From: Azolla caroliniana
Lineage: Eukaryota; Plantae; Polypodiophyta
Length of the DNA: 64,000 bases
Direction: 5' to 3'
NCBI GenBank assembly: GCA_043228905.1
Contig: JBHGNT010000014.1
Location: 14,818,001 to 14,882,000, forward strand
Shown here: piece by piece, positions 1 through 64,000 of the stretch
Layout of the letters: each line of letters opens with the position of its first letter
Position numbering within the stretch: position 1 is the first letter of the stretch
Position numbers and translations under genes: made by a program
Notes under the pieces: generated by a model
What the model saw: the letters and a program-made list of their open reading frames with translations, nothing else
What the model was told of the DNA's origin: nothing
The model's database searches: none

Positions 1-503
1 CCGATTGGGAGAGCCAGAGGGTCTTCTTTCTTCCTATTTTGCTCTATCCGCATGCCCAACATATGTTGGGCTTCTCCGAGTTCCTTCATTGAGAATTTTT
101 CATGAAGGCTCCGTTTCAACTTCTCAATTTTTGCTCTATCGCTGCTGGTGATGAGCATGTTGTCCACGTAAAGGATCAAGTAGATATGGGATTCATCGGC
201 TAATTGTCGGATATACATACATGGGTCGGAGTCCGATCGGCAATACCCAAGTTGCTGCATGTAGGTATCGAATTTCTGATACCACATCCTAGGCGCTTGT
301 TTCGAGCCGTAAAGGCTTTTCTTCAGTTGGCAAGATATTAACAAGGAAAATGTCGCAATGATCTCAAATGGCTTCAAAATTAATTTTCAGGACTTGAATG
401 TAGACTTCTAGCAAAGAAATTGATGGTGAACTTCACCAAGCCTTAAAAAATGAGCTTTGCTCAACCTCAACCCTAAAAGCTCAAACTCAAGCTCTATACC
501 AAA
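1..503 (-). mobile_element. Ty1/copia retrotransposon remnant (reverse transcriptase fragment plus degenerate iMet PBS)
   Basis: Manual translation of 333->1 gives CQLKKSLYGSKQAPRMWYQKFDTYM...LILYVDNMLI...FSMKELGEA, i.e. copia SLYGLKQAPR and YVDD motifs, with YVDD mutated to YVDN. gctctatacca at 491-501 is the reverse complement of a TGGTATCAGAGC PBS lacking one base. Confidence 0.9.
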
Positions 504-598
504 TATTAGAGTCATGGGCTAGCTAATGATCAATGATGGATGCAAAACTAGAATCGACCCATATATGATTGATTAGAAGCAATGGGAGCATAAATATT

Positions 599-646
599 GT
601 GTGTGTGTGTGTGTGTGTGTGCGTGCGTGCGTGTGTGTGTGTGTGT
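599..646. repeat. (GT)n microsatellite
   Basis: Direct reading of the sequence. Confidence 0.95.
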
Positions 647-1232
647 AGGCACACAGAAAGTTATTGTAACACACTATTTGACAACTTTAGAAACATTGCA
701 AGAAGGTGTACATATACAACTCAGGGTTAACTTAAGTCTTCTGTTAGTTTATGTATGTGGCCCATAGATAGACATATTCGCATTCGTGGGGTTTCCCATT
801 CGAATGGAAAGGAATTTATAGCAACTAACCTTAAAAGGGTTAAATATTGTCTATGTTTTGGGACCAATAATTTACCACCATGTGAATACTAAAACATCGC
901 TGAGAGGCTCCCTTCCATTGTTCTGGGAATGAAACTAAATGCAAAGCTTCAAGAGAACAACATAATATTTATCAAACAAAGTAATCTAACATTTTATCAT
1001 TTGAAGCCTCAACTATTGCAACCATGCTTTGTGAAATGGGTCGACATTCTAAATTTTCAATAATATAAAGTGATATTTGTGGAACATTTTGATCCAACTG
1101 CTCGTCATAGGTCAACATTACACTTATTTTGCAAGCCCCACAATTTGGTAGCTATCAAAGTAAAATAAAGTCCAATAAATTTATCTGGAACTGAGTGTTG
1201 ATTGGCAAATCAAAACCATCACCCCTTTTGGA

Positions 1233-1462
1233 TGCATTCCAAACTTTAATTTTTAAGAAAATAGACTCCAATTCGTTTATCTTGTTCCGATTCACAAACC
1301 AAACAAGTAGCGGAGTTGATGTAGAATGTAATGATTTTGTAGTAAAGTGCATTCCAAACTTTAATTTTTAAGAAAATAGACTCCAATTCATTTATCTTGT
1401 TCCGATTCACAAACCAAACAAGCATCGGAGTTGATGTAGAATGTAATGATTTTGTAGTAAAG
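1233..1462. repeat. 115-bp tandem duplication
   Basis: 1233-1347 and 1348-1462 are near-identical (tgcattccaaac...tttgtagtaaag). Confidence 0.95.
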
Positions 1463-2487
1463 GTGGCAATTAATCAAATTCAATTTGAATCACATAATTT
1501 TCACATGTGGACCCTGCAATAAAAATCTTGGCCCTCCCTATCCCAGAAAAAGGAACAGAAACCTTTGTCTTTGATTTTGTGTGGGTTCTCTTCATCTATC
1601 TAGTCCCACCCATCCATCAATTTGTTTTGACTTGTGCATTGTGTTGGCCATGTGTAATGTAAGGTAAGAAAGGCGTTTCTCAATTGGTTTGGCCAGAATC
1701 ATATGAGATTTAGAGGAATGTAATGATTTTGTAGGAAATCTGACAATTACAAATAAATATGTGGGTAATGGTAGCACACCATAACTTATGGTAGTCTTAT
1801 GCTGTGAAGATAGTAATAATAATACACTACTACTAAACATGATAAGAAATGCGTAAAACACATTAAAAACCTGCTACAATTTACTATTTGTAATAAAATG
1901 AGAATTTCACATCCAGACTGAAACCATAATCTTTGTCTTCACATTTAAAGAAATTTGAATCAGTGAATACACACAACCACACTCTCTGCACGCCATAGAT
2001 ATTGATTGGGTGAAGAATAAAGCAGAGATTATTGGCTACATAGATAGCTCCATAGATTCTATTATGTAGTAGTAGTACTTCTCACACCTGATTTCGCAGG
2101 TAAATCACATAGAGCTTCTTCTTTTTATTTGCAGGTGCAAGGGAATCATTGAATGTACAAGAAATTTCCATGAATCAATTTGTTAAGACAACATTTTAAG
2201 CATTTTAAACGCAGCCATCGCAGCCGCCATCACAGCAGCCATCGCAGCCGCCATCGCAGCCATTGCAGCCGACATAGGGGGCACGAGTGCCACAGAGGAC
2301 ACGACAAATCAGACTTAGCACGATCACACCCACAATACAGAGAAAAACAAGGAGAACAGTATTCATCTTCTGGATCTATATATATATATATATATATGTA
2401 TATATAAATAATGCAGCAATTTCAGATCTTCTCCTCAAACCTCATGTATGCAGATTATATATATATAGTGCTGAATCGATTCAATCA

Positions 2488-2526
<39 letters not shown>

Positions 2527-2928
2527 GCAATTGACCCTCGAATTAAGATACCCCTCCCATTCCCACCTTCTCTGACTTTGATTTTCTATTTAAGGGTAGA
2601 TGGTGATACATTCTGACTTTGATTAATGAGCCCTCGTGTTCACATTTTTTAAAAGGCAGGATCGGGTCAACAAAGAATTTTTGTTTACTCGAATTGCGTT
2701 ATTCTATGTGTCTCGCAATTCAGAGCCTTCGATCCTGTTAAGTTTTCCCCTACCTCTCGAGATCAAAGATCCCTCCTCCTCGTAGCCTATCCATTTATCC
2801 ATTGTCATCCTTTTAGTAGCAGCTTCCCTAATTAGTAGAGCGTTAATGATTTCCGATCTCATAGTCCATCCGCCCCTAATTCCATGGAGATGTTGGCTTG
2901 ATCTTGTAGTGGCAGTGACATAAACCGT

Positions 2929-3595
2929 TGTCTTGATGTTGTACGTCTAGTGGGGGAAAAAGTGTGGATACACGCACATTACACAAATACTTTTAAAAAT
3001 GAAAATAAATCAATAATAAATAATCCTAGGGCCTAATGGCATTGAGTGTGTAAAGAGGGGTGCAAGTAAGATTTGAGCCTTGCACCTCCAAGATAGGAAG
3101 CAATTAGCTTACCACTAAAGCTACTACTAAGTGATTCAAATTTTGTATATTTTCTTATGATATTTAGTATTTCATAGGAAACAAATATACAAAAACGTAT
3201 GCACAAAACCATGGTTTTAAGCCCATGGTTTTGTGCATGACATAAGCAAAACCGTGTGCACAAAACCATGGTTTTAGCCCATGGTTTTGTGCATGTCACA
3301 AGCATGGAGAGACCTATAAAAGCCACTAGTTAGTCTTGTGTAAGGGGGGGTCAATTTGGAGATCATCACCATCATCAACAACAATAATATAATACTCTTC
3401 TTATTCTTCTTCTTGACATCTATCTTCTTCTCAAGTGTAAAATATTCGATCTTCTCAAGTTAATAGTGTTTCCTTTTCCTCGACTCCTACATACACATCG
3501 TCATCTTTTCGACAATTTTGCAAACGTCCTCCCCAGTCCGAGACCTCGGTGGTTCCGCTCAAGCGAAGCATCCACGCACACGCATATTCGCGACA
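2929..3595 (+). repeat. 5' LTR
   Basis: Direct repeat of 5949-6479; TG...CA ends; TATA cctataaaag near 3313. Confidence 0.9.
3061..3130 (-). ncRNA. tRNA-like Pol III module inside LTR U3 (antisense to the element)
   Basis: Minus strand reads TAGCTTTAGTGG (A-box-like) ... GGCTCAAATC (decayed B-box); homologous to 6089-6158 and 48497-48570. Confidence 0.55.
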
Positions 3596-3600
3596 TCTTT

Positions 3601-3618
3601 TGGTGAACCTGACGTGAA
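3601..3618 (+). other. Primer binding site complementary to tRNA-Trp
   Basis: TGGTGAACCTGACGTGAA versus the complement of the plant tRNA-Trp 3' end as recalled, TGGTGAACCCGACGTGAA (one CpG-type mismatch); 5 nt after the LTR end. Confidence 0.85.
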
Positions 3619-3756
3619 GAGCGACAAGGGAGGATGAAGATGGACGAGGAATATCTCATGGAGGCAATGTCAAAGATGATAATGGAATATTCGAGAGAAG
3701 GGAGAAGACAAGATGCGGCCCAACAAGTTGTCGAAAGCGTGGTCGAGTGAGTCAGC

Positions 3757-4236
3757 TATTTCAACGGGGGCATAGTCCAAAAAATTTTAGACACCTACAA
3801 TGCCGAGATGGATTCGAGAGGTGTGAATGAAACTATGAGGTTGGAGTACTTTTGTCGGGTGGTGGCTGAACCGATCTACAAAGAGGTAAAAGAGCTTCGA
3901 GAAGCTCATGATTCGTGGGTGACTTTCACGGAAGCTCTATTGAAGGCATATGGCTACGAGAGACCAAAGGGACGAGGTCGACGTGAGTTCGACCAGTGGG
4001 TGGCATCGGTGAAGACCCACCAAGGTGCGACACAAGCATTCCTAGACTTCGAGCGTCGTTTTTCTCAACTGTCGAAGCATGAACAAAGATTGGTGGGGGT
4101 GGATAAGGTCTTGTTGTTCGTGAAGTCGATCGATCGAAGGGAAAGGATGGCCATTGGACTCAAACTCGAAGAAGATTATGGTGCAAATGGCCTCACCCAG
4201 GATTGGAGAAAAGTGGAAAGAGTATGGCCTCATTGA
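3757..4236 (+). pseudogene. Degenerate gag-like coding region
   Basis: YFNGGIVQKFLDTYNAEMDSRGV...DSWVTFTEALLKAYG resembles a retrotransposon capsid N-terminus; lies just after the PBS; interrupted by stops and frameshifts. Confidence 0.7.
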
Positions 4237-5948
4237 TAAGAGGAAGATGAGATTCTCTTCAGCAACAACACAACCCACGAGGGATGGTGAAAGGAGGATG
4301 GGATACGACTACACACAACCACCTAAAGAAGAAAGCTTGAAGATGGAAGGTTCGACGGTACTCAACATAGAGGCCTTTGTAAAGGAGGCATATGAGAGTT
4401 TAAAGGTGCAAGTCAAGGCCAAATAGAAGCCTAGAATGGAGCCAAAACCGAGACAGTTGGTGATCGAGGAAGAGAAGACCTCCCGGGAAATGCAGACTAA
4501 TGATGCGACCAATACGAAGCCACAGGTTCATTACGACAGTACCACGGGAGAAGGTGTGAAACAAGCCACCTTCTTGACTTACGGAGGAACGATGGTCAAG
4601 AGAAAGGCCGAAGACTCGAGAGCGGGAAATGCTACTTTAAGAGTGGACGAGCATTTCGGAACACATGTTGTGTCCGAAATATCGAGTGATGAAGGTGCAA
4701 GCACGAGCAAAGCTTGCGTGATCGAGGGATGTAAAGAGTGTGAGGTCGACGTAATTGAGGCGGTAGCCACGAGGAATGACATCAAGTCGTAGATGGCTCT
4801 AGAAGAGTCCACGGCGGATGACCATGTCAAGACTTTCCCAACACTTGATCTAGAGACTTGGGCCGTTGCGTCTGAGAGGCAACATGAGACCCAAGAGACG
4901 GAAAGTGGTGGGGAAGCAAATATTGAAGACAATGCAAATAAGAACGTTGAGTGAAAGATGGCTATGGATGAGAAGAAGGTGACCGATGGTGCCGAGGTTC
5001 TCCCCACAATTGTTCTTGAGACTTCGGCAGTTGTGCCCAAGTGTCAATGTGAGACTGGAGAGGCGGAAGGTGGCGGCAGGAAATCGAAGGATCGAAACGG
5101 CGATGAGGAGGATGGCCACAGAGGAAGGGATCCCTCCACACCGGTTCCGGATACTTCGGCAGTTGTGCCCGAGAGCCAACATAAGACTGGAGAGATGTAA
5201 GGTGGCAGCGAGGAGATGAGGGTCGAAGCCGGCACATACGGATGAACGGTGGCCAACAAGGACGCCAAAAACAAAGCTACAATAGAGTTCGATGAAGAGC
5301 CAAAGAGCGGCAAGAAAGGAAGAACCGGAATACAATCCGGATGGAAGATGACGCGGTTGGTATTCCGACCCGAACGAGAGTTGATCAACCAGGCCTGACC
5401 CAACCGAAAACCGGATGGAAACTGACCCGGACGAAAGTCGATCGTCTGAGTCCGATTCGATCGAATGCAAATCCAGACAAAGGCCAACCAAGCCAAAAGC
5501 TAATTGATCGAGACCAATCCAAACAGAAGTTGAGCCGACCTAGCTGGAGGTCGAAGCAGATGAGCTGCGACACCCGATCGAGGCTGGTGAGCATAAGGAA
5601 AGGCAAGCATGAGACGAGAAATGATGATAAAAGAAAGTTAGGTGACCAAGGAGATGGCCAAGATGAAGGTGGCACATGCACAAGGCATGAAGCGTTATGC
5701 TCGGGAGGAGCAAAGGGAGCCATGACAACCAGACATGGCAATAAAAAACGTGAGCAAATGATATGGTGGATCAGATGGCAACGGTAGTTTGGGTAGAAAC
5801 AAGAGTCATGTTCGAAGTAGACAACAAAAAGATGGTACGGGCGAGGCGCAAGAAAGGAGGAAATCAAAGACCAACCACCTTTGACCCCGCCACATCACTC
5901 TTTTCTTCTTGGCACATACCGGAGGATGTGCGGTTTGGTGGGGGTGGA

Positions 5949-6479
5949 TGTTGTAATGTTGCACGTCTAGTGGGAGAAAAAGTGAAAAAGTGTGGTTCCA
6001 CGCACATTACACAAATACTTGTAAAAATGAAAATAAATCAATAATAAATAATCCTAGGGCCTAATGGCATTGAGTGCGTAAAGAGGGATGCAAGTAAGAT
6101 TTGAACCTTGCACCTCCAAGATAGGAAGCAATTAGCTTACCACTAAAGCTACTACTAAGTGATTTACATTTTGTATATTTTCTTATGATATTCAGTATTT
6201 CATAGGAAACAAATATACAAAAACATGTGCACAAAACCATGGTTTTAAGCCCATGGTTTTGTGCCTGACATAAGCAAAACCGTGTGCACAAAAACATGGT
6301 TTTAGCCCATGGTTTTGTGCATGTCACAAGCATGGAGAGACCTATAAAAGCCGCTAGTTGGTCTTGTGTAAGGGGGGGTCAATTTGGAGATCATCACCAT
6401 CATCATCAACAATAATATAATACTCTTCTTATTCTTCTTCTCAAGTGTAAAATCTTCGATCTTCTCAAGTGTAATAGTG
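5949..6479 (+). repeat. 3' LTR (truncated)
   Basis: Matches about 2929-3468 and then abruptly joins a LINE fragment. Confidence 0.9.
6089..6158 (-). ncRNA. tRNA-like Pol III module inside 3' LTR U3
   Basis: Minus strand A-box-like TAGCTTTAGTGG (6151-6140) and B-box GGTTCAAATC (6107-6098). Confidence 0.55.
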
Positions 6480-6480
6480 C

Positions 6481-7050
6481 AGGAGAAACTAGGTTTGAGA
6501 TTCATGTTTAGAATCCATCCTGTTTGGGGGGCTCAATTGACCCCTTTTCGTGGCATAAAGTAAGCGAAACGTAATCACAGTAGCATTTTCCAACAGTCAT
6601 TTCCCGGTTGGAGTTCTCGCACCACAAATTTGGCAAGTAAGACTTTTGATTGTGAGAGGGGATCAATAAGACCCAATCCCCCTCTCAACTTAGGTGTTGT
6701 GAGTATACACCACGCCACCTTGGCGCAAGTTACATGATCTTCCTTACCATACCAAATGTAGTTGTGTACCAGTCGTTGAATTTGATGTATACTTTCCTTG
6801 GAGATTGTCCAACATGATAGACTGTACCATGTTGTTGCGAGTAGTACCTGCTTTACCACTATGATGTGACCCGCTAGCGACAGTTTTTTCGAACTCCAAT
6901 GTATCAACTTTTGTCGAATGGAATGGATAACTGGTGCAATCATAGTCTTCGGCGGTATGTTGAAACCAATTTGGAAACCCAAATATTTGGTGCTCGCTCC
7001 TTGATATCTCAATAATGGTTGGGGACATTATCCATAAAAGGATATCTTTG
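6481..7050 (-). mobile_element. L1 LINE ORF2 fragment (post-RT region)
   Basis: ORF 6575-7012 contains KYLGF, WSSKKLSLAG, KVAW and PKLRGGLGLID, typical of plant L1 ORF2. Confidence 0.9.
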
Positions 7051-7337
7051 GAATGTGACTTGTGTTTCACCGACATTTGGTGAAAAATATACATTGCACC
7101 CTATTCATATGTCATTTGTCGTCCTTGATTTAAACATTTCGCTATATAGATTCAATGGATGTGAAATAAAATCAAAGTATAATGAACACAAAAAATAACG
7201 GTAATTGTTTGAATAGTTTGCCTTGGAATTCATTTTGAAAAGGGAAATTCAAGCACTTTGATGAAACGAATAAAAAATGTGTGGCTCAACACTTTGCTTC
7301 TCACATGTACCTAAGGTTAGTATTTCACTCGTGCAAC

Positions 7338-9288
7338 AACATATAAGCATAGATTCAACGTTGTATAGACATGTGGTTATTAATAGAATCTTTAGTCTAT
7401 AACGTAGTGTGAATGTAAAAGTTTAGAAATTTAGAAGGTTTGTATTATGAAGACCATGAGTAAAAGTAGACATTGCCATGAACATTTGGCCCATGATACT
7501 TTTCCCAAAATGTATGTTAGAAAACAATATGGTGAAAATAAATCTAAAATATTCTCTTACCTTCAATTAATGATGCAAGTCAATTCTTGTGGTTTAGGTT
7601 GTACAAATTCATGATTGAGCTTGGTTATTTGCTTTAGGGTGCATCTACAATCTTAACTTGTGTCACTCCATTAATAAAGCTCTTTGTCTTTTCTTGGAGT
7701 TGGTGGACAACACCTTGCAAGATATTATCTGCCATTAAATAGATGGTTTCACTTTTTATGATGAATTCAAGGTAAATTGGTATATACAATCATCATAGCA
7801 TTTCCTTTTATAGATTCAACTAGAATCAAATATCTCAATGTGTTTGTTGTGATAAACTATGGAGAACGTGGCAAAACCAATACAAAGTATTTTATTTTAC
7901 TACCAACACAATTGGATGGATGGATTGTCACTAAAACCTTGTCTATTCACATTTGTATTTAGTCAATACTTCAATGTGCAATACCCCTCAGAATTTTAAT
8001 GGGACACAGGAAGAACAAGTAAAAAATAACAATTGTTTCAATATACAACCAAAATTGGCCGAAATATCATTTAGCAACAAGGAATTCACAAACAGGCACT
8101 TGGTAGTAAATGAAGGGTGGAGGGGTTATATGACACTTGTATGCATGCCTATTAGAGAACATTGTGGGCAGAGTTGACTTTTGTCATTTTTTATTTAAAC
8201 ATGTAAGCATAGATTCAACATTGTATAGAAATGTGGTTATTAATAGAATCTTTAGTCTATGACGTAGTGTGAGTGTAAAATTTTAGACATTTAGAAGGTT
8301 TGTATTATGAAGACCATGACTCATGAGTAAAAGTAGAAATTGCCATGAACTTTTGGCCCATGATACTTTTCCTAAAATGTATGTTAGAAACAATATGGTG
8401 ACCCCTCTTTTCGGTGTAGGCCCCAAGAGCCGACTCGTACGAGGCCACATTGAAGGGCATTGCCTTGGATATAGGTAGCTTCTTACATTAAGTTAGGCCG
8501 CAAGGCAATGTAAGTGGCTCATCTTCTTTGGCTTGATCGGAGGAAGTCTCCCCGATGTGTGTATAAATCTCCTTATAGACTCTATGTAATAATCCTTCCT
8601 AACTAATGGGAAAGTAGCTTTACTTTGAAAAAAAAAAAAATATGGTGAGAATAAATCTAAAATATTCTCTTACCTTCAATTAATGATGCAAGTCAATTCT
8701 TGTTGTTTAGGTTGTACAAATTCATGATTGAGGTTGGTTATTTGCTTTACCGGTGCATCTACAATCTTAACTTGTGTCACTCCATTAAGTATTGCTCTTT
8801 GTCTTTTCTTAGAGTTGGTGGGCAATACCTTGCAAGATATTATCTGCCATTAAATAGATGGTTTCACTTTTTATGATGAATTCAAGGTAAATTGGTATAT
8901 ACGATCATCATAGCATTTCCTTTTGTAGATTCAACTAGAATCAAATATGTCAATGTGTTTGTTGTGATAAACTATGGACAACACGACATTACCAATATGA
9001 AGTATTTTATTTTGCTACCATGACAACTGGGTGGATGGATTGTCACTAAAACCTTGTCTATTCACATTTCTATTAAATCAATACTTCAATATGCAATACC
9101 CCTCAAAATGTTTATGGAACGCAAGCAAAACAGGTCAAAAAACAAACAATTGTTTCAATATACAACCAAAATTGGCTGAAATATCATTCAGCAACATGGA
9201 ATTCACAAAGAGGCACTTGGTAGTGAATGGAGGGAGGAGGGCTTAGATGACACTTGTATGCGGGCTTATTGGAGAAAGTTGTGGGCAA
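7338..9288. repeat. ~830-bp tandem duplication (7338-8170 / 8198-9288), second copy carrying an insertion
   Basis: Collinear similarity from aacatataagcatagattc to ttgtgggca; about 27-bp filler between the copies. Confidence 0.9.
8402..8638 (+). mobile_element. 5'-truncated LINE/SINE-type poly(A) insertion
   Basis: Absent from the paralogous site in copy 1; ends in poly(A); 10-bp TSD aatatggtga (8392-8401 / 8639-8648). Confidence 0.9.
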
Positions 9289-10241
9289 CTGACGTGCTTG
9301 AAATATGAAATCCTTTTTCTAGTTTATCAGCCATAAAGCCCTCCTGGTTGGTAAATGGCTAGAACAAAGAGGCAAAGCTTGTGTCTGTAAGGCTACAACT
9401 ACGATTCAAAATCAATTGAACATTGCTTGTGATCATGCATGTACACAAATATGATTTGGGAAAGAATTATACGTGTTCTGATGGCATGTGGTATGGAAGG
9501 CTTGATTTCATTTGGTTATGTTATATGGTGGTCTCTACAAAAGAATGCATGGATGTGTGGAGCGCAGGACTCCTCCTTAGCCCTCATAATGCACAGAACA
9601 CAGTGGACATGGACAATTATTGCCCAATTATTGGATGTATGCAAATTCGGGGATCACGAAATCTACAGAAAGCATGGTCAATTGGGGCATCAATCGATAT
9701 GTGGAACATTTGGATATACACTTGGGAAACACACACAATTACAAATGTCATCACAACTATATGAACTGATCTAGTGGTTTCCTTGCATGCACAATTCGAA
9801 AACCAATAGGGAGATTCAGAGTCTCAAGAGTTGGCACGAGAAAAATTTATCTCACTCTAGGAAACCACACCATTGGTGGACTTCACGTCAAGACGTCCAA
9901 AATGTTGCTTCCAACCTCCTCACTCTACCCCAATGGCCAACAAATCACCCATATTGCTTTCAATGATATCAATGTCTAGTTGTGTTTAGAAGCTTGCTAG
10001 TTGTGTCTTGATGCTTACAGTTGAAAAATAACAGGTTTTGTCAAGCAGTCGTTTGCTATTAGGTGGACAGTGATTGCCCCACCTTTTTTTATCTAAGGTG
10101 TCAAACAACGATAGTCAAATATATATGAAGGCAACCTGTAAATAGTAGAGCATCTATATATACATAAATTGTACATTGCTTGACTTGTATATGCAATTCA
10201 CCTAACTAATGGGAAGCAATTTTTTCACGGAAAAAAAAAAA
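9098..10241 (+). mobile_element. 5'-truncated L1 LINE (ORF2 C-terminal zinc-finger region plus 3' UTR)
   Basis: 15-bp TSD acttcaatatgcaat (9083-9097 / 10242-10256); poly(A); frameshifted translation LFQYTTKIG...FISHKALLVGKW...MIWERIIRVL aligns by eye with ORF 53961-55451. Confidence 0.85.
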
Positions 10242-10447
10242 ACTTCAATATGCAATGGTTTTTTGTTGATCATCTTGGTCATTCCCCCATGGTAAATAGT
10301 AGAGTATCTATATATACATAAATTGTACATTGCTTGACTTGTATATGCAATTCACCTAACTAATGGGAAGCAATTTTTTCACGGAAAAAAAAAAAAACTT
10401 CAATATGCAATGGTTTTTTGTTGATCATCTTGGTCATTCCCCCATGG
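10138..10447. repeat. 154-bp tandem duplication spanning the LINE 3' junction
   Basis: 10138-10291 and 10292-10447 are nearly identical; each contains the poly(A) tail and TSD. Confidence 0.95.
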
Positions 10448-11765
10448 TTCTCGTATCTGAAACATATATTGCTTGATTTAAAAATAATTCGTGATGTATT
10501 CATTAACCTAGATTTAATTATATCAATATGCATAAAGTTATTGCTTCATGTCTCTTCTTATGTGTTTTTTTCTCGCCAATAGTCGCCAATAGTCATTTTT
10601 TATCCTTGAAGATATTAAGTATGGAAAGTTGAAGTGTTCCCTATGTAGTCCACATGAAGTCTTCATGTTATGAGCCGAACCAGTGAATAAAGCATATAAA
10701 TTGTCAACATATCAAAGAGGTAATAATTGATAAACTCTCCATAAATATATGAAGGTTTAAATACAAAGTTCTCGACATATTACAATCATTCAAGGTTGTT
10801 GGTTTAGTGTGACAAGACATATTTGATCGAGCCATGGATTGACAAGTTTCAAGCCAATCTATAATAATGTTCTCTAATAAAAAAATATATTAAACATTAT
10901 CTTGGTCCAATTCAAGTAATTATTGAACTCATTGTTAAATATTTCTAGGGCTTTCTTGCTAAGTATGTGATGTAAATGCAAAAAAGTTACAAACCCAATA
11001 CTATTGCTACTTTTGTAAGCTCGCAACTTGTTGTATGATCTTTTGAATCCCAATATTGTGTGGGCTAGTTTACAGTGTTGAGAACTCCTTGCCATCATTG
11101 TAATGTTTGCACAAGTTGACAATGCAGATCTAGTAGCAAACCTTGATAAACAAAATCACTAACAAGATCAACAACACAATCATTATAGGTATCACATTGG
11201 TTAATGCAAAGTGATCCAAGAGTCTATTGAAATTTTTTATCATCTATGTACTAAAATAACATACACACCATGGTGAGGAATTATCACAAGTACAAAAGTG
11301 CTTGTATGGAGAAATGAGGGGTGTTATGTATACTATGAGCACTTTAATCCTATTGATGGGATGTGGTAGAAGGTCGTCAGTGTCATAGCATACAATGTGA
11401 ACCACCTCTAAACCAAGCATACTCATCAATTTCATCAACTATACAAGAAAGGAAAATATAAAACTAGGGGAGGCAAATAATTGTAAATAAACACTAAGAA
11501 CTAGTTATGAGCCCCACATCTTTATGGTATGAAGCATTGTAACCACTTATAGGTAATAACTATAGGTATTTGGTGGAATTCAAAGTGAATAAAACCATTC
11601 ACATGGTACAATGTTTTCATATAGATATTAGATAGTCATAGACGGATTACGTCTCCTAGCATAGTAGTAGCAATGTATTAACACACCTTATTTGGTGATC
11701 ATTAGAAACCAAATTGTTATAAATAAACATAAGGAATGGGTTTTAAACCTATACCTTTGTATTAT

Positions 11766-13081
11766 TGTGAAATGCACATAAAGAGATCAAAAGTAGCCTA
11801 CTTAGCTTCTTACTTCTTGCTCAATTTATAGTTGATACAAAGGTACCCATTTGGGTTGGCTTAGCTACATGTGTGCTAAAAAGGGTCTGCTAAAAGGGTG
11901 GCACAAAGGAACACATGCACACCACATTTCCCCCCTGAGAGAAACAATGACAACATGGGAAAGGACGGGGGTCAGAAGATGGGCCTAGGGTGGCATAGGG
12001 CATGATGCGGGCAACATGGGCGGAGGTGAATCAGCCGTTGGAATCACGTCGGAGCAAGTACGTAGTGGATTTGATGGCACGAACTACGGTGAACGGACCA
12101 ATCCATCAGTGCATGAGGGATTCGCTGAGACCGTGTCATTGGACTGGGAAGTAAACAAGGACTTTGGCTCCATTAGCATACGTTGGGGTAATTTGACCCA
12201 CGTCGTAGTGCCGCTTCTGGCGCTTTTGTGCGACTTGTCAGTTTCGAGAGCTAGCTTGTCCAAGGAGGGGGAGCATCTGTTGGAGATAGTGTCCCCAAGT
12301 GGCACTATCCATGTTGGTTGGAATGGACGATTCTGGTGGGAGGCGAGGGTCGTGCTCATAGAGTGCTCGAGAAGGGCTGATTTGTGCGACAATCTCCTGC
12401 TTGAAGGTCTTGTCAAGAGGCGTTCGGTGAGGCCATTTGTCTAAGGAAACACCTATTGGACACTTAGTTTAGCTGCAACGGTGTTTTGAGGACATCCTCA
12501 TGGAACTAGCGGCCCTGATCAGATAATAGTTGGGCGTGGCTAGTGACGGAAAACGAGCTAACAATTGGCAGATGGAGATCAATCTACTACTATCCGAGTC
12601 TAACACAATAGTGTGGGTGAAGTGATTGACGGTGGCAAGAGCTGTGAAGACCTGCGAAACGGAAGAGGCGGATGCTTGGACGTGGGGGACTGGCTCTTCC
12701 ATCAACACCCCAAAGGTCGGTTTCAAGAACTGATTTGAAGCATAGCATTGGAGAGGACTTGCAAGAGTTGTTCCATTTGGAAGTGGCGTGGCCGCTCATG
12801 AGGTTGTGGGAACTCGGGCTGCATAAGGGTATCGGCTTCAGAGGCAACAAGAGGGAGTTGGGACACCATGAATGAGGGGAGGGTTATCAGCTAAAATTTT
12901 ACCCCGCATCTCCACCAATATGTGAAATGCACATAAAGAGATCAAAACTACCCTACTTAGCTTTTTACTTCTTGCTCAATTTATAGTCGATACAAAGGTA
13001 ACCATTTGGGTTGGCTTAGCTACATGCGTGCTAAAAAGGGTGTGCTAAAAGGATGGCACAAAGGAACACATGCACACCACA
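11766..13081 (-). mobile_element. Small internally deleted Ty3/gypsy element (TRIM-sized), tRNA-Ala primed, 4-bp TSD
   Basis: 161-bp LTRs 11766-11926 and 12921-13081 (TG...CA); TSD TTAT; PBS TGGTGGAGATGCGGGGTA at 12917-12900; PPT AGGGGGGAAA next to the left LTR; minus-strand integrase remnants LSDQGR*F, P*TNGLTERL, QKRQKRHYD and GLSESLMH*WIGPFTV. Confidence 0.92.
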
Positions 13082-15908
13082 TTATGGAGCATTCTAAGTA
13101 TTGATAAAGTGGTAATTGTATGGCTGAAGTAATGAGACAATCCTTTGTAAATAAACATAAGGAAATTTTGAGCCTCGTAAACATTATAACTACTGATGAA
13201 GTAGTAATTGTCATGTCTCCTAGCATGAGAATACCTATAAAAGCACCTCCTTCGGTGATCATTTGGAAAAAGTAGTAAGTAACTAGGGTTAAAGTCAGAA
13301 GCCAAACCTTTTAAATAAACAAAATGAATGTGTACATCTATATTATAGAAGCATTGTAAGTACTGATTGGTTTTTTTCTAAGACTTAGATGAGGGTAAAA
13401 TTATATGCATGTATATAATTCAACCTAAAACAAGAATGTTAAATGGCATCCAATCATATGGGACCTCATTTGGTGTCTATGATCCTAGGCTCTAACATAT
13501 GGGACCTCATTTGTTGACCATGATCCTATCTCATCCGGAACTTAAAGCTTTGGTTTCTTTTGTATAACCCAAGTTCCTTTTCTATTCTTTTGTGTTTTTA
13601 GGTTGTTTTATGTTCATATCTATACTTCTATCATTTCACTACCACCAACGACCACTCCTATCCATTGCCCTCCACTATCAATTAGAGGCCTAATGCTTGT
13701 TCACAAGTGTATGACAAAACCATCACAACACCAATGTTGTTATCATGAGTTTTCTTCTTGGTTATTTTGTAAGTTCTATTATAGAGTTTGCACCTTTCTA
13801 AACTTATATTTGCTACAAATGACCATTCATGTGTCAAGACCTAATAAATTGCCAAGGATAAAGAGCTTGGGAAAGAAAATCCACCCCAGATTTGCCACAT
13901 CAACCAATGTTTCTCAAAAGTGTGAGCCATCAAAGTGGAAACAAAGCAAAACCAACAAAAAAATATTTGAGGTCATTCAGTTGTTCATAGTTATTAAGTA
14001 TGCAACAACATCAAAAGAATCATGATAACCCCAATTGTGCACACTTCTTCCTCTTCAAAGGAATGATAAAGAATATGGAGTTCAATAAATTGGTATCAAA
14101 GGGATGATCAATAATCAATGACAATAATAAACGAATACGAGGGAAATATTTATATTTAATTATATATAGCATGATAGTGTGGTGATAAAATGTTGTTTTT
14201 GTGTTAAAACTCTTCATGATTTTTTATTGATATGATGCACATTACTAGTTTGATCCTAATGAATGACTTTTAGCTTTGCCATTACTATGATTGCCACAAT
14301 GCTATGCATGAAAACAGTAGCATTGCCCTTTAAAGGTCTAATATTGCAAGTCAATGTAGATGAGAGGACATTGAAAGATTGTGACTCAATTCATATGCAT
14401 TCATTTGGAGTGTATGAATGATCTCACCAATGCATTATGGCCCATGGGTTATACCTTTATAAATTGCAGCTTTTCACGTAACTACCTAGGTAAGGTTTGG
14501 CTACTTTGTAGTGATGATTTAAATTTATTTGGTTATTATTATAACTATGCACACTAAATAGTGGTGCTAATGAGTATTTAGGCCCCACAATAAGTATTGG
14601 ATATCAAAACTTCTAATATCAAAGGGAATAAAAAATTGGTAAGTTTAGGATTCATTAAGATACTCTAATAGAATAGTTAAGGATATTCTCTTCTCCACAT
14701 GCTCCATAAGAGTAACCACATGTTTAGTTATTCTTCTTAATTTGTAGGAGTCAATGCCAAATGGAGCTCATTCACATGTTAGCAATTTAGAGAGACATCT
14801 TCTTTTCTCTCTGAAATTAAGTTAATGTCAATATTTCAACAATCTTAGGCTGGGAGCATCAATGTCATCTTGACATGCTTCAATGAATATGAACCAAGAT
14901 CAACTCATTATCAGTCTAGGGGACGACGAGTCTCTATGTGTGGGTGTGTTGCATTTTATTTAATATTATCTTGAATAATGGAAGTTTTTAAGTTCATACA
15001 CCGCCAAAAATTATGTTAAGTACAACTTTGTGTAGGTTATGTGAATTTATAACAAATACACCTACGCAATCACTTTAGTTTAAAGCTTATCCTTTGAATC
15101 ATGGCCATTTCCAAAGATGGTTGATTTACTGCAATATCCTAGACTATGGATATCAGTATGTTTGACCTCCTTTTCGTCCATTGATTAAGCAAGTAGTGAC
15201 CCAAATCCTAGGCAATCTTTAAATTGTCATACAATGTGTTTAATGTTGCATTCATGATCAAATCTCCTTACCAAATTAGTTTGCGATAATGCACACAAGT
15301 AGTTTGTTCCTTCTAAATTTTGACTATTTCAACGTTGACATTGTGGGTTTCATTGTGAAATGGCTTGACACCATGGACATTGTTATGTTTCCCACCGAAC
15401 AAGGGTGAGGATGAAAAGATACAGATAATAAGTCAATTTGAGGGCACACTACTATACAAGTAAAAATGTGATGCCAAAGGAAAGGCTTTTATGACAATGA
15501 CATCAATTGGTGTATCCCCAAAACTCTCAAGCAGAGGCAATATACAACATGTTGAAACGCAATTGGTTATAAGAGTTAAAAGACATGTGGTGCAATTGCG
15601 AGTGGAGAGCTAATGTTGTTGGGAAAACTATACGGATTACCTAAAAGGCGGGTGCTAATAAATTGGCTAAAGCAAGCTGGGCAAGGCATAGTAGACATTG
15701 AAATTGTTTGCGCGCAATACCGAAATCGAATGGAGCAAAAAGGTGGAGTTCTTTTCTTTTCTTTTCTATCTGGTTGACAGTTAAAATGTCAAGGTCGATA
15801 TCTACGTGGTATTGGTGATTGGGGGGAATAGGGGGACATTGGCCCATGGTTACTAGTAGAATTCCTACAATCGTATTGAAAAGGTGACAAGGTGTTGACA
15901 CGCGCAAA

Positions 15909-15942
<34 letters not shown>

Positions 15943-15989
15943 GATTGACGACATGGACACAATTGACATACCAAAAAGGAAGCAACAAA

Positions 15990-16450
15990 AATGTCTTTGT
16001 GGTAGGAGTCCTACTATTACTAGTGACTACTACTACTACTACATGACAATTGGGTCCTAAAAGGACTAATGAATTCTCAAATCATTTGCACTTCCAAACC
16101 AAAAAGGAGGCAACAAATTTCTTTGTGGTAGGAGCCCCACTATTACTAGTGACTACTACTACTACTACTACTATTACTACATGATAATTGGGTCCTAAAA
16201 AACTCATGAATTCTCAAATCATTTGAATTTTGCACTTCCAAGTTCCTAACAACAAAACAAAACACAAAAAGAGAAAAAGGGGGAAGAATCACAAGAAGAA
16301 GGGGAAAAAAGTAAAGTAAAGAAAAGCCTAATGTATGTACAGGGTTGGTCTTGCAGATGACCTTTGTGATAGGACTACTACTACTATTACAATTACACGG
16401 CAATTGGATCATAAAAACTCATAAATTCTCAAATCATTTTTGCACTTCAA
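15990..16450. repeat. Three degenerate ~120-bp repeats with (CTA)n cores upstream of the Sec14 gene
   Basis: ctttgtg..agga...ctactact...aattgg...aattctcaaatcattt recurs near 15994, 16121 and 16362. Confidence 0.8.
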
Positions 16451-16777
16451 CAGCAATAGACAAAAGAGAGGGAGAAAGGGAACCTATGTATGTGCAAACA
16501 AATGCAGGATTGGGTCTTTTCTATCTTCCAGATTACCTCAATCCCATTAAAGCTTTTGCCTAACACCATGGCTACTTTCAACCAACCCCATTCATTCATG
16601 CCAATTATTGGCATCGATCATCTGGTGCAGAAAACACCCAAATATAAAGAAAACCCAATAATTGGAAGGCCTCTCCTTGCACCATATTTGCCCCTGTTCC
16701 TAGATCTTAGTTTAACCTAAGTTAACCCTCCTGCAGTGTAATCTAGCTCAGAGCATACGTCCGCCCGCCCCCCGGAC

Positions 16778-18358
16778 ATGGCTCGAACGCTGCAGATCAC
16801 CGGAGAAGAAGAAGAAGAAGAAGCTCGATGCATCCAATTGCTTCGTTCTTGTCTCCAATCTAGCGTTAGCGAAGAAGAAGCATCGGTCAGGCTCCTTTTA
16901 ATTGCATTATCCTTTCTTTTTACAGTTTTGAGTGTTGGATGCTGTAGGGTGTGCTATCATGTCAATGTAAACATTCATGGGTAGGGTGTATGCCTTCATG
17001 GATTCATGTATCACATGCATGTCATTTCATCATTCCCATCATCTATGCACTGGAATTGCTACATTCCATCGAACTGTATCATGTATGCCACCATGCAATC
17101 GCAACACTGTATCATGTATGCTGCCATTTTATGACCATGTATGGTGTTGTTGCATCATCCTATAATGTATGTATGACATGATTGCTTCATTCCATCATAT
17201 GTAGTATGTACCATGTTTTGCCATCATGGCTTCATCCAATCCTGTATTATGTTGTCTATATTGTTGCATTCTTCTGTCATTATTTTGTATCAGGGATGCC
17301 ACCATATTGCTTCATTCTAGCAGGTATACCACTTAAATGTGATGATGGATTCATTCAATCTATGTACCATGTGGATATTATTGCATCAATCTATGCTTCA
17401 CCTATCATGAAGTTAGCAATCCCTCAGGAAATCTCTGTTTGATTGTCTGCAACTTAGAGACATCACAATGCAAATTTACGCTCTTTACTTTGAGTGCTTC
17501 TAAGCTCTTTAGTGTCTGATCGACACTTGTATACTTCTCTTTATTCTTTGTGGGTTTTCACCTCACTTTGAGGTTTCCCACTAGTAATAAAAGTGTTACT
17601 AAACATAAAATTCTATCATGTGGCATCATGGATATGATAGGATGGATTCCTCGCATTGCATCATTTCCATTAGATTCATGCAAATGCCACGAGTGGCTTC
17701 CTTCTATCATGTGTATCATCGCATCATTCTTGCATGTGTAGATCATGTATGTCACAATTGCCTCATTCTATCTGTTAAATTGCTTCTTTTTATCTCTTCG
17801 GATCATATGTTTGCTAAGACGGATTTCATTTCGAATCATTTCATTTGTACCAACCATATTGTCATTGATTTGTTTGATTCCAGGCTGTTGATGATGCAAT
17901 GCTGCGGCGATTCCTTCGGGCCCGATCGTTCAACATTGACAAAGCTCACAAATTCTTACTCCAGCATCTGAAATGGAGGCGTGAATTCGTGCCAAATGGA
18001 TCCATCGATCCATCGGATGTGCAGAATGAGGTGAAGAAGGAGAAGTTATGCATCCAAGGGTTTGATAAGGCAGGGCGTCCCGTCGGTGTGATCCTTGCCA
18101 ATAGACATCATGCCTACAATCGAGACCTAGAGGAGCTCAAACGTATGAATTGACACGCGTTTAGCGTTAGCTTTACTGCAAGGAAATTATATATACACAT
18201 TTAAGCACACTCTCAATACTGTACTTATTTGTTTAGTGGACTTAGAAGAGAATATGAAACATATGTAACTTTGATGAGTTTGGTGATGGTGCATATTTTC
18301 AGGTTTTGCTGTATATGGATTTGACAAAGGTTTGGCAAGGTAGATAGATTTGTATATA

Positions 18359-18395
<37 letters not shown>

Positions 18396-19580
18396 TAAAT
18401 ACATTCATTCATATATATGTACATGCACACATCTATATGATATATGTATACATATTGGCGTTATATCTGCATATATACAACAGATACATGCATACAAATG
18501 CACATAGATGCTTTCTACATTTTTTATCAAATAAAATGAGATTTTGATTTAACCCTTTAACAATCCAATTTGTTGTGTTTAACGAGGTAATAATGATTTC
18601 TTTTCTTTTTTTTGGGTGGGGGGGGGGGGATTGGGGAATGCCACAGCCTGACTGGAGAGCATGAGAAATTTGTGATCATAGCAGATTTGCAAGGTTGGTC
18701 CTACAAGAACTTGGATCTAAAAGGATATCTTTCTCTCCTTGAAATACTACAGGTACATTATACATACATACATTATGCATACACACATACATTACATATA
18801 TTCATACATGCATGCATATATACACCTACATTAAATGCATACATATTATTGTGATCAAATCATGAATGAAATACAAAATTAAGTAAATACATAAATCCCT
18901 TCTTAGTTTTCTAATTGTTGGTTGTTTTCCAAAACGTTCTGACATTTTTTGCGACAATTTTCCTAGGATCACTATCCCGAAAGGCTTGCCAAATACTTCA
19001 TGGTACATGTTCCTTACTTGTTTTGGGGAATTTGGAAGATAATATACCCATTCATCGATCCAGTTGTAAAAGAGAAGGTGAATGATTCTTCATATCATGA
19101 TGTTTTGCGGATATATAACCTTTTTTTAAATGCTTCTGTATATATAGGTAGGTAGGTAGATAGATAGATAGATAGATAGCGAGGGAGGGAGGGAGGGAAG
19201 GAAATTGTTTATTGATAATGAATTTATTCCGAAAGGCTTGCCAAATACTTCATGGTACATGTTACTTACTTGTTCTGGGGAATTTGGAAGATAGTATACC
19301 CCTTCATTGATCCAGTTGTAAAAGAGAAGGTGAATGATTCTTCACATCATGATGTTTTGCGGATATATGGCCTTTTTTTCAATGCTTATGTATACATAGA
19401 TAGGTAGGTAGGTAGAGAGAAAGGCTGGGAAATTGCTTATTGATAATGAAATTTATCCGTTTTTCGCAGTTTATCTTTGTTGAAGATAAACATTTGACCA
19501 CCACTTTATTGAAAGAAATCGACATTTCACAACTTCCTGATATATATGGAGGAGAGATGCCACTCAAACCTGTAAAATGA
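16778..19580 (+). CDS. Sec14/CRAL-TRIO phosphatidylinositol-transfer family protein (6 exons)
   Basis: Exons 16778-16885, 17884-18142, 18303-18339, 18647-18752, 18967-19077, 19470-19580; GT-AG introns with consistent phases. Motifs DDAMLRRFLRAR, QGFDKAGRP, IADLQGW, LQDHYPERL, WKIIYPFID, LPDIYGG. Confidence 0.95.
19225..19329 (+). pseudogene. Duplicated copy of Sec14 exon 5 inside intron 5 (pseudoexon)
   Basis: Copy of about 18973-19077 plus the downstream intron; retains the GT donor but lacks the original cctag acceptor. Confidence 0.9.
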
Positions 19581-21342
19581 GCATCAATCTTTCCATCTAA
19601 CTATATATATATAATGTCGAAGGCTTATTAAACACTTGGATCCAAGTATTTCGCATTAAAGTTGTTGCATTCACTTAGATGAATGTAAATATATTTAGAG
19701 TAATGCCATCCAAAGGTTTATGTGTTGCTTCGTACCTCGAGTCATATCCTAGTGAAAAAATGAGGCTATGTAATTCCATCCAATGAAGCACACAATGTAA
19801 CTGATGTTTGGTGCTCAAATTTTCTTTCTAAATTGGAATAATAAAATGTGATAGCATTTTTGCATACATGTAAAAATAGGACCTTCGATTGATCCTATTG
19901 ATGTTCATTGGTCAATGGTGTCCATCCACTAGTTACACAGATAAAAAGCCCCATGTTTGTAATTTTTCTTGGACAAGTATTGAATCTTAAGAAGAAAAGG
20001 CTTATCATAGACCAAGGGATTTATTTTACATTTTAGTTTTAGGAAATTTACTAATCACAATTAATAAGATTATGTATATAGCCAACGTAGTATATGAAAA
20101 TCTACTTATATGTCTACCAATGTCCATTCGCATTGAGTTTCTCTATCTAGTTTTGCCAATATATGATATACGTCTTTGTTTAGGAATGTGGAATGATTGA
20201 AAAGCTTGAAACTAAATAAGCTCAAATGGCAAGGGAATCACGTGTCAATGTCAACTAAAATAGGTGAAGTTTCAATGGGTTGTTTTCCATATACAGATAT
20301 AAACGAATAGGTGATAGATTGTAAACCATATACATACAGATATAAACGAATGGGTGAAGTAGTCCTACATTATTGACATCTAGAAGAATTGTACAATGTT
20401 AGCAAAAGCACATGGTGAAACTTCGTTTGTGTTGTCCTACATGTATCACCTTGATAAGAACACATTTGACATGCATACTTTTACATTGCAAACTCTCCAT
20501 TTTATACCAAACACATGATACAACCTTAGGAAAGGTGAGATCGTAGCTCTACTTCAAATAGATTAAGCATTGTTACCCTTAAATCTCTAATTTAACACCA
20601 CTTATAGAATTACACAATTTGGTATAAGTATGCAAAGAAGAACGTATTTGAAAATCCATGTATCTCAAGATACACCACTTCAAGGTGCTTGTCCTATAGT
20701 CAAAGTAAGAGTATATGCATTTGTGGGCATAATACAAAGGCCCATCAAATTAGGGTGCTAACCACAAGTTCACTCTCAAGAACATTTAGTTGATTGCAAC
20801 AATGACGAATACATATTTGAACCGTGAGAAGGATTTGGTTCACAAGTTGTGTGAAATAAGCTTGTGAAACAAGTGTGGCAACAAATTTCAGATGCATGAT
20901 ATGCTTCAACCATATTGGCTCTACCAACAATTCTCAACAATGAAAAAAGAACCATTAGATCATTGATCTACATACTTGTGGTGACATTAAAGGGCAATGT
21001 AGCAACACTTAACCAATCTCTTCTTTAGGTTCACATATGCCTTTTTTGGGTAGAAGACAATAAGCATTGTTGTTAAGTGACACCCACCCTATACAAATAA
21101 AATAAGAACACGGTGTTACCAAAACACATAGGCATTGGTACTATGTGACTAGAGCATCGGTAAACCCCTACCTTTTGACCTTCTAATGTATTGTGTGTGT
21201 CACCAATTGAACTCACAATTTAAGTGTCTACAAAGCGACATGGTACGAAGTAAAATCAAATAAGCTACTATCATGGTGATGACGAAAATAGAACACCCAT
21301 TTAGCAACACCCTACGATGGATTGGGGATCATAGATTGCAAT

Positions 21343-21763
21343 TAACAATCGGCAATGGTTCGGTTTGAACTGAACCAAACCACGAAATCGTGATTTAACG
21401 GTTTAAACAGTTTGATTCGAGTTTTGTTAAATGGTTCAATTCGGTTTGGTTTGATGGTTTAGGGTTGCCAGATGATTTTTAAAAAATATTCTTTTACACG
21501 ATCTTTAAATTTTTGAAAATGTAAATTTTGAAATAATGAAAAAGTTTAAAATTTCAAAATTGAAATTTAAAATTTTGAATTTTGACCTAACTTGAAAACC
21601 GAAACCGAACCACAAAATCGTGGTTTTAACATTGTGATTTTTTTGTAACGGTTCGGTTTTAACAGTTTTGGTTTAAATGGTTTCGTGGTTGGGTTCAGTT
21701 TGGTTCGTTTCAAAAATTTTAAACGGTTGGGTTTTGACACTCTCGAACCATTGCCGATTGTTA
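21343..21763. mobile_element. hAT-type MITE
   Basis: TIR TAACAATCGGCAATGGTTCG / CGAACCATTGCCGATTGTTA; 8-bp TSD attgcaat/atcgcaat; subterminal AACCG/CGGTT repeats. Confidence 0.88.
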
Positions 21764-21807
21764 ATCGCAATTAGTCTCCCGTGGACATTAAAAAGATGGT
21801 CTATCCA

Positions 21808-21840
<33 letters not shown>

Positions 21841-21925
21841 ATGTGTCCATCCATTCATCTATCTAACTATGTGCCTATCCATCTGTCCATCTATGTGTCC
21901 ATCTATCTATCTATCTATCTATCTA
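21808..21925. repeat. (CT)n/(ATCT)n compound microsatellite
   Basis: Direct reading of the sequence. Confidence 0.9.
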
Positions 21926-22441
21926 AGTGCGAAATGAAACTTTCGGGTGGAGTGGAGTTGGGCAACGAAAATTCCCACGGAGGGATACCGAGTTTCATAT
22001 TCGGAAAGCCCAATGGGAGGAGTCACATGGGGAACCAAACATTTGTGGACTTTGATTGCTCTTCTCTTCTCTCCCCTCCACTTCCCTTTCTCCTTCCCCT
22101 TCTTCTACCTCCCAAGTGTGAGGTTCATAGTCACTCACTCACTCACTCACTCACTCATGCTTCTTTTTGCATGAAGGTAAAATTACTAAGAAAGGAAAGC
22201 AGAAAAAACCCACTCTCCCATTCATAAAAAATGAAGGCAGGAAACAGAGCATCTCCTCCATCTCCACTTCTCACATAACTAGGCACCATATCTGAGATTT
22301 AGGTTTAAATAACCCTCCTCCACCTCTCACATAGCTAGGCACCATATCTGAGATTTAGGTTTAAAAAACAGGAGAAATTCATCATAAAAAACCCGAAAGA
22401 CAATACAAACAAAACAAGCAAGAAATTTTTCGATCGGATCG

Positions 22442-22735
22442 ATGATGAATATATCGAGCACGGCTGCGTACAATTCAGGTGCATGCTGGCTAGTGGGTGG
22501 TGCCAATCTGTTCTCCTCATGCTTGGCATGTGGGGGCGGAGGCATTGCGGATGAGCGGCCTTACCACCGCCATTGCAGCTGCTCTCTGCATGAAGCCGCC
22601 GCCCCCGATGGCGCTGAAGCTCTTGTCCATCACTTGTCATCGGGTGGAGGCACATCCTCGCACCTCCGCTTTCCGCACAATTCCATTCATTGCCATGGCA
22701 CCCCCAAAGAACAAGATAATGATGATGATGATGGC

Positions 22736-22814
<79 letters not shown>

Positions 22815-23500
22815 GTGCGGATTGCGGCTCGATCCGTGAGCTCGAGCGCACCGCCATGGATCCATCCCATGGTATTATGGATGGATATGTCATCAACAAG
22901 AAGGGTCTCCATTCCCAGAAGAAGAACACTTTCTGCGGCCCTAGTACCATGGCCAGAAGAAGGGCTTTGAGCTTCAATGACCTCGGCAGCGCGCTTAAGA
23001 ATAGAAAAATTATTAGCTCGATGGCTCCGAGGAGCCGCCGCCGCAATCATGGAAGGTTCAATGTCCACCATGGCCATAACCATATCAATGTGACCACTTC
23101 TCACCACACAAGCGGTGATGGTGGTATGCTGCTGAGCCCCATCAAATTTGCACAGAAATCTGTTAGCCTTTGTGATCTCTCAGATCTTTTGTCTTTCAAG
23201 GGAAGAGAAGAAGAACATGAGTATGGATGGTATGCAAACACTGTGACAGAGGTTGTGCATGATAATGGTGGTCTACATGATGACGATGATGGTGATAGTG
23301 ATGATGGTATGTCAATGCAACAGACCATGATGGGCAAGCTGGAGCAGTATGAACACATGAGAGGAACCAGCTATGGCCATGTGAAAAGAAGCATCAGTAT
23401 CTCAGATCTCTTCCCTTTGCAAAGGTGGGATGACCATGGACCTCCTCCTCCTGGCCTCCACCAGGACAATTGTATCCCGGACAAAAATCCGCGTCCATGA
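22442..23500 (+). CDS. Intronless 352-aa orphan protein with poly-Asp tract and three R/K-x-x-S-x-x-D-L motifs
   Basis: ATG-initiated 1059-nt open frame, GC-richer than its flanks; open for about 230 codons beyond the (GAT)n run; motifs RALSFNDL, KSVSLCDL, RSISISDL; no recognisable domain. Confidence 0.6.
22715..22813 (+). repeat. (GAT)n trinucleotide repeat encoding poly-Asp
   Basis: 26 uninterrupted GAT units at 22736-22813 plus a short upstream run. Confidence 0.95.
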
Positions 23501-23745
23501 CCGGACGATTCTTCAATCTGGGGTGGGGGCCTAAAAAGGATTCTTGTGTCTAGGGCTTAAACGGATTGTTGTGCTTGGGGACCTAGAAGGCTAAAGGGTG
23601 TCCCCTGGACAATCCACACGCTGATGACAGATGATTTCTAGCGCTCAAATGTCTCGGGGTGTCCAAGGGATTTTTCAAGAACCTTGTTAAGAGAGTTTGT
23701 TTAGGGTTAATTGTGTGTGTGTGTTTGTAAGCTTGTCAATAGATA

Positions 23746-24085
23746 CATAATACTCTCGATGTTCTTCTAGATACATAAAATCAAGATATTAGTATTATGG
23801 ACATTTGTTCAACAATTGATTGGCCTTCGGGATTTCCTTTTGGACAAAGAATCCAAATCATCACATACATATGCTCTCTATGCTCTTCTAGATACATATA
23901 AAATCAAGATATTACTATGGACGTTTGTTCCACAATTAGTTGGCCTCCAATGTTTTTGTTGGACAAAGAATCCAAATTATTGGATACACATACTCTATAT
24001 GTTCTTCTAGATACATATAAAATGAAGATATTGCCATGGATGTTTGTTCGACAGTTATTTGGCCTCTGGCGTTTCCTTTGGACAT
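23746..24085. repeat. Three tandem ~120-bp repeats
   Basis: tactct..atg.tcttctagatacat...caagatatt...atgga..tttgttc...ttggaca recurs three times. Confidence 0.85.
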
Positions 24086-25239
24086 CAAATTATTGGTCAA
24101 TGTTCATATCTCCTCCTCGCTCTATTCGTTCTTTTCAATACTTGCCTATCACATGGTTGAAGTTGCATGCAAAATCCCTTCATAATTATCTTGCATTCAT
24201 GATGTTTTATATCTACTTCTACATCAATCAAAATTGCATGTACCATATTCTTTGAAGGATCTAGCATTCTTGATGTTCAATATGTACTTCACATTCTCTA
24301 TGTTTGATATCTACTTCTTATTATATGTCCATGCAAACCCTTTATAAAGGATCCAACATTCTTTGCTTGTTCACATGGAAATTGTTGTGAGTTCCATATA
24401 GAATTAGACTCATGCAATTCTTCCCTCAATGAGGATATTCATTATGATCAACTAGCTCAACACAAGTGAGAAATGTCCTTACATCTTGAGCCACAACTTA
24501 AGCTTTGGAGCAAGTAAGACTTGCCATAAGGAGAAGGGTATTTACTATTTAACTCCATTGATAGCTCTTGCTTGGTCAATGGATTCATTTGCCCAATCTG
24601 TCTTGAATTTGATATCCAATTTATGAGTCGCTTGCCCCATTCATGATGTGCATAAGGGATCCAATTGATGGTTACATAGCCCAACTTCACGTTTGCTTAT
24701 TGCTTCAAATGTGGATACTAATCTACCCCATCACCATATCTCTTTATGTTCTCTTCATGGCAACTCTAAAAATGAGTTATTTGATATGAAATTTGAGCTC
24801 TATATTGCAAATAGTGGAAAGAAACATAACATGTAGAAACCAAGGTAAACAAAAGTAGGCAACAAACGACAACATATGGACAAGACAAATCATTCTAAAG
24901 GAGCGAAAACTTCCCTTGTTCAGCTCAATTATATTTTCTCATAGTTATAGATTCGTGGACAATTTAAACAAATAGGTGTGATCTTGTTGGAGATGGCTTG
25001 GATGTTGTTACTCCTTGAAAATTCTTCACGATTGATGAATACTCCAAAATAAAACATCGAGATGCCTTGTACAATTACGATTGTATCATGGGACTATGGG
25101 TTTGTGTGTTGTAGAATCATTGGTGTGAACGAAATTATGGATAGTCATGAGGGTTCCCTTGTCCAAGAGTCTTACATGGTTGAAAGGATCACATGCCAGG
25201 GAAGCACAAGCTCCTTTTGATCGGTAGGAACCTACATAT

Positions 25240-25640
25240 GTGTTTTTCAACGGACGCGCATTGGAATGCAAAAAAATATATGATAAAAAACTTACGGGTA
25301 TATTCATTTTCAATGCATGCCTATTGAAATCCAATAGAATGTATGATAAAAAACTTATGGGTATATGCATTTTCAATGCATGCCCATTGAAATCCAACAG
25401 AATGTATGATAGAAACTTATGTGTATTGCGTTCAATGCGTGCCCATTGAAATCCAACATAATGCATGATAAAAATTGATGTGCATATTCCATTGAAATGC
25501 GCGTCCATTGAAATGCAACAGAAACTTACATGTATTGTATTTTTTATGCACACCCAATGAAACGCAACTGAATGTACGATAAATATAAAACTGACATGTG
25601 AGTGCCCATTGAAATGCCAACAGAATGTATCATAAGAACC
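25240..25640. repeat. ~60-bp minisatellite (gcccattgaaat core)
   Basis: About 7 degenerate units of tgcccattgaaatccaa...atgtatgataaaaa. Confidence 0.85.
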
Positions 25641-25656
25641 TACACACACGATCATC

Positions 25657-26175
25657 CATATTCACGACGACTGATAGAAGGATTGGCCATGATGCCTTGG
25701 ATGGGCCAAGTGTGAAACCAAAATCCCAAACCCTAAAAACCGAACCAAATCCCAAACCCTAGAATCTGGAAGTATAAGACCAATAGCTAAGAACTAATAT
25801 TCACGACGGGTGACGGAAGGATGGACAATGATGCCTTGCGATGGGCCAAGTGTGAAACCAAAATACCAAACCCTAGAAACTGAACCAAATCCCAAACCCT
25901 AGAAACTGAACCAAATCCCAAACCCTAGAAACTGAACTAAATCCCAAACCTTAGAAACTGGAAGTATAAGACGATAGCTAAGAACTGTATAAGACCATAG
26001 CTAAGAACTGATATTCACGACGGGTGATGGAAGGATTGACTATGATGCCTTGGATGGGCCAAGTGTGAAACCAAAATCTCAAACCCTAGAAACTAAACCA
26101 AATCGCAAACCCTAGAAACTGAACAAAATCCCAAACCCTAGAAACTGGAGGTATAAGAGTAACAGCTAAGAATCG
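25657..26175. repeat. Nested repeat of TGGGCC plus AAACCCTA arrays
   Basis: Three large units (atattcacgac...gatgggccaagtgtgaaacc...gtataaga...agctaagaa), each containing 2-4 copies of a 26-bp cccaaaccctagaaactgaaccaaat unit. Confidence 0.85.
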
Positions 26176-28904
26176 ATCTGCAGACTTTGCTGTGCCTCTC
26201 TTTGCGTCTGTAAGCTGCTGTAGATCCGTGTTTGGAATACCATACTTTCTCTGAGCTATGATGAAGATGCTAGATTTCCAACACTTGGACTGATCTCCTT
26301 CTTGGTGATGTCAAACACTAAACGCTGCGTTCTTTCTGAGCTCTGCAGAAGAAGATGGCAGTTTCTGAGTCTGTGTGCAGTTAATTGATGTGGTGTTTGG
26401 TCATGTGATGATGACATTTCTATTCATATCTTAGGACACCTTCGGACATGGCAATCATATGCCATGGATGAGATGAAATTTGTTATCTGATGGCTATGAA
26501 TGGTCCGAATTGCTCTTGATTCTTGGTCTTGCAAAGACAGGGAATAGCAGAAGCAGGCGGTAGAGGGATAGAGGTGAGGGGGTAATGTGTTTGTGCAATT
26601 GAGTCAAGTGATGATGACATTCTTTATAACAATCTTAGGACACCTTCTGACATGGCCATGCTATGGATGAGAAGGATATGGTTATCTGATGGCTCTCAGT
26701 TGTAAAATAGTGGCAACGGTTTTCTGTACACACCTGCTGAGTGTTTACTTCGGCATAGCAATCAGGAAGTTCCTGAGCTCATTAGACCAAAATGCAATGC
26801 CTTACCCTAATTTGATGAGGGAGCTTTGCTTATCTATGATTAGCTCTAAAACTGTTCCAATCTCTTGACCGGAGCTGCCGATCTCTTACTATGGCAAGAT
26901 CCATGTCTGGGTTGGAAAACTTAAATATCGATGCTTGCTCGAAGGCCTGTTTTGGATATGGCATGGCAGCAGGACCACGCAGAAGACAATCAAAAGCATA
27001 TGTGTGCTGCCATTGAAGCTCCTCTGCTCAAGCTAATCCATATTAAGCACACTGATAATAGTGATTTAGCACCAAATCTGTCATGAGCTGATCCAAAAAA
27101 TGCAACGCTACATGGATTGATCTTGAACAGTGACATTTCTGTGGAAAGAGTGGATGGATGCCCCACATATTTGCAGTGCATAAAGGATATATTGACCATT
27201 TCATAAACCGGGTTCACAAGAGTCAGTCCATATTTTATTTTCCTGTAAATCATCCGCTTTACCTGCAATGATTAACCGAAAGCATCTAAATCCTACTCCC
27301 ATGGCCCAAACACCTTGAAATGAACACAGCATATTCAAATCCTAAATATATTTCATTCGTAGGGTAAACTTCTTATTTCCATGCCCATGCATGGCAGATT
27401 GATACATCGTGAGTAAACGGTGCATGAATTATGGGTGAAATATGGGCTAGGATATGGTGGAATGCGGAATGCAATATTGCTTCCTAATCTGAGACAGAGA
27501 AATTCATGCCCAAGAGGCCCATGCTTCATAATGCCGTAAAACCAGCATTTTAAATGTAATGAAGGTCATGGTAGTATTGCACCTAGAATGATAATAGTCG
27601 AATCAATCCAAATATGCGAGTAAAAAGCTGAAAGTTGTAAACATTGACTCCTATGGTCGAAGTGTATACAATTATTGATGACACATGGGGGTTATCCTCT
27701 TGATTCTCTGCAGAATTAACTCTTTAACTATTCTTGGTGGTGTTCTACATTAGTGTGCAATTTAATTGTTCAAATGGAATTGGTGCATGCAATCTATCTT
27801 CGATGAGAATTATGTCGATTGGTTGCGAGTGAGAGCTTCAGGAAAACCTTTGAAGTATATAATTGTCTGATTACCTTCACTTAGAATTGAAAGACTTGAA
27901 AGAAAGGCCTCAATTCATCATCTAAATAATTGGGAAAAGGAGAGATCACCACTAGGCCTTGGCAATTACACCATATAAAACTTTTCATGAGAACTTGAGA
28001 GAAGTATAGAAATCTATGTCCCCACATGAAAATCTAGTGACAAAAGTTTTCTCAAATTCATGATGGCCAAACTAATGTAAATAGGACACACTAATCATGA
28101 GGATGTACCATTGACCTTCAAACAAGAGGAGGGGTCAATATTGTTACTTGCTCTTAGAGTACTTTTCACCCTAGGCTAAGAAGAATCATAAAAGATGCCA
28201 ATTGCCTCTTGTAAAAATATTTTCTTGCTTGTACATGCTCTTTCGGTGTTGGTGTTAGTGTTAATGTTAAGTGTTAGTACTCAGAAAGCAAGACTAAATG
28301 ATAGAAGCGTAACAATGCAAAGATTACGAATTGATAGATCTTTTGAACACTAGGGTAAACAACATCGACTGTCTCTTCGAAACATTTCTCCTTGACATGC
28401 CCTTCTACTATTAGTTTTAAGTACAAAATTGAGTGGGAACCCCATAAAGCCAAATGTTACAAACAAGAATGCATGACAATGCAGGCATTTTAGGATATTA
28501 GGATTTTTGCGAAAAGATCAAGTGCCGCATGGGAATTTGATTCCTTGTCATGGGAGAAAACTGCGTTTCACGAGGGCGAGATATTTCTCGTAGATTTGTA
28601 GATTTCAGAAGACATTGTTGGGTGCTAGCACATGGATCAAGCAAAGCCTTTACCGTTAAAAAGGACATCATGCTTCTTGTTCTTCAAAGGAGGAGGAGGA
28701 GCCTTTCAGGTTCATTGGTAGCCAAGTGAATGCCTTCCGGGTTCTCCTGTGGTTCTTATTCTCTCTCTCGACCAGCCGACCAAAGTGGTTTTAACAAACA
28801 ACTAGGTCAGGTCCGGTCCGGTCAAGGTCAAGCTATTCGGAGGAGATTTGTCATCGAAGTCATTGGTAGGGAAGGTAATGCCCGTCAAGTTCCTTCGTGG
28901 TTCT

Positions 28905-28943
<39 letters not shown>

Positions 28944-29234
28944 AACCAGCTAGCCAAATTGGTTTAAGAGACAACCATGTCAGGTCCGGTCAAGGTCAAG
29001 CTATTCGGAGGTGGGATGTCATCGAATTCATTGGTAGCCAAAGTGAATGCCTTTCGGTTTCCTATGTGGTTCTTATTTAACCATGTCAGGTCAAAGGTCA
29101 AGGTCAAGGTCAAGGTCAAAGTCAAGATCCTCCTACTCCTCCTATTTCTTTCCCCCCCCCTTCTTCTTTCTTCTGTTTTCTGTGTTTTCCCGCTCCCGTC
29201 CAAGTCAAAGAATTAACAGTCCCGCTCTGTGGCC

Positions 29235-31528
29235 ATGGCTGGACCTGTCATTCTTCGCTCCGGAGAAGGTAATGCTCCCCTCCCCCCTCCTTTCTTCCTG
29301 CTACGCAGGAACACGACGCTGCTGCTTTTCATCTCTTGTTCTTGTTCCTTGCTCGCGTCTTTCTCCTTGTTCTTTTCTTCTTCTTTTTCCCTCCTCCCGT
29401 TGTCTTGCCTTTCTTGTAAAATTCCGCGAGCTTCTTGCAGGCTGGGAAATCGTAAACGATGACGGATTGATCTATAAGAGACGTAAGACAGAGGCCGATG
29501 ATTCTCCTCCTCCCCCTTCTCTGAATCAGATCCAAGAACCTCCCACGCAGCAACCTCAAGATGTTCACTGGAGACGTACGAGAAAGAAAGCTGCACTCCG
29601 ACAGTTGAAATCAAGGTACGGATTGTCGTCGTTCATTTCATTATGTTTATGCCATTTTATGTGCGAGGCTATGTAGTCAATTTTCTTGTTTATGCATATG
29701 GTACATTTCTCTGCAGATATATTTAGCTCGAATGTGTTTTTGTTTGCTGATATATCTAGTTCATTTCATTACATATCTATACAGTTCATTTTGTATTTGA
29801 ATCTTTGTTGCTCAATTTTTATAAATTCATGTAGTTCATTCAATTTTCTGGAAGTGGGAAACGCTACTTTTTAAATAGATGTGAAAGAGACTATAATTTT
29901 CTTGTGGATGTATCTAGATGATTATGTCAATGATCTATGTAGTTTATTTTCCGTGGATATATTATGCAGTCCAGTTATTTGGGAATATGGAAGAATGAAA
30001 GAGAGGAACAACAGCTAGGTAGAATAAGGAAAATCTACGAAATTCTATAAAATGGAGAATTGAAGGTAGATTCAAGAAGATTGAGATTAATTGATCATGT
30101 TACATTTCTTATATCCTGCTCAATAGAAGAAGAATAAGTGTTATCTTATCCTGAGTGAAGAGGAGTTTGTTGTGAAATGAGGAAGGATGAAAAAGAAACA
30201 ATGGGTAGGTTAACATGAGCAATATCTACGAAAATCTTTGAACTGATTTCATAAAGATTTCTTGTTTTTTAACTTTTAGGATTAGTTGAGGAATGTGAGA
30301 ATAGAAATTAGGATCAATTAGGATTCTAGTCTGATAATAATATTAGAAATCTTCAAATTCCATGTGTGCTGCCGAATTTGCCAACAAAAGGTTTTCTCAT
30401 CTATGAGGTGCAAGAAAAGACGGCTTGGAAAATGCACATAACGCATCATTCCAAGAGGTGGTTAGGTAGACAATGAAAAGATGGTGCCTAAAGTTGAATT
30501 TCAGCACCTTCTAAAATATTTTTCTTGTCTTCTAAACATAAGGCACTCACTACAACTTAATTTTTGTTATCTTATTAACTATTTTCGTTCAGGAAAATTT
30601 CTAATTAAATGGGCACACCCTTGGTAATCTTGTGTATCTAGGTTAGGTGCTATAAGAGAGCTTAAATTTGTTCTTTCAATTTATGTAAGATATTTCATCT
30701 TCTTGCAATACATATGCATTACACTAAGGTTGTTGTTTTTGGCTTTTAAATATTGTCTCATTATTCTGATTTTATCTTATGGAATGTGGATTAGATATCT
30801 CGCTGAGATTGATGAATGGGAGAAACTTTTTGAGAGGCTAGATAAGCCCCCTGAATGCACACCTTTTCAAAAGGAGGTCTCAGACCCTGAAGCTTCTCAA
30901 AATCCCATAATAAAGGCATCAGAAAAGCAATTTGGGACTTTGGTTGAGAAGCTTTCATGTGAGGTATGTCTTATGGCACCTTATATCCTCATAAATTGTC
31001 TCACATAAAATGTTGTGTAATCTTCATAGGCTATTCATGTGTTTTTCTGAAATCTCACAAAAAACTAAAATATTAGAAAAAAGCACAGGAACAAATGAGT
31101 TCCGCTTGAATCATATGTTTTTATTATACTATGCCCATGTTTGGAGTGCACACATATACATATGCACATTCTATCTATCTATCTATCTATAGTCTGCAAA
31201 CCATGTCTAGAAACGTTCTAAAGATTGAGTGGGACTAATGAAGAGTTATTATGGAGAAATCATTTCCCTTTTGTTTCTGTTATGTTTGACCAATGCTCTG
31301 TGATAACTCAATTTGCCCAGATAAATAACTTGGTTTTCAATGCAGGTAGAACAATTACAAATGTTCATGCAGGAGTTGAAGGCTTTATGCTGTGATTGTG
31401 AGTATATATGCAAACGTCCAGATGAATATGGAGAGTTCTATGATCAGATTAAAAGTCCCAGATTGTTGGTAAAGGCTCTCCAGGTTGTGAATGAGTCTCC
31501 AATTACTGAACAAGAGAAAACTCCATAA
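29235..31528 (+). CDS. Conserved plant protein of unknown function (WE-x-x-NDDG-x-x-YKR family; 4 exons)
   Basis: Exons 29235-29268, 29441-29615, 30795-30963, 31346-31528 with GT-AG and consistent phases. Product MAGPVILRSGEGWEIVNDDGLIYKRRK...RRTRKKAALRQLKSRYLAEIDEWE...SPRLLVKAL...TP*. Confidence 0.85.
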
Positions 31529-31950
31529 TAGCTGGTTTTTGTAATACGTACATTTGTAGTAATATTGTCGGCAAAACCGTGAGTTTTTCTTTAATTCCCC
31601 AAATGCTGCCCCAGATTGTTGGTAAAGGCTCTCCAGGTTGTGAATGAGTCTCCAATTGCTGGACAAGAAAAAATCCATAATAGCTGGTTTTTGTAATATG
31701 TACAGTAGTAGTAACATTTATCGGGAAAACCGTGAGTTTTTCTTTAATTCCCCAAATGCTGCCCTTATGTTCCCCAAATGCTGCCCCAGATTGTTGGTAA
31801 AGGCTCTCCAGGTTGTGAATGAGTCTCCAATTGCTGAACAAGAAAAAAACACCATAATAGCTGGTTTTTGTAATACGTACATTAGTAGTAATATTGTCGG
31901 GAAAACTGTGAATTTTTCTTTTAATTCCCCAAATGCTGCCCTTATGTTTA
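31457..31950 (+). repeat. Tandem triplication of last coding segment, stop codon and proximal 3' UTR
   Basis: Units start cccagattgttggtaaaggctctcc at about 31457, 31611 and 31786. Confidence 0.95.
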
Positions 31951-32940
31951 TCTATCTATGAGGAAACCAACTGTCTTGTAATATTTATTTCTTATCAAAT
32001 TGGAGTCTCGATTGCCATTCGCAGCAGCAACAGTGTGGGGAAAGGGAATTGAAGTCCTCACCTAGCATGTAACTGTATTGATCTGTGCATTGGAAAATTG
32101 TTTATCTACCAATTAAAATGCCAGATTAGCATTCAATGCGGCATGGATACAAATTATGCTAGTAAATGAATTGCAAGAAATAGAATTTAAAGTCAGTATG
32201 TACACTCAAATAATAATGTAAACAAAGTTGGAAGCTATTTTAGCAGATTGTAGCTAGTGTTCTTATGCCAACTACATCATAATACAACATAATGTATTAA
32301 GCTAATGCTAATAACATCAGCACACTGGATATTATCAACCATATGGTGCATTGTGTTACATGACAAATGATATGTTTATAACATTGTGCATTCAGTACAC
32401 TACATCATATGTTGTAACGTTGTTGGGTTTATTTAACAATAAATTATTGTAAACATTTGATGTTACATCACATAAAAAGTCTTTGGATAATCAAATAATA
32501 GGAAACAATCATCTTCCAAAGAGAATTGATCTTTTGCTCCATATATTTGGATTGCTAGGATCCAACTTATTACAATACTAAAACATCCTAGTACACATCC
32601 TATCATTGGAAGGAATTTAAGTTAGCAATATGCTCTAAATTAATATTTACCCATAAAAGAGATGAAATAAATGCACTTTGCAAAAATACACTTCATTATA
32701 AGAAGGTTTAGTTGATAGAATCAATACAAATCATACTTCGAAAACTTCTCGAAATTGGGAAACATATTTTAAGTTAGGTTCACCTTCACAAGCACTTTTT
32801 GGAATAGGGTAATGAGAGGCATATGCTAGTGTTGGTGTCGGCTTTTTCTTTAGTTGGAGTTTTCAAACTCATATATCACATGGAAAATGTTGATACTGAA
32901 ATGGCTTTTGTGCATGATTTGGTATTGATAACCAAATTTG

Positions 32941-35939
32941 TTAAGAAATGCTTGCAATCCAAGACTGCCCATCTATGTAGGCAATAGACATGAAGGGGGT
33001 TGCTTCCTCCAAGGTGAGAGCATGGGACCAAGCCACTCTAGATTGAAGATTAGCTCCAGGCCCAAAACAATCGAATTCTCCATAAAAAGATGTCCTTTCA
33101 TGAATGTATGACTATGTCAATGCGAAATCATGAATTGCGATTTCTCTTGTTGTAAATGTACATTCATGTTGTTATGATTCAAACACATGTACTTACATAT
33201 AGATGCACACATATACATATGAAGGTCGATCGAGTATCACTGTAATAGAAGCGGAGTGCTGGTGAAGGTATGGATATGCATAAATGTCATTAGCATATAT
33301 TACAAGTGCACATGTGTCTACAACCATGCATTCACAAACATGCATGCAAATGTTGTTGAACTCTATATCATATAGAAAAATACTCACTGTTCTCGAGATG
33401 GAACACCCCAATCATTCCAACCACCAGGCAAGATAATGTCGTCCATATAAGTGTAGACGAAGACAACTTTGGAGTATGCGCCCCAAGCCCTACCTAGGTA
33501 CACTGTGCCTGCCCCCCATAGAGTACAATTTAAGAATACAAACCCTGTGTCTTCCACACTTGTTTTCCTTTTTTGTGCAGTTATTGACCCTGCCACTGTA
33601 TCTATGGTATGTAATTCACATCCCTGAATTCACGAGAACAAAACATTTGACTTACATATAAAACTTGTCTTATGGTGTAACGTGTTCAAATATCTAAAGA
33701 AAATAAGATAGAGCAATATCATGGACAATCATTTTTTATGATAGAAAAACATTGAGAACACAACAAGCATGTGAAAAATATGTTATATTGACCTCATAAA
33801 GAGAGAGACCATCTCCAAAGATGAAATCGATGGAACCTTGAATCCAACAATTTCGGAAGTAATGTCGACCTTTATGATCATATAAGGTGTCTTGAGCTCC
33901 ATAGAAAGCACAATCATAAATCGCAGATTGATCTCCCGATATTTGGAAGGCTACTGCTTGAGCCCCAATAGCACCGGGGAGTGGGGGTGGTGCCGAATTC
34001 TACACAGAAAACATTGTTGAAATCAATTACTTTATTCATCATATAAATTCTACCATCCATGCATGGCTACAAAAGTTAAAAACCAAGCACCCAAAGATAA
34101 TTGACAATGTGAATAATTGTCAATCATACCAATCAATTTTCAAATGACCATGTCTAACTTTAGTAGACAAATATGATTAAGAAATGAATGAAGGGTCACT
34201 CTATGATTTAGAGCGTTGGCTATGTGAAATGACACAACAAACAAGCATGTTTAATGCTTCATATGCAGAAAGGTGATTGCCACATTCAAAGAAGGTTTGT
34301 TTTATGATTGAGAATATTACTTTTTGGAAACAAAGGATAAATTAAGGGGATTATGGCATTCAAAAGGAAAATCTCTTTTATGGTGGAGAAGATTATTTGT
34401 AAGACTATACATACTCATGATTCATTGTTAAACATATGTATTTACACATCTTTAAATTGAACTGGCATTTGGTGTGATATGTCTCTTTTACGAATCAATT
34501 ATTTATTTTCTCTTAGTGGATGGGTATTGAGCCAACTACAATCTAAGACAACCAAAGATTTGAACTTCAAACACATTTTATAGTATTCAAAATATTTCTT
34601 TTTCCCTTAATGGGGGTGTATATGTGTGTTGGGTTCGAGGTGCGGGGAGCTAGGGGGAACAACTTGCACTTACCTTCCTTCTAAGTTGGGTTGCCACTTA
34701 CAATGGCCCAAGCGACCAACACGACTTGAACTCCCAACCAATAGTTAGAACCAATCATGTGTAAAAATACAATTTACCCACCCTTTGACATTGGGGAATA
34801 AATGTTTATAGGTTGCAAAATAAGGACCTCGAAAGCAATGTTGCGAGCAACAAATCCTAAAGCCATCACAGTGACAGTGGCGCTTTTGAATGTGCTATGA
34901 CTACTTGTGGCAGTGTCATTCCATGTTATCTTAGTTATATCCATTCCTTCCCCTTGAAACGTAATGAATGGCTTGCCTTTTGGTACCTTCACCTTCTCTC
35001 TGCATATACCCAGAATAAAATTTCATTTAGGTCATCATATCACCAAAGCTGCAACACTCACGTATTGTATTTGCAAGTGAAAACAAAACAAGTGGTTGGC
35101 CATTTATAACATAGTTACACATGTCTAAGGGAGTTTGATTGGTCTAAACAACATTTTTGGAAGTTCAAACTATGTCATGATTACATAGTTTTAAGTGAAA
35201 CCTTTTTTTATCTTGATCTGTAGTTACTTTCACTAAGACACCTTATCACAAAAAGAGTGAACTTGGGCTTCTAAATTAAGGCATCACACGCAATACACAA
35301 TATGAATTTAATCTTTTAAGTTTCAAACAGTAATAACAAAACTTGGTCCACACTCAAATTTGAAACTTTGTGATTTGAGTGCAAATTTTTATGTGAAAAC
35401 TTGTGAATTAAGCCCCGATTGCACAATTATGCACAATTATGCACAATTGAGCTTACTTACTCATACACTCCTGCTGCTATCTTAATGATGACTCTTTGGG
35501 TGTTCCCTTGGGGGACAGCATTTATAGCTTCTTGAATTGTCTTGAAATCTCCTGAATCCTCCATTTGGTTCACTGTAAGGATTCTCTCTACTCTTATCAA
35601 CATGTCTTTGTTCACATTTATGTCGATATTCTCCATTTTACTAGTTAATGTTGTTGGACTCTCATTTGTTGTTACTAAAATGTTGTTGCCTTGTAGTGCA
35701 TATGTCATTTCCTCATTCTCTTGTTGCCTTCTCCACCTAGCCTTCATCCTCCCTAGCCATGCTTCATACTGTTTTATTGCTTTCATATTGATGTATATCT
35801 TGTCATTATTGTTATGATGACGATGGGGCACATAATGATGGTGGTGCATCATTTCAATTGTATGATCTGTGGCACCATGGGTCTCCACAACAATGAATAT
35901 TGTGAGAACCACCAAGATTACCAATGAATCAACTCTCAT
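32941..35939 (-). CDS. PME: Pectin methylesterase, type II (no PMEI pro-domain; CE8), 5 exons
   Basis: Exons 35939-35461, 34999-34828, 33999-33793, 33623-33388, 33094-32941. Hydrophobic signal peptide; motifs [58 protein letters not shown] (ctatataaa, minus strand) near 36010. Confidence 0.97.
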
Positions 35940-37804
35940 TTTGTGCTTTGTGTATTTGATTGTGTGTGTGAGAGAGGGGGAGCGAATTGGAACCGAGGGG
36001 TTGTGATTTATATAGTACCACACTAAGTGATTTTCTTGGAAAATACAAAAATGTGCTTTTTATTCTAAGAAATTGTCATGGTCCAAAAAGTGATTCCTTG
36101 ATCTTCTGTAAAAAGACTATCCCCTAAATAAAAGCATTTCCTAAGTCCTTTACAACTAGAGAGAGATTCGAAACCATTAATACCTTACCTCTAGTTATTG
36201 TCACATTCTTCTTTCAAGGTGGTTGCGCTGTCTATTTTGGAGAAATGTTTTCTACGAGTACTAGTAGACCTTGTATTTATCCCTCTTGACGAAATAGATG
36301 AGTTGTTAACGTCGTTTCTAGTACATGACTAGGAATCCCATTATAAAAGATAACATTATCAACTTTTAGTTAAATCAATGAACATGCTTTTTATGCACCC
36401 AAATTGAAGAAGTGTTTTGATACGATTTAGCAAAATCCAAGTTACTCTTCTAATGGAAAGGGTGAGTGGAAGAGTTTGGTCGAAGGAATATAATCCACAT
36501 AACACTTAGCTTTTGATGATGCTCCACTAAGAAACACTTGGATTCTTCAATTTTTTTAAAATGAACTAGAGTTTGACCAACCTTTTCATAATTGATTATT
36601 GTACGTAAAGCAAAAACGCTTCCTCACATTCTTGTATTAATGTATAACCCAAGGGTTTATTGCAAGAGAATAGAATTTATGCTCATTTAAATTTTATATG
36701 GAAATAAAAACATAACCGAATCTCATTCTCCAATTCATTGTGGCAAACTTAAATGTTGTTGACAAATGTCACACTTACTACCACAAATATTTTACTTCTT
36801 TTGACTTATTATGTTTTATCATCCACACAAACAACACCAATGTGACCCACCTATTACACCATCAATGTGTGCGTATAAAACATATAGACTAAACACTACC
36901 TTTGGCATAGTCAGGATGGATAAGGGTTTGGTTCCAAGAAGAGAATGGCAACAAGCACATGAAAACAATTGAGTTCAGATGTAGCACTTTTCAGCATTCA
37001 TTTCGTTGCAATTGCTTATATGCGATTCTAACAAGCTCTATTTCTTCATTATTCAAACAGAAAATACAGATATGATTATTGAGCAATTATCAAATAAATA
37101 TGCACGATGTGCTTCATTGTTTAAACTTTACACCTCAATTATGGACACTTTCCTCAAGGAAAGAAAGAAGTTAAGAATAGAATGTCAATCATGATTCTTA
37201 AACACATTGCTCTATGGCAAATCAACATTCCATTGTGAACACATTCTCATCCTTGATGTTGAATGAACATTGGCCAAATCAACATTCCTTTGTATGACAA
37301 TGAATAGTGGACAATTGCCAATCCACACGAAGATCTTATTGAGGAATCAAATAGCCTATCTTTCTTGATAATTAGTCGGTGTCAACTTTAGGTTAACTTA
37401 AATGTACATAGCATACATAAAAATGTCTCTTTTCGAGTTCATGTCAACCTTATTAAAGGTTGTTCCACAATAGTGCATAAATTATAGCGATTAAATAGAT
37501 ATGACTTCATTAACTAGAAAATTGCTAACTGTCATATATAATCTACAATGGTCTACGAGACAAAGCACATAGCACGAGACAAGTGTGTTTGTATTATAAA
37601 AAAATGTTGTCTTTTTACCTTTGAGTTCAATGTGAAATTTCCGAAAGAATGTCATCCATGGGGTTTTTGAGCTCATCAAGCATTTGAATTTCAAGCATAA
37701 CCCACGTGGATTTCCTCTTTCACTTGCCAAAGAGAGAAATAAGGACACATTAAGACATTTGGTGAGAGACATAACCAATGACAGTATTTTCATCCAAACT
37801 AACA

Positions 37805-38020
37805 ACTATAACAACAATTTTGACATAAGAGATGAGGTGAGTATCATAAGACTTGACGACTATAACAACTATTTTCGACGTAAGATATGAGGTGAGTATC
37901 ATAAGACTTGACGACCATAACAACAATTCTAGACATAAGAGATCGAGGTGAGTATCATAAAACTTAACAACTATAACAACAATTTTGGACATAAGAAATG
38001 AGGAGAGTATCATAAGATGT
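37805..38020. repeat. ~55-60-bp minisatellite, 4 units
   Basis: ataacaac.att...gacataaga.atgaggtgagtatcataa repeated four times. Confidence 0.85.
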
Positions 38021-38042
38021 GATCTCTCAATTGGACAATGAC

Positions 38043-38405
38043 CAACAATTGACAACAGTTCGGTTTGAGAGGGTCAAAACCGAACCGTTTAAAAAATTCG
38101 AAATCTAAACTAAACCGTTAAAAATTCAAATCATTAAAACCACGGTTTTGTGGTTCGGTTTCAGTTTTCAAGTTAGGTCAAAATTCAAAATTTAAATTTT
38201 TAGAATTAAAATATTTCATTATTTTAAATTTTCAAAATTTTAAAGATTTTCCTAAAATGTGAGAATAAGGCCTGAAAATGAAAATATTATTTAAAAACTT
38301 TTTTTTTTAATTTAAATTTAAAAAAAAATAAAAAACCGTTAAACCGTTTAAACCACGGTTTCTAACTGTTGAAACCAAACCAAACCGTTTAAAAAACCTG
38401 AACCG
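38043..38405. mobile_element. hAT-type MITE, inverted and truncated copy of the 21343/46476 family
   Basis: Decayed TIR caacaattgacaac; internal ttttcaagttaggtcaaaattc is the reverse complement of the other copies; second TIR not found. Confidence 0.75.
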
Positions 38406-38992
38406 TATGGATGCCATAACTTGTAGAAGCAAAGGAAACATCAACTTTCGGAAAAACGACAGGTTCGTAGAATGTATTATTAGGAAGATACTCAAACTGG
38501 GAAATAACTTTTGGTGCTGAGGATAATGGGGCATTACCTTTGTAAGAGTTGTGTAAAAATCATCAATAAATGATTTCAGACCAACCAGTACATGTAATTT
38601 TGAAGACAGATTTAACTGGTTTCCACTTCAAATCAAACACCATGTCATTTTGAGGACAGATTAGAAATCAAGATCACTAGAGAGCAAGGGCAATATCGAG
38701 ATTGGGCGGCAGTTGGGCAGCTCAGATGTCACAATTGAATGCAGATTTATAGACGGTATATATTAAGCCTCTCCATGGGTGAGAATTGTAGATAGAACAG
38801 TATAGTGCCTTGCAATAAGTTGAACAATAACTATTCGTTGTGGATACTCTTATGCATCAGTATTAGTCAACATGAGAGAGATATTTGGAGGATTTATTAA
38901 GATGATTACAGAAACTGCTCATATAAGCAACATAATATTACAAAATCAATAGTAATGATACACCTCTATGATACAATCAAGAAATTTACACA

Positions 38993-41900
38993 TCAATCTT
39001 CAGAATCAAGGGATGTGTTCAAGAGACCAAGGTCTCTTTGTTGCTCTTCATCCATGTGAATTGTGCCAGGTAAAGCACCAGATAACAGTCTAGCAAATTC
39101 AATGCCAGACAACCAATAATGGGCTAAAAACATTCCATGATCGACAGCTTTACTAACCTTCTCTACGGATGCTTTCAAGTAACGTCGGTCTTTAACTGTG
39201 TGTGAGTTTCTAGCATTAAAACCTTCAAGTAAAACCTTGTCCAATTCAGAAACTTGCAAAAAACGTTCGGTTGCAGCTTCCCATGACAGCAAATACTGGT
39301 GCTCTGATGACAATGGCAACGGTTCAGCACTCATTGCTTGTTTGATTTTGTCAACAAACTGTTCACTTGATTTGTACGTATAGCAATTTGGAAAAGACTT
39401 AAAAAATTCATTTGATGGATGATCGGCGCAGATAACAAACTTTCCCATTGCAAGTGCCTCGGCAGTAGTGGTGCAGACGACATCACTCACACTAGGATTG
39501 ATAAAAACTTTGTAGCTGAGTCAAAATAAAAATAGCATAATGAGAACTTACAGGATAAAAGTCAATCATTAGAAAGGAATTTCCCAACATCTCCCTATCC
39601 CTCACCTATGGAGTGAGGAATCGGCATGGTCTCTTCCTTCATGAAAATTTATTCTTAATCCTTGTCTTTGTGCCTCCTCTCTGATTGCCAAAGAGTCTTC
39701 TCCATTTCCAAATACATCCAGTTGTATATCATTAAAGTCTTCCTTATGCTCTGACCACAAATCAAGGAGTTCCTGATATCCCTTTCCCCATACCATCTTA
39801 CCAAGAAAATAAGATTTGTGGTTAAACTCACTGTGTCCATTATCTTTATCCAATGTCATACTTCTTCCAATTTCAAGAAACTTCGGGCTTACTCCATGGA
39901 CATTGCAAACAACAGATTTTGGAAGATACTGTGTGGCTGCTGATAGGCGAATCACCTGTCACAGAAGGGGGCTTTAAATCATGGTACTTTACGTGCCAAA
40001 TTTCTACAGCATACTCAATAATACATTTCAACTTACTTTATGGCAATATATGTTTGCCATCCAGGTATTGACATACTTCAGAAAGAATGCTTGAAGGGGG
40101 CCATTTTTCTCTCTCTTAACATATTCCAAATAATTTGTGTGCACAATACCGACAACATATCGAAATTTTTGTGTCCATCGAGCTCCATGATGATACCAAG
40201 TAAGATGCTCCGGCTCTTCAAGAACAGCTATATCAGCATCTACCTCAGGTATAAATTGTGTCATGTCATCAACGGGAAGAATACTCCTTTTCTCCAAAGC
40301 AAACTGCATTTCACATTTCGCCAACAAATGAACACAAATATTGCATGCATGATGAGCTCTAAATTACATTATTTACCAAAAATATACTCCTTGTGCATTT
40401 CTAGATTACAAACTCACATGCACATGCTTATTGTAAAATCCATACAACCATCACTTGCATACAAATAAGAGAAGTATCTAAGGTAAAGAGACTTTGTACT
40501 AGATAAGATTCACAAGAACTTTTGGAACCAGAGAGGATAGAAGAATAAAGAAGGATTAAAGTTATTTAATAAAAGATAAGTGATTTAACGCTGGTGCTGT
40601 GTAAGGTTTTTTTATCCACTTCAGTAAAAACATTGATGTCCACTTGATGTTTAGTTACTCTGTACAAGAAGTACCAAAGTTCTTGTTGCCACTCTCTAAA
40701 ATAATGTGCTTGAGAGACAGTTTCTATCTGTAAAACATATTATGTACTACAAGCCTAAATCTCAAACCCAGAAGTAAATTTTCTTATTATTCTACTTTGG
40801 ATCTATTTGTTTATACCATTATGTTTTACAAAATAAATGCATTATTCATTGGACATCAACTTTACCTTTCCAGGATAGAAAACAATGTTGAATTCTGGCT
40901 GAAAACTGATTCTTGAACTTAGCCACTCTCGGATATACCTTTCCTGATCTTGTGGGGCATTGAAGGTCATCTGATTTGGATATACAAGTCTTTGATCCTT
41001 CTTTGAGAGCCAAGGAACAAGCAAAGTGACATTTATATCTCTACTCCTCGCAAGGTATGCTGCACGTAGAAGAGGATTAATTGCAGTTCCAGTCATCCAT
41101 GGTAAGCTTGCTGTTGTTGCAATAGTTATAGTTCTCTTATGTAGTTCTTTTTTGTCCTCAAGGAATGTATTTCTTCCCCAAATATCTCCACTATATGTAT
41201 AACCAGAACTATGTAATAAATTGGCTATCCTCAGATCCAATTCCTTGGCAGCTTTCCGTGTTTCCATTAGAACCATCGCAATGTCTTTATTAGGCACAAT
41301 ATCCCCAGAAGTTGAATGGTTATAATTCTTCCATCTTTGGAGTGAAGAGCAAATCTTCCCACAAAAATCTGGTGCAATAAAGGAGCATTAAAGAGGAGAA
41401 TTTAAGACTTCATCATCTCTGGTATATGTATTTAGTAAATTTTCTTTAAACCCAGAAACCAATATAAAGTCAACACGAGAATAAGTTAAAAACAAAAGAA
41501 AACAAGATAAACAGGGCAAGATAACAGACTTCCCCAATGCAGAGATAATTGTAATAGGAAGGAAGTTTACCTTTCTTCAAACCAAGCTGATGTAGAAGAG
41601 GTTCAGATTGTCTAACTAAGCTCTCAAAGAGTTCTGACACATCTACGGGATTTTCTTTTACAAAGAACTCCTAGAAAAAGAATGGTAGATCTGAGTAAAT
41701 CTCCATGAACAAAATTTACCAACTCTAAACTCTATAAAGTTTAAATCCTACTTGTCCAAGCGAATTTTTGAAAAATAAATCCCATTTCATAAAAGAAACC
41801 CTTGCTCAGAGTTATCATCTTTTGAAGTATCATTTGTACATTTTTTTAAATGGAACAAGTAGATTAAATACATCCTCCTTGTTGGCCACAGTTCAATATA

Positions 41901-44588
41901 GGATTTTGTATTAGAGATTTTAGCCTGATCCTATAAGCCAAATCCTTTGCATCAATAAATCATACCATAAACAATCAGGGAATGTAAACACAAATATAGA
42001 ATTGATGTTTGGAAGTGACAATTCGTGAAGGAGATATCCCCATAGAGGTTCAAAGAATGCGATAAAGTGAAAAAAATGATAAAGAAATTTTCTATGAACA
42101 CCACAAGATCTCTCTTCTTGAGATCTTATAGCATGACAGACAACTGTCGCTTAGAGAGTATGGAATTGTGATGACGTTTTCTACATTGTGCATTAATCTT
42201 ATCTATGTTGTCCTGCTGGGTTGTGCATTTTTTAAGTGTGAGTGGGTAATTGCAATATCATCGGCAGAGATGATGTGATGTCCACACATTTTATACTATA
42301 ACCAGAAAACAGCTCCCCAAGAGAAACACCTGGTGTGCAAGTCGGCATGTGAAATGATAGATTGGCAATACACCACAAATCATGGGCATATGGACAGACA
42401 GAAGCATATTCAGTGTACTGGTGACTTCAGTACAAAATCCTTGCACATGCCACATGTGGAATCATGGCCAACTCTAGACGTGCAGCTACGCACTTGTGGG
42501 ACTGCATGCACGGTTTGCCACTGAAAATAAAAATGCATAAACTCATATAAAGAGAACAAATTCAGGTCCAGAAGTGATTAAGTTGGCCTGTTACCAGAGT
42601 AACTTCCAGAGACAGTATTATCCCTATCGCACCACCAGTTCAGCATAATTTTACAACCAGAAAAGTTTCATATAAACAAAGAAATATCTCCTTATGATTT
42701 CGTGCTCACTATGACATAATTCACATCCAAAAGCTAGATTGTTCCTGAATAAAGAATTTGAGACGATGTTGGCCACAAAGACTAGGGGCCCTTTCATTTT
42801 ATTTTATTAATAATCAATAGAGATCGAACCCTAGAAATACAGCATGTAGTTTAAGCATATTTTGACACCAAAGCCCATACATAGAGCTCCCAAAGTATAC
42901 TCTTCTAAGCATAATGGCAAAGAAAACCTGATCTTACTAGCAAAGAGAGCAAATATGCTAGTCCTGTTGCATTTTATTTTATTTTCTAAAAGTGTATTTC
43001 GCCTCTCTAACATGACATTCCTCTTTATATAACTGAATTTCGAGTTTTCATTGAAAGAGAAGTTTTTTTGAATCTGATCTATCCTTTCTTCAGAAAAATA
43101 TTAGCCATCTCACTAAACCAGTCACTTACAGCTATTCAATGACAATTTACACATGGTCTCACTTAAAAGTGACTTTTATAAGGTGGAACTTTACAATTGG
43201 ATACACACTACTCCACACATCAAAATCCAATGCTAAGCGAATTGACGACATGGCTATCCCGAGGTCTGTGAACTGTAGCTCCTCTGGTCTATGGTCCATT
43301 GGCCCTTGGCCTTTTTCAGGTCTATGCAATGTCATTTTGCCCAGTATCAGAATTCAAGGTAAGTATAAGTGATGATTACTTAAGGATGTATGCTGGTTTA
43401 TGAGCCTTGGGCTGCAAATATAACCAAGTCCAATTCTGTGAACCCAAATCTTCGGGAGTAGATTAATAGTTATAGCAGGTTTGCTGTACAGTAGTATGAA
43501 GGTAGGTAGGTAGATAAGAGTTGCAAGGAGAGTTATATGTGAGAATATTACCAAGTTTAAAGCAAAGAAAGGCAGTGTTACCAGATATAGCATCATTTAT
43601 GAGATACACAAATGAGCTTCTATCAATCCGTAGACTCTGTCTAATAATCATATGAAGAGGTCTTCCTAAGCACCAAATCTATTACAGACTAGAGTTCCTA
43701 GATGTATCAAACCATATATAAATGTTGCTGGAAAAAAATAACATTTGGGAAAACGCTAAGGTCCTCGCCTTAATTAATTACCTAATACTTTTAAAACTGG
43801 TCATTATAAAAAATGACAAGGAGGCAAGGACATACTTTCTCTGAGCTTGAAATTGATGTTGGCAGGTTCTGCAAATACAAAAAAGACAATGCATACATGA
43901 ATCTACATCAAAAAGTTTGCAAGAAACCAGAACAACAGTTGAGAATTTTTGCTTTACACTCTAATAGAATTTACACTTAACATACCATGAATTTCTTTGT
44001 ATTCCCAAAAAACTCCATCCTTCTCAAGTTCTCAAGAAAATGTATTGGTGTACTACTGGCCATTAATGTTTCTTCTATCTCCATGATGCTCACTCTCAAA
44101 CGCCTTAAAGGTTCCCACTCTTGTAGAGAATATGTTTGTTTTCCTTTCCTAGTCTTCTCCCATTCCTGTAGAGCTAGCTTCGTCCCTTCCCAATCAAGCA
44201 GAAATCTCTTATCACGTTTGGATTGTTTATAATGTATTTCGTTTGAAAGATGATCTTCAAAGAACGGTTGACATTTTCGCACAAAACAAGGCTCTATCTT
44301 GGATGGCGGCGGAGGCCTCCAAAAGCCAACCATTTCCACATTTCTACTCTGATTTTCATTATTACTGTCTAAGATCTGAAAACCACTGAGACTGAGAGAG
44401 ATTTTCTTGCAATTTTCCCATTCCTGATTGAAAGAATTGGCCATACCACTCAAAGGAGATTTGAATGACTGCACTCTCTGAACCATAAGCTTAAAATCAC
44501 GATCTGCTGCACTCTTTTGTGCATCTATCCAATCTTTTGAAAAGAAAAGAAGGTTCACATTTGATTCTTTCCTTGTGTTTCTCGCCAT
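38993..44588 (-). CDS. DGD1: Digalactosyldiacylglycerol synthase, DGD1-type with N-terminal extension (GT4), 6 coding exons
   Basis: Exons 44588-43986, 41670-41571, 41368-40866, 40303-40037, 39955-39606, 39515-38993; GT-AG with consistent phases. Motifs [77 protein letters not shown]. Confidence 0.95.
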
Positions 44589-46101
44589 ACAAAATAAGAT
44601 TTTTTTCTCCGTCCTTCTGGTTAAATTTTGGAGAAGCTCAAGTGTTAACTGTACAAATGATGGAGTTTTTTCTTCTCTTCTAGCAAAACTGCTGCCTAAG
44701 ATGATATACGAACAAATAATCTGTTGTACGCTTCCTGAGCTTGAAACACATGCTTTATCACACAAATAAAGTTTAGACAGATGTTTTTTGCTAGGATGAT
44801 ACGAAGAAGCTTTGTTCTCTGTCCTTGCACTAAATGGCAACAAAGTTCAAGCTTCAACTGTTTAAGTGAAGCTATATATGGCACTCTTGTGTTGTGACTG
44901 AAATGAATTGCAAGAATACGAGAGACGTTATAAACACATCCTTTGTTCTTGCAAGCCTTCTGAGCATGACATCAAATAATTTATTCACAAGCCCTGTAGA
45001 TAAACAAATATTTTATTGTAGGATGATATGAATAAGTTTCCTTCTCTATGAATAAACAGATGTTCTCCCATACGTTGATATGATTAGTTTCCTTTCTGTG
45101 TTCTTTACCTGAAGGACAAACTCCAGCTATCCCAACTGTGTGATTCAGACCTTGATTCTTACAGAAATGCCTTATAGGATGAAAATAATAGACATTCACA
45201 AGAACACCTTCTACTTCTACAACCTATCTGAAAATGAAACGGATTTCCCTATAAAGAATGAGGATAATAATTTGCAGGAATATCTTTATGTTCGTTATGA
45301 GATTTCTGTGACAAAATGGATGCTCGTGTGGAAGTTTTCCATATAGGAAAGAGGATGTTTATCAGAGAAAAGCTTCTGTTCTTGCAGGCTTTCTGTGATG
45401 AAATGAATGGTTTTCTTTTACAAACTTTCCGTGCAGGAAAATAAATGACGATTTTCGACAGAAATTGGATTTTGCAAACAATTCTTCTGTTCTTGCAAGC
45501 TTTCTGGGCATGAAATGGATGCTTTTTTAAGATAGTTTCTCCTGTAGGACAAACAGATATTCTCTAGCAGATAACCAACGTTTGGTTTGGCTGAAGGATT
45601 ACGGGCATTCCTCTAGAAAGTGGACGTTTTTTATGAAGAGAAAAATATGTCGTTTTCATAAAAGAATGTGTTTTCTGTTTTCTGCAGGAGGAACGAATGG
45701 CATTCTCTGTAAGGAAAATGCGTATCACTCGAAGAAGATCGAATCCTCACATGATGGAAGAGCTGAGATAAGGGCCTGATACTTTAGGGTTTCCGCAACA
45801 AGGAATAGATACCATGGAGAAAGAACGAAAGAAAGTGATGATGATTAGGAGGCGAATGATTCCACAGAAAAAATCAACAATCCTGGCATAATCAAACGAG
45901 CAGATAATAATGGCATGCGGGGATGTAGGGATTCCTCATCAGAAAAATGAATAGAATGAAGGAAGAAAGTTCCAGATCAATAAGAATAAGCGACGAATGA
46001 TTCCATCCAGCATTTCTCACTTTTTCCAGGACAAATCATTGAGGAAAGCAGGCAAAACGAGATCCGAGGGAACATATATGTACATACAGAGAAGCGCTTA
46101 C

Positions 46102-46170
46102 CTGGCGCTGACGTGACGAAGAACGTGGGCCCTTCCTTCCGGAGGAGACAGAGACCTCTCGAGCTTCCAT
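46102..46170 (-). other. Putative first exon of the DGD1 transcript carrying a 23-codon upstream ATG frame
   Basis: ATG GAA GCT...CGC CAG|GTAAG consensus donor at 46101; GC-rich; preceded on the minus strand by a (CT)n tract at about 46234-46258. Confidence 0.55.
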
Positions 46171-46475
46171 AGCCACCAATTTACTCTTTGTTTTGTGTGT
46201 TGTTTATGCCACATTTTCTGTGAATGAATGAATGAGAGAGAGAGAGAGAGGGGGGGGGAAGAAATATGTAAAGAGAGTATAACTGGGGAAGGGTATTTGG
46301 GTAATTATGGAAAACTCTTAACCCGAGAGTATACTGTAACATTAATTTTAGTTACATTATACATACTAATATACTATATACTATATACTATGTAGTATGT
46401 ACTGTATACACTGTACATATACTATACTATGGAGAGGGGCTCCTTCTTATGAGACATTTCGCTTACGCTTGACAC

Positions 46476-46913
46476 TGACAATCGGCAATGGTTCGGTTGA
46501 ACCGAACCGAGAAACTGCGGCTTAACGATAAAAAACGGTTCGGTTCGGTTCAGGTTCGAGTTTTTTATAACGGTTCGGTTAGGTTAGGTTTTAACAATTT
46601 CATGGTTTTTAAAAGAAATTTAAGTTTGTTTTGAAACAACCTTTTCATTTTTAAGCCTAATTCTCGCATTTTAGGAAAAATCTTTAAATTTTGAAATAAT
46701 GAAAATTTTGAATTTTGAATTTTGAATTTTGACCTAAGTTGAAAACTGAAACCGAACCACGAAACAGCAGTTTTAACTGTTTGGATTTTTTTCTAACGGT
46801 TTCGGTTTAAATGGTTTCGTGGTTCGGTTTGGCTTGGTTCAAGTTTCAAACATTTTAAACGGTTCGGTTTTGACACTGTCAAACCGAACCAAACTATGTA
46901 TTGTCGATTGTTA
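46476..46913. mobile_element. hAT-type MITE
   Basis: Termini TGACAATCGGCAAT / ATTGTCGATTGTTA; perfect 8-bp TSD cttgacac (46468-46475 / 46914-46921); AACCG subterminal repeats. Confidence 0.9.
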
Positions 46914-47993
46914 CTTGACACCTAGATAATGTGTTGTATCTATGCAAATGACACATTCATTGACTGTGTCACTTGAATATGGTTGAGGCCTGAAAAAAAA
47001 ACCAATGGCCAGTAAATGGCGACTAATGTATATAAGCTCTTTCAAGACACACGTTGGCCATAAGTTTTTTAGGGGGTTAATTGAATAACGTGTTGTATTC
47101 TGAGCAAATGGAATGTTGATTGTGTCACTTGAATATGGTCGAACATAAACAAATGGCCAACTTGAGGGAGGCTTATATGAGCTCTTTCGAGGCACCCTTG
47201 GGTTGGCCATAGAATACTTGTATAAGCCCGTGTGATGGCAAAACTCCCTTTGCTTAGACGTGATTCTTATGAACCCTTTCAAAAGCGTGTGAAAGTGGCC
47301 TCGATTTGATACTCACCCATCTTCAGCTGCATTACGAACAAACAAACATATATTTTCTAACAGATAACGGATGTTTTGTTGAAGGATTACAGGTGCCCGT
47401 TATGAGACGACTTCATTAGGATGGGTTATTACTTGCCCCTCATCAATTGGATAATGCTTCTCGAAAGGTAGGGATTGCACAAATGACACCTCACCTTCCC
47501 TAAAGTAGTGGCAATGAGTTAGTGTCACAAAAGTCGAATGTCTCTTTAATTGATTTGAAAACCTATAAGACGGAAACTATCGATTTTAGTTTTGCTATCC
47601 CAACTTGTTGTGGGTACCAATGGTGCGGGTGGTTGAAGCCATCCCATTTGGCCTATATTGTCTTTTACGAATTCATCTCCAAGAGTGCAAGTTGGCATTG
47701 TTTTGAAGTAAAGCATTTTCTCTTTCTATTTACATGTTTATATTCACACCCCTTGATGTCAAATCATGATCAATACAAAGTTTCTGTCAAGGAGCGTGGA
47801 TGTCACACACTATACCCCTTGATACCAATGAGTATTTGATACAAGTTTGCGGTTGCCTATCTTTGCTTCACAGTTCTATTTCTCAAAAATATATATATTT
47901 GCCAACTAAGCTAAACGCCCGTTGTCGTGAAGATCCGTCACTACGCGCGGATCGTGAGGCGGAACCGCCGGGGTTCTGGACCAGAAGGATTTA

Positions 47994-48350
47994 GAGTCGA
48001 TACAAGCTTTGGCGAGAAAGTACTTAAGATAGATTGGGAAAGAGAGAAGTTGAGATTACATGATTGATTTGAAAACGAATTTCTTCCTCTTAATTTTCAT
48101 AAAAAAAAAACCGTGTTTTTTCTCCTCCCCCTTCCCTCTTTTATAGATGCTCTCATGCATATGATGCATGTGAGTCGATACAAGCTTTGGCGAGAAAGTA
48201 CTTAAGATAGATTGGGAAAGAGAGAAGTTGAGATTACACGATTGATTTGAAAACGAATTTCTTCCTCTTAATTTTCATAAAAAAAAACCGTGTTTTTTCT
48301 CCTCCCCCTTCCCTCTTTTATAGATGCTCTCATGCATATGATGCATGTGA
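47994..48350. repeat. 178-bp tandem duplication within the solo LTR (duplicates the TATA/R region)
   Basis: 47994-48171 and 48172-48350 are near-identical. Confidence 0.95.
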
Positions 48351-48496
48351 GGGTACAAGACATGCATAAATTGCATGTTTGCCATTTGGCGCTTATGTAT
48401 TACATGTGGTGCATGATAACCATGTCACTCATTTTAGTTCTCATGTATGAGAATTTACATGTAAAACTACAATGATAGAAACATAATTTCAACTAA

Positions 48497-48570
48497 ATAG
48501 CATGGCTTAATGGTAAGCCATTTGACTCCTAACTTGGAGGTGCAAGGTTCGAATCCTTACTTGCCCTCCT
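48497..48570 (+). ncRNA. tRNA-like Pol III module (A box TGGCTTAATGG, B box GGTTCGAATCC) in solo LTR
   Basis: A box 48503-48513 and B box 48546-48556 at tRNA spacing; D-stem TGGCTT/AAGCCA; T-stem AAGG/CCTT; CTCCTAA anticodon-like loop; acceptor and anticodon stems poorly paired. Confidence 0.65.
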
Positions 48571-49082
48571 TGTATATGTAAATATGTATATATATTTATT
48601 TATCTAGTCGTCGGACGCCGGTTCGCCGGATACCGGTGCCGGATGCCGCCGGATCATCGGCTCCATTGCCGGTCCGGTTTTGGTTGGCCAAAACCCTTTA
48701 CAAGTAGTTAACCCACCTCCACTCTTAGTTCAAGTTACCTTGAACTCTCTATGCTCCACACATAGACACAAAGATAATATCTTTTGCTCCACGTTATATA
48801 TGATAAGAGTTGTATTTGTCGTGCCTATGTGGGATATCTCACAATTTTTCTCCTTTCCTTTTACAAACTTTATACCCTCATATCTTGACATTTAGTTGTC
48901 CGTTTCTCGTGTAATAAAGTGCATTCGAAACCTCCATCATTTTGTACTTAGATATTAAATCTATTTAAAATGTTATCTTCACAATTATTGTACTACGTGA
49001 TTCATACTCGATTTCGTACGTTTTATAGGATTTTCACACTATTGCCGAAAATCTTCACGACACCGTTTTATAAATGGTTTGC

Positions 49083-49127
49083 TTATAACTAATGGAAGGA
49101 GTTTATTTTGGGAAAATAAATAAATAA
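49083..49127 (+). mobile_element. 45-bp extreme 5'-truncated LINE tail
   Basis: 13-bp TSD ataaatggtttgc (49070-49082 / 49128-49140); taactaatggaag motif plus A-rich tail. Confidence 0.7.
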
Positions 49128-49495
49128 ATAAATGGTTTGCCAAAAAGTGTGAATGCAATTGTATATTTTTTTGTTCTACTATTATATCTGGGAGAATATA
49201 TGTATCTTATTCATTGATTGTAGAATCTTTTGTTTTTCCCATGATCGAAATGAATTCCAAAGGTGTCTTGTGTTTTGCATCTAGTTTCTAAGCCTCGAAC
49301 AAAGCAAGAGTAACCATGCAACGTAATAAGATTATGAAATAACTTATAACATTCGTGGAATCTTAAGATTTAGCATTGCCATTAGACATACTAACATTAA
49401 CATAGATGACACACAAGTTGAACAACAATTGGTTTGTTGAAGGATGATAAGAGCTTCACAATGAAATGGCAACAAAAAAGTGGCAATTGCTAAGT

Positions 49496-49699
49496 CATCA
49501 AAAGATATTCAGGATTATATGTTACATTACACTAAACCTTGAAGTTGGAGTTTATAATTATATAACATGTTAACCTCGTGAGTTTATAGATAAGTTCATC
49601 AAAAGATATTCAGGATTATATGTTACATTACACTAAACCTTGAAGTTGGAGTTTATAATTATATAACATGTTAACCTCGTGAGTTTATAGATAAGTTCA
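49496..49699. repeat. 101-bp perfect tandem duplication
   Basis: catcaaaagatattc...agataagtt repeated; taagt(t)ca microhomology at the junction. Confidence 0.95.
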
Positions 49700-50296
49700 A
49701 CCAAGAACAAATGTTGGTGTGTTAAATAAGGAAACTAATTTTTGAATGTTGAAGTTATGGTGGCAACCACCAACAAGGCTCTAATGTATTGGGATCAAGA
49801 TTGGGAATTTTCAAAAAATGTTAACGAGCTTCATTTATCCCCATTTCATGTTTCAAAACTCTATGAAACATCATATATCAAAACCATTTAAAGATTTTGG
49901 AACTTAGTGGTAGTTATGTTTGGATTTGATTTTGTCAATCCCTATATGCATATACATCTTTAAAATAACTTGGTTACACCGTTGAACACTTGCATGACAA
50001 CTTACAAGGACAACTTGTGGCAATTGTTAAGGGAAATAATCTCATATTTTTTAAGTTTTAACAACCTTATAAGGCTTAATATTTCCAATTTAATTACCAA
50101 GATTAATACTATTAACAATAAAACACAGACATAGATACGGAATAGCCTTCTGCACGATGAAGACCACCATATCTCCTGTCACCATTCAGCCTAACGTTGC
50201 TCAGGCTTTTGTTGCTTAGCCTTCCACCACTCAGCCTGCCGCCACCCAACTTGTCGCCACCTAGCCTGTCGCAACCTCACCTACTGTAGCCGATGG

Positions 50297-51665
50297 TTGT
50301 TCAAATCATCTAGAGGGATGTGTAGGGATTTCCGTTTATCCCACAGTAGATGCGGAAAAGTCATTTGTCCCCTTCAACTTACCTTACCTGCTACAACCAA
50401 TCCAGTTGCCGCGGTCAGCCTTTCAACCTCCTCCATAACTCCGGTCTTCTTCAATGCAACGGCTAACCAGGAGCAATTGTTGCGTCGTTGCGAACAGTTT
50501 AACCGGGGCTCCCGTGTAGCTAACCCGGATATCACACCTATTTCGGACAACGTAGTAGAGGTTCTATTGTCAGAACAAGATAGAGCACAGGTTGTAAGAG
50601 AGATTCAGCGTCTAGAGGAGAGGACTATCATTGTGCAAGTTTTGGGCATTCATCCTCGTCGTGCTGATCTTCATTTGCTATTGCAAGCCGCTTTGAAACA
50701 AGATCTTGACAACATCACGGATATCCAAATACTTGGTCGGAACTATTATCAAGTGGAGTTCGAGCTCGAACGAATAGTACCGATCTTGCTAGAGAAGAAA
50801 AATGTGGTAGTCAAGGGTGGATGGGTTTTATTCCACAAGTGGATTCACAACTTCTCCGCAAACCAAGTACTTCATGATTTCGATTCATATCATACATGTG
50901 TGGTAGTGTTTCCTAATTTACGTAAAGAGTGGGTGCCTTTTGTGCATCTAATTGCGAGTACTATTGGTAAAGTCTTGGAAACTTATGATAAGCCTTGTCA
51001 AAACGAGGATAGGTATATGGGAGCTACATCAACAAAACTTTTCTACATCAACAAAACTTTTGATTTCTAAGTCTACAGTTTTGCCCTCGAATATCTTGTT
51101 GCCCAATTTACTTGACTCAAGACAAGAATCTTATTCTCAGAAAATATTGTATAGGGGTTTGCCAAATCAATGTTTTCGGTGTTTTGGATTTGGTCATTTG
51201 GCAAAAAAATGCCCTAAATTTAATAAAGACACAGACAAACATGTACCCAATACAAATATAGTCCCGTATCATGTTAGATCTGAGGGTTGGACGAAGGTCG
51301 GGCATAGGAAAACATCTTCACAAGTATCTTATGACAAGCCTCATCAGGTGTCAATTAATAATTTAAAGGAATTCTCCCCCTTACAGAATAGGTATTCTAC
51401 CCTCCATGTAGAAGAGGATCGATCATTGTTACCGTACGAGATGTACGGGTGATTGATAATTGTGATAAGTGAGGGTGAAAGATGTAATGTGTTGATATGT
51501 ATGTGTAATGTTATACAATTATGAGTGTGAATGTAAGTGTGAGTGTGGTGGATACAAAGAGGTGTGAGTGAGTGACTAGGTGTGAATGCCCAAGGGGCTT
51601 GCACCCTTGTGTATCTACGCTTTTGTACCTATTTAACCCCTTATGGGGAATGAATGAATACAATG

Positions 51666-51721
<56 letters not shown>

Positions 51722-52186
51722 CCTTATGTTGAACCCCCTTGGGAGGGAGGTGGAGCCATTCTAGGCACCACCCCCCACCCTGCAATGCTTCTCAATGCTT
51801 GTCAACATCTTCATGATCTCTCTCACCATCATACTCTCCATCATCTTCATTATTACACCATGTCTATCTTCGTCATTATCAATCATCATTACCATTAACC
51901 CTAACCCTAAAACCTACAACAAAAACCTATTTCTAATCAATCAAATATTATGGGTGTTGTAATGGCTCAATGAGTAGATAAACTCCCTTGTGCTAGATTT
52001 CAATTCATAGTTTCACGGGATACCTTGACACTTCAAACCCCTCAAAAGCAAGTTAAGGATCATAGGGTGCATAAGTATGCAGGGAACTATCTGCTTTTAA
52101 AAAGACAAGCAAGAGCTCAAGAGGGTGCCCAAAAAAGGCCGTCAAGATGCTCTCCTTGAGAAAGGACACCAATAAAATCTATGTAA
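50297..52186 (+). pseudogene. LINE ORF1 (RRM/DUF4283-like region plus CCHC zinc knuckle), frameshifted and interrupted
   Basis: IQILGRNYYQVEF...IASTIGKVL; CFRCFGFGHLAKKC; TAA at 52184-52186 just before the ORF2 ATG. Confidence 0.85.
51442..51918. mobile_element. Probable solo-LTR-like insertion within LINE ORF1
   Basis: Compositional break with TGTA...TACA ends, a (CT)n run and a TATA-like ctatttaa; TSD not clearly resolved. Confidence 0.5.
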
Positions 52187-52187
52187 G

Positions 52188-55100
52188 ATGGACACCTTAC
52201 ATCTTCTTTCCTGGAATGTGCAAGGCCTGGGTGGTCAGGGTTTTCGTAGATTTAAATGACTCTTACGTGCGGATTTAGGTACTGCTAATGTAGTCACTAT
52301 TGATATTCTTTTTTTACAAGAGCATCACTTATGCATGGATAGGATTCGGAAGTATGGATCTATTTTACTAGGACGGTGGACTCAATTCTGGATTCCTGCC
52401 TTTGCCCCCACTGGCCGACAGGCTAGGTTATGCATTGCTATTAAACAACATTTGCAGTCTATCATTGTGTCAGCTACTACTATCGTGAATAAACAGGCAC
52501 AATTCCTTATTGTAAAAATAAGATCCCAAAAGGTTGGCCTTATGAATCTCTATGCCCCTAATTCAGCGACAGAAAGGGAAAAGTTATGGCTATCTCTTTC
52601 TGATTATGCGAGTTTAGCGGATTGTTGGTTGGTGGGAGGCGACTTTAATATGATCAAGGATGTTGCTGATAGAATGGGAGGTATAACTACTACAATTTCA
52701 GGATGGGAAGCTAAGTGTTGGGACTACTTTTGTTTTACCTATGGTTTGTTAAATTTATGGAAGGTGCACTCATTTTCACGTATACAAGGATCCCCTCAGT
52801 TTTCTAGATCAGATGGAAGTTTGGTTGCTACAAATTTGTCTCGACTAGATAGATTTTATGCTAGTAGTGTTTTTTGGGAAGCAGGTGGATCCATAGGAAT
52901 TATTCCGGGATCAGCTATCTATGATCACGATCCTCTGAAGTTACATGTTACATTTACTAAGAGGCAATACTCGAGGCAATTGTGTATCCCTCCTGCATTG
53001 TTATCTGATGATAATCATCGGATGTAAATCACTCAGATATGGTCAAATTACAATTTCTTGGATGACTGTTTGCTTAGCAATATGGTTCATGCCATACTCG
53101 ATACAAAGATTCTATTCACAAAAATAGTTTTAGCATATGTTTATCACTACAATTCAGAGATTGCTAACCTACGTCGTGCTCTTGCAACATTACAACAATT
53201 GTTGGAAAGGTATCCAACTTCATCTATATTATGTTGTGATTTGCAGCAAGTAAAAAACAGTTTAAAGGAAAAACAGGAAGCACACTCAATGTTCTTTTAC
53301 TATCGTAATGTTGCTTGCTGGTCACAAAGGCAAGATTGAGTCAATAAGGAATTCTTCAATCAGTTTAAATGGAAAACTAGACCTCCTTCTATTACTTCTT
53401 TGAAGCGGCTTGATGGATCCTATATGTCAGATGTCTCTATGATGCGAAGTATAATCTCAGATTATTATTATAACTTATTGTCTGCTGAATCTTTTACGAT
53501 AGACAATTTTAACAAGAAACAAGTTGTTCTTGCAACTATTGAACAAAAGGTTACAGATGTAATGGCCTCTCAGTTATTACAACCGTTTACATCTCAAGAG
53601 GTCTTTGCTGCGGCTAAATCCTTAGGTAAGGATGTTTGTCCAGGAAAAGATGGAATAGGAATTGGCTTCTATTTGCATTATTGGGATTTTCTTGGTCCTC
53701 TCCTTACTAGAGCAGTTAATTTAATATTCTCAACGGGTAATATGCCGACGGAATGGACAGAAGGAATCATATATATGAGTCCTAAATCGGATGCTCAATG
53801 TGATGAAGTTTCCAAGTGGCGGCCAATAACATTGCTTAATGTTGTGTATAAGATTGTGGCGAAAACTATGGCAGTTAGACTATGACTTGTATTGCCGTCT
53901 ATTATTCATGAAACATAATTTGGTTTTCTGCAAGATAGAAGTATTTTTTATAATATCTTTTTGTTCTGGGAAATGGTTGCATTAGCTCAACAACATAAAC
54001 AACAACTTGTAGTATTATTGCTTGACTTTGAAAAGGCATATGATAAAGTGGATTGGGACTTTCTTGAGGCAGTGCTGTCAAGATTAGGTTTTCCCGCCAC
54101 ATGGATAAAAAGTGTTTCATCCCTTTATCAATTAATGCAGTTAACTCCTAAGACAGGAGGAGCATGGTCACCCTCTCTAAAGTGGTTGTTCTTGAATGAC
54201 ATGAAAATGCCAAGGAGGAATCTTGCATCCAATAGATTTTTGCTAGGAATCATAAGAGCGTGGGATGCGATTAAATCATTTTTGCTACAGGACAAACCTT
54301 CTACTTGGGATGCATTACTTAATCAGCCTATGCTTGCCAATTCTCTATTTCGGGATAATGCAGGAAAAGTATTGGACCTGCGTACTCACCTTGATTGGGG
54401 TAAATTGGATAATGGGCCAGTTGCATTTGTAAGAACTTGGACTCATTTTCAACAAATGACGCAAGAAGATCGACTTGCATATCTACAATCAGTTCATGGT
54501 GCCAAGATAATGATGACCACCTTATCAACAACATATTCTTCATTTTTTACAACCTTCCAACCTAGCCAGGAACATCTATGGTTTGGATGCTTCACAAATG
54601 ATACATTAATGGTTGTTAAAGGCGTTTCACCTAATCGGTGCATTTCTTATTTTGAGGTCCTAGACAAAAATAGATTGCAATCTTATACCTTTGATTGCAA
54701 TTATCTACAGGACTTGCAAAGTGCACCAGTTAGAGTGGTTGCTAAAACTGGAAAGAAATGGATCCTTGATCCTTATCCATCAGTTGCTCATATGTGTGAT
54801 ATCTTCTGGCTATACACAAAAGATCCTATTGCAAGATTAACATGGGATTCAGGGGGTTGGATTTGGTCATACTCCTTGGGGGAAAAGATCGTAAAGGTCC
54901 CCTTCTTTCAGTACTCAGTAAAACTTGGAAGATCATTATTGCTCTCTCAGAATGTAACGATACCAGTAGCTCAGAAACATTGGGCCAATTGGGGTGTTTC
55001 CACTTTGCATTTGAGAACCTATTGGAAATGGATATGGTCATTCAAGGGGCCAACCAAATTTATTCTCTTTCGGTGGTTATTAGTGCATATGGCACTACCC

Positions 55101-55451
55101 GTTGGTCATTCATTGAAAGGGAATGTAGCACCCAATTTGTGGCAATGTGGCTTTTGCCATGAACCTCGGGAGACTACCAAGCATGTCCTATGGTCTTGTT
55201 CTTTTGCTCAACAAGTATGGAAGAAAGTCATGTCTTTATTCCTAACAATCAATGTAGGTTGCCTATTCTCATGGGGATCAGCGATGTGGGGAGTATTACA
55301 CTCTGGCTTGATGTTGTATGAGGCAAACGATGTTCATGAGGCAATGACAATACATAATAGAATATTGATATTAGTTAGTCCCTTCCAGCAACCTCACAAG
55401 CAGGTGCAATCTGTCCAAATTTGGAAAACTGTGACCACAATAACATTATGA
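52188..55451 (+). pseudogene. LINE ORF2 (AP endonuclease, truncated RT, zf-RVT) with premature stops
   Basis: SWNVQGL, LQE, NLYAPN, GGDFN, SRLDRFY, DH; PGKDG, WRPITLLN, LDFEKAYDKVDW; CGFC..ETTKHVLWSC. The QGxPLSP and YADD region is missing. Confidence 0.92.
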
Positions 55452-58059
55452 GCTTTATGGAAATATCGATGTAATCGACTTTATGATATGGGAGAACTTG
55501 CTGGCAATAGTCTGTGGCCAGTATGACAATATGCAGGGTTCCCCAGATACTGTGAACAAGAAAAGGAAAAAGCTTCTTCACTTATGGAAAAAGGTGCCCT
55601 TGTTTACAGTGTCAACTCAAGAACCTCAATGGCAATATCGACTTCCATGGACTCTTTCTTGAATATCAACAAATGTAAACATCCTTGTATTTTACAGCAT
55701 TGTATAGGAAAAGATGTAACCTCCTTGGTAACTAGGTTCAAGTTGTAGCGTTCGGGCGTTTTATTCTTAATACTATTGAAGAAAATCTTTTATATAAAAA
55801 AAAATATTTCCAATTAAAAATATTGGTCGGAAAAAATATAATGTAAGAAACATGGTCATATTGTAATTTGTGGGGATCCACTCTTTATTAGGTAGGAATG
55901 ACTAATGACCAATGGGCATGTAATGTGAAAGGGACTCTTTAGGTTTTCTAACTTCTATGAAAGGGGCAAGCAATCTCACATAAAAAAGGTCATTTTGTGC
56001 TCTAAATTTGGGGCTGATTTTGGTGCTCATTCTCTTGTCTTTGCAATTTCTAAGATTCACGTTCCTTCATGAAGCTTTTCCACGCTGATTTTTTGAGATA
56101 TATTTGGTTTTTAATTCATAACTATCAATTTAATTGAGACACCTCATGTGTTTCTTAGATAGTAATTATCAACTTAATAAATGAGTGTAGTGATTAGGTG
56201 TGTGTTGGTTTTCGATTAACTTAAGAATCCTTCTAAGCTTTCTTGATTGCATATAGCGGAGATGTAACTACTTTTATGTGTTAATATATCGCATGATTGT
56301 TGCCATTGGGGATTGATAAACCCCGATTCCTTGACAAGGCCACCATGAGGAAGGTGGCACTTTAGGGTTCAATTGTGACCCTCGAAAGTGATGCCTTGAG
56401 ATTTGAGTATTGTTGGTCCCTTCATAGAAACTCAATTGATTGGCGTCATTGTTAGGGACATGAGGACAAGTCTTGGCATAGGGTTAAGATCATGGGAGAT
56501 TGAATGTGTTAGCTTTAGGATAAAGTGAAGAAAGATAAGAATGAGTGAGAGACATGTGAGTGAAGGTTCACAAAGTTAGCTACTTAGGAGTGATTAACAA
56601 CCACTCTCGCTTGACTCGCCATCAACATGTTATATAGCTGTCCAAACCCTCAACTTACAATATTGATGTGGTGGCAAAACTTCACCAATACAAAGACGTG
56701 CACACAGTAAGAACACAAAGAACCAACATAACAATATGTATTCCCACCAACATAACAATATATAGCATCTTGTTAATGATGAGGTTCAACCTTGTTTTGT
56801 ATCTATTACTCCTTGTTTACATTCTTTTTTTCCACAATGTAACGCTATCATCATGGGAACTGAGATAAATTATCTTTTGATAGCATGGAAGTGTGTGTTT
56901 TACACCCACATACACACACCTATTACGTCAAAATGTTCAAATAACTAGTAGCACTTATCAAAATTTTCCTTTCTTTATAAAATTGAGCATTCAAGAATAT
57001 GCCGTAATAAATTATAGTGATTCAGATTCAATTTCGTTTAAACATTATGAATTCAAGGGCCCTCCCTCTTGTTGGATGAGAGGGAATATTATCGAGGAGC
57101 AAGAACTCGTAAGGATAAACATTATGCTACAATATAAGTTTGTCCACGATGAATTGAAAACTTAATGTGTTTTGGGTAAGTAAACACAATCGTGTACTTT
57201 AGCCTTCCTTATAGGTGACAAAATTGTGATTGACATAGTATTGTGCAAAAGATGGACACAAGGTTCCACGTAACAACAAATAAACTATTTGTTATATTTT
57301 GATGGATCTCCCTAATGGGGTCATGATTATTATCATAATATTATACAACCAATACGCCAAATTCAATTAGTAAAGACGTTCATTTCTTTTATCATACTTT
57401 TTTTTTAAAATCATTCATTTTTCTCAATGTGCGTGAGTAGGCAATTGAACAAGACAAATTCTTTTGGTTAACAATTAAAAAGCATACCTTGTTAAAGGGG
57501 TTGGGGCGACCAAGGGTGAAGTTGGTAGGAACATACAAGGGAAAAGAGAATCACATTTCTATGGGGGCAATGGATATCAATGCAAATCTCATGTTTAATT
57601 ACTGACACTAGATATCAAGAATTGATGAGACTTTTGGTCATGAAGTCCCATAGGAGTCTAGTTCTTGTCCCATGGAGTGTCATCAAATTAGAGATTGCTC
57701 AATTGGATTTCTAGTTCTTGTCGTGTCGTAGAACACCTTGTGTACACATCATTCACAATTATGTTTGTTGGATCATTGCCCTTTGTTTGAGTTTCGATCA
57801 TAGAAGGTTCCAATAAGCATTCATATACATCTTGTAGTGTGTTTTTCGGTTGCATTCGTACGCACCTTGTCACCACCCCTATGAGTGCTACGAAATCTAG
57901 TTGAGATTGTTGCAATGAAGGAGGGCAAAATGAGACATCAAAATTATGTGTATAAATTACATATACATATAGACCGATGATTTATTTGCAAAGTTTGGGA
58001 AATGATTTACATAAAAGATTGAATGTAAGGAAGGTCTGGATCATAAGTAAATGATCTTC

Positions 58060-58625
58060 AATGAATGGGTGGAATGATTGCCATCAAATTAGAGATTGCC
58101 CAATTGGATGGATGGATGGGTTGGGGTGTCATCCAATTAGAGTTTGCCCAATTGGATGGACGATTACTATCAAACTAGTTAGAGATTTCCTAATTGGATG
58201 GATGGATGGATTGGAGTGTCATCAAAATAGAGATCAATTGCCCAATTGGATGAATGGATGAAAGGGTTGGAGTGTTATCAAATTAGAGATTGCTCAATTG
58301 GATTGATGGATGGATTGGACTGTCATCAAATTAGAGATTGCCCAATTGGATGAATGGATGAATGGGTTGAAGTGTCATCAAATTAGAGATTGCCCAATTG
58401 GATGAATGGATGAATGGATGGAGTGTCATCAAATTAGAGATTGCTCAATTGGATTGATGGATGGATGGATTGGAGAGTGTCATCAAATTAGAGATTGCCC
58501 AATTGGATGAATGGATGGATTGGATGGAGTGTCATCAAATTAGAGATTGCTCAATTAGATTGATGGATGGAAGAATGGGTTGGATTGATTTAGAATTAGA
58601 GTTTGCCCAATTGGTCATGGATGGA
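58060..58625. repeat. ~42-46-bp minisatellite (about 12 units) in the cyclin 3' UTR, overlapping the stop codon
   Basis: Unit gtcatcaaattagagattgcccaattggatgaatggatgg; the terminal unit coincides with codons IHDQLGKL*. Confidence 0.9.
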
Positions 58626-61600
58626 TGGAGGGAGAGGATCAAGGGTAGCAACAGAGTGGAAGTTAGGGTTTGAATACTTGTTATGCACAACTCTGAGGGT
58701 CTCTTCTCCACCACTCCTCCTATGGAAAGAAACCATCTTCATTGCACAATCCCTATAATATGATTCATGGAACCAAAAAACAAAGAAATAAGCATTACAA
58801 GCATCATTCATGATTAGGGGGAGCCATTGATCGCGTGATTAGCGCTTGCTAATCGTGCGATAATTAAGGAAATGTCAGGTAAAACACACAATTAAATGTC
58901 TTAGAAATGATTCAGACAGAGACCTTAAGTGCATCTCGGTGAAGCCCGAATGGTGTTGTAGAGCAGGGGTCCAGCAGGGCGTATTCCTGCGCAGTGTCCG
59001 GGCGGCAGTGTAGACAGCTGCTGCGGCCAGGAGGGAAGGACAGTACCTCACCATACAATACTCAGTCATGCACAACTCTAGCAAGAAGAATGCCATCATC
59101 TCTAGCTGCAAAGCCCCCCCTCACTCAAATTCAGACATGAATACATTCAATACATTCCAGATGGGTCATTGGTATGATTCGCTTACGGATCGAATCACAT
59201 AAGATCAAGCTAATTGATCGATCAATCAATCAATCTAATCAATCGATGAATCAAGCTAATTGATTGATCGATCAATCAATCAATAATTCAATTACCTGTG
59301 CATTGTTACTAATGTGATGAGAGCCTGATTCTGATGACATGGCTGCCTTCAGGAATCTCACAAGGAAGACATAAGGAGTAGGCCATGAGAGCTTGAAGCC
59401 AAGCTTATTCAGCATCTCCTTCTCCTGTATGTACAACACCCCACCCATTATATATAAAAAAGAAAATAGCCAATCAAAACCCACCCAAATCTCGTGATTG
59501 ATTCATTCGATTCATTCGATTGTAGGAGGCATTAAATTTAATCGCCACAGTCTACATACAGATTAAGGGCCTTCATTACCATGTGAAGGACATGATCCCT
59601 TGTATAGGCCTTGTCGGAGATGAACACGAAGTCTTGGACCTCGGGCGCCCAAATCTCTTCGTATTTTGCTGCAATGAGCATGGCAGTTATACCGACAAGC
59701 TGGAGATTCTTCCTCGGAACAGATTCCGAGCACACGAGGAAGCGATCGATCAAATTCACAGTCAAGAAGAGCGTCTCGGGCATGAATTTGAACCTCAAAT
59801 GCACCTGAGTATATGTATGATCCATGTGTAAACCATTTTTTTACTAATGACTACTAATTAATGGCATAAATTAGCAATAAATATGTGCATCTAGGGATTA
59901 AATTAATATCGACTTTGTAAGCTACTAATTAATCGCATAAATTAGCAATAAACTTGTGCATCCCAGGGATTAAATTAATATTGACTTTGTAAGCTACTAA
60001 TTAATCGCATAAATTAGCAATAGACATGTGCATCCCAGGGATTAATTAATAATAATATCGACTTGTAAGCATACTAATTAATCTCATTAGCAATAAACAT
60101 GTGCATCTAGGGATTAAATTAATATTGACTTCATAAGCTGCTAATTAATCGCATAAATTAGCAATAAACATGCGCATCCCAGGGGTTAATTAACAAATAT
60201 CTCAGGCTTGTAAGCAATACTGAGTAGCAAATACTCACTTCGATCAACCAATCAATTAGAATTGCCCGCATCTTCTCGTTGATGTCAGGTTGGCGAGTCT
60301 TCATATAATCTTCCGAAACACAACTCTGCATCTAATCCAAGGGCAATCCGCATAGTTTAAAACCAATTGAAAAACAAATACTGACAATATAATTCTGCTT
60401 TCTTTGGCCAAGATTTTTGTACCCACCTCGGATTTCCGATAGAAATCATGGATGTCTTCAATGTAATCAACGGCAGCCAAAGGGTTACCGATGTCTTGTT
60501 CATCAATATTAGGCGATTTGGGCAGAAAATCCAGCTGATCAGCTTCTTGCATCTCTACTTCATTGGAAACAGCACATGATCCTAATAACCCCCCTTTTGC
60601 CGCCATTGGCGATCTTAATGCAGTCAAATCCCCAGTGACAGTAACTGAATGCTTCTTCTGTCGATCCATTGGTTTATTATTATTATTATTATTATCATGA
60701 ATGTTTTCACACCCCATTATGCGCCGTTGCTTTGTTAATCGCACCGCAGACAAGATCGAATCCCCCTCTTCCTCATGTAATTTCTGCGATTCAACGAATG
60801 CTTGTTTGAATTTGAGGGATTATTGTTGGAATTTAATGGGATTGTTGTTGGAATTTAAGGGATTATTGTTTGAATTTAAGGGATTATTGTTGGAATTTAA
60901 TGGGATTATTGTTGGAATTTAAGGGATTATTGTTTGAATTTAAAGGGTGATTAATCGATTAGGAGTAGGAGTAGCTACAATTCGGCCAAGAATTAGAATA
61001 TTTTCACACAAAACTAACGGCTCAAAATCTACGTTGATTTTGTACACTCAGCTCACCTTGATCCGTCGGGTACTCTTATTAGCCAGTGTGGGTGTAGCCG
61101 AGGATTTCCTGTGGATTAATCAAATTTAATTACGGAATGGACAATTGATCAAATTCATGGATTGAATCAAAATAATTTACTAGTCAGAAGTTGGATCAAG
61201 TAATGAATGGTATTAATCTCACTCGCGATAATGCTGCTTTGCCATCGATCCGTTCTCTGTCCCTATGCATTGGGCCCGGCCGAGAACACCCACGAGATTC
61301 CCGATGTCCCCCAGAGTTGTTCTTCTATGGGCCGCTATTTTGGAGATTAACAAAACAAGTTTAATCATCTTACACGTTTGGATTAACATCCAAAAGATTC
61401 TAATTCCGAAAATATTCAATGATTAGGGAAAAAGAAGAAGATTCCTAAAGATTCAGCACCTGTTGGCCCGGGGCGATGAATATTCTGGAGATCCTTGCCA
61501 GCATTTTCTCTACTCCCGCCTTTTTTCCTGTGAATCTCATCTTTCAGATTCAGCTGAAGAAAAAAAAAAAGACGATTAGAATGATTTAGTTATTCATTCA

Positions 61601-61740
61601 TTGATTTAGAATGATTTAGTATGATTTAGCAAACAATGAAGTAATTGATCCGGAATCTCCCCGCTTTCTGATCAATTGGAAGATTCATAAGAATTGAAAT
61701 GAATGAATGGATTACTTACCTCGGTCTCTGCATGATCCAT
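58596..61740 (-). CDS. CYCB: B-type mitotic cyclin (10 coding exons)
   Basis: Exons 61740-61720, 61553-61460, 61334-61223, 61108-61057, 60783-60427, 60331-60239, 59804-59580, 59424-59296, 59105-58924, 58752-58596. D-box RTTLGDIGN; cyclin box INEKMRAILIDWLIEVH, PETLFLTVNLIDRFL, LQLVG, KYEEIWAP, PTPYVFLVRFLKA. The first two exons are less certain. Confidence 0.95.
59850..60215. repeat. Intronic ~70-bp minisatellite
   Basis: ctactaattaatcgcataaattagcaataaacatgtgcatc..agggatta repeated about 5 times. Confidence 0.85.
60805..60947. repeat. Intronic 21-23-bp minisatellite
   Basis: gggattattgttggaatttaa repeated about 6-7 times. Confidence 0.9.
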
Positions 61741-61935
61741 GTGGCGATGGAGGATTGCGTTTTATATATATACAGAGACAGCGAGAATGTTGTTGTTATT
61801 TTTTTTGTTAAAAACAATACAGCTCGAAATGGAGTTAATTTCTTGAGGTATGGAAGGAATGTGAGAGAGGGAGAGGATTGTATATACTTGTGATCGAGAT
61901 TTAAATTTTAGCTCTGCATAAACAGGGGATTAAAA

Positions 61936-62112
61936 CAGAAGAAGAAGAAGAAGAAGAAGAAGAAGGGAATGGAGAAGAGAGAAAGAGAGACAGAGGAAGG
62001 AAGAGGAAGAAGGTGTGTGTGTTCTTCTTCTTTTTTATCTTCTCTGTTTCTTCGTCTTCTTCCATTGGACTGTTGTGGAGGCAGAAGAGACAGCCAGAGC
62101 AGAGAACAGAGA

Positions 62113-62153
<41 letters not shown>

Positions 62154-62778
62154 GAACAGAGCAGAGAAGAGAAGAGAGAGAAAGAGAACAGAGCAAAGAA
62201 TAAGAGAGTGAGAGTGAGAGAGAGAACAGAGAAGGGAAGAGAGAGAAAGAAAACAGAGCAGAGAAGAGAGAGAAAGAAAACGGAGCAGAGAAGAGAGAGA
62301 AAGAAAACAGAGCAGAGAAGAGAGAGAAAGAAAACAGAGCAGAGAAGAGAGAGAAAGAGAACAGAGCAAAGAGAGAGAGAGAGAGAACAGAGAAGAGAAG
62401 AGAGAGAACAGAGAAGAGAAGAGAGAGAACAGAGCAGAGAAGAGAGAGAAAGAGAACAGAGCAAAGAGAGAGAGAGAGAACAGAGCAGAGAAGAGAGAGA
62501 AAGGCAGAGAAGAGAAGAGAGAGAAAGAGAACAGAGCAAAGAGAGAGAGAGAGAACAGAGCAGAGAAGAGAGAGAAAGAGAACAGAGCAGAGAAAAGAGA
62601 GAGAGAGAGAGAGAGAGAACAGAGCAGAGAAGAGAGAGAAAGAGAACAGAGCAAAGAGAGAGAGAGAACAGAGCAGAGAAGAGAGAGAAAGAGAACAGAG
62701 GAGAGAGAGAAGCGAGAAGAGAGAGAAAGAGAACATAGGGGAGGAGAGAGAAAGAGAATGGAGAAGAGAGAGAGAGGG
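61936..62778. repeat. AG-rich compound repeat (~27-bp units) between the cyclin ATG and its MSA-like motifs
   Basis: 62100-62735 is almost T-free on the + strand; unit aacagagcagagaagagagagaaaga. Confidence 0.95.
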
Positions 62779-62780
62779 GG

Positions 62781-62900
62781 CTCTAACGGGTAAAGCAGAG
62801 TCAACTGTGAACCAATGAAGACCGTCCGATCCAAGGAGTATGGACGGCTCAGATCTGATCTCGGATCCCCCCCCCCCCCCCCCTACATCCTAACGGCTCG
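62781..62900. promoter_or_regulatory. Cluster of MSA-like (MYB3R-binding) G2/M elements
   Basis: ctctAACGGgta (62781), cctAACGGctc (about 62889), ggacggctcagatc and ccgtccgatc variants, upstream of a cyclin B gene; MSA/AACGG control of plant CYCB is established. Confidence 0.7.
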
Positions 62901-63419
62901 CTCTCTCTATCCACATTCATTTACATAATTCATTCATTCCCATTATTTCCCCTTTTTATTTTATTTTATTTTATTTATTTTATTTTTCATTTTTTGACGA
63001 CTCTTTTTCTTTTATTCGCTTTTTTTTTTCCATCTGACCCCATCCATATCTTTAATTATCCACCTTTTATTTTATTTTATTTTATTATCGGTCCCGCTGA
63101 CGTGGCCCCGCGACGCATCCTGATTGGACGACGCTCTTTTGCCGTTCTAAAAACTGGAAGAAGGAAGGAAAGGAAAAAGGAGATACGTAAAATCAATCAA
63201 ATTAATTAATGACTACTTTATTAATTTAAATCAAAAATAAATAAATAAACTTTTAACTTCGGGCTTCTGTGTGGGGGGGGGGGGGGGCGCTTTTATTGGG
63301 TCATGCTCTGTTTCATTTATTTTCCTCACTTTTTATTTTGCTCCTTTTCCTTCTTCTTCTTTTTGTCCCCTAAGGTTTAGGTGTCCTTTTTGTTTTAATG
63401 TCATCGAATGTATCGAATG

Positions 63420-63605
63420 TATATGTGTAATGTGCGTAATGTATGTGTGTAATGTATGCGTGTAATGTATGTGTGTAATGTATACTAATGACAGGATATC
63501 TTCTTCTTTTTAAATATATGTATATGTATATATATATGTATACAGTATACAGTATATGTATATGTATATGTATTTGTATATGTATGTGTGTGTGTAATGT
63601 ATGTA
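63420..63605. repeat. (TATG/TG/TA)n low-complexity repeat
   Basis: Direct reading of the sequence. Confidence 0.85.
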
Positions 63606-64000
63606 CATTCATTGCTCATCTCCCACCCACTTTGTGTTGTCCACAGTCATCTCCATCGTTATTATCACAACCATTTGTTTTTCTCGATACCGTGACCATT
63701 CATTCGCTTTCCTTGATCCTAGAACCACCACTTGTTCTTCCTCGTTGAAACAACCTCCCCAACTGTACGTTATTTCCTGAGAAAAGAAACTTCTAAAACT
63801 GCGAATGATCTTTCTGGAAGTCACATGGAATCTAGAGCGAGAGTCTGTTTGTTGAACTTTTTTGCACCGAAAATCGGATTACCCTTAAAAAGATTCCGAC
63901 CAAATCATTTTTGCTTTTATTGTGGTCGATGGACCACGCGCGAATTGAGAAATATATTTGTATTTCCATTCCTCCATCGAGATCTCGATATGTTCTCTAT

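What the first reader, a model, noticed from the sequence alone, without database searches (positions are those of the whole stretch)
48497..48570. Conserved antisense tRNA-like Pol III module in the U3 of two divergent LTR families (a tRNA analogue of Cassandra's 5S?)
Seen: the solo LTR 47923-49062 (minus) and both LTRs of 2929-6479 (plus) are otherwise hard to align, yet share a ~70-nt block at 48497-48570, 3061-3130 and 6089-6158. It is always antisense to the element and about 180-200 bp upstream of the LTR TATA. It has an A box, a B box (perfect GGTTCGAATCC in the solo LTR), an identical core cttggaggtgcaagg, a CCT triplet in the anticodon-loop position, and a D-stem that covaries (TGGCTT/AAGCCA vs TAGCTT/AAGCTA). 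Established: Cassandra TRIMs carry Pol III 5S modules in their LTRs, and TFIIIC-bound B boxes can act as chromatin barriers. Inference: this lineage maintains a tRNA-derived internal promoter, either producing an antisense RNA or insulating the LTR promoter from silencing. I do not know of this being described.
Basis: partly seen in the sequence, partly recalled or inferred. Interest (0 to 1): 0.85.

Follow-up and report, generated by a model that had tools for sequence, protein, structure and literature searches.

The report
Backwards tRNA promoter in Gypsy LTRs
Two distantly related jumping-gene families of a likely fern keep the same 70-base tRNA-like piece, facing backwards about 190 bases before their own promoter, where it likely docks the polymerase III machinery and would shield that promoter, a variant of a known trick of tiny retrotransposons.

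Summary
The block is real. It is the best-conserved tile between the two LTR families (z 28; TATA about 4). It is antisense in 9 of 9 copies seen and 185-202 nt before the TATA in 6 of 8 that have one. Read depth across it matches its flanks in a very high-copy family, so it is part of the LTR, not a stray SINE. The elements look like Phygy-type Ty3/gypsy (4-bp NCGN target site, likely Trp primer); family B is gag-only. It is not a tRNA: the anticodon stem never pairs, CCT is in 4 of 9, and covariation is unsupported. Family A keeps a strict A box (5 of 5), families B/C do not (0 of 4), and the key B-box cytosine is T in about 25% of contig depth. Best reading (0.45, inferred): a selected TFIIIC/Pol III site that shields the Pol II promoter. 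tRNA-in-LTR is already described (Helenus, PMC10886601), there in short TRIMs and, in the entries I viewed, in sense. The scan had no look-alike sequence; antisense tRNA-like units were noted in fungal Gypsy. New variant; function untested.

The parts
47923..49062 (-). Solo LTR of family A, TG...CA with a 12-bp terminal inverted repeat
   Evidence: empty-site contigs in runs X1 and X3 skip 1144 nt = 1140 + 4
47919..47922 (+). 4-bp target site duplication (NCGN type), left copy
49063..49066 (+). 4-bp target site duplication, right copy
48503..48570 (+). tRNA-like module, tRNA positions 8 to about 76, antisense to the element
48503..48513 (+). A box, strict match
   Evidence: no consensus-breaking variant at 1% or more
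48546..48556 (+). B box, perfect in this copy; C56 (48550) is T in 25-27% of family depth
48536..48570 (+). About 10-bp inverted repeat (48536-48546 with 48560-48570) with the B box in its loop; not a tRNA stem
48316..48322 (-). TATA box of family A LTR (second copy at 48139-48145 inside a tandem duplication of about 178 bp)
2929..3595 (+). 5' LTR of family B (667 bp), preceded by an NCGN 4-mer
3056..3123 (-). Module in the 5' LTR: A box one base off consensus, B box with T54C
3315..3321 (+). TATA box of the 5' LTR
3601..3618 (+). Primer-binding site, same type as in family-A locus L001; likely tRNA-Trp (recalled; also the main Phygy primer)
3640..4236 (+). Gag-like ORF, broken by a stop at codon 37; no pol in the 2.3-kb internal region
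5933..5948 (+). G-rich PPT-like tract
   Evidence: same tract before the LTR in L003 and L005
5949..6479 (+). 3' LTR of family B, truncated before U5
   Evidence: 22 mismatches in 522 columns to the 5' LTR
6084..6151 (-). Module in the 3' LTR: B box matches consensus, A box one base off

Best explanation
The block is a tRNA-like A/B-box segment that sits backwards in U3 of related Phygy-like Gypsy LTRs and is likely kept by selection as a DNA docking site for TFIIIC and the Pol III machinery, which would open or shield the element's own Pol II promoter about 190 bp away. Shown: presence, orientation, spacing, excess conservation and loss of tRNA folding. Inferred: tRNA origin through one old capture (a SINE head or Helenus-like LTR); TFIIIC binding; a barrier against host read-through, cryptic starts or spreading silent chromatin entering the 5' LTR from the flank. 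Any short antisense Pol III RNA would be a by-product. Families B/C would act through the B box mainly, as yeast ETC sites do.
For: Unbiased tile test: module z 28.5, next-best non-overlapping tiles TATA 3.8-4.4 and U5 3.3, of 31 tiles. Conservation is patterned like a type-2 promoter: within family A, 1 of 15 positions vary at the A box and 20-23 (A15G, still consensus) against 19 of 48 in the flank and anticodon arm (Fisher p 0.024, regions chosen after seeing the data). Between A and B, B box plus 3' arm 79%, A box 60%, anticodon arm 52%, flanks 40-47% (15 pairs). A-to-B-box spacing is unchanged in 9 of 9. Distance to TATA is 185-202 nt in 6 of 8 although A and B intervening DNA does not align. 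Loose ends show a further flank type whose A box differs only at degenerate positions 9 and 12 (3 and 5 contigs). In yeast, bound Pol III complexes block read-through and 5' extensions of neighbouring Pol II transcripts, and ETC sites bind TFIIIC alone (PMC4228148, passages); mouse B2 SINEs act as mobile chromatin boundaries (PMC8136502, abstract).
Against: C56, whose mutation cripples TFIIIC binding in yeast, is T in 25.5% (X1) and 27.2% (X2) of depth, more than the G57A change of the same CpG (11%, 21%): either methylation decay after insertion or an amplified B-box-dead sublineage; I could not separate these. Strict B box in only 5 of 9 copies, strict A box in 0 of 4 B/C copies. The least variable stretches (positions 43-53 and 66-76) lie partly outside the boxes, which TFIIIC binding does not explain. 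In B2 SINEs the abstract points to CTCF, not TFIIIC. No ChIP, methylation or stranded RNA data were available. Six of nine copies were found with a pattern fixing 22 module bases.
Confidence: 0.45

Rival explanations
1. The tRNA-derived DNA has been co-opted as a Pol II upstream element: the inverted repeat around the B box binds a host transcription factor, and Pol III factors no longer matter.
For: Most invariant positions are 43-53 and 66-76 (0 of 11 variable at 66-76); a 5-bp palindromic core is invariant in 9 of 9; fixed distance to TATA; degenerate A box in B/C and frequent C56T.
Against: The A box, about 25 nt away from the palindrome, is spared in family A and a variant changes only degenerate positions; box spacing is kept.
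Confidence: 0.18
2. The selected product is a short antisense Pol III RNA with a 3' hairpin that regulates the element's RNA, in the way foamy-virus LTRs make Pol III small RNAs.
For: The hairpin is 96% paired over 9 copies and its changes are one-sided G-C to G-U on the module strand; the module strand folds better in 8 of 9; solo copy folds at z -3.5. Precedent: Pol III miRNA genes in simian foamy virus LTRs with tested A and B boxes (PMC3993851, passages).
Against: No two-sided change in the hairpin, and C-to-T is the commonest mutation anyway; the first T4 run lies 14 to 123 nt behind position 61, so no fixed terminator; antisense RNA should invite silencing (inference).
Confidence: 0.15
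3. The module works in the element's own genomic RNA, where U3 at the 3' end reads as the complement of a tRNA and holds the primer, or forms a packaging or strand-transfer hairpin, as the U3 half of the Ty3 bipartite PBS does.
For: Antisense orientation in U3 is what this needs; Ty3 uses U3 to pair with the primer's T and D arms (PMC5371799, passages); Drosophila Gypsy has a second 3' PBS (PMC1635307, abstract); a gag-only family would keep RNA signals of its helper (inference).
Against: The primer's 3' end read from the L001 PBS implies a T stem that does not match module positions 49-53, and positions 61-72 match at 4 of 12, so the conserved core is not complementary to the primer. The D and anticodon arms of the host primer could not be compared.
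Confidence: 0.12
4. The block is a neutral relic of an old SINE insertion, or was swapped between families by recent LTR recombination.
For: LTR mosaics exist: L003 joins a B-type internal end to an A-type LTR start; boxes are broken in single copies; only nine copies were compared in full.
Against: Identity is uneven inside the block (core 15 of 15 in the unbiased window copies, anticodon arm near background), unlike a swapped or decaying segment; no SINE body, tail or TSD; no free-standing copy in 73.5 kb searched; Gag N-termini of A and B barely align (8 of 24, E 0.11).
Confidence: 0.1

Closest known systems
Helenus TRIMs / TRIMp3 (Kojima 2024, PMC10886601)
   Same: tRNA-derived sequence inside the LTR, conservation centred on boxes A and B, no working tRNA, proposed origin by SINE insertion into an LTR; one plant family, in Selaginella.
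   Different: Helenus are 311-1263 bp non-coding TRIMs thought to use the Pol III promoter for their own RNA; in the supplement entries I viewed (part 2 of 11 and one passage) the boxes read in sense. Here the module is antisense, in 0.67-1.1 kb LTRs that keep a TATA box, in Gag-encoding elements.
Cassandra TRIMs (5S-derived Pol III promoter; described in PMC10886601 and 10.1101/2023.07.14.548913, passages)
   Same: Captured Pol III gene segment conserved within otherwise variable LTRs of plants, ferns included.
   Different: 5S type-1 promoter that replaces the Pol II promoter and transcribes the element; here a tRNA type-2 segment pointing away from a retained Pol II TATA.
Phygy non-chromovirus Ty3/gypsy (Neumann 2019, PMC6317226)
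   Same: 4-bp NCGN target site, tRNA-Trp primer (81% of Phygy), Gag related to Physcomitrium and Riccia retroelement Gag-like proteins.
   Different: Phygy was defined from Physcomitrella by pol phylogeny; no pol was available here, the host is likely a fern, and no LTR tRNA module is mentioned in the passages read.
Foamy-virus LTR Pol III small-RNA genes (PMC3993851)
   Same: A and B boxes with a hairpin inside the LTR of an element whose genome is made by Pol II.
   Different: Those have terminators at the hairpin base and proven miRNA products; here no fixed terminator and no RNA shown.
TR-GAG non-autonomous elements (as described in PMC13570524, passages)
   Same: Family B: LTR, PBS, Gag-like ORF, PPT, LTR, without enzymes.
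   Different: Carries the tRNA-like module; Gag is followed by a long low-complexity tail in intact relatives.

Membership tests
Helenus (TRIMp3) | tRNA-like sequence within the LTR with conserved A and B boxes | tested here: met
   strict in family A, partial in B/C
Helenus (TRIMp3) | Short non-coding TRIM (screened below 1000 bp; known range 311-1263 bp) | tested here: not met
   family B element over 3.5 kb with a Gag-like ORF; family A LTR alone 1140 bp and followed by PBS and an ORF start in L001
Helenus (TRIMp3) | Pol III promoter placed to transcribe the element itself (sense) | tested here: not met
   antisense in 9 of 9 copies, TATA retained in 8 of 9
Cassandra | 5S rRNA-derived segment in the LTR | tested here: not met
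   no 5S Rfam hit in the window
Functional tRNA gene | Cloverleaf with paired acceptor and anticodon stems | tested here: not met
Free tRNA-derived SINE insertion | Body, tail and own TSD; copies outside LTRs; absent from most LTR copies | tested here: not met
   6 of 6 pattern hits in LTR context; no extra copy in 73.5 kb; depth level with flanks. A free SINE elsewhere in the genome is not excluded: only 12 of 138 loose-end rows were shown
Phygy (non-chromovirus Ty3/gypsy) | 4-bp NCGN target site duplication | tested here: met
   solo LTR both sides; NCGN also beside the B 5' LTR, L006 start and L004 end
Phygy (non-chromovirus Ty3/gypsy) | tRNA-Trp primer-binding site | tested here: inconclusive
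   PBS found at 3601 and in L001; Trp assignment is recalled, no host tRNA set was available
Phygy (non-chromovirus Ty3/gypsy) | Placement by RT/RH/INT phylogeny | not testable with these tools
   no pol in the window's elements, the six loci or the 6 close homologues scanned
Active Pol III / TFIIIC site | TFIIIC occupancy or Pol III transcript | not testable with these tools
   no RNA holder listed, only unstranded contigs

The most novel reading that the evidence does not exclude
A very high-copy Gypsy lineage and its gag-only parasites carry a captured tRNA promoter turned backwards at about one nucleosome's distance from their Pol II TATA box and use host TFIIIC as a built-in insulator, seeding thousands of Pol III factor sites through a fern genome.
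Probability: 0.35. Interest if true: 0.8.

Novelty: new variant of a known kind. Interest (0 to 1): 0.52.

Why it matters
Known small-RNA captures in plant LTRs (Cassandra, Helenus) are read as a way to transcribe a tiny element by Pol III. Here the captured unit cannot do that, yet it is better conserved than the TATA region. If it is a TFIIIC barrier, it is a cis-acting anti-silencing or anti-interference device in a dominant retrotransposon, and gives a simple reporter test of whether TFIIIC sites insulate in plants. It also predicts thousands of tRNA pseudogene calls and ETC-like sites in this host. If it is a neutral relic or an ordinary enhancer, it is a useful annotation only.

Tried and rejected
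No whole genome was held, so no genome-wide LTR collection or R-scape-type test. ARAGORN and Rfam found no tRNA. Module pattern: 0 hits in viral contigs and genome contigs; Gag-based locus searches, which would have been unbiased for the module, found no relative in genome contigs (78 candidates) or viral contigs (16 candidates). RNA: no RNA holder listed; contigs of X13 and X20, RNA only by guess and unstranded, cover the module and say nothing on expression. tRNA-Arg(CCU) identity rejected as unshown. D-stem covariation rejected (one search used a misregistered structure and is ignored; one search used wrong L001 coordinates and was redone). A weak model hit at 16220-16245 (12.7 bits) lies in a tandem-duplicated stretch without an A box and was dropped. 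The 3-copy dispersed repeat in the window is AT-rich and not tRNA-like. An HIV-1 U3 tRNA-like element is recalled; the two papers found (PMC3187697, PMC10730233, passages) did not describe it. A fern genome paper (PMC6786969, passages and 9 supplement files) gave nothing on LTR tRNA modules; its main supplementary PDF was too large to read and may bear on tRNA over-counts. Literature searches for a prior description: (open-licence PMC and bioRxiv only; Repbase not searchable, and PMC10886601 says many Repbase LTRs resemble tRNA parts but analysed only TRIMs).

Full report
Setting. The window is plant nuclear DNA. A DGD1 exon has its best named hits in ferns (58-60% identity; Physcomitrium 55% over 73% of the query) and groups with a fern clade at 100/100, on a long branch. 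The host is likely a fern; one earlier scan note on this genome guessed mosses. No whole genome was held, so evidence comes from the window, six metagenome loci and four-run contig pile-ups.

The elements. The solo LTR spans 47923-49062 on the minus strand, with a 12-bp terminal inverted repeat and a 4-bp CCGT duplication. Contigs of runs X1 and X3 skip exactly 1144 nt here, so the site is empty in them. Its internal 2.3 kb holds a broken Gag-like ORF and no frame longer than 163 codons. Six close full-length homologues carry no RT or integrase Pfam domain; of 17 remoter homologues scanned, 8 hit DUF4100, 2 of them also an aspartyl protease, and 1 hit Retrotrans_gag, with named ones from Riccia and Physcomitrium. 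A 4-bp NCGN site and a Trp primer are the marks of Phygy in PMC6317226 (passages and one supplement row). I call the families A (solo LTR) and B (gag-only), Phygy-like, without pol-based proof.

Is the block real? Yes. Of 31 70-nt tiles of the solo LTR scored against the B LTR, the module tile scored 81 against a null of 18.7 plus or minus 2.2 (z 28.5); its two overlapping neighbours reached 8.7 and 11.8, TATA tiles 3.8 and 4.4, U5 3.3, and the rest 3.0 or less. This test uses only window copies. A 22-base pattern found 6 more loci in metagenome contigs; 6 of 6 are LTRs of A (L001, L002, L004, L006), B (L005) or a mosaic type C (L003), and all carry the module antisense. That search cannot show how many family members lack it. 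Contig depth can, roughly: the module bin is 461,000 in X1 against 343,000 and 272,000 in adjacent bins and 33-36 outside the LTR, with the same pattern in X2 and X3; listed joints that skip part of the module have depth 66 or less. Summed depth is not a copy number, but it suggests thousands of LTRs, most with the module. A model of the module found no copy outside LTRs in the window and loci.

What kind of sequence? The spacing from A box to B box is that of a type-I tRNA in 9 of 9 copies (the box patterns are recalled, B box as in PMC4228148). It does not fold as a tRNA: the anticodon stem has no Watson-Crick pair in any copy, the acceptor 5' strand is missing, and ARAGORN and Rfam are blank. 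CCT is the majority triplet in young family A but occurs in only 4 of 9 copies. The recurrent structure is a hairpin of about 10 bp with the B box in its loop: 96% of cells pair, 5 of 9 pairs never vary, none shows a two-sided change. The D-stem covariation is one pair and not above shuffles.

Is it under selection? Outside the columns fixed by my pattern, A-A pairs (10) keep 92%, 84% and 81% identity in the A box, anticodon arm and B box plus 3' arm, against 68-73% on the promoter side and 43-54% on the far side. A-B pairs (15) keep 60%, 52% and 79% against 40-47%. In the pile-up, 1 of 15 positions at the A box and 20-23 vary at 1% or more, and that change stays in consensus, against 19 of 48 in the flank and anticodon arm (p 0.024, post hoc). 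The distance to the TATA box is 185-202 nt in 6 of 8 copies that have one; the other two are 143 and 260. Uneven conservation within the block argues against neutral decay or a recent block swap.

Results against the Pol III reading. The strict A box holds in 5 of 5 A copies but 0 of 4 B/C copies; the B box in 4 of 5 and 1 of 4, though the two defective B copies each have a different single change. C56 is T in 25.5% and 27.2% of depth in X1 and X2, T63A breaks the T stem in 19% and 12%, and the most invariant stretches are 43-53 and 66-76. C56 lies in a CpG in young family A, so decay of silenced copies is possible, but G57A is rarer and I have no baseline, because the whole-LTR variant table was cut (60 rows not shown). 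There is no fixed T-run terminator (14-123 nt). No expression or binding data were available.

Mechanism. In the 5' LTR the module lies between the host flank and the TATA box and points outwards. In yeast, Pol III complexes and TFIIIC-only sites stop read-through and 5' extension of neighbouring Pol II transcripts (PMC4228148, passages). I infer the same role here, at 0.45. Rivals are a Pol II factor site on the inverted repeat (0.18), a functional antisense Pol III hairpin RNA as in foamy-virus LTRs (0.15; PMC3993851, passages), a U3 RNA signal like the Ty3 bipartite PBS (0.12; PMC5371799, passages; weakened because the primer end read from the PBS does not match the core), and relic or swap (0.10).

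Known systems and novelty. Helenus is the described tRNA counterpart of Cassandra (PMC10886601; parts 1-4 and 6 of 6 read, supplement part 2 of 11 and searches). It fails membership here on size, coding content and orientation. That paper expects TRIMp3 and their Pol II helpers not to share long LTR stretches, and notes without analysis that many Repbase LTRs resemble tRNA parts. Two later papers that cite it add nothing on antisense forms (PMC13570524, PMC12859917, passages). Searches found no description of an antisense module before a Pol II TATA in Gag-encoding plant elements. Earlier scan notes hold no look-alike sequence but report antisense tRNA-like units inside fungal Gypsy elements and tRNA ends in place of the PPT in other families of this genome (not checked).

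Verdict. A real, conserved, LTR-integral tRNA-like module; new variant of a known kind; function inferred, not shown. Interest 0.52.

Noticed in passing
window 47994-48184 / 48172-48359: Tandem duplication of about 178 bp inside the solo LTR that doubles the TATA region; depth there is lower and only one listed contig (X3) shows a matching back-joint, so it seems rare in the family.
   Followed up: partly
window 47920-49065: The solo LTR is an insertion polymorphism: empty-site contigs in runs X1 and X3.
   Followed up: yes
window 2929-6479 and 47923-49062: Phygy-like marks (4-bp NCGN site, Trp-type PBS) in a likely fern; PMC6317226 described Phygy as specific to Physcomitrella.
   Followed up: partly
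window 48325-48460 and 3185-3310: Arrays rich in CATG/TGCA motifs lie between the module and the TATA box in both families although the sequences do not align; they resemble RY elements bound by B3 factors (recalled).
   Followed up: no
window 26400-26696: Two tandem C/D snoRNA-like copies; the second reaches the Rfam cut-off for snoR31/Z110/Z27 (45.6 bits; repeat).
   Followed up: no
window 50195-55451 and 6575-7027: Degenerate LINE with endonuclease, RT and zf-RVT hits; a second LINE-like fragment without Pfam hit lies just behind the truncated 3' LTR.
   Followed up: partly
window 21476-21749, 38058-38298, 46628-46885: AT-rich dispersed repeat of about 300 bp in three copies, MITE-like, not tRNA-like.
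   Followed up: partly
L005:883-1070: A family-B LTR end is followed directly by an inverted copy of the PPT-side internal end instead of a PBS.
   Followed up: no
L003:520-900: Mosaic element: family-B internal 3' end and PPT joined to a family-A type LTR start, with the module but no TATA behind it.
   Followed up: partly
window 47923-49062: Listed variant places show about twice as many C>T as G>A on the plus strand in three runs (13:6, 22:11, 16:8), that is a G-to-A excess on the element strand; partly due to this copy's private changes.
   Followed up: no
window 7338-9287: Tandem duplication of about 0.85 kb (91% identity) with a 240-bp insertion in the second copy.
   Followed up: no
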